A stretch of DNA of 64,000 nt from Lytechinus pictus. Taxonomy: Eukaryota. Position numbers and translations under genes: made by a program. The notes under the pieces were generated by a model that worked only from the letters and a program-made list of their open reading frames with translations, searched no databases and was not told the DNA's origin. Below, piece by piece: positions 1 to 64,000 of this stretch (positions are counted from its first letter, which is position 1; the number at the start of each line of letters is the position of its first letter). The stretch is from positions 28,644,001-28,708,000 of the forward strand of contig NC_087249.1 of the NCBI RefSeq assembly GCF_037042905.1. Reading direction: 5' to 3'.

Positions 1-423
1 TAATACTACTTCTACTTATTTACAATGTAAATTGTAATATGGTTTGATGAAATCATACATTCAAAATACATGAAGCAGCAATAGGCTGAAACAAATTGAT
101 TTCCCAAAAGAGAGATATAAAGTAACATTTAAAATCAAAGGGGTAAAACACAACACACATATAAATGTTTATACATATAGAAGATAGTTAAATTACATTG
201 CCAGGGAGATATAAATAGAAATGCAGAGCTCTATCAAAAACGAATTCAACAGATATACATTGATTCTTGCCTGTCTGAAATGGGTTAAGAGGCCAACATA
301 CTTGCTGAACTGTACTTTATCACTCAAAGGGCACAGAAATTATGTCTACAAGTTAACCATCGCTTTTACAAGTAGATCACTGCAGTGGCCATGCATCATA
401 ATCATTCCGGGGCACATTATCAT

Positions 424-618
424 GGTGACACAACATTTGCTCCTGTGACAATTGCTCGGGGCTTAATTTCGTTTGAGATGTAAGGTTAGGGTTACACTAG
501 GGTTTTATGTTCGGTTTAGGAAGGGTGTAGTGTTAAACCCCGAGTTGAAGTTGGTCATTCAATTAGTGTGTGGAATTTAGAGCAGAGCAATTGTCGCCAG
601 AGAAAATGTCATTGAACC
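424..618. mobile_element. Short MITE with internal degenerate GGTTAG repeats
   Basis: Inverted ends acatttgctcctgtgacaattgctc (433-457) and gagcaattgtcgccagagaaaatgt (585-609); interior has ggttaggg-like motifs; no ORF. Confidence 0.6.
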
Positions 619-984
619 CATTATCATATCCTATTCTATTTAAAAATCTTCTCTTAAGAGGCTTGATAGAAATGGTGATTGTGCAATTAATCAATATACA
701 AGAAATATAAATCTGGAAATCACTGATTTATGAACAAGTTATCATGTTCATGAGCACGGTGCCTTAGCTACACAACGCCGCCTTCCCGCACAAATGCCGT
801 TAGCGCGCGGGAAAGCGACGCGCTAACGGCCTTTGGGCTGGAAGGCGACGAGTATTGTTGTACAGGTGCACATGCAAGTGTAATATTCTGGCATATAATC
901 AAAATCAATGGTGACATCTGATTGACAATGACTATATTTTGATTGACAGCAAATATTGTGTTGACTACTCTATAATATCCTCAC

Positions 985-1170
985 TATCACCATCATCATC
1001 CACGTTGTCAACCACCATCATCATCATCATCAGTACCATTTTTTTATTCATTAGCAATGGCTATCACCATTTATCAATACCAACAGTAGCATATCAAAAA
1101 ATAACTATCACCATCATCATCACCATCACCACTGCCATTATAATCATTACCATCATCATCAATTGATGCA
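985..1170. repeat. Degenerate (CAT/CAC)n microsatellite
   Basis: Runs of catcatcac; explains ORFs 939..1166 and 1094..1303. Confidence 0.85.
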
Positions 1171-3059
1171 TCACTATCAAATTAGCATAAAAGATCAATA
1201 ATTCTATAGTTTGTGTAATCATCCTATTACCATAATACTGACCATATCCTATCTTCCATTTAACCATTATTATTTGCATATCTGCTAAATAGCACACCTC
1301 CATAATGCATTTAAATTACCATATTAATTTAGTTGGAACTCTGTGAGCCTGAACTCAATGCTCAGCATATTCTAGGTACTGTACATTTCAGGATTTCATT
1401 CACTCAGTCAAATTGATCACATACACTGTAAATTACTTCAAATCGCTAACTTTAACTTATAAATAGTGAAATGTAACACAATTTTGATAGATTGGTACAT
1501 ATTGGGTGAAAAACTTAAAAGTTGAAAGTTCTTATTGTATGCCAATTTACATAGTTAAAATCTATTTCTTTCTTTCTCTATTCCAGATCTATATTCAGAA
1601 TGCACAGGAGTTTCCATATCTTTCTGCTGTAATATGCACCCGGTCATTTTCTTTAGGGCTATACGTCAAATTATCTATGGAATAATGCTCAAGAAAAATG
1701 ACATTCAATGTAAATTCCTGGGTTGAAACTCTGATCTGCATGTATTTCTAAAGTGCCTGCCCCCCCCCCAAAAAAAAAAATACATATATATACTAGTAAT
1801 GTATCTTGCTAGCTCCTGGATGACGGCATACAATAATATACACACACCTTGTCCTTCAGGCGCCAGCTTCAATCTGCAAATTATGAAGTAATCAAAAGTA
1901 TCCATTTCAATTAGTCAAATAGAGAGAATTTACTTTGATGGCATGCAGCCAACGGTATGAGACAGGCCCTCAAGTTTTATGATGCAATGATTGCATGCAA
2001 ACTTTCATTAGTGTGATAGCTTTTCAGGGGGACCTTGAGCTCATTTAAAAAAAATTTGCATCGCTTGTCAATTTATTTCATTTGAAAAATACAAAAAAAG
2101 TAAAATTACCTACATATATTTGCGAACAATTTTTTATGAAAATGAGCCTCTTTTGAAAGTGGCATAACAATACAGTACCGGGTGTACAAACACATGCTAA
2201 TTAAGCATCATTGCAGATTTGAAATATGAATTCAATGGAAATGTCTGAAGCCCAATTGTATCACGTGAAGAGATTGTTATACAAGGGCAAACTATTTAAA
2301 TTGTGATATAATCATTCTTGCAATAATCCTGGTCTTATTCAAACACGCTTCCCATTAAGCTTTCTACTATCAAAACGTTTTGCACTTATTCAGGTGAGCC
2401 TAATGATAAAATGCATTTTAGGTTATATAACCTGAATATTCCTAATTACCATTATATTTGCCATGATCATACAAAACTATCACCTTCATCATTATCATCA
2501 TTGCTGTCATTAATTAATTCATTAGCAATACCAATACAGATAAGACCATGATTAAAAAATTTTCATTGTATTGGGTAACATATTGATAAATGAAAATAAT
2601 TATCTTCTCTTTGTTGTCTTTAGAATTCTTATACTTTTCTAAATATCACTAAAAGAGAAATGCATTATTTAAATTAGGATATCCCTCTCAAGCATTATTA
2701 GAATTATTCAGAAATTAAATCGTTGAAATCACATTTTGTATTGATCAATAATGATCAATACGAAGAAAAAAAATACTGCAAGTCAATGAATCTGTCAACA
2801 GGAAACTGACCATTTCATGTTCAACTGAGTAAGATCAATTCAACTATCTACTGGCCAGCTGTTTGAAATGTATTTAAAATCATGCAAAAATTTAATACAT
2901 TAATACAGATACATATATATATGTACATGTATAAAATTCTGTATGAGTTTGGATGATCAGTTTTTTTGTTTTTTTTTCAAATTGAACTTATATTATATAA
3001 TATTTTCAAAATTTTTGTTTGTTTGGGGAGAATAACCATTAGACTCTAGAGACTTTTAC

Positions 3060-4385
3060 TAGTCATGTCGGAATTTTTTGGTTACAGAATCCACCGGTGT
3101 TGCGCCGGTTGGACAAAGAAGTCACAGATTATACAACATTGATTTTATTTTTAAACAAACATTCATAAAAAAACGAGAAAAATATTATGAGAAGAACTTG
3201 CCAATGTTTACGTGGCCATCATGTTCTCTTTGTTAGTAGCTAACCTACGAGATGCATATAGGGTGCGTTTATCAGCCACTTTTTTACACTAGAATCATGA
3301 TCTGAATCATGATTCAAATCACGATTCTGCAGAATCACGATTGCGTTTAGTCGAAATTGAATATAATCATGATTAGAATCACAAACATGAAACACGAAAA
3401 AAGGGGCGTTTGGAAAGACGTTTCTGCAGAATCAAGTACGAAAATGTTCGAATAAACGATATCGTGATTACAATCATGATTCTATGACCTCAGTGTTGTG
3501 TCGGGCTACTTTCGTTTTGACTCTTGCCAAGCTCAAGGCGCTCTATATGCTCATTGATTATGTACTATGCATGCATTTCTTGTCATGTTCAAGTTCTGTG
3601 TTGGTCATCGCATCGTCCACTACCTTTCATTTTTTGGTCATGTCTTCAACTTCAAGTTCTAGTAAATGAATTAACTGGACAGACAATGATCTCAGTTGTT
3701 GTTGAGTATACAGTATCAATATTAAATTGGATCTACGCTGAAATTCACTTCCGAACACCATTTTGGATAAACTAACAAGATGAATAGAAGCATATGGACC
3801 CTATATGATAGAAGTAAACAAAATGAGGTATAGACTGAATTCTGGAAGCAAAAGATTTTTCGAGTGCCGAAACACGTGCGAAAAACTTCCTCTTGTCAAA
3901 CTGCGCACTAGTGATGCGCACTGGATTGGCCCGAATCTGAGGAGAAACAGCATTGGAATGAAGGTCGTCTAAATGCTGATTCTGTGATATTGTGATTCAT
4001 GTTTGTGTTTTGAATCATGATTCAAATCATGATTCAAATCACGATTCTGGCTTGAGGTCGCATAAACGCAGCCATAGAGTCTGCCGCCCTGCCTGGTAGC
4101 TTAGCTACTGACAAAGGGAACAAGATGGCCATGTTAACATCAGCAAGTTTTTTCCCACGTCTTCTCATAATATTTTTTCTCTGGTCATGTAATGAAACAA
4201 AGAAACCTGGGCTATGATTGACGAGACTGAATAAACATACTCGATAAATATATTAGGATATTCAGAAGAAAATGTTAAACTATGTATTATATTGTTTTAT
4301 CAGAATACCGGAACAGACAAAACAAAACAGGAACCCACACACATTGGACGGATTCCGGTATTGCATCCGTTCCGACCCAGGCCTA
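3060..4385. mobile_element. Degenerate hAT-like fold-back MITE hosting a nested insertion
   Basis: Internal inverted arms ~3178-3250 and ~4094-4181 (gagaaaaatattatgagaag...tggccatc / gatggcca...cttctcataatattttttctc); degenerate ends tagtcatgtcggaa / ttccgacccaggccta. Confidence 0.55.
3261..4073. mobile_element. PIF/Harbinger-like MITE
   Basis: Terminal inverted repeats (TIRs) gggtgcgtttat / ataaacgcagcc; 3-bp ATA on both flanks; subterminal gaatcatgattc repeats at both ends. Confidence 0.7.
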
Positions 4386-4940
4386 CATTAGACATAGTTA
4401 AATTAGCAGGTGCTTCCCCTCATATTTTCACTAAAATATGAAATATTAAATTATAAATTTCAATCTACAGATTACACAGGTTTGGGTTTCACTCATTCAA
4501 TGTTTAAGACAAAAAAAATAATCAAGAATTTACAGTTATCTAGTATGAAAAGGATTACATAGTACTTCATTAAGGATTCATATAGCACATACAGTCAAGA
4601 GCTTGATGGAAACAGACAAGCATTGATAATTTTCTCTCTTGGCAGATATAATATGGTTAACATTCAGAGTGTGTGATAATGGCTGAATCAATCTCCTTAT
4701 CCAGGGGTGGTATTCTAAGATATAGTCAATTATCATGAGCTTTGCATACAAAAACTATATCATTTGAGCTGATAAATCATCCTGAATTCAACAAAGTCTT
4801 ACATGCGTGTAATGATTATACAGTTGTTATGCTAAACACAAACCATACACAACAGTTAATTTAGTCTCTAGTGTGTATAATGTGTGTGTTTATGGGGAAT
4901 TGATAAGATAAGCCAAAATATTAAACATGCTTTTTATTTT

Positions 4941-5880
4941 AACAAGTGGAATGCCTCTGGCGGTCTCACCTGCATCACGCTATTCAATATAGCAGCAGTG
5001 CTGACTTTGAAAACTACTGTAACTCGCACAAGATGTTCAGTGATACTTGGTTACTCTTATGTCCACGTTTTATGAACTAGACCAATACACTTACAGAGAT
5101 ATGATGGTAATTCAACAAATACCCCCAACATGGCCAAAGTTCATTGACCTTACATGACCTTTGACCTTGAACATGTGACCTAAACTCGCACAGGATGTTC
5201 AGTGATACTTGATTACTCTTCTGTCCAAGTTTCATGAGTCAGATCCATAAACTTTCAAAGTTATGATGGTAATTCAACAGATACCCCCATAATGGCCAAA
5301 GTTCATTGACCTTTGACCTTGGTCATGTGACCTGAAATGCGCACAGGATGTTCAGTGATACTTGATTACTCTTATGTCCAAGTTTTATGAACTAGACCAA
5401 TATACTTTCAAAGTTATGATGGTAATTCAACAAATACCCCCAATTTGGCCAAAGTTCATTGACCCTAAATGACCTTTGACCTTAATCATGTGACCTGAAA
5501 CTTGCACAGGATGTTCAGTGATACTTGATTACTATTATGTCCAAGTTTCATGAATCAGATCCATAAACTTTAAAAGTTATGATGGTAATTCAAAAGTTTA
5601 ACCTTAGGTTAAGATTTCGATGTTGATTCCCCCAACATGGTCTAAGTTCATTGACCCTAAATGACCTTTGACCTTGGTCATGTGACATGAAACTCAAGCA
5701 GGTTGTTAAGTAATACTCGATTAACCTTATGGACAAGTTTCATGAAATAGGTCCATATACTTTTTAGGTTATGCTGTCATTTCAAAAACTTAACCTTTGG
5801 TTAAGATTTGGTGTTGACGCCGCCGCCGCCGTCATCGGAAAAGCGGCGCCTATCGTCTCACTCTGCTATGCAGGTGAGAC
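4941..5880 (-). mobile_element. Helentron-associated (HINE/DINE-1-like) non-autonomous element, family A, with internal tandem array
   Basis: Subterminal inverted repeats gtctcacctgcat (4963-4975) / atgcaggtgagac (5868-5880); terminal stem-loop; (CGC)n microsatellite; ~5 units of 153-192 bp rich in tgacctt; A/T-run flanks. Confidence 0.75.
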
Positions 5881-7504
5881 AAAAATCTGATGAAATGAAT
5901 CTATCATGATTTACATTATTTCTTATTACATATAAAGACAAAAGGACAAATCCTAAGTTGACAGTTACAATATCAAACAAATTAAAAGATGTTTCTTGCA
6001 CCAGTGAATTCTGTTAATTGGAAAAAAATATCAGCAAACCTTTAAAATCGTTAATGATAATTTTTCAATACAGATTAACCTCTTCAAGGAGATATTTATA
6101 TTTTTCGTCATCCAAAGGAAGAGCTAGATTTTTTTTTTAAAGAAACAAGATCCTGGAACCGCCCATCTCATCCCCCCCCCCCCCCACCTCATTTGAAAAT
6201 AATGGACAGGGTTCAAGTATTCATGATTTAATAACTGTTGGCCTCCTCTCAAGGAAAGTTTATGGGAGGCCCTGCATTATAAGGATTACCAGGCAATTTA
6301 TAATGAGATGGGGAAAACATGTTGTACTGGTGTATCCTCCTCATTTCAATATGTTGAACTGAAGGAAACCAGAATTATTTCATTATAAAAAGGTAGATCT
6401 TCTCGCTTGGGAACATGATACAAACATTCATGACGTTTACTAATAAAAACGTCAACAGATCAATATAGATCAATACATTCAAAACTGCTCTTTAATTTCG
6501 TTTTCATTAATGCATCCATTGCCCCATGTTTGCCGTCTGAATTGATGGTGAAATTGATGTTGAAATTGCTTTACATTCTATTAATTCATCTCTCAGTCCT
6601 TGCACTGAATAGTTTAATAAGCAAAGAATCATTACTCCTTTCCAGACAATGATTTTGCTACTGCAGAGACCTGTAAACTCTGATATCACCATTGCAGAGA
6701 AATCTATAAACCATAATGTAATGGAAACATTAAAGAGAATAAACTATAAATGGTAAAAGAGGTGAGTTGGGAGAGGGAGAATAAAATCAATTTTAGTGGT
6801 GCCACAATTCCTTTCAAATATTTGATTATCTCAGGCAAAGCCTTCTGGGCAACATGCGTTGAATTTGCATTTCTCCTCTGGCTTGTCTTGAACGTCACGA
6901 TGCTTGCACAAACATGCCTCTATCTCTATTTGTTCTTTCTTTCTCTTCACAAAATTGTATTTAATTGAAATTTCACTTCTGCCCTCTATACATTTTGGGA
7001 ACATCAAACTGTTTTTTCTTCTTTTTCATTTAGACATAAACCTACTCGGCAATGCCCCCCCCCCCAAAAAAAAAAAAAAAATTGATTCAAAATTAATTAA
7101 TTCATCACAAAACTGCATCGTTTGTACGACCAATATTTCAAATAAATAATTACAAAAATTATCATTTACTGCAAACAACCCAGTATGGAATAAACAAAAT
7201 GTACTAAAAATTGATGCAGGATTATATCAGATAGAAAAAAAACTTAGCACTCACTACGAAGCATGGAGATGCAATGGTATTTCTTCTTTTTCAATGATCT
7301 TGGCAGTAGGACTAATTAAATTAAAAGACATCGATCAACCAAAATCCAATTAAAATTTCAATGCATACAGAATGCTGCAAATACAACAAAATAATACATT
7401 GTATTTTCCGTAATTATAATTGACCTAATTTGGCCACTATTTGCTCTCCTCCCTTTATCTCTCACTCTGTATTAAAAACCTGCCAGTCAACATCTTTCCC
7501 CCCT

Positions 7505-7696
7505 CGAAGCAAATCCAAGATTTTCCAGAAGAGAGGGGGCATTTTATTCCAGAAATTTGTTGGCAAGCCCCCCCCCCCCCAAAAAAAAGGTCTTCACTTG
7601 CGTATACACGATATTTAACACTAAGGAAATATCTTTATGGCTCTCATGGGGGGGGGGCACGGGTGTGGGAGTGCCACCCCCTTGATCCGCCACTGC
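7505..7696. mobile_element. hAT-like MITE remnant with poly-G/C tracts
   Basis: Right end cttgatccgccactg; internal poly-C and poly-G runs shared with similar elements at 31030, 45805 and 63333. Confidence 0.5.
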
Positions 7697-10629
7697 CCTC
7701 CCAGCACCCCCCTTTCTCTCTCCTTACACCTCATCTCATTTCATATTAGTGTACCATTCTACACTCTTGATTTGATCTCTCTCTGGTCTATATCATCCAT
7801 TTTTTTTCCACTCGATCTCAACTATCTACGCCTATGCCTGCCCATGGTAGCTTATTGCATCCTGATAATGTCCAATCCACTCTATCTGGTGGCGCAAGAA
7901 CCGGCCAAAGCACATGCTGTGTATTCACCTGCCTTAATTGAAGGAAAACCTCTCAGAAAATTCGGTCAGCCTCGGCGCATTCTACAAGGTTACCACCTCG
8001 CTGGCAAAACATGAATGTTCCTCGGCCCCGCTCTTTTCCATCTCAATTTGTGTCACACTTGCAATATTTGAATTTGCTGTCTGACACGGACAGCAAAGGG
8101 TTCCGTTTTCCAATAAAAAAAAAGAAGACGAAAGCGCTAATTTGGTAAGGAGGAGACAAGGAGAGGAATCAGGGTGTGGGTATGCACTTTTAGAGAGCCA
8201 TCAACCAGTAATAATAATATCTGCTCCGTATAATTTCATTTTAGATTTGGTATTAAAGGATGACATAAGAGAGCAACGTTAAGGCTATTTTTGTATAAAA
8301 AATAAACCAGTTGACTTTTTTATTTCAGTTACCACTGTAATAAAATTTTGAATTTCCCTCACGTGATGTTCATTACTCGCTTACATGTTTTGTTGGAAAA
8401 TGATTTTTAATCTTTCAAATATTAATAAAAGTTCCTGAAACATACTTTCTACATACATGTGATTTATTGATGTGTACTGATGCACAGAAAGAAGCAGATA
8501 TGGGCTTTGCAACTTTGCAGTAATTATTCATCCATTTTGGACAGTTAGGTTAACTTGAAAACATTCATAATTTTCACATTCTTTGATTTAATTCAAATGT
8601 GTACAAGTCTGCTTTATTGATGATATTGGGACGATCATTCTCAATACCATAGTGATTAAATAACTTCATAATGAGACATAGAACAGGCTATTAATTGTAT
8701 TTCATTTATTTTGTAAATAATTCAATGTCTACAGGGCTCTTTTGTAAAGCAGGCCTTTGGGCACTGAAAGGACTACCCCATTTTTAAATAAACGTGAATG
8801 AATGAATGATTAAAAAACAGACCTGATAAACTTCTATTCAATTGTATCTATACATGTAGGTATACTTTGTTAGAGTGCAAAAGTTGAAATTTCTTACAAT
8901 TGTATTAAAAAAGTCAGTAACTCACTATGCAAGGTTAACAACTTATATGCATATCAATTACTGAAGACTTAAACTACGACAAAATCATATACTCCCAACA
9001 GAATTCTAAGTAAAATTACATTATAATTTAAGTTTAGCTCAAATTGTACTGTACATACTCCAATCATTACTTATTCCCACCAGCTCTCAAATATTATCAA
9101 ATCAATTAATCAATACACTAATAGACCATTCCACATTGAAAATAAATTAAGTTCTTGATGTGCGCATGTTGAATTTCATCACAAACAGTAGATGTTATAA
9201 TACTGATATTGCAATAAAATTTCATGAGCTTTGCGTGACTTGCAATGTAATCTACATACAAAATAGATTTACATAGAGATTACAACAATATTTGTAATGC
9301 TTTACGTGGGATATGAACACCTGGTACGTACATGATCCTCATTCAAACCAACAACCCACGGAAAAAGAACACCCGAGTACGTACAGGGCAAAATAGGATA
9401 TGGTATTTGCAGAAAACACAATTTTTTTGAGAGAGAATGTCGAGTCACACATTTTACCCCCCAATGCAATTATTGATATGCGATCCCGTGTTTATACATC
9501 ATCCGTCATCTAATATTGGATTGAACTCTCTCTGATATAAGAATGGAGCGCATGGTAGTGACGTCATAAGTGCCTACATAAACACAACTCATTGCCAAAG
9601 TAATGCAATGACGGACACTCGCCTTTCCCCTGTTTCAACCTTGTATCTCTTGTCTTTTCTCATTTGATGTTCATTTATTTACCATTTGCCTTGCTAATGT
9701 ATACACATTCTTTAACATTATGCAGGTATCTTCTTCATTTTTATTCAATCCATTGCAGTTGATAAGGTGCTGCTAGTCTAAGGTTGAATATGATATGATA
9801 AATCATTATATTTCACCAAAACATGTACTCAAAATTCTGGATTTTGATCTTATCTTTGTAAGTGCATGGACCTACTAGAAAAGTGTAAGGTAGGCCTACA
9901 CTTCTCATACAACGTCTTCACTAGAAAGTGTCCCTCATATATTCTTGATAACAACACAGATACATGTATATTGTAAAAATAATCTCAATAGATTATCTTC
10001 ATTCTTAATTTCCAAAAAAATCAATTTATATTTTTTTATTGTTCAGAAAGTAAGTGATTATGTGTGAATCCCCCCTCATTTTTCTTTCACAGGTAGCTTT
10101 ATTTATTTATTTAAGCTTTATGCATTATTTTTTGGATTTGGAGCAAAGTAGGCCTATTACTCAGTGGCTAAGTCTATTAAAAGAGGTTTTTTTAAAGCCC
10201 CTGGAGAGAAGTTCAGATTAAAAAAACAAAAAACCCTATCTTGTATTCATAAAGCTAAAGTAATCCAATAACCTACATTTTTATTTGATCTGTTAGCATT
10301 TGTTAGCATTTGTTAATGGGTTCCTATGGCAACAGCTTTGTTTGTGTATTCTTTACATATATTTGTTCAAGTCTCAGGTGATTATAACAGGTATTTATAC
10401 TACATATTGTCTATTTTGGGGCTTCTCCTAAAAATGTAAAATAATAAAGTTTTTTCTTTATCATATTCATGAAAAAAGACACCTCTAAAGTCTCATTTAA
10501 AAAAGAAGTGAGATGAACTCTAATTGCTTCACATATATACTATCCCTTTGCAAGATTGCAATTTAAAGAGAGTAGAATTTTGCAATGAATGCTAACAAGA
10601 TAAGTGTATGAATGAGGCTGTATTTCTTA

Positions 10630-11045
10630 AGGCGACCGCACACCTTACGACTGGTCTGCGACCCGATTTTGGAACAAATCGCATTTTGCTCATTTTCTGA
10701 AGATGTGAATGGAACATATCATTTTATTTGAGGTTAAAATTAATTGAAATAATAATATTATAACAATTTTGAAAGATTGCAAGTCCTTATTTTGGTGTAA
10801 AGTCCAAATTAGTTTCAAATCGTAGCCAATCGTACGACTGCTATGACGTCATTACGACTAGATATTAAATTTGCTTTTATTCTAAGAAGGATGATAGCAT
10901 AGTCACGAATTTGATCATAGGTATTCGTACGATGATTTAGAACATTACACAATAAGATATTCCAAGTCTCAATATTAGCATCAAATTCTATTACATTTTA
11001 TTCTGAAATCGGGTCACTGACCAGTCATAAGGTGTGCGGTCGCCT
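10630..11045. mobile_element. PIF/Harbinger MITE
   Basis: ~27-bp TIRs aggcgaccgcacaccttacgactggtc / gaccagtcataaggtgtgcggtcgcct; TTA target-site duplication (TSD) at 10627-10629 and 11046-11048. Confidence 0.85.
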
Positions 11046-11957
11046 TTAAGGAGTACATAAAAACATCTCAATAGGATAATCATGATATAATGGAAAGTAA
11101 ATCTCAAGCCCAGAATTAATGCTCCAATAAGCAACATCTTGATAACCTGTCAAATCATATCCTCTACTTGAAATAACTATGTTAAAAAACCATTTCCATT
11201 TATGAATAATATATCGTAATTACATTGAGAACAGGCCTTAAGGACAGAACAGAGAATCATGGTGGTTACTAAGTCATTTTGTAACAACCAAAGTATTCAG
11301 CAGTTTTCACTCAACTATGCAAATAAAGTTTTAGAATGAAGAATGACATAAAGTCACATGACAAATGATATTTAAGATCTTCCTAAAAATAAGAAAAAAA
11401 TACATCTCTGAGGATTGACTTTATAAAATAACTCCATTCAAATGAACAGAGTAAAATTGTGTATTTTGTACTAATTTTTGAGTGATCTTGGGAATGTTTC
11501 TTTCTTATATCACTCCAAACTGAGTGAAAATACATATATTCTAAATTCACATTTACTTTAGATATTTTTTTTAATAAATTCACTCCTGAGAAGAATGAAT
11601 ATTTTCACTCATATTTTTGTATTTATTTCTTCATTATTTAAAATGTAAAATGTATCTTTATATTTTCATTTTTCTTGTTTTATTGCGGGGAGGAGTCTTT
11701 GGTTTAATTGAAGAGCGATGGATACCATAATGATGTGGTACGTCATCTATCATCTAGCACAGTACTACAATTCCAAGTTCTTGCAGTTTCGTCAAAGATT
11801 AAGATTAGGAATGAGCCATAGCATCTTCTATCATGAGACTATTTTTACTCTTGGCCCTCCAATCCTCATTATTGCTGAGCAAAAACTATCTATTACCCCC
11901 ACTTCTGAGAAAAAACTACCAACTACAATTTAAGGGTAAATTTGAAAACTAATCATA

Positions 11958-12960
11958 TACCCTTTTTACACAGGCTAAAATTTCCTTAACCCCGTACTAT
12001 AGGTGGGGCTAAATGGCAATTTAGCCCCACCTATAGTACGGGGTTAAGCTTAGCCCACTTTCTTTTTACACAGCATTTTTGCAAAGTGGGCTAACCCCAC
12101 CTTTAGTACGGGATTATTTGGCCCTGCAAAAAAGCAGGGTTATCCCAGCAATTGCGGTGCTAAGAGCGATAGTACGGGGTTAAGATCGCTAGTGTAAAAC
12201 GAAAGTGGGCTAAGCTTAACCCCGTACTATATAGTACGGGGTTAAGGAAATTTTAGCGTGTGTAAAAAGGTACGAGTAGGTGGTTTCAAACCGCCTCGAT
12301 CACAAGAATCCCCGTTAAATTACGAGAACTTTTTTAGGCTGAAAAATACCCATTAATTATTCCTGCATTCACACCGCCCTGAAACATACCCTTCGGGATA
12401 AGTTCCTGAAGTTACGAGCATGCGCAGTATGGTCTGATAAGCAGCAAGGCGCGAAATTCAAAATCACTAGCCCAGCAGCAACCCATGCACGGCGCCGCAC
12501 CCAACGACACGCTGGGCTAAAAGTTCCCGTAATTTGCTTTCAGACCGCCAAAATACCCACGACCTTGGAAAAATCCCCGCGAAAGTTCTCGTAATTTCGC
12601 CAAGTACCTACTATTTATCGGGTATTTTCTTTCGGGGATATTACGCGTAGTTTGCTTTCAGACCGCCAAAATACCTGGTATTTTCTGATCGGGGTAAATT
12701 TCCCGATCAGAGAATACCTGGAACTGGCGAACTTCGAGGCGGTCTGAAACCACCTACTGAAGTACTTGTACTACGAATGATCGACAAAAACCACTAGTCC
12801 GGGGTTAGCGAGTTTCGTGTGTGAAAAGCAAGCATTCCTTATCCGGGGTTAGCGATAACAATTTGGCATGTGTGAAAAGGAAAAAAAAATAGTACGGGGT
12901 TAAGGATAGTACGGGGTTAGCGATAGTCCGGGGTTAAGAAAATCCTGTGTAAAAAGGGTA
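11958..12960. mobile_element. Harbinger-like MITE built from tagtacggggttaag repeats
   Basis: TIRs taccctttttacacagg / cctgtgtaaaaagggta; many direct and inverted copies of a ~15-bp motif. Confidence 0.75.
12277..12756. mobile_element. Nested MITE (taggtggtttca family), copy 1
   Basis: TIRs taggtggtttcaaaccgcctcga / tcgaggcggtctgaaaccaccta; second copy at 17001-17410. Confidence 0.8.
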
Positions 12961-13554
12961 ATTTAGAGCAAAGTAGACGCCTTCCTCTCTTTCTCTTGTC
13001 TCGCTCCTTGGAAGATAAGGTGCCGATTGTAACGTTATCAAGGGTACATCGTGAGCCCGCTATCTTGAGAACATATTTATTTTTCTTCCCCTTGTATGCT
13101 GTAATCCTTGTAATGGACAATGTGTAAACAATTTAAGAGAAGAAGAGGCTGCCGAGCTACGGCTTCATTCCCACAAAACGATCATTATATAAACCATCAC
13201 AAACTACTGCTAAAATTTTGAGGTCTCATTACAAATGTATAAACTGTTTACCTCTTTTTTTTAAATTCAAGTCTAAATCTGTTTGGATGATATACAAGAA
13301 ATGTTATAAGGTTTGAAGAACAAAATAAAGATTCTTGTCTGCTTTATCCTGTTTCCTCTCATTTCCTTCTTTACAGGTAGCAAGACAAATATAAATCATA
13401 CATTCAAGCCTACATTTTAGCATATGACCTATTTCATTGTGTATTGTTTATCATGCAATTTCATATGCACTTATATTTCCAATAATACTGCATTTATTAC
13501 TAATACTAAAAATATAAATGCATATGAATTTCCGCATGTGTAGTATGTGTGCAT

Positions 13555-13830
13555 GTGGTATCATCACCTTCATCATCATCATTATCATTATCACTAATGT
13601 TATCACAATCACTGCCATCGCCATCATCAAAATCACAATAATCATTGTCTTCATCATCATCGTCATCGCTGTCATCACCATCGCAGCCGTTGTCATCGTT
13701 ATCACCAAAAACATCAATGTCATTCCCATCATCTTCATTATCATTACTACCATAACCATCAACATCAATCACATCATCACTATCATCATCGTCACCATAA
13801 TCAATCATACAGTTATTCATCATCACAAAT
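13555..13830. repeat. Degenerate (CAT)n microsatellite
   Basis: Gives the poly-D, poly-M and poly-I ORFs at 13451-13868. Confidence 0.9.
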
Positions 13831-14761
13831 TTTTCATAAAAATAATTGATGTTTAAGGGGAATTCCAAAAATAATCCTCAAAAATACATCCTGGACGACA
13901 TTGCAGGAGACTCGATTTCATGATCCATGGTCAATATTGACTTATTGGCAGGAAGGTCAATTATCACAAGTATTCAGGTCATTTTAACTGAATAAACAAA
14001 CCAAATTAACCACTGAAGGCTTCCCAATTTAGGTTCAATCTGACAATCATAGCTATATCCATATGAATCTGTTAGAAACACAACCAAAGGATGTGAATAT
14101 AGATACTTTAAGGCCTAATCCCAACACTTTTATTTTGAACAAATATACATGTAGAAAAAACAATCAGATAATATACATTAAAAATAAAAAAGCTATGGCA
14201 TTTTAAAATTTATCCCATTTTCACAAAATAGTGACGTGCACATCCTGAGCATTACGCAAATGAGAGAGCTGATGATGTAACACACTATTTTTGTTATTAG
14301 TTCATTATAATTAGGAATTTCTAGGAAACTTCAAATACGTCAATTTTCATACATTTTATGGTAAAATCAGTTCTTCACTGAATCATAATAAATCATAACA
14401 ATAATTTTTATATGTTCCATGATGAATCAAACCAAATATTGTTCAGTTGGAGAAAAAATTGAAATATTTGAAAAGTCAATAATATTGTATAAGATAGAGA
14501 GTGAGCATAAGACGTGAATGATTCCCAGATCTGCATTCTTTTGAAAATAAGCAAATGTTTTCTAATGCCATGGCTTCCTGATTTGATCTCAAATTTCGAT
14601 TATATTTACTGTGCTGAGATTTTCTCCAATCTTGAACTACTTGCATTTCCATTATATTGTTTCATGGCTTTCTTATTTCTGCTGAAATATTTTCAAAAAG
14701 GTAAAAAATTAATGAGTATCCTAAAAAAAATAACACTTAACCCAACGAAAGAATTGCTTAC

Positions 14762-14791
14762 CTGGGGGTCCATCCAAGTATGCGGCTTTGA
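14762..14791 (-). CDS. unc13: unc-13/Munc13 coding exon 2 (30 nt, phase 1-1; C2A domain)
   Basis: ttttttctttcctctcaacag|TCAAAGCCGCATACTTGGATGGACCCCCAG|gtaagc. Spliced to exon 1 it gives MSLLCVC-VKAAYLDGPP, compared with recalled Munc13-1 MSLLCVG-VKKAKFDGAQ. Confidence 0.85.
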
Positions 14792-15194
14792 CTGTTGAGA
14801 GGAAAGAAAAAAAAGGAATGTCATTAGATCTTTATTCAGCAGGAGCAAAGAACAAGGACACTTGAAACATGACAAAAAATATTTTGTTATAATTACATGA
14901 TTAGCACTTCGCCAAACCAACAATGAATTTCAAGGAAGTTCATCTTTTCCATATACCAAAGAATTCCTATTTCTTTGTGCAATTATTTTGTGGATATCAC
15001 TATGGTGTACTCGGGTTGATGGTAAAGGGGAAATGTGTTTATGATTATTGAAATCATTAAAAGAGTTGCCATATTTATTTTAAAAAAACAAATATATTCA
15101 AGAGGGCCTATGTCGAGTGGCATCCATCAGATATGCTTTTCACTAGGCTACCTTTCACACACATGCAACTACAGCCTTAACATATAGACTACTT

Positions 15195-15480
15195 GAGGGC
15201 GTCATGGTCTTGTAGTTATGGCTCTCGTGTTTCAATCTGAGGGACGTGGGTTCAATTCCAAGCCACGGTGTGTTTTCCTTCAGCAAGAAATTTATCCACA
15301 TTGTGCTGCACTCAACCTAGGTGAAGTGAATGGGTACCTGGTAAGAATTTATTCCTTGAAACACAGCACGCGTAACAGCTGCTCTGCTAAAGCCAGGGTA
15401 ATTATGCTACATTACTGTAGAGTGCTTAGAGACTTCTGATATATCAGGTATATAGCGCAATATGTAAGTATAATTATCAT
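15195..15480 (+). mobile_element. tRNA-derived SINE
   Basis: A-box-like tggtcttgtag; B box gggttcaattcc; core gctgcactcaacc.aggtga...aatgggtacc shared with copies at 43093 and 55741; AT-rich tail. Confidence 0.75.
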
Positions 15481-16697
15481 TGAATACTGAATGCTGTAGG
15501 CTTCATAAAGGGATTATCTGTAAATAAGGAGTTAAAAAAGGATCTATTGGTGAATTTTTATCCAACTGACCATAGAGATTGTCAAAATCAAATGTTGATA
15601 GATTCTCACAAATTTCTCTAATCTGGTTGATTTTGATCTGGGGAGAGGGCGGAATTGATGACCTAATTTGCAAAGCAAACTGTCAAATCGCTTCCTAATC
15701 ATCCTATTGTATGGTAAATATATATTTCTATAATTTCATACCTCAAACATGGATTGGTATTTGAATTTGAAGCAAAAGATTTATGGGATTATTTTCATTT
15801 CAAATCCTATTTTTGTTTAAAAGCAACAAAAAAAGATTTACAGAAAACATTTTAGTGCAAATGTAGCCAACAATAGCAACACCACACACAGAGCTTTCAA
15901 AGACAATTGTTGCTTATATGAGGGCGTTACATACTATCAAGCATGTCGATGTTGTTATGAAAATGAAACAGCATTCCCCAGTGTACTGGAAGATTGCATA
16001 TATTCCATCCTATCTCCTTTTAAGTCATTCTTCTTGTTCCCGTCATCATCGAAGCCTGGATGGATGCAAGCACGATACCTTTCATCTGAATAATTGAACA
16101 CCCAATCTACACAGGGGCCACACGCAGGAAAGTCTTTTACATTATGAATGATAATGCATGTACACTGAACGGGCACACTCTGGCTAATTGCATTACTGTT
16201 CTACCTTCTCTGCCTCTCTCGGGGCATCCTACCTCAATCTACATCTCTCTATTTATCTATCATGTCTCTCTTATATATTAAAAAAATCTCTCTCATACTT
16301 CCTATTTTTTTTCTCTTCCCCCCCTCTTTCCATCTCCTTCACATTTTCTCCCCTCCTTTGATCTCTTTCCTTCTCACCAAACCTTCTCGTTTTCCCTCAC
16401 ACTATTTTTTCCCTCCATTTCTCTTGTTAAGAGTACTAACAGTACTCCAATATATCTTCACATTTATTTCATTTTTATTTTACATTTGGGGGGTATCTTA
16501 CACATATAATTTCTTCATTTAAAAAAATAATAAAATACGACTATTAAGGTAAGTTTTGTCTGAGGGTGTGATAATAAAATGATCTTATAATATCTGATTG
16601 GAAATATAATATCAGCATGTATTCACCATTCTCTTCTTATTTACTTTATGTCTGGCCAAATAAATTCAGCCCAATTCTTTCTTTCCCTCCCCTCAGG

Positions 16698-16701
16698 CCC
16701 C

Positions 16702-16740
<39 letters not shown>
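16698..16740. repeat. Poly-C followed by (CT)n
   Basis: Direct inspection. Confidence 0.9.
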
Positions 16741-16743
<3 letters not shown>

Positions 16744-17000
16744 GTCTTTGAGGCATACTCCTGTAAATTGCAAATCAACACAATCACAATAAAATGCTGA
16801 ATCAATATCATCCTTATAACTACAAAAAGACTTATTTAAACTAACTTGCACTGCTTTTAACAGACACACCCACTTTTCCCAAGTAAAATACGCTTCATCT
16901 TGAATATCGACGATCCTTTGGGATATTTTTGACAAGTTTATCCTCATAAAGCAATCAATCACAATCATTTCCTACCCTGACTTTATTCATGCAGTAACAA

Positions 17001-17410
17001 TAGGTGGTTTCAAACTGCCTCGATCACAAGAATCCCCGTTAAATTCTTGAGGCTAAAAAATACCTGTTAATTTACCACATTCACATCGCCCCGAAACGTA
17101 CCTTTTGGGATAAGTTTCTGAAGTTATAAGCATGTGCAGTATGGTCTGATAAGCAAGCAAGGGGCAAGATTAAAAATCACCAGCTCAGCAGCCACCCACG
17201 GCGCCCGGGCACAACTAAACACTGGGTTGAAGGTTCTGGTAATTAGCTTTCGCACTGCCTAAATACCCGGGACCTTGGAAAAATCCCTGCGAAAGTTCTC
17301 GTAATTTTGGCATGTACCTACTATTTAGTATTTTCTTCTGGGGAGATTACGCGTCATTTGCTTTCACACTGCCAAAATTAACAAACTTTGAGTCGGTCTG
17401 AAACCACCTA
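17001..17410. mobile_element. MITE (taggtggtttca family), copy 2, older
   Basis: Colinear with 12277-12756, with many CG->TG/CA changes and a deletion near the right end; AAT on both flanks of aggtgg...ccacct. Confidence 0.8.
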
Positions 17411-17850
17411 ATGACTCACAATGGCCAGGGAACAGGTTTCTCTCCTCCATCCTGATTACGAATAAATTTCATTCCCCAGATCAAGTTTGTTTTCTCTTCC
17501 TCTCTCTCACTATAAAATTGGTATGCAGGGTGTAAAATTTGATTAACGGTCATATAAAAAAATGGGTTACAAATTGGCATTCAATGCCTTGAGAACAATT
17601 CCCTATTGACCGTTTCATAACGTATGACCCTTTTCTATTCCCATGATCAGTGAGGTACAAAAAAAATCTTTTGGAGAAAAATTGGATTCATATAATGAAT
17701 TGCTATCAAATTCAATGAATAAGATTAAATACAAATAAGAATAATAATATGATAAAACAAACATAAATAAATCAAGCAATTGCCCGATAAAAATTGTAAT
17801 TCCTTTTAACTTAATATTTTTTTCTTATCGCAAAATTATAGGCCTTCAAA

Positions 17851-18516
17851 TCGTCGGCGGTCATCCGAACCGTCGTATCAGTCAATTTTGGTCCCAAAAA
17901 AAAAATCGATTTTGAGATTATTGCAGAAAATTAAAGTACAAGTCCTAATCTATTCATAACTAAATTTATAGGCAGCAATTTATTTTATTTTCTGAGATAT
18001 GAGAGGAATTTCACGGCGATGCCATACATTTTACAAATAAAATGCGAAAATCCCATTGGAAACATGTACTGTAACAGAGCGATACGACGTTTTGACTGAC
18101 CGCGATTTCAATGCGCGCAGTCAGCCAAACTGTCGTATTGGCCATCTGCACTATATTGACTTTGCACGTGAAAAGCGATACAACATTTTGACTGACCGTG
18201 CGCATTGAAATCGCGTCAGGGTTGTTGTATTCCCTATGGCGTTTTTGCACGGGGGGAAATCTAAACCACTCAAACCAAAATTACAAGCATGTAGCTCTTT
18301 TGCGATATTTTCTCTGATCCTTGCTTTTGTGTAAAAATAAGGATACCATTGTCAAGCAATTATCTTGGTCTTTCCAACCATGTATTTTTCTCGCAACGAA
18401 TGTGTTGTAAGGCTTGGGAACCAAGTGTGAAAATTATACTAAACTTTGAAGTCGATTTTCTCTGAAATGGGTTTGCACAGTCGTATGTGTGATACCACGG
18501 TTCGGAAGACCGACGA
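17851..18516. mobile_element. Unclassified TIR element with internal palindromes
   Basis: Ends tcgtcgg(cgg)tcatccgaaccgtcgtatc / gataccacggttcggaagaccgacga; internal repeat gcgatac.ac.ttttgactgaccg occurs twice. Confidence 0.65.
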
Positions 18517-20166
18517 AATTTAGTATAGCAATATTATTTCAGACCGAAATCTGATGTAATTTTCTTATCACTTTCCCTGGTAATTTGAACAATACTATAG
18601 TGATAGAGTAAAAAAAAAAAAAATTATCACTTTTCAAACACCAGTGCACACATAAGAACCCCCCCCCCCCCCATCCCTTGCAATAAATTATTACACTAAA
18701 AGTGTGTACGCACTATTAAACATACTCTATTCTTATCTGTCATGATGTCTTTACTAAAATTCCTAAATAAAAAAATTCCAATAATTCATTGATTATGAAA
18801 TTATCTAGCTAAAGCTATTGGTCCCGTTCTATGGTGAAGTGGTGTAGCCTGTGAATGCTGTATGTGCTTTTGAGTTGATTTTCATGATTATATCTTCTCA
18901 ACCATTAACTCTGAAATGTTTTATTATGTTGATTGATTTTTATTCATTACTTAGAAATATCCCTACATTCAGGCGCATGCTTCTCGATCCAGTGCTCCTG
19001 AGCAAACTTAACTTAAAATGTTCTTAAAATAATGGTCGAATCAATAAAAAATATGTGAAATGAAAGAGGAAAAAAAACCTTTGCATAGGCCTACTGGTTT
19101 TAAATCTTAACGGCACTAACATGTCAAATAATGTTGACCTTACAAATTCACCTCCTGAATTAAGAAGTAGACGCCTGGCATTTCCGCATATTGGGAGATG
19201 ACACATTACCTTGTATTTTCCTGAAGACGGAGGGGAATATGCATTTATCTTCTTGCTAGATACAAGAGTAAAACCATTAACTGTGCAGTCCCGACTTTGT
19301 TGTGTTTAATGGAAATGACCTTGTTGCAGTCCTAAGCAAATCAAATAGATTTATTTTTCTAAAAATCACTCAGGCTTATTGGTTTGATCATGATTCCATC
19401 AAGTAAGTTATATATTCATAACCCACCCCCACTGGAAAAAGAATATATACTGGCTAATTGAAAGAACTAGTTATCAATAATTTCCTGTACTGCCATCTAA
19501 ACCAGATAAAGTTCCTGAAGTATGAAGTGAAGTCAGCAATAAGGCTTCCATTCCTCTACAAAGAATTCTTTTTCTTCTTCCCTCACATCTAAGTCCTCAT
19601 AATTGGTTTCACTTTGCAAAATCCATCAACCTCAACTCCTCAAGACAGATTCCTGGGAAAGTTCTTGTAATTTGGGGAAGTACTAACTCCGTACTAACTA
19701 CATGTAATACTTTTCTAAAGGCCCTATAAATCATTGAATATATATATATCTGGGTTTTTGTGGGGGGGTTTATTTTAGGGGTAAAATTCCTAATAAGAAA
19801 ATACCATGATCAAGTGATCATAAAGGCACCATCTGGTCATGCATATCAATGTTTTAGATCCAACATCTTCCAGAAAATATTTTTATGCAGATGTACATGT
19901 AGGTGACATGTGAGCTATGTTCTATTTTAGAACTGTACTCTCCTTTAAAATGGCCTCATTCCAGCAAAAATTAAAGAGACGCTCTGGGCTAAAAATGTTT
20001 ATATAAAGAAATAGAGTAAAATTCACAGAGCAAAATGCTGACAACTATGGAAAGCCAGCAAATTCAACATATATAGAATGCATGTTTGTTCAAAAAATAT
20101 TTCTAGATATAAAAGTATATCCATAAATTCATTGATTTCTTGACATTTTGGTGCGTTCTCCCTTGT

Positions 20167-20275
20167 TTACAAAGGACATTTTTCAAATTTCCTGTAGAAA
20201 AATATTATGGCACTGATGGATATCCATAGAGTTATGATTGATTGGATCAATCGTAACTCTTTGTAAGATGGGGCC
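20167..20275. mobile_element. Right-end fragment of the MITE family seen at 56844-57108
   Basis: gattgattggatcaatcgtaactctttgtaagatggggcc matches 57069-57108. Confidence 0.6.
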
Positions 20276-21013
20276 CTGATCTCAATGAGGATACCTTCAC
20301 TCATCTCTCTCTTTCTCCATAAGAATTTCATAATGGTGAAGACTTGTAGGCATTTACATTCATAACTCTGAAGTACCAAGATTATAAGTTCATAATATTG
20401 AAGACTGGAACATGTAAAAGTTCAAGGATTGTAATTATGAATTTCACACCAGCGATTAACTGTGTGGATCTCTCCACACAGTGACCGTCTCCTGCAGATA
20501 CTTGAATAAAAGATAAGACATCGTAATCAAGATATAAACTGTACAGGCACTGGACAATAAAATGGCTATAAATTTGGTCCATTACGAGACCGATGGACAG
20601 TAAAGTGCTTCAAAGATACACGATGAAGTGGTTAACTCACAAATATGAAGGATAGAGGAAATTAGAAATGTGTATACAACTAAAAGAAATAAAACTAAGA
20701 AAGGTCAGGAAGAAAAAGGGTATTCACATTTATAAGGTGTGAAAACAAATTTTAAAGCACTGCAGTATCTTAGTCAGCAAGCACAGCCTCATATTTGACA
20801 CTTTTACCAATAACAGGTCTCGAGTGAAGACTAGACTCCAAAGACTCTGTCTGTGCCAGCCACAGTACATAGTGATCTAGTCTCACTACTTCAGACTCTG
20901 TATTATTCACTATGCAAATTGCAAACCCCAAGGATATGTGCGTGCAGACTAGCAGTATATTGTCATCCTATATACATGAACAAAAGTCTTTTAGAAATGA
21001 TAAAACCTGTTGG

Positions 21014-21060
21014 AAGGTGAAGGTCAAGGTAAAAGTGAAGGTCAAGGTGAAGGTCAAGGT
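21014..21060. repeat. (AAGGTS)n hexamer microsatellite
   Basis: aaggtgaaggtcaaggtaaaagtgaaggtcaaggtgaaggtcaaggt; produces the KVKVKV run in ORF 20912..21190. Confidence 0.85.
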
Positions 21061-21993
21061 ATCTGTGATGTGTTCAATCAAGTTTCTTGAACTAGAATGT
21101 CAAACAAGGAAACAAGAATCAAGTCAAAAGGCTTACACAAAACACAAATTTGAGAAAGCATTCACCCACACTATCTTTATTGCATTCTAAAGCCCACCCA
21201 CCACACATTGCAGAACATGGAGTTTGACCAAGGAAGTACACCTTGTGATATATATATATGCAATGCATGCCAAAACAGTACATATTTATAGTAGAATCAT
21301 GATTGAGATATCAGTTGTGTTCTTTCGATTTTGAACATGTTCATGTATGTGGTGATGTAAATCATCTGTTATACATGTAGCATTTTATGTTTGCATTTTG
21401 AAAGACCTTTAATGAAGATCGAATGCAAGCAGGATGTGTACTAAACATCTTTGAAATCCATGTTTCAAGGGTAAAAAAAAATGTTGATGGGAAGCAGCCT
21501 TTATCTGATGGCAGTTCAAATCTTGCTCTGGCAAAAACACAAATCCAACTTAATCACATTTTTATAAGTTCCTCTGATTTCCTGTTGCAAAAATAATGAA
21601 GACTGTAGAAAAGAATAAAATAATATGAAACGGGCTTGTCTTGCTAATCTGCCAACTTAAAGATTAAAAAAGGCTTCTGAGGAGTTTTTCATAAAGCTGT
21701 TTGTAAAGATTTACCAAACTTTACGTTCCAGTTGTGCATTATTATCAGAATCACAAGATTCTGGAAATTAAAAAGTTACCAACTTCTTTCATACTATGAA
21801 ATTGCAATGTTTAACATTTGATATATCAATATTTTGTTGAAAATTTATCTAATAAAATTCCTTTAAAAGGAAATATGAACTGAGACTCAATATTCATACA
21901 TCTGCATGGGAGAAAGATAATATGGGATCCTATTCAACCAGGCCAAAATTTACAGCTCGTTTTTTTTGCTTGATGAAAAAAATTATACTCTGT

Positions 21994-22595
21994 CTCGGGG
22001 AGGGGGGGCACTTCCATTGACGAGTAGATACCATGCGTGAACATGAGGTTTCAAAAAGCACCCTAAACAAGTATTTTCCATGTTCTGAAAATGCACCCTT
22101 AACAAGTATTGAAGTGTGAAATCCGACCCTTAACAAGTATTAGAATCAAAACGGTATCCTTAACAATAATCCCTTACTTTGACCCCCTAACAAGTAGATC
22201 TACAGCGATAGTTTAACAGCCCCAGCATTAGCAGCAATTTTTTTTCTAGTATGTGTATGGACATTTGATTTACAATACCAGAGAAACACAGACCAACCGG
22301 TGAACGTTAAATTTATTAGGCCGCTGGTATACCATCCAATCTCCTGCAGGACCCTACACGTAGTGTTAGTGAAAAAAAGAACATCCTTTATAAATTATTA
22401 TAATCTGTTATACCCTCGCAAATTGGACCGTAAACACTAGCTTTCCTAGCGAAATAGATTTCCATTAGTTTAGTGATTTTGACACCCTTATTACGTTACG
22501 TATGTAATGTGCTCTATCTTGAAAAAGATGGGTATTTTTGGTCGTGCATGGTATCCAATCGTCAATGGAAGTACCCCCCCCCCCCCCCCCCGGGG
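21994..22595. mobile_element. MITE with poly-G/poly-C-containing TIRs
   Basis: c.cgggg...cacttccattgacga..gataccatgc / gcatggtatc..tcgtcaatggaagtac(c)ncggg; TSD TACTCTGT at 21986-21993 and 22596-22603. Confidence 0.8.
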
Positions 22596-25097
22596 TACTC
22601 TGTACATGTACAACTATGTATATTCTTTTTTTCCATTGGGATCGGAGTCTGATAACTGAAAGAACTCCATCCAAAACACCTTGCCGACTCTATAGATCTA
22701 AACAGTGAAGTATATCAAGGGTCACAACAGCTTGATGTTGGACTTCTGGTCATTACCTGCCAATGAATGTCAAATTGAACACTGACAAGCCTAAGTACAT
22801 TGACCTCTCAAATGATTTACCCAATAACGGATGGTGCCTTTATCCCAGCAATAAGCTTGCACAGTGCATGTAAATTCACAATTACAAGGTACGGTAGAGC
22901 CTCAGTACAGGGGAGCCATGGGAAGGAAAATGTCACCAATATTAGATCGGTTAGGAAGAAAATATTGATTGTATGGTGAAGGAGTTTCAGATCCCGAGAC
23001 ATATTTTTTAGAATGAATTTCACTCCCTCTTCATTCCTTAAAGAGTAATGTCACTGTATCATAAAGATTGAATTCTACTACATGCATGTGAGATTTTTTT
23101 TTAAATATCAGTCTCTGATTTTCACTGCAAAAATAAAATACAAAGGACTTATAACATTCAAGAAATTGTACATGTATGCTCTCCAGAATATTCAACATGA
23201 AACCAGTGAGATGATTTCTTTTTTTCTCCTGGAAAACTGAAGATCTTCAAAAGCCAATACAGTCACTTATTTACAGGGGCCCATTTCATAAAATTTGTTT
23301 AATTTTGTAATAACGGTTTAAAGCTACTAAAATAATTCAATTTGATCTGTGCATTTATTATTACAACAAGTCATTATGAAACAGTACCCAGACATAGGCT
23401 AGGCAGGCATCTTGAATTTGTTGGATGTCAAAGTACTTGATATGATGCTTTTATCAATCTCTCTCTAATGGATTTTTTTTTCAATTTCCCAGAGACAAAT
23501 TAATAAATCAAAAGGATGAGTTAACAATGTTGAAAGTAGAAAATGTGCTTCAAACACAAGGAGAGGTGTGGCAGCATGCTTTTGAGATATGAATTTCATA
23601 TATATCTTATCATGATGACTGTTCAGTCTTTAAAAAGATCGGGTGATTTAGTGTACAATAATGATTACATCACAGTAGCTGGAAAGGTGATTTTTATTTT
23701 GAATACTGAACAATGTTACTTAACTGCCTTTGTATTCTGGGGATATATCTAGGAAATGATTTGGAACTGTATACATGTAGTGTAAGTATAATATGACAAA
23801 GAAATGTACATCTAATAAATAAAAAAGAAGAATTGGCTAGTAAATGTTGTGCAAACAACTTCCCAAAATTACTCTGCCATAACAATATTTATTTTGTAAC
23901 CATCAATGATTAAAAATTTGCAACAAAAAAAAGGGATAGCACTCATGTGTGAATAAAAAATCTTTCAAATTATACCACGTGAAAAGAGGAGATTCTTATC
24001 TTTACAATGATATGTCATTTGTCTATTTTATTTGTGATTATTGAATAAATAATCGATAATTCTCAGTTTTGTTTTTTCCGGGATGCACTGTAAAATGTAA
24101 GCAAAAGATAGCTTCAAGATAAAGAAAAAAATTAAAGTAGCAGACATTGTGAATAATAGATACCCTGAAGATTTATTTGAAGGTATATACTCTGCAGAAA
24201 ATTGAGATCCCTTGGTAAAATATTCAATATTTCAGAAAGATAAACATCAAACAAGAAAGAAACACACCATGCAGCCCAAGTCACAAGAGTGTATAATATT
24301 TTCCAACAAGCCGTAAGATCGTTTTTGCTCTAACAAGCTAAAGCACATCAAATTACTTTTTATGCATGCTTTTGCCATGGAAACATAACAGCTTTGTCAC
24401 AACGTGATGTATGTTCAAGATGTTTCAATTCGCACGGTTCAAGTACGCCATGACATTTTGCTAGTATCAGAAGCCGCCCATCCATGCTCTTGTTTCCTTT
24501 GACTTGATATCTCTCACTTTTGCATGCAAAACCGCTCTTTTTTCTGTCTCTTCCTCTATTTCTATCTTCAGTCAAATATTACCATCAGCCTTTTATCTAT
24601 TTTCTCTCTGCATAGCCAATATCAAAGCAAACCCACCAGATAAAGAATAACTTTTCAACACTGAAATCATAGTAAACATATTCTTTTGTACGGAGGTGCC
24701 AACCTTTTTTAACTGCATTAATTGCAATAAAGAATCACATGAAGGATGACATGTTTAAGGACATCATTGGGCGTGGGGAGAAGTGGGGCGATATCGATAT
24801 CTTGACTATGGTGTAATAAACACATGAAACATTATTTCCACAAAGCCTGACTACACAGTGAGCAAGCTATGCAGATGCAACACAATTTGCTTTTGAAAAC
24901 TATGGTGTGCAACAAGACAATAGATTAATTAAAGGGATAAACAGCGACATAAGAGCGACAAAAAATGGAGAGACCCAGGCATCATTGAATAGAGTGAAAA
25001 GATCAATTGACAAAACGGCGACAAAAGAGCTATAAAAAGGAAAACTCAGACATGACTGTCATCTGGAGATGGATTCACCTCTCTAAAGTACTTCTAA

Positions 25098-25486
25098 TAC
25101 CCCTTTCATAAACCAAATAAAACCTATCCTCCAATTAGCCGCCTAAGAGTAATGCGGATAATTCAATAAAAATTGCGTTCACAAACTCCGAAAATTATCT
25201 GCATTATTTTTACGAGCGCCCGTCCTGAAAAAGGCGGATAATCATCATGACAACTGGACACGCCCCCTCCATGCGGTTGTGTTGGAAAAGGGTGACCTTG
25301 TGACCGCACCATGGCAATTATCCGCATTATTTGGAAATACGTTCATAAACTCAAAATCTTGTCCCGATGCTGCTATTATGCGGATAATTGCAGCATCAAA
25401 ATATTGCAGATAACTCTGGTCCTCCTCCGATTTTACGACCAAATTATGCTGCTATTAGCCGCATAACCGGGTTTATGAAAGGGGTA
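25098..25486. mobile_element. PIF/Harbinger MITE
   Basis: TIRs tacccctttcataaacc / ggtttatgaaaggggta; TAA TSD; internal gcggataat repeats. Confidence 0.85.
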
Positions 25487-28400
25487 TAATATATACCATG
25501 AAAGTGGTAGTAATTGTATAGTTCTGATGATAAAAGATAATGGGGTTATAGGAAATTATCCAGATCATGCAATATATATTATCATCATCCGTATCAGACA
25601 TTTGAGCTGGTAATTTACAAAACCATTTTGCCCTAGATTTTCTGAATATCAGGAAGGGATAGGTATATTGTTTGCATTTTGCTCGGTCTCTATGCGCGTA
25701 TTGACTTTGCATGCAGAGACGACGCAAAATATTTTCCCTGGTCTCACATCCGGGCATTTGAGGATGTGTAGGAAGAGATAAGCTTCATAATGATCTGCGC
25801 AGCAACAATATGCGTAATAATAACGACAACACTGGATCCGGGCGCCAAATATGCGTCCCTGAGGAAGCGATCTTATACAAGTACGTCATAATGGGAAAGT
25901 GCAGAGCCTGGCCCCTGGTATAAACATGACACAGTGGAACCATATTCTTAAAAGAAATATCTAAATTTTCATGATTTTTGCTCTAGATGTCCGAATTGGA
26001 TGATAATAAAAATATTGACTGGCTCAAATTTATTGCCCTTCAAAGAATCATATTGCCCTCGTCTAAAGACTCGGGCCAATATTATTCTTTTGTGGGTAAT
26101 ACAATTGATGTTTCCCTCAAGGCCAGTCAATATTATATAATTATACCATGATAGATTGGTACCGTCAGGTATTGACTGAAATAAATATGTGTAATCATAA
26201 AAATAGTCATAATCAATTAATTAGTATTCAATTTTATCAACTTCTTTAAAAGAATCAGGTAGAGGTCTGTCAACATGAATCACCTCATGTTTTCAAGAAA
26301 ATTGTGCTTTAATATGTAAAAATTGAAAAGCTTGTCTTTGTCTCCCATAATATTTGGTACACCTTTGTCTTTATACATTTCTTACACTAATCATTGTACA
26401 TCCATAATTACTTCTTTTTCGAACTGTACATGGTTCTCTAATCTTACAAGCAAATAGGACAGACAATCATACAATTACTGCTGGTTGCTTTATTTACATG
26501 TACCGAAATTTACATCTAATGTTTATTCGCGAAGTGCTCTCAATTTTGTTATCCAAATGTTGTTTTACCAAGCCACACACAAACTTCATTAATGCACAAC
26601 AGACTATCCTGGAAGAAATAACGACCAATTATTGATAATAATAAACAAAAAAATCTGATGAAAAAAAATCCAACCTTAATGCAACTCACGCTACCAATCA
26701 ATGCAGCATGAATGTCGCTTTAAAAGAAAGCAATCCCCGGGCTATTACCAGCTAATTTCAGCTTAGGATTGGCATGCACACAGCAGTTTGCTACTAATAT
26801 CTTCAGTGGATGTGAAGTCACGATGTAACACCATATCAATCCATGGTCTATCTGTGCTTCAGCCCTATATACATAAATGCACACACAGATATCTCTTTAC
26901 TCCCATCTTGTAAAAAGAGAATGTATAAATATGTAGCTTTCTTATTTTGATATCAAAATTATTGTATAATAAACAAATGTATCACCCACTTTTGAACCAT
27001 GCATGTATTGCACTTATCTTGAATTACCTGGTTTGTTTTATCTCGGCACATTCTTCTTCCAGTTTTTTTTTATACAAGTAGCTACTGAATTCAGAAACTC
27101 CCACATAGGCTTTCTACATGGAATATCTAAATCAAGAAGGCAGCATTAGAAAAGTACACTGCACACCTTGCAAATCACCCCCCCCCCCCCCAAATTAAAC
27201 ATGAACATTTTCAGGTCAAACAATTTTGTGTATTTTTGCATGAAGTGAATTAATCACATCAAAAAAGGGTTAATTTCAGATCATACTGGCTTTAACTATA
27301 GCACACATAATGCCACCTTACCCATCAGAATGATCAGATACAATAAAATACAATCATCCCATTTAACCAGTTGAAAAATGTGGACCTGAATGCTATTTTT
27401 AAATGAGGTCTGGCCTTTAAAACATCCTAGAGACTTGGTTTACATCTGATTACATGAGTAATTTCATTCTCAGTGCTCATGTGAGGTGATGCAAAAACAG
27501 ATTTCATGATTTCACATTACCACTCACTACGTGACCGTTATTCAATTTCTGAGAGGTCGAGTGAGGGAGGGGCAGTTTCCGGGTAAGCCCGGACAGATCC
27601 CCATCGCCAGTAATGGCTTAGGCAACGTCTGCGGTAGCTGAAGTCTTACATCCTCTCTCTCTCCACTCGTGCATTCCAAAGACCCGAATGCATTTATGCA
27701 TGAGATTTAATTCTGCTGTCTCCAGCTCTTTTCTAAAAACTTCATCTGAAATACTCACCTCAAAAACCACATTTTAACCGGCTTAAAACCCCGGTGGGCT
27801 GATGGCCACTAGGCTGCTACGCAGATGTCTCTTTTTCCTCAAGATAAATGCCCTTTTAGTCGGTGCTTGGGGATTTTTATCACTTATTCAAACTACTTGT
27901 CTATTTTTTATATAGTGGAATTGAGTTCAGTTGAATTTCATTAATTTATTGAGTATTCTGTTTATTAAGTAAAGGAGGATGGATTGAGTCTGGGGACCAC
28001 TTAACTGTTCTGCAGTAGACATGTCCAATGACATGTTTACAAAGTCATCCCTAAAAGCTTAATTCATATGAGCAAAATCTCAATCCTAATCATACATTGT
28101 AAAATGCTGTCGTCTTTGTACATCTACCTCTATAAACAAATGTAATCATCATTACTGCAGCCCCTACACAAAAATGTCAACACTGAGAGAATCCCAGTTT
28201 GTACATAAGGATATCCTAAACAAAAATTAATTTACTCATAAACATACCATGCTGTCTTTTAATTCCCTTGTTTAGCAAGACTATTGTCCATTTGATTGCT
28301 GTTGCCCATTTGAACAAAATAATAAATGTAAATTCCACAGAGCTGCATCTGACTAATTTTTCTCCTCTTTCCTTCTTCTTCTTAAACATTATCTTCTTCT

Positions 28401-28527
28401 ATAATTTTTACAACCAACAAGATAGATCGAGGTTGGGGAGCCAGGCAAGCATGGTAGTAATTAATACTCTTTCTAAAAACAAATGTTAACTTGAATAGGA
28501 GATATTGATTGGATAATTGTTGTTTTT

Positions 28528-28752
28528 ATGATGATGACGGTGGTGGTGGAGGTAATTATAATCACAAAATAGGTATGATGCAGAATGATATATCATTGAG
28601 TGATGATGATATTGATATCAATGTATGATGAAGATAACTATAAAGATGATTTAAACGGTGATGATAATGACGCTGCTGATTGTAATAGTGGCAATTGTGT
28701 AGGTGACAATGATTCTGAAATTGATGATGGAGATGAGATGAAAATGATGATA
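28528..28752. repeat. Degenerate (GAT)n low-complexity tract
   Basis: gatgatgac/gatgat runs; source of D-rich ORF 28600..28821. Confidence 0.75.
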
Positions 28753-30669
28753 GGCCTGACTATGACAGGATCACTTAAGGAAAATTCAGAATTATCAGTA
28801 CAAAAAATATTCAAAGAATGATCCGCAACCAGGTAGTCTCCTCATATGGAATGATCGATCAAACCATTGAAAACAGATTCTTCTCTTTAGATTTTTGGAG
28901 CTGGCCTGCTTCTTAGCAGCATGCATGGTTTGAGGACTATACCCTCACATAATATACAGAGTACGGGACAAACAGTGGCGTCATATTGGTGCAGCGCTTG
29001 AGGGGGTTTATCGCATCTTAATGATTACCCCATTCTTTGAGTGCATAGACGTAGGTGTGAATTATTAGTGCTCCTAATGGCCCCCGCCATTAATGCATTT
29101 CCCCACAGGTGATGTTAACGACGGGCATACTCTCTACATTTGCATACAAGTGTGATGCAACACATGACCATATCATGCAGGCATTGTTGCCAAACGGATA
29201 TTCATAAAGGCCGAGATGTTCTGAAAAACAACCCTTTCATAATTGTAGAACTCTGCAGCTGGATGAAGAAATATGTAGTGTAATCATATAATGAAAACAT
29301 GCATGAACAGTGAAACCATTATATAAATCCAATGCAAAAGGCAAATATTGGTGCATATTTGGTTTGAGTTGCCTCTGTCAGCAACAATGGTGTTATATGA
29401 GACAAGTGGGCAGGGGTTTGGGACTTTCTAGAACTTTCCAGAATAATAAAAATAGAGGGAGTGTTTTTGATAATACAAAATGGGCCTTTATTTTATTCAT
29501 GTATGCCTTGTCCAAAGTAAGTTCCTGTAGCACTTGCCTTATATGTAAATTTCTTGAACTTTGCTATACTGTATGTAACCCTGAGACCAGTACCCAATAA
29601 TTTGGAGTATTTTATTTCTGGGATAGCCATAACTTATAAAATAAGTACTTTGATTTCACACTGGCAAAAGACGCTAATATGTTTAAAAATGATCAAGCTA
29701 GTGCAAACACTCCTTTACGAAAGTGTGCAGCAACCTCCATTTAAAGCGAATAACACACCAATTTGAACGATATTTCTCTGGATCCATTCCCATGTTACCA
29801 TTCGAGATTTCTTATTTTTCTAGAATTCATTTCCATGTTACCATTCAAGAATGAACTGCATGGGTTCTGGTGGGTGCATCCGTAATACATTCCTAATCTG
29901 TTTATGACGATAATATAGCGTTGTGGAATGAGCTTAAGCCCTATCATTATAAGGACTACTGAGGGAAATTCCCAATGAGATACAAAAAAACAAATACTGA
30001 TGTGCATGCATGCTCGTCTTTCAGATTAATCCAGGGATAAATGCTACTGTTGTAAGGTACAAATGAATAATTCAATCCAAATTTCATATACAATCCACAA
30101 GCAACCGCAACATAATGAATTTTACAAGGTAGGATTATGTGCATGTACTTGGTAAATAAGATGGAAATTAGGGTTCTATACTAGTTCTATACTGATGATG
30201 TTGGGTATAGACCACAAAATAATCATTCCATAATTTTAGAAATGTATGCTGGATAGAGAAAAAATGCAACAATTCAGCAATTCTGCAAATAAAAAGAAAA
30301 TGAAATGATGAGGAAGTTCCAAGACCCTGAGCAACCTTTCCATGTCCTACAATCTAGACTCTAGTTTGTCTTAAACTCTGTATTGAGGATGTGGCTGTGA
30401 AATATGCCAAAGAAGCTGAAGGCACTGATTGTAAATCTAGGAATAGTCCATATTTTGCCAATGGCTTTCTGAGGATAAGTAAATATCCTGTGCCTATGAT
30501 AGTAACTAAAAGAACACCTACTTCCAATATCCTACAGCTGGAATACATGGATATGTACATATTTTGATGCCTTATCCGCCTTTGATGTGAAGTAAAGTCA
30601 TGCATTTTTGAATAATTACAAGTCTATTCTTAACTCAGGCATCATGTAAAAAATACAATCTTTTTTAAG

Positions 30670-30965
30670 ATGATATACTGTCGTGTGTAAGATCAAGGTA
30701 TTGTCAGTACGTCTCAGCTGTAATCAAGCTACTAATGGGAGTTATGATGATGAAAAGTCATATTTGCCGAGGGTAGCTTCTCACAAAAAGCTTATCTTCC
30801 AATGGGGCCTGCATAATATGCTATTGTTCCCCTTAGCATACCAAGAGGCAAGCGATTGGTAAAATGGCAGAAGGTTCTATTTTTTAAAGTTTTTTTTAAA
30901 ACTCTGCCAAGACGAACCCACAACCACCCATTCCTGAAGCAGCCACTATACCACTGAGCCAACAT
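30670..30965 (-). mobile_element. Degenerate tRNA-derived SINE
   Basis: Minus strand begins ttggctcagtggtatagtggctg...gtgggttcgtc (A- and B-box-like). Confidence 0.5.
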
Positions 30966-31029
30966 ACTTGGTATGAATTGATTCAGTTGAGGACGAGGTT
31001 CAAAACATCATGTCTTTCAGTGATAACAT

Positions 31030-31292
31030 CACTGGCGTATAGATGGGGGGGGGGCTTGGGGGCATGAACCCCCCAAAATTTTCAAGACCAAGGAAAAAAG
31101 AGCAAAAGCAGGAGAGGGGAAAGGAATGGGGTGAAATATGACTCTTTTTCTGATAATCATGTCAAAATCTATCACAAAATTACATGTTTGTATCAAAAAG
31201 TTTTTAAAAATACTCTCTCGCAACTTTCTATAAATTTTGTCCCATACACTATGTCAGACCCCCTCAATTTTTGTTGGCTCATTACGCCACTG
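31030..31292. mobile_element. hAT-like MITE
   Basis: TIRs cactggcgta / tacgccactg; 8-bp flanks GATAACAT / GATAATAT. Confidence 0.75.
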
Positions 31293-33452
31293 GATAATAT
31301 CAAAGGTTATCCACTGGCATATCAAAGATACATACCAAATCACATAAAAATAAAAATACAAGAACACAAACATGATAAAAAGAATAGCAGAAAGAAAATG
31401 AGGGTCGGGTTATTATTAAATATGTAAAAAGAAAATGCATTCATAGTCATTGAAACATGAGAGGTGACTCAAATCAAATGCATGTAATTCAACTTTGCTT
31501 ATTCTTCTTTAAGTGCATCTGCAATTCATGGCAGAATTCTATTCTATCCTAAATGTAAATCAATCATAATTCATCAGAGATGGCTGTAAATCCCTTTTGG
31601 ACTTACATGTAATGCATGATGCTATCAATCACCATCAATTTTTCTTGAACTTTCTACATTCTATCGTCAAAAGAACAAGATTGAATGGATCAGACTAGAG
31701 AAACGCATTTTACGTCATAGTATTGATTTATCTACACATGAAATCATCCCCTGCAGCTATGCAGTTTTCTCGCTTTTATATTCTTTTTTTTTTTAAATCG
31801 AAAGCCTCATTATGTCTGATAAAATGTAACCTAATTAATATTCATTTAGCAATTAATTCCTCCTGCAAGATTGAAGATATCTAGATTTTTTTACGATATC
31901 AGTTTCCAATCAGAAGACACGAAAACTCATTCAAAAATGCATTTCATGGTAGAATTGATTCCGAGTCTGCATTCAGAGATTTCAAAGGTTTCTTAAGGAC
32001 ATTTTTTTTTCAAATCACAAAATGACAAGTGATTGAAATCTATGAATGCATTGCCTTGGTTTTTTTATTCAATTGAAAAATTGCAATTTCCAAAATTGGT
32101 ATTAACACTATCTTAATGGGCAAAATACTCTTTCAAAGTACATGAATAATGGATGATTAAAGACATGTCTTTCAAAGTGTCATTTTGCAATCCACATTAG
32201 CCTAATATGTAGATTAATGTGAAAAATAATAAAGGCCATATTTCAAGCACATCACTCTCATTCATTACCATCAGGCTTTAATAGTATACCCTCTCCCCTT
32301 TTTAATGCTCCTCAAAAAAATATAATACATGTACAAACAAAACAAATATTCAGGCTACTCAATATAGCAAATTGAAACTGCCTGGATATTTTCTCGCAAT
32401 TACAAATGTAGGCAAATGAATTCAGCAATATCAAACAAGATGGAAATAAATGATCGGATAAAATTGCAATATTGTTAAATGGTTAAAGGCTCATGAACAT
32501 TGAAATGATCTACTTTTTTTAAGTTGATTTGGACAACAATTAGTGCCATATTGGAAGACACTTGAGCACAATAGTACCATTTCTTGTCCATTCCCATCTC
32601 TCCCTCTGTCTATCTCTCTCTCTATCTCTCTTTCTCTAACTCTGATTCTTCTTTATACTTCCTTTGATCATCAAATCCATTGGCTGGAGGACATGGAGGC
32701 AATGCATCAAAAGAGCAAAATATCGCTTTAACAATACAAAATTATGTTTATATCATTTATATATGTCAACATATTTCAATGAACTTGTCTTGCTCTTTCA
32801 AAATGTCAATAAATCTGTTTTCATAAATTGGCTTGAATGGCCTCTACTTTATAATATACCCACACTTCCGAGGCCCAGGACCATTTGTGTGTTGCAAAAA
32901 AAAAATCATCAACATCCCTCAAAGCTTCTAGGAAATAGCTTCCCAGGTAACTGACAGTAGAACTTAGTGAACTAATTTCTCCTCAGGAATGCAAATAACA
33001 CAATTGAAACCGCCCCCAGGAATCTGGAATTTCATAGAAAAGGGAATCGTATTTTACTGTGATGCTGATGAAATATGGAAATATAGATTCTCCTGGTAAA
33101 ACTTAATTCAAGACAACAAGCCAATTATGACAGAAATCAAATTGAGTTTTCTCGCTACAATGCTATACATGTACATGTACATACACATACACCAGTGCAA
33201 TTATATTATGCACTGAAGAGGTTGATTAAAGTTCAATAGAAAATAATTCCCATATTTCCATACATGCAAGAGTAGGATTGGTGAAACTTGACTGTCATTG
33301 ATTTTTTTTATGTAACCAAGTCAGTTGAGTTCCATTATCAAAAATCAGAAATTAGGGGTTGAACTTGAAGATTTGAGAGTAGTGCTGTTATCGATAACCT
33401 CTTTATCATTAGTCTTGTTGATAATCGCATGTTTTTTGCCACTGAGCATTCT

Positions 33453-34181
33453 CAGAGACTCCAACCCCAAGAACCATCTGATCTGGAGATTCTCCCGCCT
33501 GGATCCCCTAGCAAACTAGAGACTCCAACTTGAGTGCGCAAAGCGCACATCACGAGCGCGAAGTACCTTGCGGCCGGGGTACAGGTCTCGCTAAAAGGAC
33601 CCAGGAAGCTCTAGGGTTCTAGATGCTCTCTCATGCTATCTCAGGCTAATTTTTTAATAATTGATGGTACCAGTGGCGTAATGAGCAAAAAATCTTGAGG
33701 GGGCTAGATATATGGCGTATCGCGTACAATTAATAAATAGTTGCGAGCGTACGAAGCGAACAAACAAAAATTTTGACATTTTTATTTTTTTTGGGGGGAG
33801 TGTACGTCTTAGGATTGTACTAAGTAATTAACAATTTAATGAATCAAATCATACACGAAGGCCATAGGAGGGCCAAAGGAGGGATGATGCTAGCTAGCTA
33901 GCTCGCGCCCACTAAATTTATGAGCATGAGATCGCATGGAGCGTTGACGCTCTACTTAAGTTTTAACTTGAATATCGGCTTAGATATGAAAATTTGAGTT
34001 AGTTTTAAAAGGTGTTTGGGCGGGAGAAAGATAATTTTAAGCAGGAGATAACACATCTTAAGCGGGAAACACAGGGCCTGGGCGGGAGATATTAAATCTC
34101 GAGCGGGAGAACGGGGTATTTTACGAAAATGGGCTTTAAGCTGGAGATCTCCCGCCGAAAGCGGGAGAGTTGGAGTCTCTG
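33453..34181. mobile_element. hAT-like non-autonomous element
   Basis: TIRs cagagactccaac / gttggagtctctg; repeated subterminal gcgggaga; flanks gcattctc / gctttctc (TSD 6 or 8 bp depending on end definition). Confidence 0.7.
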
Positions 34182-36012
34182 CTTTCTCTCGTTGTAGATA
34201 ATACCCACTATTATGTAGGGACATGACAGTTTGATGCATTCTGTGTATCTACACTGTATCTGATACTTTGATTTCTGAATACCTGTATCTAGAGCTCAAA
34301 TTCAATAATTCAGTAGCAATACGCCACATTATGCAAATTATTATATTGATTTCTGAATTTTCAAATGGGCCTTTTTTTAATCATAGATGCAGGTCTCATT
34401 AATCCTGTGAATTGTATGCTGTGTGTACATGATTTTTTCAATGCTATTCTCTGTATGCTATCTATGTTAATGGGCTAAAATTGCTACACTGATTTTTAAA
34501 TGTTTTTGTCACTGAAAACTATGACCATCTAACCATTTACCTCAATTTAAAACAGACAGTAAATGTTTACACAAATCATTATTAAAAACAGTGCTTTATA
34601 TCATACACAGTGATATAACACACAAGTGGCATGTGTGTCAGTAGTTTGTGTATGGACCGTTAGCTGCACACCATAACGTGGAAAACACTAAAACCTATAA
34701 TATATATTCAATTTCTACAGCGCTTGATGTGCTTGGGACAAGCACCAAAGTGATGTCTCTGTGTGCATAGTTGTATGCCAATATCCCAGGTATCAAAGAT
34801 AATTAAATAATGATGAGGACATTCTGTCAATTTGAGCCCACTGACCGACATCTACCCATGCATGTAGCTTTGACTAAATATGGCTTATTGGTTTGCTATC
34901 CTTTGACTTCATCTTGATAGGTGGATAAACATCCCCAAAATAAAAGATTGACTCATTCTTTTCCACAATGGTAATCATCACAATGCATTTTAAACCTGAC
35001 CATTATTGCCCCTTCCCCTTCTATCACCCTACCCCTTAGATGTATACTTGCTCTTGCTAGATTTTCTGCTGTCTCTATTTTCAAATTCTTTCGACACATA
35101 CCTGTTGGCAATAATAATGTCAGTATTTTAAAAACAATCTAACACATACATATATTGGTCTAAGTTATAGAATCTAGGAAATATATAGTGGTACAAGTTC
35201 CTGCTTGCATGCTACAAAACAAAATGACACATGGCATTCAGTAATGCAGTGTGCACGTGGGATTTTGCAGTAACCACAGCAGATGGTCGAGCTTTAAATA
35301 CATTCAATTAAACAAAGTCTTTGTCTTACTAACTTCAGAACAAAAGACATTGCAGTTGACATGTTGCCATAGAATAGTAACAGAGAATCACTTGTAAAAA
35401 AGAAAATACATTATTTATTGAAAAGTGTCCGTGATAATCAAAACATGAAAATAAAGTAACAATATTTCACAAACTTTCCTACTTTTGGAAAGAGATGACG
35501 GTTTGCGATTTCATTTGAAGGAATGATGCAGTTGGGGTTTGAAATTGAAATGTTCAATTTATATTCTATAAATGTTTAGCAAATCACCATGAAGACATGT
35601 AACTAGATAAGATTGACGTCTTTGGGTACATTTACACTTGATAAATATTGACTTTGTTCCTTATATCCATGTAATCTATAGTATGATGTGTGCATGGCTC
35701 CCACAGCTTCTGTTGTTATTCTCAGAATTGCAAAGCCATACACATGTTCTTCTTTACATGATGGGTGAAGACTAAACAAAGACTGGTAAACGGAGAATGG
35801 TAATTTGATACAACATGATGTTGCAGCCTTCTGTCTGTAAATGCTTCTTAAAAGGATCCAGCTAATGTAATAGTGGAAATTATATACTGATTCACTTGTA
35901 GACCTACATGTACATTCTAAAGTGACTGTGAAGAGATTTTAAAACCTCGCTTTAATAAATTTTGGTAATTTCTCCCAAAGTGTTGCTTACGTTTTTTTTT
36001 TATCAATCCAAC

Positions 36013-36240
36013 ATGGTGGCTCCGTGGGAGAGCGTCATGAATGGGAGGTCATGGGCTCGATCCTCGGCCCAGTCATACCAAGGACTATTAAAAATGGGAC
36101 CTTCTACCTACTAGCTTTTCACTCGGCATTTAGATTGGAAAAGGGTCATGACATTCAATGTTATGTACGGCCCGCTGGTAGAGCAGTTTCGGAACTGGAG
36201 TGGGTATCCTGGGTAACATTAATTATTATTATTTTATTTT
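36013..36240 (+). mobile_element. Degenerate tRNA-derived SINE (second family)
   Basis: tggctccgtgggagagc (A-box-like), gggctcgatcct (B-box-like), attattatt tail. Confidence 0.55.
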
Positions 36241-39200
36241 CACCATTTTACCCCTCTGATAGGGCAAACAAAAATTTTTAGGGCTAGTTGCTTCCATTCT
36301 CTGTACATCAATCAATGTCCTCCTGGCTCTCACTCACTAATTTTCTCATATTATAAAAACATAAGTCTGTCTGCTGGTAGTTGATTTTCAAACATGGTTT
36401 TGTTATACCCAGCTCTGATCAATACAATATGATTATTACCACAGTCTGGCATCCCATTTCTGAACACGCTGCACTACTGCTGCACTACCTCTGCCCAAGG
36501 TCGCAATGGAGGAGTCGATATCAGGACACAGGAGTTAATGAGAAGATTGTGATGTTAGTTCTCCATCGCATCATCTACAAGCTAGAGTATAAGCACAGAT
36601 TCGATTGTGTGACTTTTTAACCTGTACTTAATCAAGTCAAGGCTAACTGTTCTTCATCTCACATGTTTTTGTCCGCATACAATGTATACTTATATACGAT
36701 ACAGAGCTCACAAAATATGGAAATATTTTCACTTTGTTTCCTTTACTCATCAGGCTTGAACTTCCATTTTTTTTTCTTTCTTTTCACATTTCTTTTAAGA
36801 CAACCTCTTGGTATGGGACTTTTGTTTTTTAATGCAATTCTACTCACAAATTTTTTGAGAAAACACTAAGTGCACAGCACATGTGCAACGGCCATGGTAC
36901 AATAGTGGGGGCTGCCCATGCAAAAAATTACAATCAGATGGTAATTTTTACGTTTTTGTACATGGTTTAGGAAAAAAGAAAAATGGGCGGCTGAAGCCCC
37001 CCCCCCCCCCCCAGCGCCCCAGTTCCACGGCCCCAACCACTTTCTCACTCTCTCTCCTTCTTTTGTTCTTAAAAACTTTTATGTGGGCCTTGAGGGAGAC
37101 AGTTTGCCTCTTTCCCCCATACTAGTGAACATAATTACGTTCATCTGATGAGCGGATCACATTAATTACACTGTTTGTTACCAACAATGCACCATATAAT
37201 CAAGAACTCATTAATTGATTTGATGCTGCCTTTAGCTATAGTGCTTGACCATTCGAAATGGGTAAAGTACATGGGAGCTGCACTTACAAAATCACAATCA
37301 CATTTTTTAATTCAAAATTTGAAATAATGGTTTAGGGTTTCCTAGACAAGATTGACACAAATGTCATTTTGTTCTGCATTGAAATGTTTTCTTAACATTT
37401 TCTGCAATTTTAATAGGATCATGATGGTGGTGAAAATGTCCACTCTCTCTTTATCTTTCTCCAGGCAAAAAATTATTCTTAATTTTTTGGGCTACTGTTG
37501 ACAACCAGCTGCCTAAATCTGCAACATTGAATAAGCTTTAAAAATGCAGTAAATGGGAATTTGTGGGGCTCTTTCGGGGGCAAAATCGCCTTGCACCCCC
37601 ATCTAATTTTCCCGTCTCTCTTCTCTGGACCTTATGTCTCCCCCCCCCCCCACCCGATCTCAAACGTGGAGAAAACTACATGAACGGTACTTTGTTATTC
37701 TGGATTTAGAAGCATATAATTTCATGAAGAAATTCTGTTTTCTATCAATTAGTTTGAAGCACAGCAAATGTAATATGAAATACCTGAACTGGAAGCTGAG
37801 GGGAAATAAATTTACCAATTAATAATTTGCATTGATTTCTCCTGGAAAAGCCATAACTATTCAAGAAAATACAGGGAATAATTTTGCTTTACAAATTTGA
37901 ATAGCATTTTTGGTCATAAGAGAAATGCTCTCAACTAAGTAATGTACAGTTCTATGTAAAAATATGCTATACAAAAGACTTTATGCATAGCCGTCTTTCA
38001 AAAATGTGGAGTAATTTGCGATGCGATACCAGGAAAATTATTCCCTGAAATATAATAAAATACAATTGGTAAATAATGAAAATAGTCAGATTTACCACAT
38101 CTCTATGGATTGAAACATTTCTTCCTTTAAAATGAGGGGGTATACATGTACCTTGTTGTGTCCCCCTGCAAAACTGCATTCCAACAAACATGGGGGGTAG
38201 TCAGCTCCAATTATGACATTGTACTGATGAAGTCACATTTTTTTTCCACTGGCATGTTCAGAAGAAAATTTACAGTACTTTCCAATTGATTTTCTAAATG
38301 ATGTACCCTTTTTACTGATCTTGAGCAAAAAATATTTGAAAAAATCCAGTATGAACAGTTAAAATGAAGATGCAATATACCTCCCATCCCCCCCCCCCAA
38401 AAAAAAAAAAATCAACATAAGATGTAGGCCTAAACATTTTCTGCTATAGAACAATTTGTTTTCCTTACAGTAGGGGCAGTAGCATAATTAATGAAATTGA
38501 GAGTGCCAGACATGGCATGGCATAGTGGGCAAAATTTATAAAAAGCTGTGAGCGAGAGAAGCAAGCAGCAGATACACGTATTTGACCTTTTCAATTTTGT
38601 GACAAATTTTGACACATTCAGAAAACAAGTGGAACGCCTCTGGCAGTCTCGCCTGCATTACGCCATTCTATATACAGTACATGTAGCAGCAGTGCTGACT
38701 TTGAAAAACAACTATTGAATAGTTATTTACAAAAAAAAAACACAATTCATTTGATAATAAAATACTATGTTCATTGACCCCAAATGACCTAATGACCTTT
38801 GACCTTGGTCATGTGACCTGAAACTCACAAAGGATGTTCAGTGATACTTCATTACTCTTTAATACATGTATGTCTAAATTTCATTAACCAGATCCATAAA
38901 CTTTCAAAGTCATGATGAAAATCAACAAATACCCCCAACATGTCCAAAGTACATTGACCCTAAATGACCTTTGACCTTAGTCATGTGACCTGAAACTCAG
39001 ACAGGATGTTCAGTAATACGTGATCAACCTTATGTTCAAGTTTCATGAACTACATGTAGGCCCATATACTTTCTAAGTTATGATGAAATTTCAAAAACTG
39101 AACCTTCGATTAAGATTTTGATTTCCCCAACATAGTCAATGTTTATTGACCCTAAATGACCTTTGACCTTGGTCATTTGGGATCAGGCTCTGGCAGGATG

Positions 39201-39499
39201 TTTAGTAATATTAGATAACCATTATGTCCAAGTTAAATGAACTAGGCCCATATACTTTCTAAGTTGTGATGACATTTCAAAAACTTAAAGGAAACCAAAA
39301 CCCATTAAGAGAAGCAATCCTATTGGAAAGAGTGAAATGAGAGGAACAATAAAAAAAAGAATATTTCCCATGACATATGTTGTGCTCAGAAGGAGGCCAG
39401 TCACAATTTGAAAGATAACTATATTTTAATTTGTCATACGGACGAATTAGGTGGTCTGTCGTATCTAGATAAACAAAAAAATATTTAAACAAATATTAG

Positions 39500-40226
39500 A
39501 TTGAAAGATAGATAGAGAAACAGACATACATATTCAAACAGATACATATAAGATAGATAATTATATATATAGATGGATGGATGGATGGATGGAGTGATGG
39601 ATGGAGAGATAAATGATAGTTGGTTATATTAATAAAACATAGATAGACAGACAGATATATAGATAGATAGATAAATAGAGAGAGAGATGAGACAGACAGA
39701 TAGATTGATATAGAAAGATAGACATATTCAAACAGATGGATATATATTAGATAAATAGATAGATAGATAGATACCTAGACAGACATACATATACATGTAG
39801 ATAGATAGNNNNNNNNNNNNNNNNNNNNNNNNNNNNNNNNNNNNNNNNNNNNNNNNNNNNNNNNNNNNNNNNNNNNNNNNNNNNNNNNNNNNNNNNNNNN
39901 NNNNNNNNNNNNNNNNNNNNNNNNNNNNNNNNNNNNNNNNNNNNNNNNNNNNNNNNNNNNNNNNNNNNNNNNNNNNNNNNNNNNNNNNNNNNNNNNNNNN
40001 NNNNNNNNNNNNNNNNNNNNNNNNNNNNNNNNNNNNNNNNNNNNNNNNNNNNNNNNNNNNNNNNNNNNNNNNNNNNNNNNNNNNNNNNNNNNNNNNNNNN
40101 NNNNNNNNNGATAGGTAGATAGACATATTTAAACAGATATATATATATTAGACAGAGAGAGAGAGAGAGATAGACAGATAGATATACAATGTAGGTAGAT
40201 AGACAGACAGACATGGATAGATAGAT

Positions 40227-40264
<38 letters not shown>

Positions 40265-40420
40265 TCAAACAGATATATATATATATATTAGACAGAGAGA
40301 TAGATAGATATGTCATGTAGGTAGATAGATAGACAGACAGATATATAGATAGAAAGATAGATAGATTTATAACATAGATAGCGGAAAGATAGACGGATAT
40401 GATTAGATATATATAATATG
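39500..40420. repeat. Compound (GATA/GACA/GGAT/GA/TA)n microsatellite spanning the assembly gap
   Basis: Direct inspection. Confidence 0.9.
39809..40109. other. Assembly gap (301 N)
   Basis: Run of N inside the microsatellite; true length unknown. Confidence 0.99.
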
Positions 40421-40520
40421 AAAAAGTAATCATAATCTGTTTATTTTGCAATATTTTAACTATTATTTATTAGAATTCTTATAATTGATCATGCGCAAGA
40501 TAGTAAAAAAAAAAAAATCA

Positions 40521-40600
40521 TGTTCACCCTCGGACTCGAACCCCTGCCCACATGATTGAATGAGATGCAAGTCTGACGCCTAACCGATTTAGCTAGAATA
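40521..40600 (-). pseudogene. tRNA-like sequence (A box, B box, oligo-T terminator), probably not a functional tRNA
   Basis: Minus strand TAGCTAAATCGGTTAGGCGTCAGACTTGCAT...GGGGTTCGAGTCC, followed by a 13-T run; acceptor and anticodon stems pair poorly. Confidence 0.55.
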
Positions 40601-41978
40601 TTTCCCATTTCCCATAGACACGTATGCAAAATACGAGAATCTCAAATCCAATTTTGCAAGTGAAATACGGGCATGATCCCGGCATCTGATCGGAAAATGA
40701 AGGCAACATTACCTAAAGCTTAGAATCTCAACTACAACATACTAAAAGCTAAGGGATAACTGACAAGAAAAATGGAGATATGGCTCACGAAATAAAGGAA
40801 TGTAGAATCTAGTTTTGAGAAAAAGTCATGTCTCATAGAGATTGCACGCAAAATGAGTAAAAATGACATGCCTTTATTATTTGCAATTTTTGAGGATGAT
40901 CAGTTTATTAAAATGAAAAATAAAGGCAATAATTCATCAGAAAGATTAAGACCTAAGCTACAACATATCCAAAATTGGGCGAAAATTGACCAAAATTCAC
41001 GGAGTTAGAGCCAAATTTGCATAATTATAATGACGTCATAACACGCAAAATTGACATTTTGACTTCCGAGTCTCTATGATGGATTCTATACTGTATACAT
41101 GACGAAAAATTCAGCAAAATTGATCCAGCCGATTTGGAGAAAACTTGGCGACAAACATACATGTAGGTGCGAAAAATGAATAAATAAAGAAAATTCTAAC
41201 GAAATTAAGAGGTGATCTGTCATAGACAGACCACCTAATGAGAAACATCTGAAAATTCATGTACAGATCAAGTGGAGAGTTGTCCACAAAATCAGCCATT
41301 TTGAAAGCATGTTTGCCAATTTGAGGATCCCCATAGAAAGTACAAAATGACTTTTAAACGTCCATAACTTGCTTATTTCACAACCGATTTGGGGGAAACT
41401 TTTTTTGAATAGTTCCTCACATTTTACTCTTTCCAATAAGATTGCTTCTCATCTTGGATTTGGTTTCCTGTAACCTTCAGTTAAGATTAGATGTTGACAA
41501 CGCCGCTGCAACCGCCGTTGGAAAAGCGGCACCTATAGTCTCTGAATAATACCATTTCCACCCTTTTCTCTTCACTTTTTTTCCTCAACTTTTTTATTAG
41601 TGATGAAAATTGGGGGGGGGGGTCCATGGCCCCAAAAACTCCACTCCCACCCTCTGCTCTGGTAATACCACGTACAGTACAATGGGCGGAGGGGGGGGAG
41701 GGCTAAACTGTTGCTATACATTTTAGCTGACTAATGTGTGATATTATTGATGTAGACTGAATCAATTGATCTATATGCAGAACCGTAGCCAAATAGTGAG
41801 TCATCATGCATCTCACATCACTCATCATGATTGCACAATCTAGTTTAGTCAGTCATCCTATCATCACTGGCATCATTATTATCCATAATATTTAATATTG
41901 CTCACTTCTAGCCGTAGGATATTTAGTTTACCTTCTTTACAAACGTACTATTACTCGAAAATGATGAAATATACTCAC

Positions 41979-42000
41979 CGCATACACATAGCAGAGACAT
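41979..42000 (-). CDS. unc13: unc-13/Munc13 coding exon 1 (22 nt, MSLLCVC + G)
   Basis: GCAGCC ATG TCT CTG CTA TGT GTA TGC G|gtgagt; good Kozak context; in-frame TAA at 42016-42018 upstream; MSLLCV is the recalled Munc13 C2A N-terminus. Confidence 0.88.
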
Positions 42001-42299
42001 GGCTGCAGTCCCGTTTTATACCGGTACGAGGGGCTCTAGCTGCAAGTGAGTTGCGCTCGCTATCATCCGGCCTTACGCTCTGTGGTGAATCCAATCATTT
42101 TTGCATCGACACTAGATTCGAACTAGATCCCCTCATCTAACACTGAATTCTCCCACATAAAGGAGTTCCAATATCAAACGAAGAGAACTTGAATGTTGGT
42201 CTCAATCTAATAGCTGTCCAGATCTATTTGTTTAAATAATGGTACATCGCTTTTGCCGTTTGAGGTTCGGTATTTTCGCTACCACTGAGCTTTGGCTTT

Positions 42300-42600
42300 A
42301 CATCACGCAGGAGGATCGGAGGAGGCATCTATTCGCGTACGGTATGTGTACTGTATGCGGCATCCCATTAGCAGGTGGCTGAGGGTATACGTTCGCATGT
42401 AGAACACACTACGACCATGCATAACATTGTGTGTGTGTGTATCACTGGTTGGCGAACAGTCATGGGCGATCGGTCATCGTGACGTCACCTTATAGTAGAT
42501 AGCAAGCATGACATCTTGGACGAGATGGCGCCTCAGCGTATAGTCGTAACATTCTGAATGAAATCTATCCACAAAAAGTACTTCCGGAGAGGGGATCATT
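42300..42600 (-). promoter_or_regulatory. Putative unc-13 promoter/TSS region
   Basis: CpG-retaining stretch upstream of exon 1; perfect CRE TGACGTCA at 42480-42487; YY1-like AGATGGCG at 42523-42530; (TG)n at 42428-42440. Confidence 0.45.
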
Positions 42601-42918
42601 CAGTACATGCTACTATCAGGTTTAAGTACATGTTCCTGAATCCTGAATACAGTGTTTAGTGGTTCAATACAAAAAACATTTGATATAAAGATCAATTAGC
42701 ACTGTTACAAAACGTAAGATTTAGGACCCTTGTATTACATATAGCTCCCATATAATATAGGTCTATATATAATTTAAAGGGCTATTCCTAACAACAAATA
42801 TATATATACTGTATTAATATATATATATATATCTTAAAGTTTCACGTATTGGCTTCTGTAAGGTAACAAAATAATGCTGACGATAAAGCTTTGATTACTA
42901 ATAAAGTTTGTATTGTTC

Positions 42919-42956
42919 ACTCGAGTTTTTGACGGTCCTCCGTCTTCTTCAGGAGT
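42919..42956 (-). ncRNA. Degenerate minimal type I hammerhead motif (probable Penelope pseudo-LTR remnant)
   Basis: ACTC-CTGAAGA-A-GACGG-AGGA-CCGTC-AAAA-AC-TC-GAGT: stems I and II perfect, core GAAA changed to AAAA. Confidence 0.6.
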
Positions 42957-43092
42957 TTACAATGTGTGGTATCAGATCAATCAGAGAGCGCATCCTCAGA
43001 CAGATGTTGCTATGATGACTGGCTGAATATATATACATTCATATATATGCATATATACATTCGTATATAATAATAATAAATAAATAAATAAA

Positions 43093-43374
43093 TGTGGCCC
43101 AGTGGATTAGTCTTCAGACTTTGAAACAGAGGTTCGTGGGTTCAAATCCCAGCTATATGGCGTAATTACCAAATTCATTCACGTTGTGCTGCACTCAACC
43201 CAGGTGAGATGAATGGGTACCTGGCAGGAATTTAATCCTTGAAATGCCACCGCGCTGTAAAAAGGCTGCGGGGCTAAAGTCAGGGTAATACTATCCAAGT
43301 CCTTTGGAATCGCATAGGGATGTTATGATATAATGTGATATGCCCTATACAAGAACTGCATTATTATTATTATT
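43093..43374 (+). mobile_element. tRNA-derived SINE
   Basis: tggcccagtgg; gggttcaaatccc; shared core gctgcactcaacccaggtgag.tgaatgggtacc; (ATT)n tail. Confidence 0.8.
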
Positions 43375-43435
43375 AAATAAATAGATAGATAAATAAATAA
43401 TTTAAAAAATAAATAAAAGTAGAAATAGAGATGTA

Positions 43436-43675
43436 TTATTATCCCGATCATCAGATTCTCTTTTTTCCACAATGTCTTCACTTTTCCACTAACTGGGGAG
43501 CACTCCAGCAAGAGTTTTAATACTTAACGGCTAGGCATAGGCCCCTTCTAATTCAAAATGTGTGAAATGGCAAACCGGATTGTATCCTTGTCATGAGATG
43601 CTTGTCCACAATGGGTAATTAAACACGTGACCCTCTGATTACAAGTCTGGTGTTCTTAACTACTACATCATGATC
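43436..43675 (-). mobile_element. Degenerate SINE, tail-to-tail with the preceding one
   Basis: Minus strand gatgtagtagttaagaacaccagacttgtaatcagagggtcacgtgttt resembles a tRNA head. Confidence 0.45.
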
Positions 43676-43677
43676 AG

Positions 43678-43678
<1 letters not shown>

Positions 43679-43710
<32 letters not shown>
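43679..43710. repeat. (TA)n microsatellite
   Basis: Direct inspection. Confidence 0.95.
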
Positions 43711-43714
<4 letters not shown>

Positions 43715-46519
43715 TCCATAAGGCTTCTGGTGAATATTGAAAAGTGAAATTGTTTAATGGGATATTCGTTTATATTTAGTTATTTCCTACTGACATTTTG
43801 GACCGCCCTCTACCGAAAAGCATTGTCATGTGTTTGAAATCAAATTCGCACGATATAGATTTTAGGTTATCATGTTCATTTCCTCATTTAGACAGCAGAT
43901 ATCTCACTTATCAATATATTTCAAATTAAGCTCTACCATATGGTCAATTCCGTTTTTCAATTGTTTCACAGTTACAAACGCATTACAAAAATATTTTCAT
44001 TGAGGAGAGGAGTCATGTAATGTGCACATTTTTTTAGGGGGTGTGGCTGTATACTTGGCGGGAAATGGGCTATAGAAATTTATTGTTCACCTCGTTTATC
44101 TCTTGTGGCTCAAATGTGTTTTACATCGAATGAATTTGTCCTCTTCCCTCCCAGTTACTGTTCTTCTTGACTGCCATCTTTACTAATATGTATTTGGCAG
44201 ACCTTTAAATTCGTGAACTTTTGACCTCGAAGCATAGCTCAATAAAACTTGGAGTCAATTTCTGCAGCCTGGATGCATTAAATGTATGCTTGATTTCCAA
44301 GATGAAGCACTTTTACTAAAAAGTGGTCGTAATTATAAGCAGTTGAATTGGCAGAAAGGGGCGGAATGAACTAAATGTAAAATGGGGTCAACATGCTTTC
44401 TCTTGTTATCAATTAACATTAAAAATTATACTTTTAAAAAGAAAAGTCTTTCTAGGTGAGACTTGGAATACAATATTATGCCAGTGATTTATCATAATAA
44501 AAGATTTCCATTGTTTTATTTTGTATTTAGGAATATGGTGTGAAATAAGGGAGCTTTACCCTCAAACCTGTAATTTCAGATTATCTTTCTCAACATGTGC
44601 ATGCAGATGAGATACCTTTAAACAGAGAGTAGGTCAGTATTATACTTGAATATGAGTTTCTTATTCTCTCTTTTAGAAAACGAACGAAATTGTATTGAAT
44701 TTTAGTCTTCTTTCACTTGCTCTGATCACTGATCGTTTAATGAAAAAAAATCACTGATTTATTGTTTTGTTTAATGAATATAGGGTCTACATTTGTATGT
44801 ATTGTTCTCCGTAAAGAATAAGTGGTTGTCATTATTTTGTAATGTAATCTCCACTCTCTGAGGCAAATGAGTAATGTCAAGGACCACTTTATTTCTTGAA
44901 GAGAACGAGTTTACAGGCTGACCACAACAATGAAAAAATTGGGAAATCTTTTATATCAACCAGCATGCATCCATGGCTACATCGGCTTAGATGAGAGAAA
45001 AAAAACACACAAAATAAAAATATCATTGTAACCTACTTCTCAGTGCTGTGTGGGTACGATTGGTGGCGCTATGTCGCAGTATGTGATCGCACGCCTGAAA
45101 TTACTTCCCATGCATTCGGCTTATGTGCTTCAAATATATGTATATATTTGAAAGAAGGGGCAGAAGAAACAAGCGCTAATGATAAATGGTACCATTTAAA
45201 CCTTCCTCAATAATATACAATATCCTTTATTTTACAACCTGGAGAGGTATAAGGTATAATGCTGTTTTTTTTTTGTTTTCCCCCTCGGTAGGGTAGCAGC
45301 CGGAACACATATAATCCAAAACATATTCGTGACGATTACGATTCAAATCCTTCCACCACAATAAAGTCACACAAAAATCCAATTATTATCAAATGCTTCT
45401 TTGTGATGTCTTCTCCCTTTACGCTAATGTAAAAAAAAGGTGTTCGAATATACCTTTTTGGTGATACCGTTATATGTTTCCCCAATTATTAGTTTAAGTC
45501 GATCCAAGGAACAGGAAAGTACGGACCTTATTACATATTGCATGTCAGTATATTAGTGGTATTTTTCTTTTCTAAATGACCTAACTGATATTTCAAAGAT
45601 ATTCTAGTGGCACATCTAATGGCACATCGAATGCAAGTTGCAGGTCGAACTAATAAACCAAAAAAAGGTTTTCACCATGACAATAGCCAGATGCACCCAT
45701 CACCTTAAAATCAAAGAAAATATGCCATCGAGGAAGTAATCCTGACAATTATTCAAGATTATGATAAGGTCATAAGTTATGATTATTTGGATGTGAGTTC
45801 TAACCACTGGCGAATCCAGGGGGGGGGGGGCACATTCGGCCCGAGCGCCCCCCCCCCCTTGAGAGACATAATCAAAATTGTTAATGTAAATATGCCGCAA
45901 TTACACAAGTGTGCCCATCCTTTTCAAAGTCACAGCATATATTTTTAATGGGAATATGTCGTTTATACACAAGTGAGGACCTTTTTTTTTGGCTCGTCAA
46001 ATTTTCCTCGGGAAAATGTGCCCCCCTCCACTGGAAAAACCTGTTTCTAGATTAAACGATGACAACTTGAGTAACGAAATCTGAAACGTACTCAAAATTA
46101 ATAGTACTGAAACACAAATACGACATCACTGATATTTTGATAGGGAGAGATATATCTCAAGTTGAGGTTGATTTGTGACACTGTTTTAAAAATAAAATAT
46201 AGGATATTAAATAGTGGTCGACAATTTCATTCCCTTTTCACACTCTATCTTTCTTCTATTACTTTCATCTTTTTTAATCTTCTCCTCGTCTTTTCTTTAT
46301 AATAACCTCTATAATAAGTTGACATCATTTAATCTAGGATATCGGAATTACTACTTTACAGTGTTTGATTTCTTCGCTTTGTTCACTGTGGGTTTGTTTA
46401 AAGATAGGAAGAATACGTTTAAAAATGAGTTACCGATTTAATCCATTTTTAATGAGGAAGATTTTCTCTATCAGATCTCCCTCATCGTACTTTAATAGAT
46501 GCAGCTGTGTACGCATCTG

Positions 46520-46676
46520 GGGAGTGTTTCATCAACATTTTCATCCGACAAGTTGTCAGATCTGACATCTTTCTCTGATGTTGATTGGCTGAGAGGTACT
46601 GTTACTATGGTAACTGTCGGATAAAATGGGACTTGTCGGATAAAACGTCCGACAAGTCCTTTCATGAAACGCTCCC
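46520..46676. mobile_element. Small Harbinger-like MITE with CTG TSD
   Basis: ctg|gggagtgtttcat ... atgaaacgctccc|ctg; internal tccgacaag / cttgtcgga repeats. Confidence 0.8.
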
Positions 46677-47084
46677 CTGATCTCATCAATGAATATATGG
46701 GGCATTATGTTTGTTGTTGTTGTTGTTGTTGTTTTAGGTGTAATAAATTGGTCTTCGGGCACCATCCTATATAATGATTATGAATGAAGATTGTCAACAA
46801 ATTTGAGCATTTAGCTATTATCTCAGTGGACCCTGTCCTGTAACATGAAAAGATGATCTAGTGTACAATTAAGCGTAACTTTAAGTTTATGTCCATCTAT
46901 ACACAAAAAGTTATGAACAATAACATTAAGCGTACCTTTTTATGCTACACCGCTTGGTGTAATGCGAATACGGCTAATCATGATAATGCGCAATAATTAA
47001 TTAACAACCCATTTTGTAATTCTACTGCAACTTATCTCTCATTTCACCCGTTACAAACATTACTTAATGAATCGTTGATGGCGC

Positions 47085-47230
47085 ATTCACCCTACGGTGA
47101 CCGTACGGACAGTCGAAAACAACCGTTTCTTATTTCTGGTATCAGCTGCATTAAGGGGTGGTTTGAATAAGAAATGATTGAAACGGCTTGTTTTCGACTC
47201 GCCATACGGCCGCCGTATGGGAAATGTGAC
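47085..47230. mobile_element. Short fold-back MITE
   Basis: tacgg..accgtacgg..agtcgaaaacaa.ccgtttc / gaaacggcttgttttcgact..ccatacggccgccgta. Confidence 0.6.
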
Positions 47231-47314
47231 TGCATGTAGCATTAGATAGATTCATTGTATGCTGCTGTCTCCATATAGGCCTGTAACATAATAAATGTAC
47301 ATTTAGGAGCCCCC

Positions 47315-47461
47315 GGAGCCCGTTTCATAAAGAGTAACCACAATTGATACTCAGCCATTATGGAAACTACCATGGTAACAGGGCTCATCGGCCAAAGGGT
47401 TACCATGGAAGTTACAACAAAGTTAAATTAACAATAGGTGTAAATCTTTATGAAACGGGCC
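47315..47461. mobile_element. Small Harbinger-like MITE
   Basis: gcccgtttcataaaga / tctttatgaaacgggc; a related decayed copy lies at ~23277-23388. Confidence 0.7.
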
Positions 47462-50151
47462 TTTGACTCCAAATTAAGGTCCAAAAACGAGATATTCATT
47501 TTTTTTTAATCATCAGCTTGCAACTTTCGCCCCTTTCAACCTAAATTCATTATATTACCAAAGTGTTTTCATAAGAACTCCATGATATCACTACCCCGTA
47601 ATTCGACCGCAACATACCCCCCCCCCATCAGCATCATTGTTGGGTAGAATCCCATTAGAATACAAAGTCAAAAGGACCAGCTATTGGTTACAAGGACCCC
47701 GCGTGGATATCGATTTGCATGTAATAGGGTATTTACCCAGCTCGGCTTTTGACTTATTCTAGGAGATTAGCATAATGGGTGATTATGAGGAGAAAGCCCT
47801 TTAAGCTCCCATTATGGTAAACAAAAAGGAATACATCAGTACAGTTGATTGTGTGCAAACAGCGTTATCTCTTTTGTTTGCGTGTCGTTTGCATGAAATA
47901 CAATATAGTGCGTTCGTCTTTTGATTTTCTTTTGTTCGTAGCTTTTGAGGTTTTTCATTTATGAATTTCTCTCCCATATTTCTCATATACCACAGAAAAT
48001 TGTTGATTCCATTGTCGTAATTTGATCCAATTATTTGATTCTCTCTGCCATGTTTGTCATTTTAGTTCTCATTCCTTATCTCCTACATTCCCGTTGTTTT
48101 AAATGTTTTCAGATTTTTTCTATGACACACAAGACCCCCTCTCCCGCACTCATTCTCTTTTTTCATTATTTCCATTTCTTTTTCCTATGTAACTTTCTCT
48201 ATACTACAGTGGAACAGAGGTTTCATTTTCCCTTCAATTCATATTGTAAATCATGACAATCACCCATTAAATCACTTTCACATGTCATCCTCATTCTCAC
48301 TCTGTTCTACCCCAGACTCTCTCCTAAAGATTGTACCCCTTCCAACTTTCTTTTTGTTACCAATTTGTTTATTTGGTCGTTCATCAGATAAACTGAAAAA
48401 TAAATCACCCCCCATTCAACACTCTATATCCTGATAATTGGCTATTCAAAACACAATTTCTTAGTTCACAAATTAAAACTTAATCTAAGGATAACATTTA
48501 TTCTGAATATAATTTAGATTTATTTTAAACTGAAATGAGGAGATAAGTACACTGTATAATTTTTATTAAAGTATTCAGTACACAATTATGCACAGGAATA
48601 TCTTTAGAAGAAAACAAACATTTTACCTTTGAAAACATTTGGTAGACAATTTCAAAGGTATTAATCCCATACCAAAGTACAGTATTCTGACATATTTGCC
48701 TTTCTTACAATTTCATTGAAAATGATGGGTTAACAAATCACACTATAAGAATTTAACACCTTAAAATATCACAACATATGGGCAATTCCATACGATATTT
48801 AACCTTTTTATCCATCACCAACATTTCCTAATTTTTACTTCCTTTCATGAAATACAACACGATCTAGAACCTTACACTTTTTTTATAAAATAGAAAGGAG
48901 AAAAAAAGATATCATCATATACCCCAAGCAAAAAGGAAGTTGGTGTACATAATCTATGGTATTGCCCAGAAATACATGTAAATTTCAGACTCAGATATGC
49001 AAATAGGGTGAAGAATATAACTTATGTAAATCTAAATTAAAAAAAATATCCAAATATCATGAGCTTGTTGACATTACTTACAAAGAATTTATTGTATTAA
49101 TATCACTAATCACAATATTAATACTAGCACTATCTGTACCATATTAAGGGAAGAAAGAAAATAAAAACAATATTTCAGGATGCATATATGGATCGATGTC
49201 AACAAACTTTTTGTATAGAACCTAAATGAATTTAATTTTAATGAATAAAGAAATGAAATACACAGAATTGATTTATTTTTTTCTTTATCACAAGATTCAG
49301 TTCAAACAGGAACATCACCAGTTGAAATATATGTACAAATTACACAGCATATAAACCCCTCCAGTGCATCCAACTATACAAGTAAATAAACAAAACCAAA
49401 GATTTCACTTGAATAGAAAAATATTCAGAAATATCAAGTACAAATATTCATATGTAGAAGGATATCATCAAGTTTCATGGTTTATTCCATTGTAGACATG
49501 AAATTCTAAAACTGCATTGGTAGCACACTCACTATGTAAAACAAGATTTTGGAAAAACATCGTATCTATGCAAAACGATTCTGAATTTCCAATATTTACC
49601 AATATTTCCAACATTATGTAGGAACACAAGTAGTATGATTCACCCAAATGTGAATGTGTATCAACTAATATATAATTGATAAAAAGAGATGTTCAGAAAA
49701 CAGGAGATGTACATGAGAAGAGATGTTGGGATACGAGATGTACAATGCAAAGAACATGAGATGCACAAAGAAAAAAAAATCACATCATACATAACATACC
49801 TACCAACAAAATATGGAAAAGATTTTAGCTTTGATAGCATTTCCTTGATAATGGAATCCACTTGTTATAGCACGCAAAATGTTTGAAAGAGTAACAAATT
49901 CCCACTCCACAATAAATAAAATGAATTAGGAAGACACATCATTTTGGACGGAATAAAATCTTGAATATTGAAATATGATGAAAGAACATGAGATTGAAAC
50001 TAAGCACCCAAAGAACACTATTCAGTGATGATGGTGGTACATAATTTTAAGAGTTTCTACATTTATATTGCTATTCCAATTTGATACAAATGAATACACA
50101 AAGCTATTAATGCAAATGGGAAATATTTGACAAATGTATACCACTATAAAC

Positions 50152-50290
50152 AACAAGGTGAACGCCTCTGGCAGTCTCGCCTGCATTACAATGTGGATGT
50201 TGATTCTCCAAACATGGTCTAAGTTCATTGACCCTAAATGACCTTTGACGGTGGCGGCAAAAAGTCTCGCTCTGCTATGCAGGCAAGACA
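50152..50290 (-). mobile_element. HINE family A copy 3, internally deleted
   Basis: Keeps both ends (aacgcctctggcagtctcgcctgcat ... gtctcgctctgctatgcaggcaagac) and only part of one repeat unit. Confidence 0.8.
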
Positions 50291-51075
50291 AAAGTTGGGG
50301 CCTAGATATTTTAGATACACAATATGCAAAAAGATTGTGGTAGCCAATTGTTATTCATCATGAATTACTTCACAATATCATATATATTTTTTTTATTTGA
50401 AAGAGAAAATAATACATACTCTGCTTCCTTCACAGAAATATCATTCTTGGTCAGTATTACACCTGTGCGCATTACAAACTTTTAAATTTCTTTGATATAT
50501 GGCTTTAGGAGAAAACTCATTACAAATATTCAAATTGTTTGTTCAACAGTGACTTTTTGATAAATACCGAAGCAAATCTGATAAAAAGGATTAAGCTCCA
50601 TATGTGTTCAAAAGAGAAGGAAAACATTGTTTTGGATTCCATTATTCAAAGATAAATATAAGTTTGATCCGTTGATCTCATCAAATTGTCATAATTGTTC
50701 TGTAAAATATATTGTTTTGTTTTCTCAAATGCCTCACAGAGCAATGCTTACACAAAAACTACACAATTAAAAAAGATAAAAATAAAAAAGATATCATGCA
50801 TTTATTATCATGATTATAGTGGACGGCTGAGCTTATCTTTTTTTTTTTATTCATTTCACCAATCTGTCTCTCTTAAAAGCAGATGAAACAAAGAATATCC
50901 CTTTATTTCTAGAAAGACTAGAATGTTAAAAATGCTCAAAATTGTGTATTGTATTTAAGTTCATTTGTCATATTCATGAATCCTAAAAAAATGTATACAT
51001 ACTTGCCATTTCATGTAACAAGCCCCCAATAGAGCATGTCATGAATACATGAGAAATCTATATCTCTTAACTTAA

Positions 51076-51641
51076 AGGGGAACCCATTCTTGGCCATAAA
51101 ATGTTGTGTTGGGAAGGAGAAAAATAAATTAAACAAAATGGTGAAAGTTTGAAAGAAATCGGACAAGCAATAAGAAAGTTATGGCTGTTTTAAAATTGAG
51201 ATCTCTAAGACTATGTAGATTTCAAATTGGCAACTGAGTAAGTAAATTATGACAAGGGGCAAGGACAACTTTCCCATAGGCCATGTACTTTATTATCAGG
51301 GATTTGTGGTTTTCTCTTAAGTACCTATTCCACTGGGGCAGCAATCTAAATATAACCCAGGTAGTATATTGTTTTATGTCCTCACGAAAGAAAAATATAA
51401 TTTGAAATAAAACTTTTGGGAAAAATGACATTTTAGCCATAATATGTATTGGAGTACATGGAAGAGTAGTCCTTGCCTTACATCACTATGATATCCCATA
51501 TGCGGCCAATTTGAAGTCTCCATGGGTATAGTGATTACCAATATTTTGTTGTTTGTCCAATATTGTTCAAACTTTCACCTATCAACTTGTCTGATTTTTC
51601 TTTTCCTTATAAAAATGTTTTTATTTGGGTTGGATTCCCCT
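51076..51641. mobile_element. Kolobok-like MITE
   Basis: TTAA|aggggaaccc ... ggattcccct|TTAA with ~100-bp imperfect TIRs (ggtgaaagtttgaa / ttcaaactttcacc). Confidence 0.8.
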
Positions 51642-53003
51642 TTAAACAAATACAGCCCTACACACAAACATATTATTCCAATACAAATGAAAGCACACAG
51701 ATATCTACAGAAGACAAGTACCTAATACTTGGGTAATTTCATAAGTCTAATATACATGTATAATATTTCAAAATTAAAAGCTGATTGAGTGCAACAAGTG
51801 CTTTCGCCATATCATAGTTACCAGTATGTTATATCGCCTTTCTTTAAAGCCTGTCCACAGGCTGCAGCCACCAATTTGAAGAGCACCAGCCCAAGACCTA
51901 AACTAATCATGTAGTTCTGATATCTTTTCCCAGGATGCAACATTCTAAATATATAGTCTAATATGTGCCAACTTGAGCTATGCTTGGACAACATATAGGT
52001 GATGAATTATGGCATCATCAGCTTTCCATTGTTGAGATTAATTTCAACCAACTGCAATCCTAATATGACAAGGCACCAACATTTGTATGTGATAATATAT
52101 TTTTTGCCTGATGAATACTATGAGGTACAAATGCAGGAATTTCACATTAAAAAAATGTTGGTCATTGCTTAAGAGTTATTTGAAAAATACAGAAGACAGA
52201 AAGCTGTAGACCTCACTGTTTTCATATTTTATATAGCCCAATTGCAATAATAGTTCTATAAATTACTTCACTTTAATTCCAATTAATATAAAGAGAATGT
52301 ACAGCAATCAAGATTAGTGCCATCTGACTTTGTCAGGTCAAGACTTTTGCCATATTGAAATGTTTTTAATCCATGAAATCTCCAAGTACCACCAGTTTTT
52401 GCCTTTGATCTTTTATTCACCTAAGCAATCAAGGACGATTAAAATTGTAGTGTTTAACGCTGGTATTGGTGTCAGTGAAAAACAAAAAACCAGCCAGAAC
52501 ACACAACTTGCAGCGAGGGTGGTTTTGGATTTGACTGGTTACCATCATTTCTCTAAACCCTAATTTTGTTTTGGTGCTTTGTTGAGCAGCCTGTTCATGA
52601 TATCAAAATCAGTACCACTATTATAACAGTACTTTGAATCATCTGTTGCTCTCTGAAACAACTAATGGGCTTCGATCTAAGTCACTACCAACAGTTTTTG
52701 TCTATAGGCAACTTGTCAAAAGTCTGTGCCACATCTCCAGAAATTCTTTTCATGGCGCCTTACCCCACATCTTTCCTAAAGGAAAGATGCAGATTTGACT
52801 TTTGATAAGGTGCTACTCTCCTCTGATCTCCACAGCAATCAACAGCTAGTCTCTGAAGACAGGCTGATTCTTGTAGAACATTCCTGTCTAGTATTGTCAT
52901 AAGCTCACTCACAACCATAAGTTACTTCATTCTTGCTATCACTCTTATTTCCTCTGTGACTGGCATCTGTTACATTCTGGAGCAAGTCAGAATATTCAGC
53001 AAG

Positions 53004-53342
53004 CTAAGTCACAACCACAAGTTTCTTCATGTTAGCCATCTCTCCTCTGATCTCTTCAGCAATTAATGTCTGTTTCCCTTCTAGGACAGCTCTGAGGCTT
53101 GTCAAGCTCTCACTCAGTGATTTCAACCCCTCAGTATTCTCCTTCCTAAACTGTTCAATCAAAGCTCGCAGCTTCCGCTCCAGTCTGACCTGCTCAGCCT
53201 GTAGAGTGTCCTCAAACTCCCTTTTCATGTTCTTGAGCTCAGAGGCAACGTGGGACTTGGTATCCTGTTGTTCTCTTTCCAACTTCTCCAACTGCTTTTC
53301 CAGAGCACCCATCTTCTTTTTATAAGATTCCTCCATTTCATC
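53004..53342 (-). CDS. FAM81A: FAM81-like protein, last coding exon (112 aa + TAG)
   Basis: ttttccag|GAT acceptor, phase 0; GLKSLSESLTSLRAVLEGK resembles recalled FAM81A GFTAVYESIGSLRQVLEAK. Probably a single FAM81A/B pro-ortholog. Confidence 0.9.
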   Translation of the reverse strand, partial: DEMEESYKKKMGALEKQLEKLEREQQDTKSHVASELKNMKREFEDTLQAEQVRLERKLRALIEQFRKENTEGLKSLSESLTSLRAVLEGKQTLIAEEIRGEMANMKKLVVVT

Positions 53343-53595
53343 CTGGAAAATGGAAATACAATATAATTTTGTATGAGGTAACCCTAACAATGCAAACTAC
53401 AACCTGAAATATAAATAAAACAAGTACATGATAAAGTCAATCAAAGGATCTGAATCGAGCCATAATGAATTGAAAATTTATCAGAATTAATCGGATTTGA
53501 CCAGCATGGAATTAGTACAGTAACCTCCTAAATGAGAATACTACCAAAGAGTCATTCGTAAATACTTGAAGAAGATGAAATACATACATGTACAT

Positions 53596-54186
53596 ATGTT
53601 GTTTGAAGGTTTGCATGGTGGTATGTACAATCGCTGATGTAGTTTACGGTACACCATGTGAAGTGTTATAGAAACAGTGGATAGAAGAAGAGAAGAAATG
53701 GATAGGCGAGAAAATGGAGATTTGAGAGTAGAGTATTCTTTCTTGAAAGTAGTCCTGAAAAGGACTGTAAACCAGGAAAGATTGATGAGTTGAGAACAGC
53801 TTGAGTAGTAGAGCTAGTGAGGAGATGCTGGCTTGAGTCGGCGAGTAGAGATGATGAGTAGTAGAGAGACTCGACGTTTCGGGCAGCTTGACTGTCCGTC
53901 TTCAGGAGACTGAAGACGGACAGTCAAGCTGCCCGAAACGTCGAGTCTCTCTACTACTCATCATCTCTACTCGCCGACTCAAGCCAGCATCTCCTCACTA
54001 GCTCTACTACTCAAGCTGTTCTCAACTCATCAATCTTTCCTGGTTTACAGTCCTTTTCAGGACTACTTTCAAGAAAGAATACTCTACTCTCAAATCTCCA
54101 TTTTCTCGCCTATCCATTTCTTCATCTTCTTCTATCCACTGTTTCTATAACACTTCACATGGTGTACCGTAAACCACATCAGCGAT
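53596..54186. mobile_element. Penelope-like inverted pseudo-LTR (pLTR) pair forming a near-perfect fold-back
   Basis: Arms 53630-53905 and 53910-54186 differ by 1 substitution and 1 indel; 4-nt loop; 34-nt unpaired tail 53596-53629; flanking duplication atacatgtacat (53584-53595 / 54185-54196); HHR motif at the apex. Confidence 0.8.
53905..53952 (+). ncRNA. Minimal type I hammerhead ribozyme motif
   Basis: GGAGA-CTGAAGA-C-GGACAG-TCAAG-CTGCCC-GAAA-C-GTCGA-G-TC^TCTCT: full core, 5-bp stem I, stem II with one mismatch, short stem III with palindromic TCGA; predicted cleavage after C53947. Confidence 0.75.
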
Positions 54187-54592
54187 ACATGTACATGTAG
54201 TCATAACCTTTACGTGTATTGTGATTTTGTTGAAATCTTATGTATCACTCAAAAGAAACAATCAAAATTGTTGGTATAATGGACTAAATTTCCTTTTTGT
54301 AGCATGTGTTAGAAGTCACTTGTTGTGGCACGCAGGACATTTAATAGAGCAGCCAGCACATTTGAAAACATAAGGACTGGAGATAACACTTTTTTTTAGT
54401 TAAAATGTCAAAGATATACAAAGACTGTCACTTGAAAGAAGAGATTTCCTCTATACAGGGAAGCCATTAAACACTGCTACACTAATAAGTAAACAGAAGG
54501 ACAATTACTCCAGAGTCCCAACAAGTAAATCCCTTTCTACTTTCTTATGTGTTAGATTCTAATTAAAGTCATAACACAGGTTTTAACCTTAC

Positions 54593-54835
54593 CATTCTTT
54601 TGTCTCTCTTTGACCTTGCAGATTCCAATGACACTGTCATGTCCTTCTCCAGCTTGAACTGCGATGACAACCCTTGAGAACGAATGGTCTCTACTGTTTC
54701 ATTGGTTTCTTCAATCAGGTTCTTCAGCTTAACATCAATGATATTGAGGGCTTGCTGGAATTTATCCTCAGATGATTGCAATCTCGTGCTGTAATCTGAT
54801 TTATGCTGTTCACTGTTCTCTCCTAATTTTGAAAT
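54593..54835 (-). CDS. FAM81A: FAM81-like coding exon 5 (81 codons)
   Basis: tttttctacag|ATT...ATG|gtaagg, phase 0-0; ALNIIDVKLKNLIEE resembles FAM81A QLQLLDTKFKGTVEE. Confidence 0.9.
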
Positions 54836-55544
54836 CTGTAGAAAAAGAACAGTAAGAAATAGAATACTTAGCACGGAAACTAGATTTATACTTCCTACAG
54901 GTTCAAGGATGTAGCCAATAGCGAGTATGTATACAAGTCATGTGTTCATGCTTTAATTCCACTCAGTCTCCTAGCTGTGCATATTTTGTGCAGCACTGTG
55001 CATTTTGGGTGCATCATTTTACCCATAGCACGTAAGAACTGAGATGCCATCTGAAAAATGCGTTCTTCAAAGGAAAGGCTATAATTGGTGCCGGCGGCGC
55101 ACATACTAAAACGCCTGTGACGTCATAATAGCAAGCAGCAACAAGTGTGACCCCTCATCTTTGCGATCCCACATTATTTAAATGTGTGATGTTATGGACG
55201 TTGCAGGTACATGTGCAGATTTTTAAATGTGAGATGTTATGGACAATGCAGGCATCTTGGGTATTCACAAAAAACATGGTGTATAAGGCATGACAAGGTC
55301 TAGTAAATATTTTGGTGCCATACCATTTAAAACTTTCCAAGTGAGAAGAAGTAATTTAAATTCTTTACACTTCTGGATTGGCAACCAATGTTCCTTTGCA
55401 AGATATTTGTTATTCACCTTCTGTAAGACACATTGCTCCCAAGTCAAAAAGATTTCTGTGGTCCCAAGAGATTTGACTTACATGTAGGAAGAGTTACCTG
55501 TAGTAGACTTATTCTTTTGAATATTAAATCTTCAGCTGACATAC

Positions 55545-55674
55545 CTTTTCTTCTAGAATCTTCTCAGTTCTTGATTGGTTTGCTATGACTGTCTGCATCT
55601 GCATTGTCAGTGTACTGAAAGAGTCATACATCTTCCTCATATCTCCTGAGAGAACTGAGATGTTTGCATCACAT
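55545..55674 (-). CDS. FAM81A: FAM81-like coding exon 4 (130 nt; missed by ORF track)
   Basis: tttgttag|A TGT GAT GCA AAC...GAA AAG|gtatgt; CDANISVLSGD resembles FAM81A CDASIARLSAE; phase 2-0. Confidence 0.9.
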
Positions 55675-55740
55675 CTAACAAATGGAAAAGGGTGAAACAA
55701 AATGTATCAAAGCACAGTACTTAAAGGAGATGACCACTTT

Positions 55741-56009
55741 GTCGGCTGTCGTGGACGAATGGATAAGTCTCTAGATTGTGAACCACAAGGTCTGGGGTTC
55801 AAATCCCACTGCAGCACTCGCGTCCCTTGGCAAGGTGTCTATCTACACTTGCAACTCCCCACCCAGGTGTAGTAAATGGGTTCCCTGTTTGAAGAAATTC
55901 CTTCAATGCCCAGGCAATAATATTAGCTCGTAAGGCAGAGCCCACTGGAAGAGCAGTTTTCAGAACTGCAGTGGGTACCTTGATAAATATGATTATTACT
56001 ACTATTATT
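55741..56009 (+). mobile_element. tRNA-derived SINE
   Basis: gtggacgaatggataag; ggggttcaaatccc; core cacccaggtgtagtaaatggg; (ATT)n tail. Confidence 0.75.
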
Positions 56010-56430
56010 TATGTCATGATTCAGATTTTCCATATTTAGGATATTCTAATGCCAATATTTAAATAATTATACGAGCAAAAATAATGTAGATATGTGAAGT
56101 AATGACATGCCAATAACTGAGAATATGCATATAATATAAAAATATGAACAAAGTAAATGGTACAAAATTTAGGTAGATCATGATGAAAAATGAGGAACTA
56201 AAAAAAAAGTCACTTCTGCACCGCTAGTCCCTCATCAATTAAAATAAACCTTGTAGAAAGGAAGGTGTGACAATTTTATTCAATAAACAATCAATTATAT
56301 TGCCAATCCTGAAGATTACTTATTTCTTTGTGACCCCCATCCATGCTTTGTAAAAAAACGTTTTTGTTCCAGAAAGCATTCAAGGTATACTGTAGAAGGT
56401 AACTTGAGAAACTATTATTTGAACTTTTAC

Positions 56431-56549
56431 CTTGCTACACGAGACCGAAGATCATTGACTGAAGTAGCCTGTTGGACCTCGAGACTCCTCATCATTGTAT
56501 TGCTCATAACACTGGCTTGATCACGTCCACTCAGTTGGTTCTCTAAACT
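56431..56549 (-). CDS. FAM81A: FAM81-like coding exon 3 (119 nt; missed by ORF track)
   Basis: ttttgaacag|AGT...GCA AG|gtaaaa; SLENQLSGRDQASVMSNTMMRSLEVQQATSVNDLRSRVA(R) resembles the FAM81 DLRGRVARCD motif region; phase 0-2. Confidence 0.92.
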
Positions 56550-56843
56550 CTGTTCAAAAGGACAAAGTTTCAAATTTTAGAATGGACTTATTAAAATTTC
56601 CCTATACTAATTATTCTTAATTATTCAATAACCTTCACTCATATGTCAGACATTTCTGTAATAATGTAATTTCTGTATAATTTAAATCTATGTTATTAGA
56701 ACTTGCTAATGGTAATACATGAATTGATTGATGTTATTTACTTGAGTACAAGACTCTTCATTGTATTGCACAAATACAATGACCTAGTCATGTCCACTAA
56801 TGATATTGTCACACCAGTGAAACCATTCAAACCACCCATTCTG

Positions 56844-57108
56844 GGACCCCGTCTTACAAAGAGTTACGATTGATCCGATCAATCCTAATTCTATGGCAAT
56901 CCAGTATTGTCATAATATTTTCTACAAGAAATTAAAAAAATGTCCTTTGTACACAAAAAGAAGCACACTGAATTTTCAAGAAACCATGGATGTTTGAATA
57001 CATAATTATAAATATTTTGAAAAAACATGTATTTTCAGATGTTGACATTTCTGGCTTTCCATAGTTGTGATTGATTGGATCAATTGCAACTCTTTGTAAG
57101 ACGGGGCC
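56844..57108. mobile_element. Harbinger-like MITE with CWG flanks
   Basis: ctg|ggaccccgtcttacaaagagtt ... aactctttgtaagacggggcc|cag. Confidence 0.8.
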
Positions 57109-57372
57109 CAGGAGTTTGTTTTGTTGGTGCCACGAACATATAAGCTTGTTCTATGAATTCTGAGAGCAAGATATCAACACCAAACTAATCAAAATCAACA
57201 GACTTGAATGCTTGCAAGATAGATACAAGGGATTAACTTTTAATAAACAATGAAGTAGAAAATGGATTCATAATTTGAAAATGAAACTTCTTTGTACTGA
57301 TACATCTTTCATTGTATTCGATCATCATACTCATCACTGTAATCAAATCAAGTGAACAGAGAACTGACTGAC

Positions 57373-57573
57373 CTCAATGTCATGACCTAGAGTTTTCACA
57401 GCCGAGGTGACGGCATGAAGATGTTCCTGCAACAGCGCCCTCATGTGGCGATCATGCCACATGTCATGATACCCATCATCCTCCACCATACGAGATACAA
57501 TGGCATCCTTCAACTCAGAGGCACGCTCTATCAGCATTCGAGAATTCCTGGAATTGCTTCTCGATGGGGAATC
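57373..57573 (-). CDS. FAM81A: FAM81-like coding exon 2 (67 codons)
   Basis: ttttaaacag|GAT...GAG|gtcagt, phase 0-0; LLQEHLHAVTSAVKTLGHDIE resembles the corresponding FAM81 segment. Confidence 0.9.
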
Positions 57574-57993
57574 CTGTTTAAAACATATGTGTTCAGAAAT
57601 TACTGTAAGAAACAATCACAAATTTTGCAGCTAAATGACAACAGAAAAGTATCGCTTCCTAATAACAAGTTTACCATCATGAAATAAATTCTTATGAATT
57701 TTCTCTTATAAAGTACATGTACATCTAATTGCAAAATATGTTAAGAATACATGAAGAAAAATAAAAAAGGGAGAATTTAGATAAAGAATGCAAGTGAAAT
57801 TTTGAAAAGTATTCTGTTAACCTTTATTTATATTCACAATTAATACTTATAGCTGCCATGATAAATGTACTTCAATGTGCTACAAATCTAATCCAGTATA
57901 TAAATCAATAACATTACAATGTTGCCTTTTGAAAAAAAAGCTCAAATGATTTCGTAAATAAGGAATAAAAGTATGGAATGAATTATAACTGAC

Positions 57994-58062
57994 CTGGATG
58001 CTGTCATGTGGTCTTGGGACATTACCCCAGTTTCCTTGTAGAGGGGGTAATCGGCTAGCCAT
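57994..58062 (-). CDS. FAM81A: FAM81-like coding exon 1 (MASRLPPLQGNWGNVPRPHDSIQ)
   Basis: ATG at 58062; CAG|gtcagt donor in phase 0 matches the next exon; total 366 aa, similar to vertebrate FAM81A; likely acceptor AG at 58085-58084 implies an upstream UTR exon. Confidence 0.7.
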
Positions 58063-58329
58063 TATGTCAGTTTAACTAAATATCTGAGCAAGAATTTGCT
58101 TTCAACTTTCAGTTGCTGCTGGATTTGAGTTGTTATTCATAGTGAGATGTTTACATTGTCAGTCTAGAACCGAGTAGGTTCCCTCTAGCTACATTCCAGA
58201 TCCTTTTCCTGTTGGAGAAAAAAGAATATATATTTTTATATTATTCAATGTTTGTTTTCATTCATGTTTTCTGTTTTTGGAAAAATTATTATTTGGGTCT
58301 TGATGTTGGGTCAACATTTCATAAGGAAC

Positions 58330-58462
58330 GGTTTTCAAAGGGGGGGGGGGGGCTGACCATGCAAAAAATATCACAATCCTATGGTCATTTTTACGTTTTT
58401 GTACACGATTTTGGAAAAAGGTAGGGGGCTGAAGTCCCCCCCCCCAGCTTCCGCGGCCCCTG
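58330..58462. mobile_element. hAT-like MITE fragment
   Basis: gggggctg.ccatgcaaaaaat..caatc..atggt.attttacgtttttgtac shared with 36890-37030; ends gcggcccctg. Confidence 0.6.
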
Positions 58463-58505
58463 TAATATTACCCAAAGGTTTTTTTTCCTTGTCACATTGC
58501 ATTGG

Positions 58506-58813
58506 GAAACTGTCCCCATCCCCTTGTTGAACGAGCACGACTTTATGTTGTGAGGGGATGGTATCACGAGTATAATATACTGTTGGAGCTATCCCCACTG
58601 CGTGCCAAACGAAATGTGTATCCCATAGCGTGGGGATTGTATCACGAGTATAGCTATACTGTTGGAACTGTCCCCACTGCGTGCAAAGTGAACTGTGTAT
58701 CCCATAGCATGGGGACTGCATCACGAGTATATCTATACTGTTGAAACTGTCCCCACCGTCGTGAAAATCAAACTTGATTTCCCGTTGAGTGGGGACTGTA
58801 TCACGAGTATATA
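58506..58813. repeat. ~79-bp minisatellite, about 4 units
   Basis: gggga(c/t)tgtatcacgagtata at 58554, 58632, 58711 and 58791. Confidence 0.85.
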
Positions 58814-59901
58814 ATAGGGAGAGAACCCAAGTGTATATATACAGTGTGTGTTTCATTTGTGTGTGTTATCGTTTTGCAAGCTATAGCCTATAGAGCTGTG
58901 CGAGAGTTGGGGACTGTGTTCTGGAGAAAGGAAGTGATTTTCATGCGTTCTGGTAGGTGTGATTCTAATGATCCCCATTTTTGGATTTGGGACTATATCA
59001 CGATTATGCCAAAAACTCCTTGAAACAGACGGCTGCCAGCTGTAGTCCTAAGGCCTGTTGCATGAAAGGGTCTTTCGTAGAACCGTTCTACGTAAGAACA
59101 AGATATCGCTCAACTGTTTCACAAAGCCGATTTGGGCGATACGAAGAATGGTCCTTGGAAAGACACCTCCAGACATGTCCTACGTAGCAAGCCACACTGA
59201 CATATCACCTTTAAACATTTTTTGGGGGTCATTCGAGTGGACTCTTATGCATTTTATCTGGGATGGCGCCAAATTATTTTTTTATATGAGGGTATATTTT
59301 CAGGTCGTCGGGCACGGATGTCATTTTAACTTCTCCGGGGTAATCTATATAGGCCCAAATAATTTTTTAATATGTTTTCTTTTATTCTCCCTCCTGTCTT
59401 TTCCCCCTCCTGTCTTTTCCCCACCCCTTTTCCAGTTTTTTTTTTCAATTAAACTTGAAACATCTAAATGGGCGGCAATCTCTCTCATTATGATACGTTC
59501 AGCAAAAAAAAAAAACATGATACAAAGCTAAGATGTTACTAAACATGCTAAATCATTTCTTTATTTCATTTTCATAATGACAATTATTATTATTTTTTTG
59601 CTGAGATTACTATTAATCAATGAAAATTAATTGATGGATTTGTGCTAACTTGAGATGATGAATGAAACAAAACAAATCTGCAGTAACAAAATAGCTAATT
59701 GAATTTAAGATATAGATTAGGCCTAATGGCTTACGAATCCATCACAATTGCAATCATTACAAATAAAGATAAGGTTCATTGTACCAATAAAAGAAAAGAT
59801 AATCGCTAGAGGGTATTCATTTGTCTCGCAATCTACTATGGTCAACAAGGAAATTTGTGATCACTCTCGCAAAAAGTGTTCACTAGCTTACAAGTTCACG
59901 A

Positions 59902-60988
59902 GCAATGGGTAGCCCAGTCTCAGCGGTTGTGGCTAACCTATATATGGAAGGTTTTGAACAGAACGCCTTGCCCAAGTGTCCTTCCACATGCCGCCCTCGG
60001 GTGTGGAAGAGATGTCGATGACACTTTCATAATTGTAAATAGTTCTGAAACAGACAGCCTACTCGCATGCATGAATAGCCAGCAACCGTCCATCCAGTTC
60101 ACTCTGGAGAATGAGCAAGGAGGGAAATTAGCATTCCTTGACAAGCTAGTCCAAAGACACGAGGGCGGGAAACTCTCCACCTCTGTCTACTGCAAGCCCA
60201 CTCATACAGACAAATACATACCATATGATTCTCATCACAACAAATCAGTCAAGAAGGGTCTTGTTAAATGCCTGTTCGACAGAGCAGCACGTATTATAAC
60301 TCACCCACCTGAACTCCCGAAAGAAAGAGCACACATACGTGGCGCCTTATACAGCAACGGCTACCCACGCCGTTTTATCGAGAACACTTTCAAGAAGAAA
60401 CATCCGCCAAGGGATCAGAAGGTTTTCAAGACTTGCACAGTCTTGCCATACATAGATGGTCTTTCACCACAACTCAACGCCGATTAGAAGGTCACGATAT
60501 CCGAACGGTTTTCCGCTCGGACACCACCCTACACAAACAGCTTGTACACCCCAAAGACCCCTGATCACAGACGTGATGGCGTAGTAATACAACATTCCTT
60601 GCCAGGGATGTGACGGGTCTTACATCGGTGAAACAGCGCGACCGATAGTTGAACGCATTTCTGAACACAAGCGCGATGTTCGCGGTTACAGCGAATCGAC
60701 ACATCCGCGGTGGCAGAACATGCTTGGGAGAAGCAACACCACCCAGATTGGGAGGGTGTACATTGCGTTGCCAAAGAGAGACATTGGTATACACGCAGGA
60801 TTAAGGAGGCTGTTAGTATACGTCTTTATCCTAATAACTTCAACAGAGACAGCGGGATCGACATCCCCGATTTCTGGATGCGAACCATCCGACAGCACAA
60901 TACCCCCTCACCTGGCAGTGCACGCCGACCCGATCGTTCCCGAGCGAGGGACCACTCAGCTAGTCAACCCCTACCCACGGGAAACTAG
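59902..60988 (+). pseudogene. Disrupted Penelope-type reverse transcriptase and GIY-YIG endonuclease ORF
   Basis: AMGSPVSAVVANLYME; frameshift at (Y)VDDTF; FTLENE..LAFLD; VYCKPTHTDKY..YDSHH; NGYP; VV-YNIPCQGCDGSYIGET; AVAEH; KEA..I..FNRDSG; several frameshifts and a stop. Confidence 0.92.
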
Positions 60989-61213
60989 CGAGCCCGCCAA
61001 TTTTATCTTATTTGCATATTGCCGACTCGCGACGGATTTGCATATACCTCAGGCTTATTTGCATATACAGATCACCGGCCGCACCGTACATAGACGCACT
61101 GATTGGTGAAACGCCCGACCAATCACACAACGGATCAGTACCCACCTATTGTTCCCGCGTTTTTGTTTACGGTCCTGGGGATTGGTATAAATAGACTACG
61201 TTATCAGATAATT

Positions 61214-61259
61214 TTCGTCTCTTGATAAAGAGTTGCAGCGGCACTCGAAAGCTCGTGAA
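61214..61259 (+). ncRNA. Hammerhead-like motif with U3-A8 core variant in the Penelope pLTR
   Basis: TTGATAA-A-GAG(T)TGC-AGCG-GCACTC-GAAA-GC-TC: stem II intact, palindromic AGCT in place of stem III, stem I weak. Confidence 0.6.
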
Positions 61260-62549
61260 CTTGTAAGCTAGTGAACACTTTTTGCGAGAGTGATCACGAA
61301 TTTCCTAGAAAGCTAGTGAACACTTTTTGCGAGAGTGATCACAAATTTCCTTGTTGACCATAGTAGATTGCGAGACAAATGAATACCCTCTAGCGATTAT
61401 TTCAGTCCGCAATAATGAACCTATTTAGTAAAAGAAAAGATTATGGAAAGTCCACACGAAGAGGCGCATTGTAAATCGTAGGGTAGGCCCTATCGTCCCC
61501 TATGTCATGTTAAAGCAATAATGTAGTCTCGACTCCTTAACCCCGAAATGTTGAACATATATATTTTTTATATTCTTAAAGCTTATATTCTTATATAAAC
61601 TTCCATAAAGTTATCAACTTTAAATATGAGCGACGTTTATGATCGTTGTCATTTCTAGCATTATTGTATTTTTTTTTCCATTGCGGATTGATTTCACACA
61701 TTTTTCTATGTTTTATTATTGCAAAGCACTACTTTACCCACTTGGACATGTTTGCAGATATGTTCATATGTTTCTTGTCTTCGATTACTCATCATGAAAA
61801 GGTATGTTTATACTCTAAACACTCACATTTATATTTCTTGCGTGATATCTGATGAATAAAATAAATAAATTCGATTTTTCACACGCAGCCTCTCATATTT
61901 TCCTTTTTAGTCTAATACAATCAGACACGTTGATTTTGTTTACTCCATTCAAACCCCATTTTTACATCAACAAATAGCATTTAAAGCATACTTTGCAAAA
62001 TTATCACTTTAGATAAGTATTCTATAAAAAATCAGAATATTGAAATACAATGCCGAAATTACTTAGTTACTTCAATTTTTATTTTCGGACAAGGGTCTCT
62101 TTCGTTGGAATATCAATGAAAGGTGTCCTTTAAAGGGCACCGTGTTCTAGATAGAGGAAATAATGAAAATTTCGATTTTATCCAGGTATGTTTGTGAATC
62201 TTCAATTTTTGTTCTCCTTTTACCTCATAAAGTAAGCTCCATACATCATTTCTACTATCGGTAATAAACAACAAATTATTTGACCTCTGGCTCCATTAAT
62301 TGAAATAATTGATTTTATGAAAAGTCGTCATTTCGAAATAAAGGTTCAGGTGACGATGAAGACTAAATATTTTTCCGATTAATAATAATATCGATATCAA
62401 ACAATGACAATGTTGCGGACTTGGAAGACAAGATTGCCTTCGTGAAACGGAAAGCGCTGATTTGTCGCCAATCTTCCTATCTCGGAAGAATGGTCCTAGC
62501 CCTAGGACGTTCCTACGTATCGCTCATCTCGTCGTGCAACAGGCCCCAG

Positions 62550-62900
62550 GGGACGATTGCACGAAAGGGTCTTTGCAAGGACCGTCGTGTCGCCCATCTT
62601 TTATGATACACCATGTGAAACGCATGATTTCAAATAAATTATCTGCAAATATATTTTATTTGTCCGTTGAATAAACAAAAATATTTTTTAATAAGCTAGC
62701 TTTTAAATCAAATTTTATACAATTTCATGAGATATCACTGTCTGATATCTCATGAAATTGTATAAAATTTGATTTAAAAGCTAGCTTACGAATTTTATTT
62801 GTTTATCATAAATTTCAGAAACACCCCGCTTATAGCGCATCATAAAAGATGGGCGACACGAAAGACAGTCCTTGGAAAGACCCTTTCGTGCAATCGGCCC
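62550..62900. mobile_element. Harbinger-like fold-back MITE
   Basis: ~55-bp TIRs cgattgcacgaaagggtcttt...cgtgtcgcccatcttttatgat / atcataaaagatgggcgacacg...aaagaccctttcgtgcaatcg; perfect central palindrome. Confidence 0.85.
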
Positions 62901-63213
62901 ATGCCATGGCCATGGTTATCTTTGCGTGGACCACCCGAGAACGAGGCGACCTCGTCCTCCCACCGTCGCCTCGCTGGCCCCGGCAGATGTCCGTCCCGAT
63001 CCCGATGGTACGACGCGCCCATTTTGTCGCCGGACAGCCGACCAACAACTGTCTTAGCTTGTCACCGGAAAACATCCCCAAAACACATTCAAGCTCACCG
63101 CACATCACGCTAAAAGTATAAATACACTAAATTCTCATACATTAACACTTATTAACAAGAAATAACCTTTCTTGACCTGTTATCCCTTGACTTTAACTGA
63201 ACCGCAAGTCGTA

Positions 63214-63227
63214 GTCTCCATGAAAAC
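63214..63227. promoter_or_regulatory. RFX X-box-like motif in the putative FAM81 promoter
   Basis: GTCTCCATGAAAAC resembles GTYNCCATGGNAAC; just upstream (minus sense) of a strong GCG|GTGAGC donor at 63098. Confidence 0.4.
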
Positions 63228-63332
63228 GAAACAATATACGGTACGGTACCAAACTACCAAGCCGACGAGGAGGTAAAATCAAAGGAAAATATTTCGTTTG
63301 CCTCTTCAGGCTCTCAATGTAGTAGACTCATG

Positions 63333-64000
63333 CAGTGGCGTAACAGGCGGGGGGGCAGGGGGGGCAAGTTGCCCCCCCTGGCGGATTTCACCGGGAAAAT
63401 AAAAGAAAAACGGGAAAAAGAAAAAAAAGGAGGGAGAAAGAAAGGGAAAAGGGAAGGAAAGGGGAAAAGGAAAGGAGGAAAGGGAAAAGTGAAAAGAAAA
63501 CGAAGAAAAAACTTTTTTTTAATGGGAAAGGAAGGAAAGCGGGAAAATGTACGAAAGAAGAACATTTGAGAAAGAACAAATCATTGAGAAATAGGCCTAT
63601 GTAATGCAATAGCACGGTGGGAAATGAATTTAAAGATGGCAAAATGGCAAACAATAGCGGGAAACGAAGGTAGAATATAATTATTCAAAAGCTAAATTGG
63701 AAAACAAAGAAAAGGGACAAGAAAAAAAAAAAACAATAACACGACCGGGCTGCCGATGATTGAAATTAAAGAGCGGGAAGAAAGATGGACTGCATACAAC
63801 ATTGTGCTATAAGCTTGCTAAATTTTATGCGAATAAGCTACCGGGGCTTTGCCCCAGACCCCACGCAGTAAGGGGGCTCTTCATCTATAACCTTCAAATG
63901 GCTCTATAACGCCCCTGTTCAATCACGTTCAATCACTAGCATACAGGAGGAGGGGGGGTCGTGGTTTCACACCCAAGAGGAAATAAAAAAATTATAGGAG
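63333..64000. mobile_element. Left part of an hAT-like element with purine-rich tract (cut by window end)
   Basis: Starts cagtggcgtaacaggcgggggggcaggggg...gccccccc; (GA/AAAG)-rich tract 63395-63560. Confidence 0.65.

Follow-up and report, generated by a model that had tools for sequence, protein, structure and literature searches.

The last intron of a FAM81A-like gene of Lytechinus pictus holds a 589-bp insertion made of two mirrored copies of one sequence, which meet at a hammerhead ribozyme motif. How did such a structure arise, to which class of mobile DNA does it belong, and does the ribozyme do anything where it now lies? We addressed these questions in a 64,000-nucleotide stretch of L. 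pictus contig NC_087249.1 (the window; coordinates are window positions unless stated otherwise). We note that 301 positions of the window (39809-40109) are N, an assembly gap or masked stretch within a simple-repeat-rich region. Our analyses indicate that the insertion consists of two head-to-head copies of the short end, with the ribozyme, of a Penelope-like element (PLE), a typical product of that class and not a new kind of mobile unit.

Two near-identical arms, a one-sided tail and a target-site duplication

A repeat search resolved the insertion into two inverted arms of 276 nt each (53630-53905 and 53910-54186) on either side of a short apex, with an exact direct repeat at the outer boundaries. 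Its parts, from left to right, are these:

53584-53595: left copy of the 12-bp target-site duplication ATACATGTACAT, from the repeat search; present as one 12-mer in L. variegatus
53596-53629, minus strand: 34-nt tail, by which the 3′ end of the copy with minus-strand sense is longer; on the left side only, missing from the right arm
53630-53905, minus strand: left arm, a sense copy with a hammerhead core at 53868-53905 for which stem I is impossible
53737-53766, minus strand: mirror of the histone-3′-end-like module of the right arm
53905-53952, plus strand: minimal type I hammerhead motif with stem I GGAGA/UCUCU, from a descriptor search
53906-53909, plus strand: 4-nt apex loop GAGA, the 5′ strand of stem I on the plus strand only
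53910-54184, plus strand: right arm, a sense copy without the tail; complementarity to the left arm runs 2 nt further, into the duplication
54049-54078, plus strand: histone-3′-end-like module, a 6-bp stem with a UUUC loop (54049-54064) followed by CAAGAAAGA (54070-54078)
54156-54184, plus strand: 5′ half of an AC-rich terminal stem-loop (CAUGGUG...CACCAUG), from folding
54185-54196: right copy of the target-site duplication ATACATGTACAT, an exact direct repeat of the left one

Complementarity is 100% over the inner parts of the arms (53692-53905 and 53910-54123; 214 nt identical) and 98% over the outer parts (53630-53691 and 54125-54186; 62 nt), the two differences in 276 nt being a substitution, A53641 for the G of the family, and a 1-nt indel, the additional T54124. 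An initial annotation of this DNA had reported inverted copies with two differences, a GAGA loop and a 34-nt tail on one side, and the repeat search upheld every one of these structural statements; the 12-bp flanking duplication that it also reported is exact. The apex GAGA is either filler at the junction or the end of the template RNA, its final 4 nt. Because UCUC lies upstream on the minus strand, where GAGA is needed, the hammerhead core there is left without stem I. When the insertion is folded as plus-strand RNA it forms a single hairpin (-560 kcal/mol, z = -61).

The AC-rich terminal stem-loop is whole only in the tailed copy (53596-53659, minus strand; -11.2 kcal/mol, z = -2.1). The two ends of the insertion stand in different relations to it: the untailed end falls within the loop, and the tailed end lies 19 nt past the stem-loop. 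By analogy, this structure may correspond to the PAc stem-loop at which reverse transcription of PLEs starts.

The unit also contains a module that resembles the 3′ end of histone mRNAs. Its 9-mer CAAGAAAGA, which in histone pre-mRNAs of sea urchins is the element recognised by U7 snRNA through base pairing, has only 3 occurrences in the window and begins just 5 nt past the stem, a spacing shorter than that in histone genes. The Rfam Histone3 model scores the unit at 15.9 bits, below its gathering score of 34. With both the gathering score and the canonical spacing failing, we rejected this module as a histone mRNA 3′-end signal and treat it as a resemblance only.

The insertion lies in a FAM81A-like intron and is absent from L. 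variegatus

The open reading frames on either side of the insertion gave the identity of the host gene, which we took from a HMMER search and from the named members of the cluster:

53007-53342, minus strand: last coding exon of the FAM81A-like gene, matching residues 253-364 of a Diadema setosum protein
54593-54838, minus strand: preceding exon of the FAM81A-like gene, matching residues 171-252 of the same Diadema setosum protein

The last exon is 97% identical to an L. variegatus FAM81A-like protein. Because the flanking minus-strand frames are consecutive exons, the element lies in the last intron of the gene, and the location in a FAM81 intron proposed previously is thus borne out by exon matches on both flanks.

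To the sister species we compared the window through Lytechinus DNA obtained by way of FAM81A-like and PLE proteins (L001-L003). L001, the L. variegatus locus, aligns colinearly with the window and is 87-93% identical to it; there, the window segments ending at 54185 and starting at 53595 adjoin each other with an overlap of 12 nt, and the site consists of a single 12-mer (ATGAACAAGTAT on the gene strand) with no element between. A contig from a public sequencing run, which we take to be from L. variegatus because its flank differences and SNPs equal those of L001, likewise joins 53583 straight to 54185, the configuration of an empty site. An empty site with one 12-mer indicates that the insertion is genuine and specific to one lineage, as opposed to an artefact of assembly. 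The initial annotation had named a fold-back artefact of assembly as one of the outcomes that would undo it; the comparison with the sister species instead argues for a real insertion.

The plus strand carries a minimal hammerhead motif of the PLE type

Read on the plus strand, 53906-53952 divides into GAGA, CUGAAGA, C, GGACAG-UCAAG-CUGCCC, GAAA, C-GUCGA-G, UC and UCUCU. The core CUGANGA...GAAA...UH is present (CUGAAGA at 53910-53916, GAAA at 53935-53938, and GUC at both 53940-53942 and 53945-53947); C53917 is an extra nucleotide, G53918 pairs with C53934, and helix II (53918-53923 with 53929-53934) is 6 bp long and includes one A.C mismatch. Metazoan PLEs are described as having minimal hammerheads with a G10.1-C11.1 pair, a long helix II and a helix I of 4-5 bp, together with palindromic positions 15.2-16.2 (Cervera & de la Pena 2014, PMC4209133). 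Of these published features, the G10.1-C11.1 pair, the long helix II and the short helix I are found at 53905-53952. A descriptor built from the published features finds one site in the window, which is confined to the plus strand once helix I must have 4 bp or more, in agreement with the earlier statement that the plus strand alone has a complete hammerhead. The same descriptor finds 0 sites in 300 random 64-kb sequences, a count that serves as an upper-bound argument and not as a blind test, since the descriptor was written after the motif had been seen.

The Infernal search that had been proposed as a check did not recognise the motif. None of the Rfam hammerhead models (Hammerhead_1, Hammerhead_3, Hammerhead_II, HH9 and HH10) gave a match, whether gathering thresholds were applied or the limit was relaxed to E ≤ 10 for segments of 801 nt and 61 nt; the only hits were generic hairpins of miRNA models and a weak Histone3. 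Minimal PLE motifs are reported to escape canonical descriptors (PMC4209133). Folding predicts that the catalytic fold, at -5.7 kcal/mol, is about 10 kcal/mol less stable than the minimum-energy fold at -16.2 kcal/mol, where pairing between GAGACU and AGUCUC leaves C3, U4 and the cut site buried. The stem I of this copy may moreover be accidental, because its GAGA strand is the junction itself and only about 5% of the L. variegatus family depth covers position 53909.

The initial annotation had referred to the minimal type I hammerheads with palindromic stem III that PLEs carry, and it expected a cut after C53947. The assignment to the PLE type of minimal hammerhead stands on the features listed above, but stem III in that reading (2 bp, loop GUCGA) is not palindromic. 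In an alternative reading ACGU (53938-53941) is palindromic and the cut would follow C53942, at the cost of helix I, which does not form in this copy. By analogy with the second PLE of the window, described below, we consider the candidate cut after C53942 at least as likely as the candidate cut after C53947, because that element has the same layout, GAAAGCUC with palindromic AGCU, where the unit has GAAACGUC. The 18-nt spacing between core and GAAA is also identical in the two families, and the position just past C53942 recurs where arms begin in L. variegatus copies.

The unit belongs to a very abundant family with a recurrent outer end

To place the unit among its relatives, we aligned contigs of four sequencing runs to 53300-54500; these included X2 (L. 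variegatus), X4 (L. pictus RNA) and X1. In X2, 3,198 contigs match the element, and the summed family depth is 1.3-6.3 × 10^5 as against about 30 on the flanks. Although such depth is not a copy number, it shows that the family is very abundant in L. variegatus. The absence of related copies had been named as a finding that would count against the element, and the multitude of matching X2 contigs answers it. Of the 31-mers of the arms, 32-68% are present in the runs of four organisms and a seawater metatranscriptome.

The outer end of the unit recurs across loci. Among X2 contigs, 22 end at 53596 and 13 at 53600 and then run into unrelated AT-rich DNA, and contigs from the runs of two other organisms (X1 and X4) end at 53596 and 53602, again in unrelated AT-rich flanks. 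The recurrence of ends at 53596-53602 therefore identifies the tailed end as a true terminus of the family. Other family copies in the X2 contigs are inverted pairs that have different inner junctions and the same outer end, and many are single arms. Two positions bear on how the arms in the FAM81A-like intron are related: A53714 is a private variant found in both arms, almost all family contigs having G, and at A53641 the left arm alone departs from the family. The shared A53714 and the left-only A53641 therefore indicate that the arms come from one template lineage, with their two differences acquired at or after insertion.

The family is also transcribed. In the L. pictus RNA run, depth is 68 over the exon up to its boundary and 0 on the intron flanks, with 200-2,700 over the family, and the family RNA must therefore come from elsewhere. 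We note that L. variegatus contigs by the hundred show identity of at least 99% to the L. pictus copy, although between the species the surrounding intron differs by about 10%; either the source of the family has remained nearly unchanged since the split of the two species or the family is active in both.

Searches for a coding parent were negative within their scope. The 64-kb window holds no further copy of the unit, and neither a family copy nor a parent bearing RT and EN is present in the 67 kb of Lytechinus DNA in L001-L003. The unit itself has no ORF for an RT plus GIY-YIG EN, its small ORFs have no counterpart among called genes, and public metagenome and viral contigs gave no exact-pattern match for the ribozyme or the stem-loop box. 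One open frame runs through the right arm, which is not unusual for a pyrimidine-rich strand. The sole ATG of the unit (53596-53657 on the minus strand, 54158-54184 on the plus strand) opens MVYRKPHQRLYIPPCKPSNNI, which resembles the PLE RT motif SVYRKPTHTDxYI; we rejected VYRKP-H--YI at the 3′ end of the unit as a coding remnant, since no more than 4-7 residues align when profiles are compared (probability 2% and 0.5%). A tRNA-derived SINE was rejected too, there being no tRNA-like part in the unit.

A second PLE in the window and its relatives

The window contains a PLE of another family, with two L. pictus copies in L002:

59788-61441: second PLE, with RT/EN coding remnants; its sequence is unrelated to the unit
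L002, 9050, minus strand: L. pictus copy of the second PLE
L002, 11341, plus strand: L. pictus copy of the second PLE

All of the named Lytechinus PLE proteins that we found belong to this family. In the window and in the two L. pictus copies, TATAAATA lies 36 nt before a minimal hammerhead of the U3-A8 type (UUGAUAA ... GAAAGCUC). We observed that the L002 copies keep helix I (UCAC/GUGA) and that the window copy has UCUC; separately, the window copy carries a 45-nt tandem duplication at 61260-61349.

Inner ends of the arms in L. variegatus copies

The inner ends of the family copies were drawn from L. variegatus contigs, in which nearby short direct repeats can shift the ends of alignments. 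Among the best-supported 15 of 50 junctions, an arm start at 53943 recurs: one joint, from 53872 to 53943, is exactly symmetric and occurs in 2 contigs, in one of which a 9-nt filler separates the arms, and two further joints use 53943. Within the same 15 of 50, one fold-back has its apex at 53947/53948. Arm ends in L. variegatus contigs also recur at 53901-53914. As read from these junction sequences, the arm starts at 53943 and 53948 resemble run-off cDNAs of self-cleaved RNA, a likeness that is suggestive only. It is conceivable, if somewhat doubtful, that the arm ends of the family mark where the reverse-transcribed RNAs had their 5′ ends, the ribozyme 5′ edge, at which this copy and several L. 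variegatus copies end, corresponding to a transcription start that would place the ribozyme first in the RNA, and the starts after GUC (53943 and, once, 53948) to self-cleaved RNA. Should sharp genome-wide peaks show this to be true, they would constitute the first in vivo evidence of hammerhead-cleaved Penelope RNAs as templates, a role that earlier studies in vitro and by RNA-seq were unable to demonstrate.

Origin of the insertion

Insertions of PLEs are highly 5′-truncated, often have an adjacent inverted truncated copy and carry a tail of 30-40 bp at one end only (Craig et al. 2021, PMC8557442). Purified PLE protein, a predicted dimer, cuts and extends both DNA strands and prefers AT-rich DNA, and reverse transcription starts at two internal sites in an AC-rich stem-loop, with a spacing equal to the length of the tail (Frangieh et al. 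2024, PMC11167929). The insertion in the FAM81A-like intron has a target duplication with an empty site, an inverted copy, a one-sided tail and a hammerhead motif in the repeated end. We therefore think it likely that it represents one event of a PLE family abundant in Lytechinus, made by a two-strand mechanism with two start sites, and, as part of the same reading, that this event took place in the L. pictus lineage after its split from L. variegatus. A young inverted insertion of the PLE type with a 3′ tail had indeed been one of the proposals for this locus, and the duplication, the empty site, the tail and the minimal hammerhead motif all agree with it.

From these features we infer the following course of events. 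A dimeric PLE enzyme would have nicked both strands, 12 bp apart, at the AT-rich site in the intron, and each free 3′ end would have primed reverse transcription of element RNA. Initiation at the outer start site would give the arm with the 34-nt tail, and initiation at the inner site, 34 nt upstream, the arm without it. Both cDNAs would then have run for about 276 nt, to 0-4 nt upstream of the hammerhead core, where template jumping would have joined their ends head to head, leaving GAGA between them; repair would have duplicated the 12-bp target. The template RNA may have begun just upstream of the ribozyme, in which case the start sites would lie about 276 and 310 nt into the RNA and the cDNAs would have ended by run-off at its 5′ end. 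Internal initiation would regularly yield short copies of this sort as by-products, and they would have no promoter. Random truncation is disfavoured because both cDNAs stop at one place, 0-4 nt before the core. The arm ends at 53901-53914 and the position of TATAAATA in the second PLE point to a defined 5′ end of the template; by analogy with TATAAATA in that family, transcription would start about 5 nt before the ribozyme. The copy was dead on arrival, since the copied segment has no ORF and no upstream promoter.

Two other readings take the same sequence features to be the work of different processes. The unit of about 310 nt might be a non-autonomous, ORF-less family in its own right, retrozyme-like or SINE-like, whose own masters make the RNA that PLE enzymes copy in trans. 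Its very high copy number and discrete length would suit such a family, as would the outcome that L001-L003 yielded no ORF-bearing parent, and a 2026 preprint (Li et al.) derives animal non-LTR retrozymes from PLE pLTRs. We nevertheless regard this origin as unlikely: the unit has neither a tRNA-like part nor its own promoter upstream, copies are not arranged in tandem and contig ends at 53596 enter unrelated DNA, the ribozyme is of the minimal PLE type and not the canonical type I of retrozymes, and internal initiation on full-length PLE RNA would yield identical short by-products. The initial annotation had left the choice between an ORF-less retrozyme-like unit and an extreme PLE truncation. 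Membership among retrozymes does not hold, with no tandem units and no canonical type I ribozyme, and the evidence favours a third reading, that of run-off copies from the ribozyme 5′ edge to the sites at which reverse transcription starts. It is also improbable, in our judgement, that a single target-primed cDNA snapped back via the 4-nt loop and copied itself, the arms then being parent and daughter strands. The near-perfect palindrome, the tiny loop and the private variant at 53714 common to both arms are what snap-back would produce, but the tail would have been copied as well and the missing 34 nt needs an extra step, whereas a PLE enzyme with two start sites acting on two strands accounts for the asymmetry directly.

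We give far less credence to readings that dispense with reverse transcription or with one of the two arms. Fold-back transposons are known in sea urchins, and a DNA transposon or MITE of this fold-back kind would, without any retrotransposition, leave long terminal inverted repeats within a target duplication. The ends of the element are asymmetric, however, owing to the 34-nt tail; many copies are single arms, and pairs vary at the inner junction and keep the outer end; and the unit has a PLE-type ribozyme and AT-rich targets, all of which makes this reading very improbable. Palindromes are likewise a known failure mode of assemblers, and a single-arm insertion mirrored during assembly could give a similar picture, but here the flanks join the 3′ ends of the unit, one tailed and the other untailed, the arms differ at two positions, and the duplication is exact and the site empty in the sister species. 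There is accordingly only the slightest chance of such an artefact.

Local effect and significance

What the two-strand PLE insertion does in its present place depends on the strand that is transcribed. The host pre-mRNA is the minus strand, in which the arms are predicted to form a 276-bp duplex and the ribozyme copy would be without helix I. The predicted ribozyme would be idle here, because it is locked in the 276-bp duplex when a transcript spans both arms and is without stem I in the minus-strand pre-mRNA. The hammerhead is thus probably a family feature that was carried along and does nothing at this locus. An earlier suggestion that hairpin and ribozyme may act as a self-silencing switch gains no support beyond trivial hairpin stability, and RNA of the host gene, which is minus-strand RNA, lacks stem I. 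The sole plausible local effect would be that of a long dsRNA hairpin within the intron. Placed in the last FAM81A-like intron, a perfect 276-bp hairpin is a possible substrate for editing or for small RNAs, with L. variegatus as a natural control.

The insertion itself is an ordinary, dead copy of a retroelement. It is also a very clean natural example of the model of two strands and two start sites that in vitro work has suggested for PLEs, its cleanness lying in the exact empty site of the sister species, the one-sided tail and the ending of both cDNAs at one point. An abundant family with discrete inner ends could, moreover, reveal whether PLE template RNA is cleaved by the hammerhead in vivo.

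Comparison with known systems

Known PLE insertions (Evgen'ev & Arkhipova 2005; PMC8557442; PMC11167929) resemble the one described here in their head-to-head inverted copies, the tail at one end (34 nt here), the target duplication, the AT-rich target, the AC-rich terminal stem-loop at the starts of reverse transcription and the hammerhead motif in the repeated end. They differ in that here only the terminal 276-310 nt are present on both sides, with no RT/EN ORF attached, and in that both copies stop at the ribozyme 5′ edge and not at random truncation points. Relative to the minimal hammerheads of PLEs (PMC4209133), the motif has an A.C mismatch in helix II; the palindromic ACGU reading leaves this copy with no helix I, and the earlier reading gives a helix III of 2 bp and a non-palindromic 5-nt loop. 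The second PLE of the window and its L002 relatives share with the unit an inverted partial copy, a target duplication (16 nt) and a minimal hammerhead of the same layout. In contrast to the unit, the second PLE has the U3-A8 core variant UUGAUAA and RT/EN coding sequence, and its inverted copy ends near the predicted cut site and not at the ribozyme 5′ edge. Non-LTR retrozymes (Cervera & de la Pena 2020, PMC7229834; Li et al. 2026 preprint) are alike in being ORF-less units of about 300 nt with a type I hammerhead that are abundant, transcribed and linked to PLEs. Retrozymes, however, form head-to-tail tandems, have canonical ribozymes with loop-loop contacts and give circular RNAs, whereas the unit in the FAM81A-like intron forms an inverted pair, carries a minimal motif and ends in unrelated DNA.
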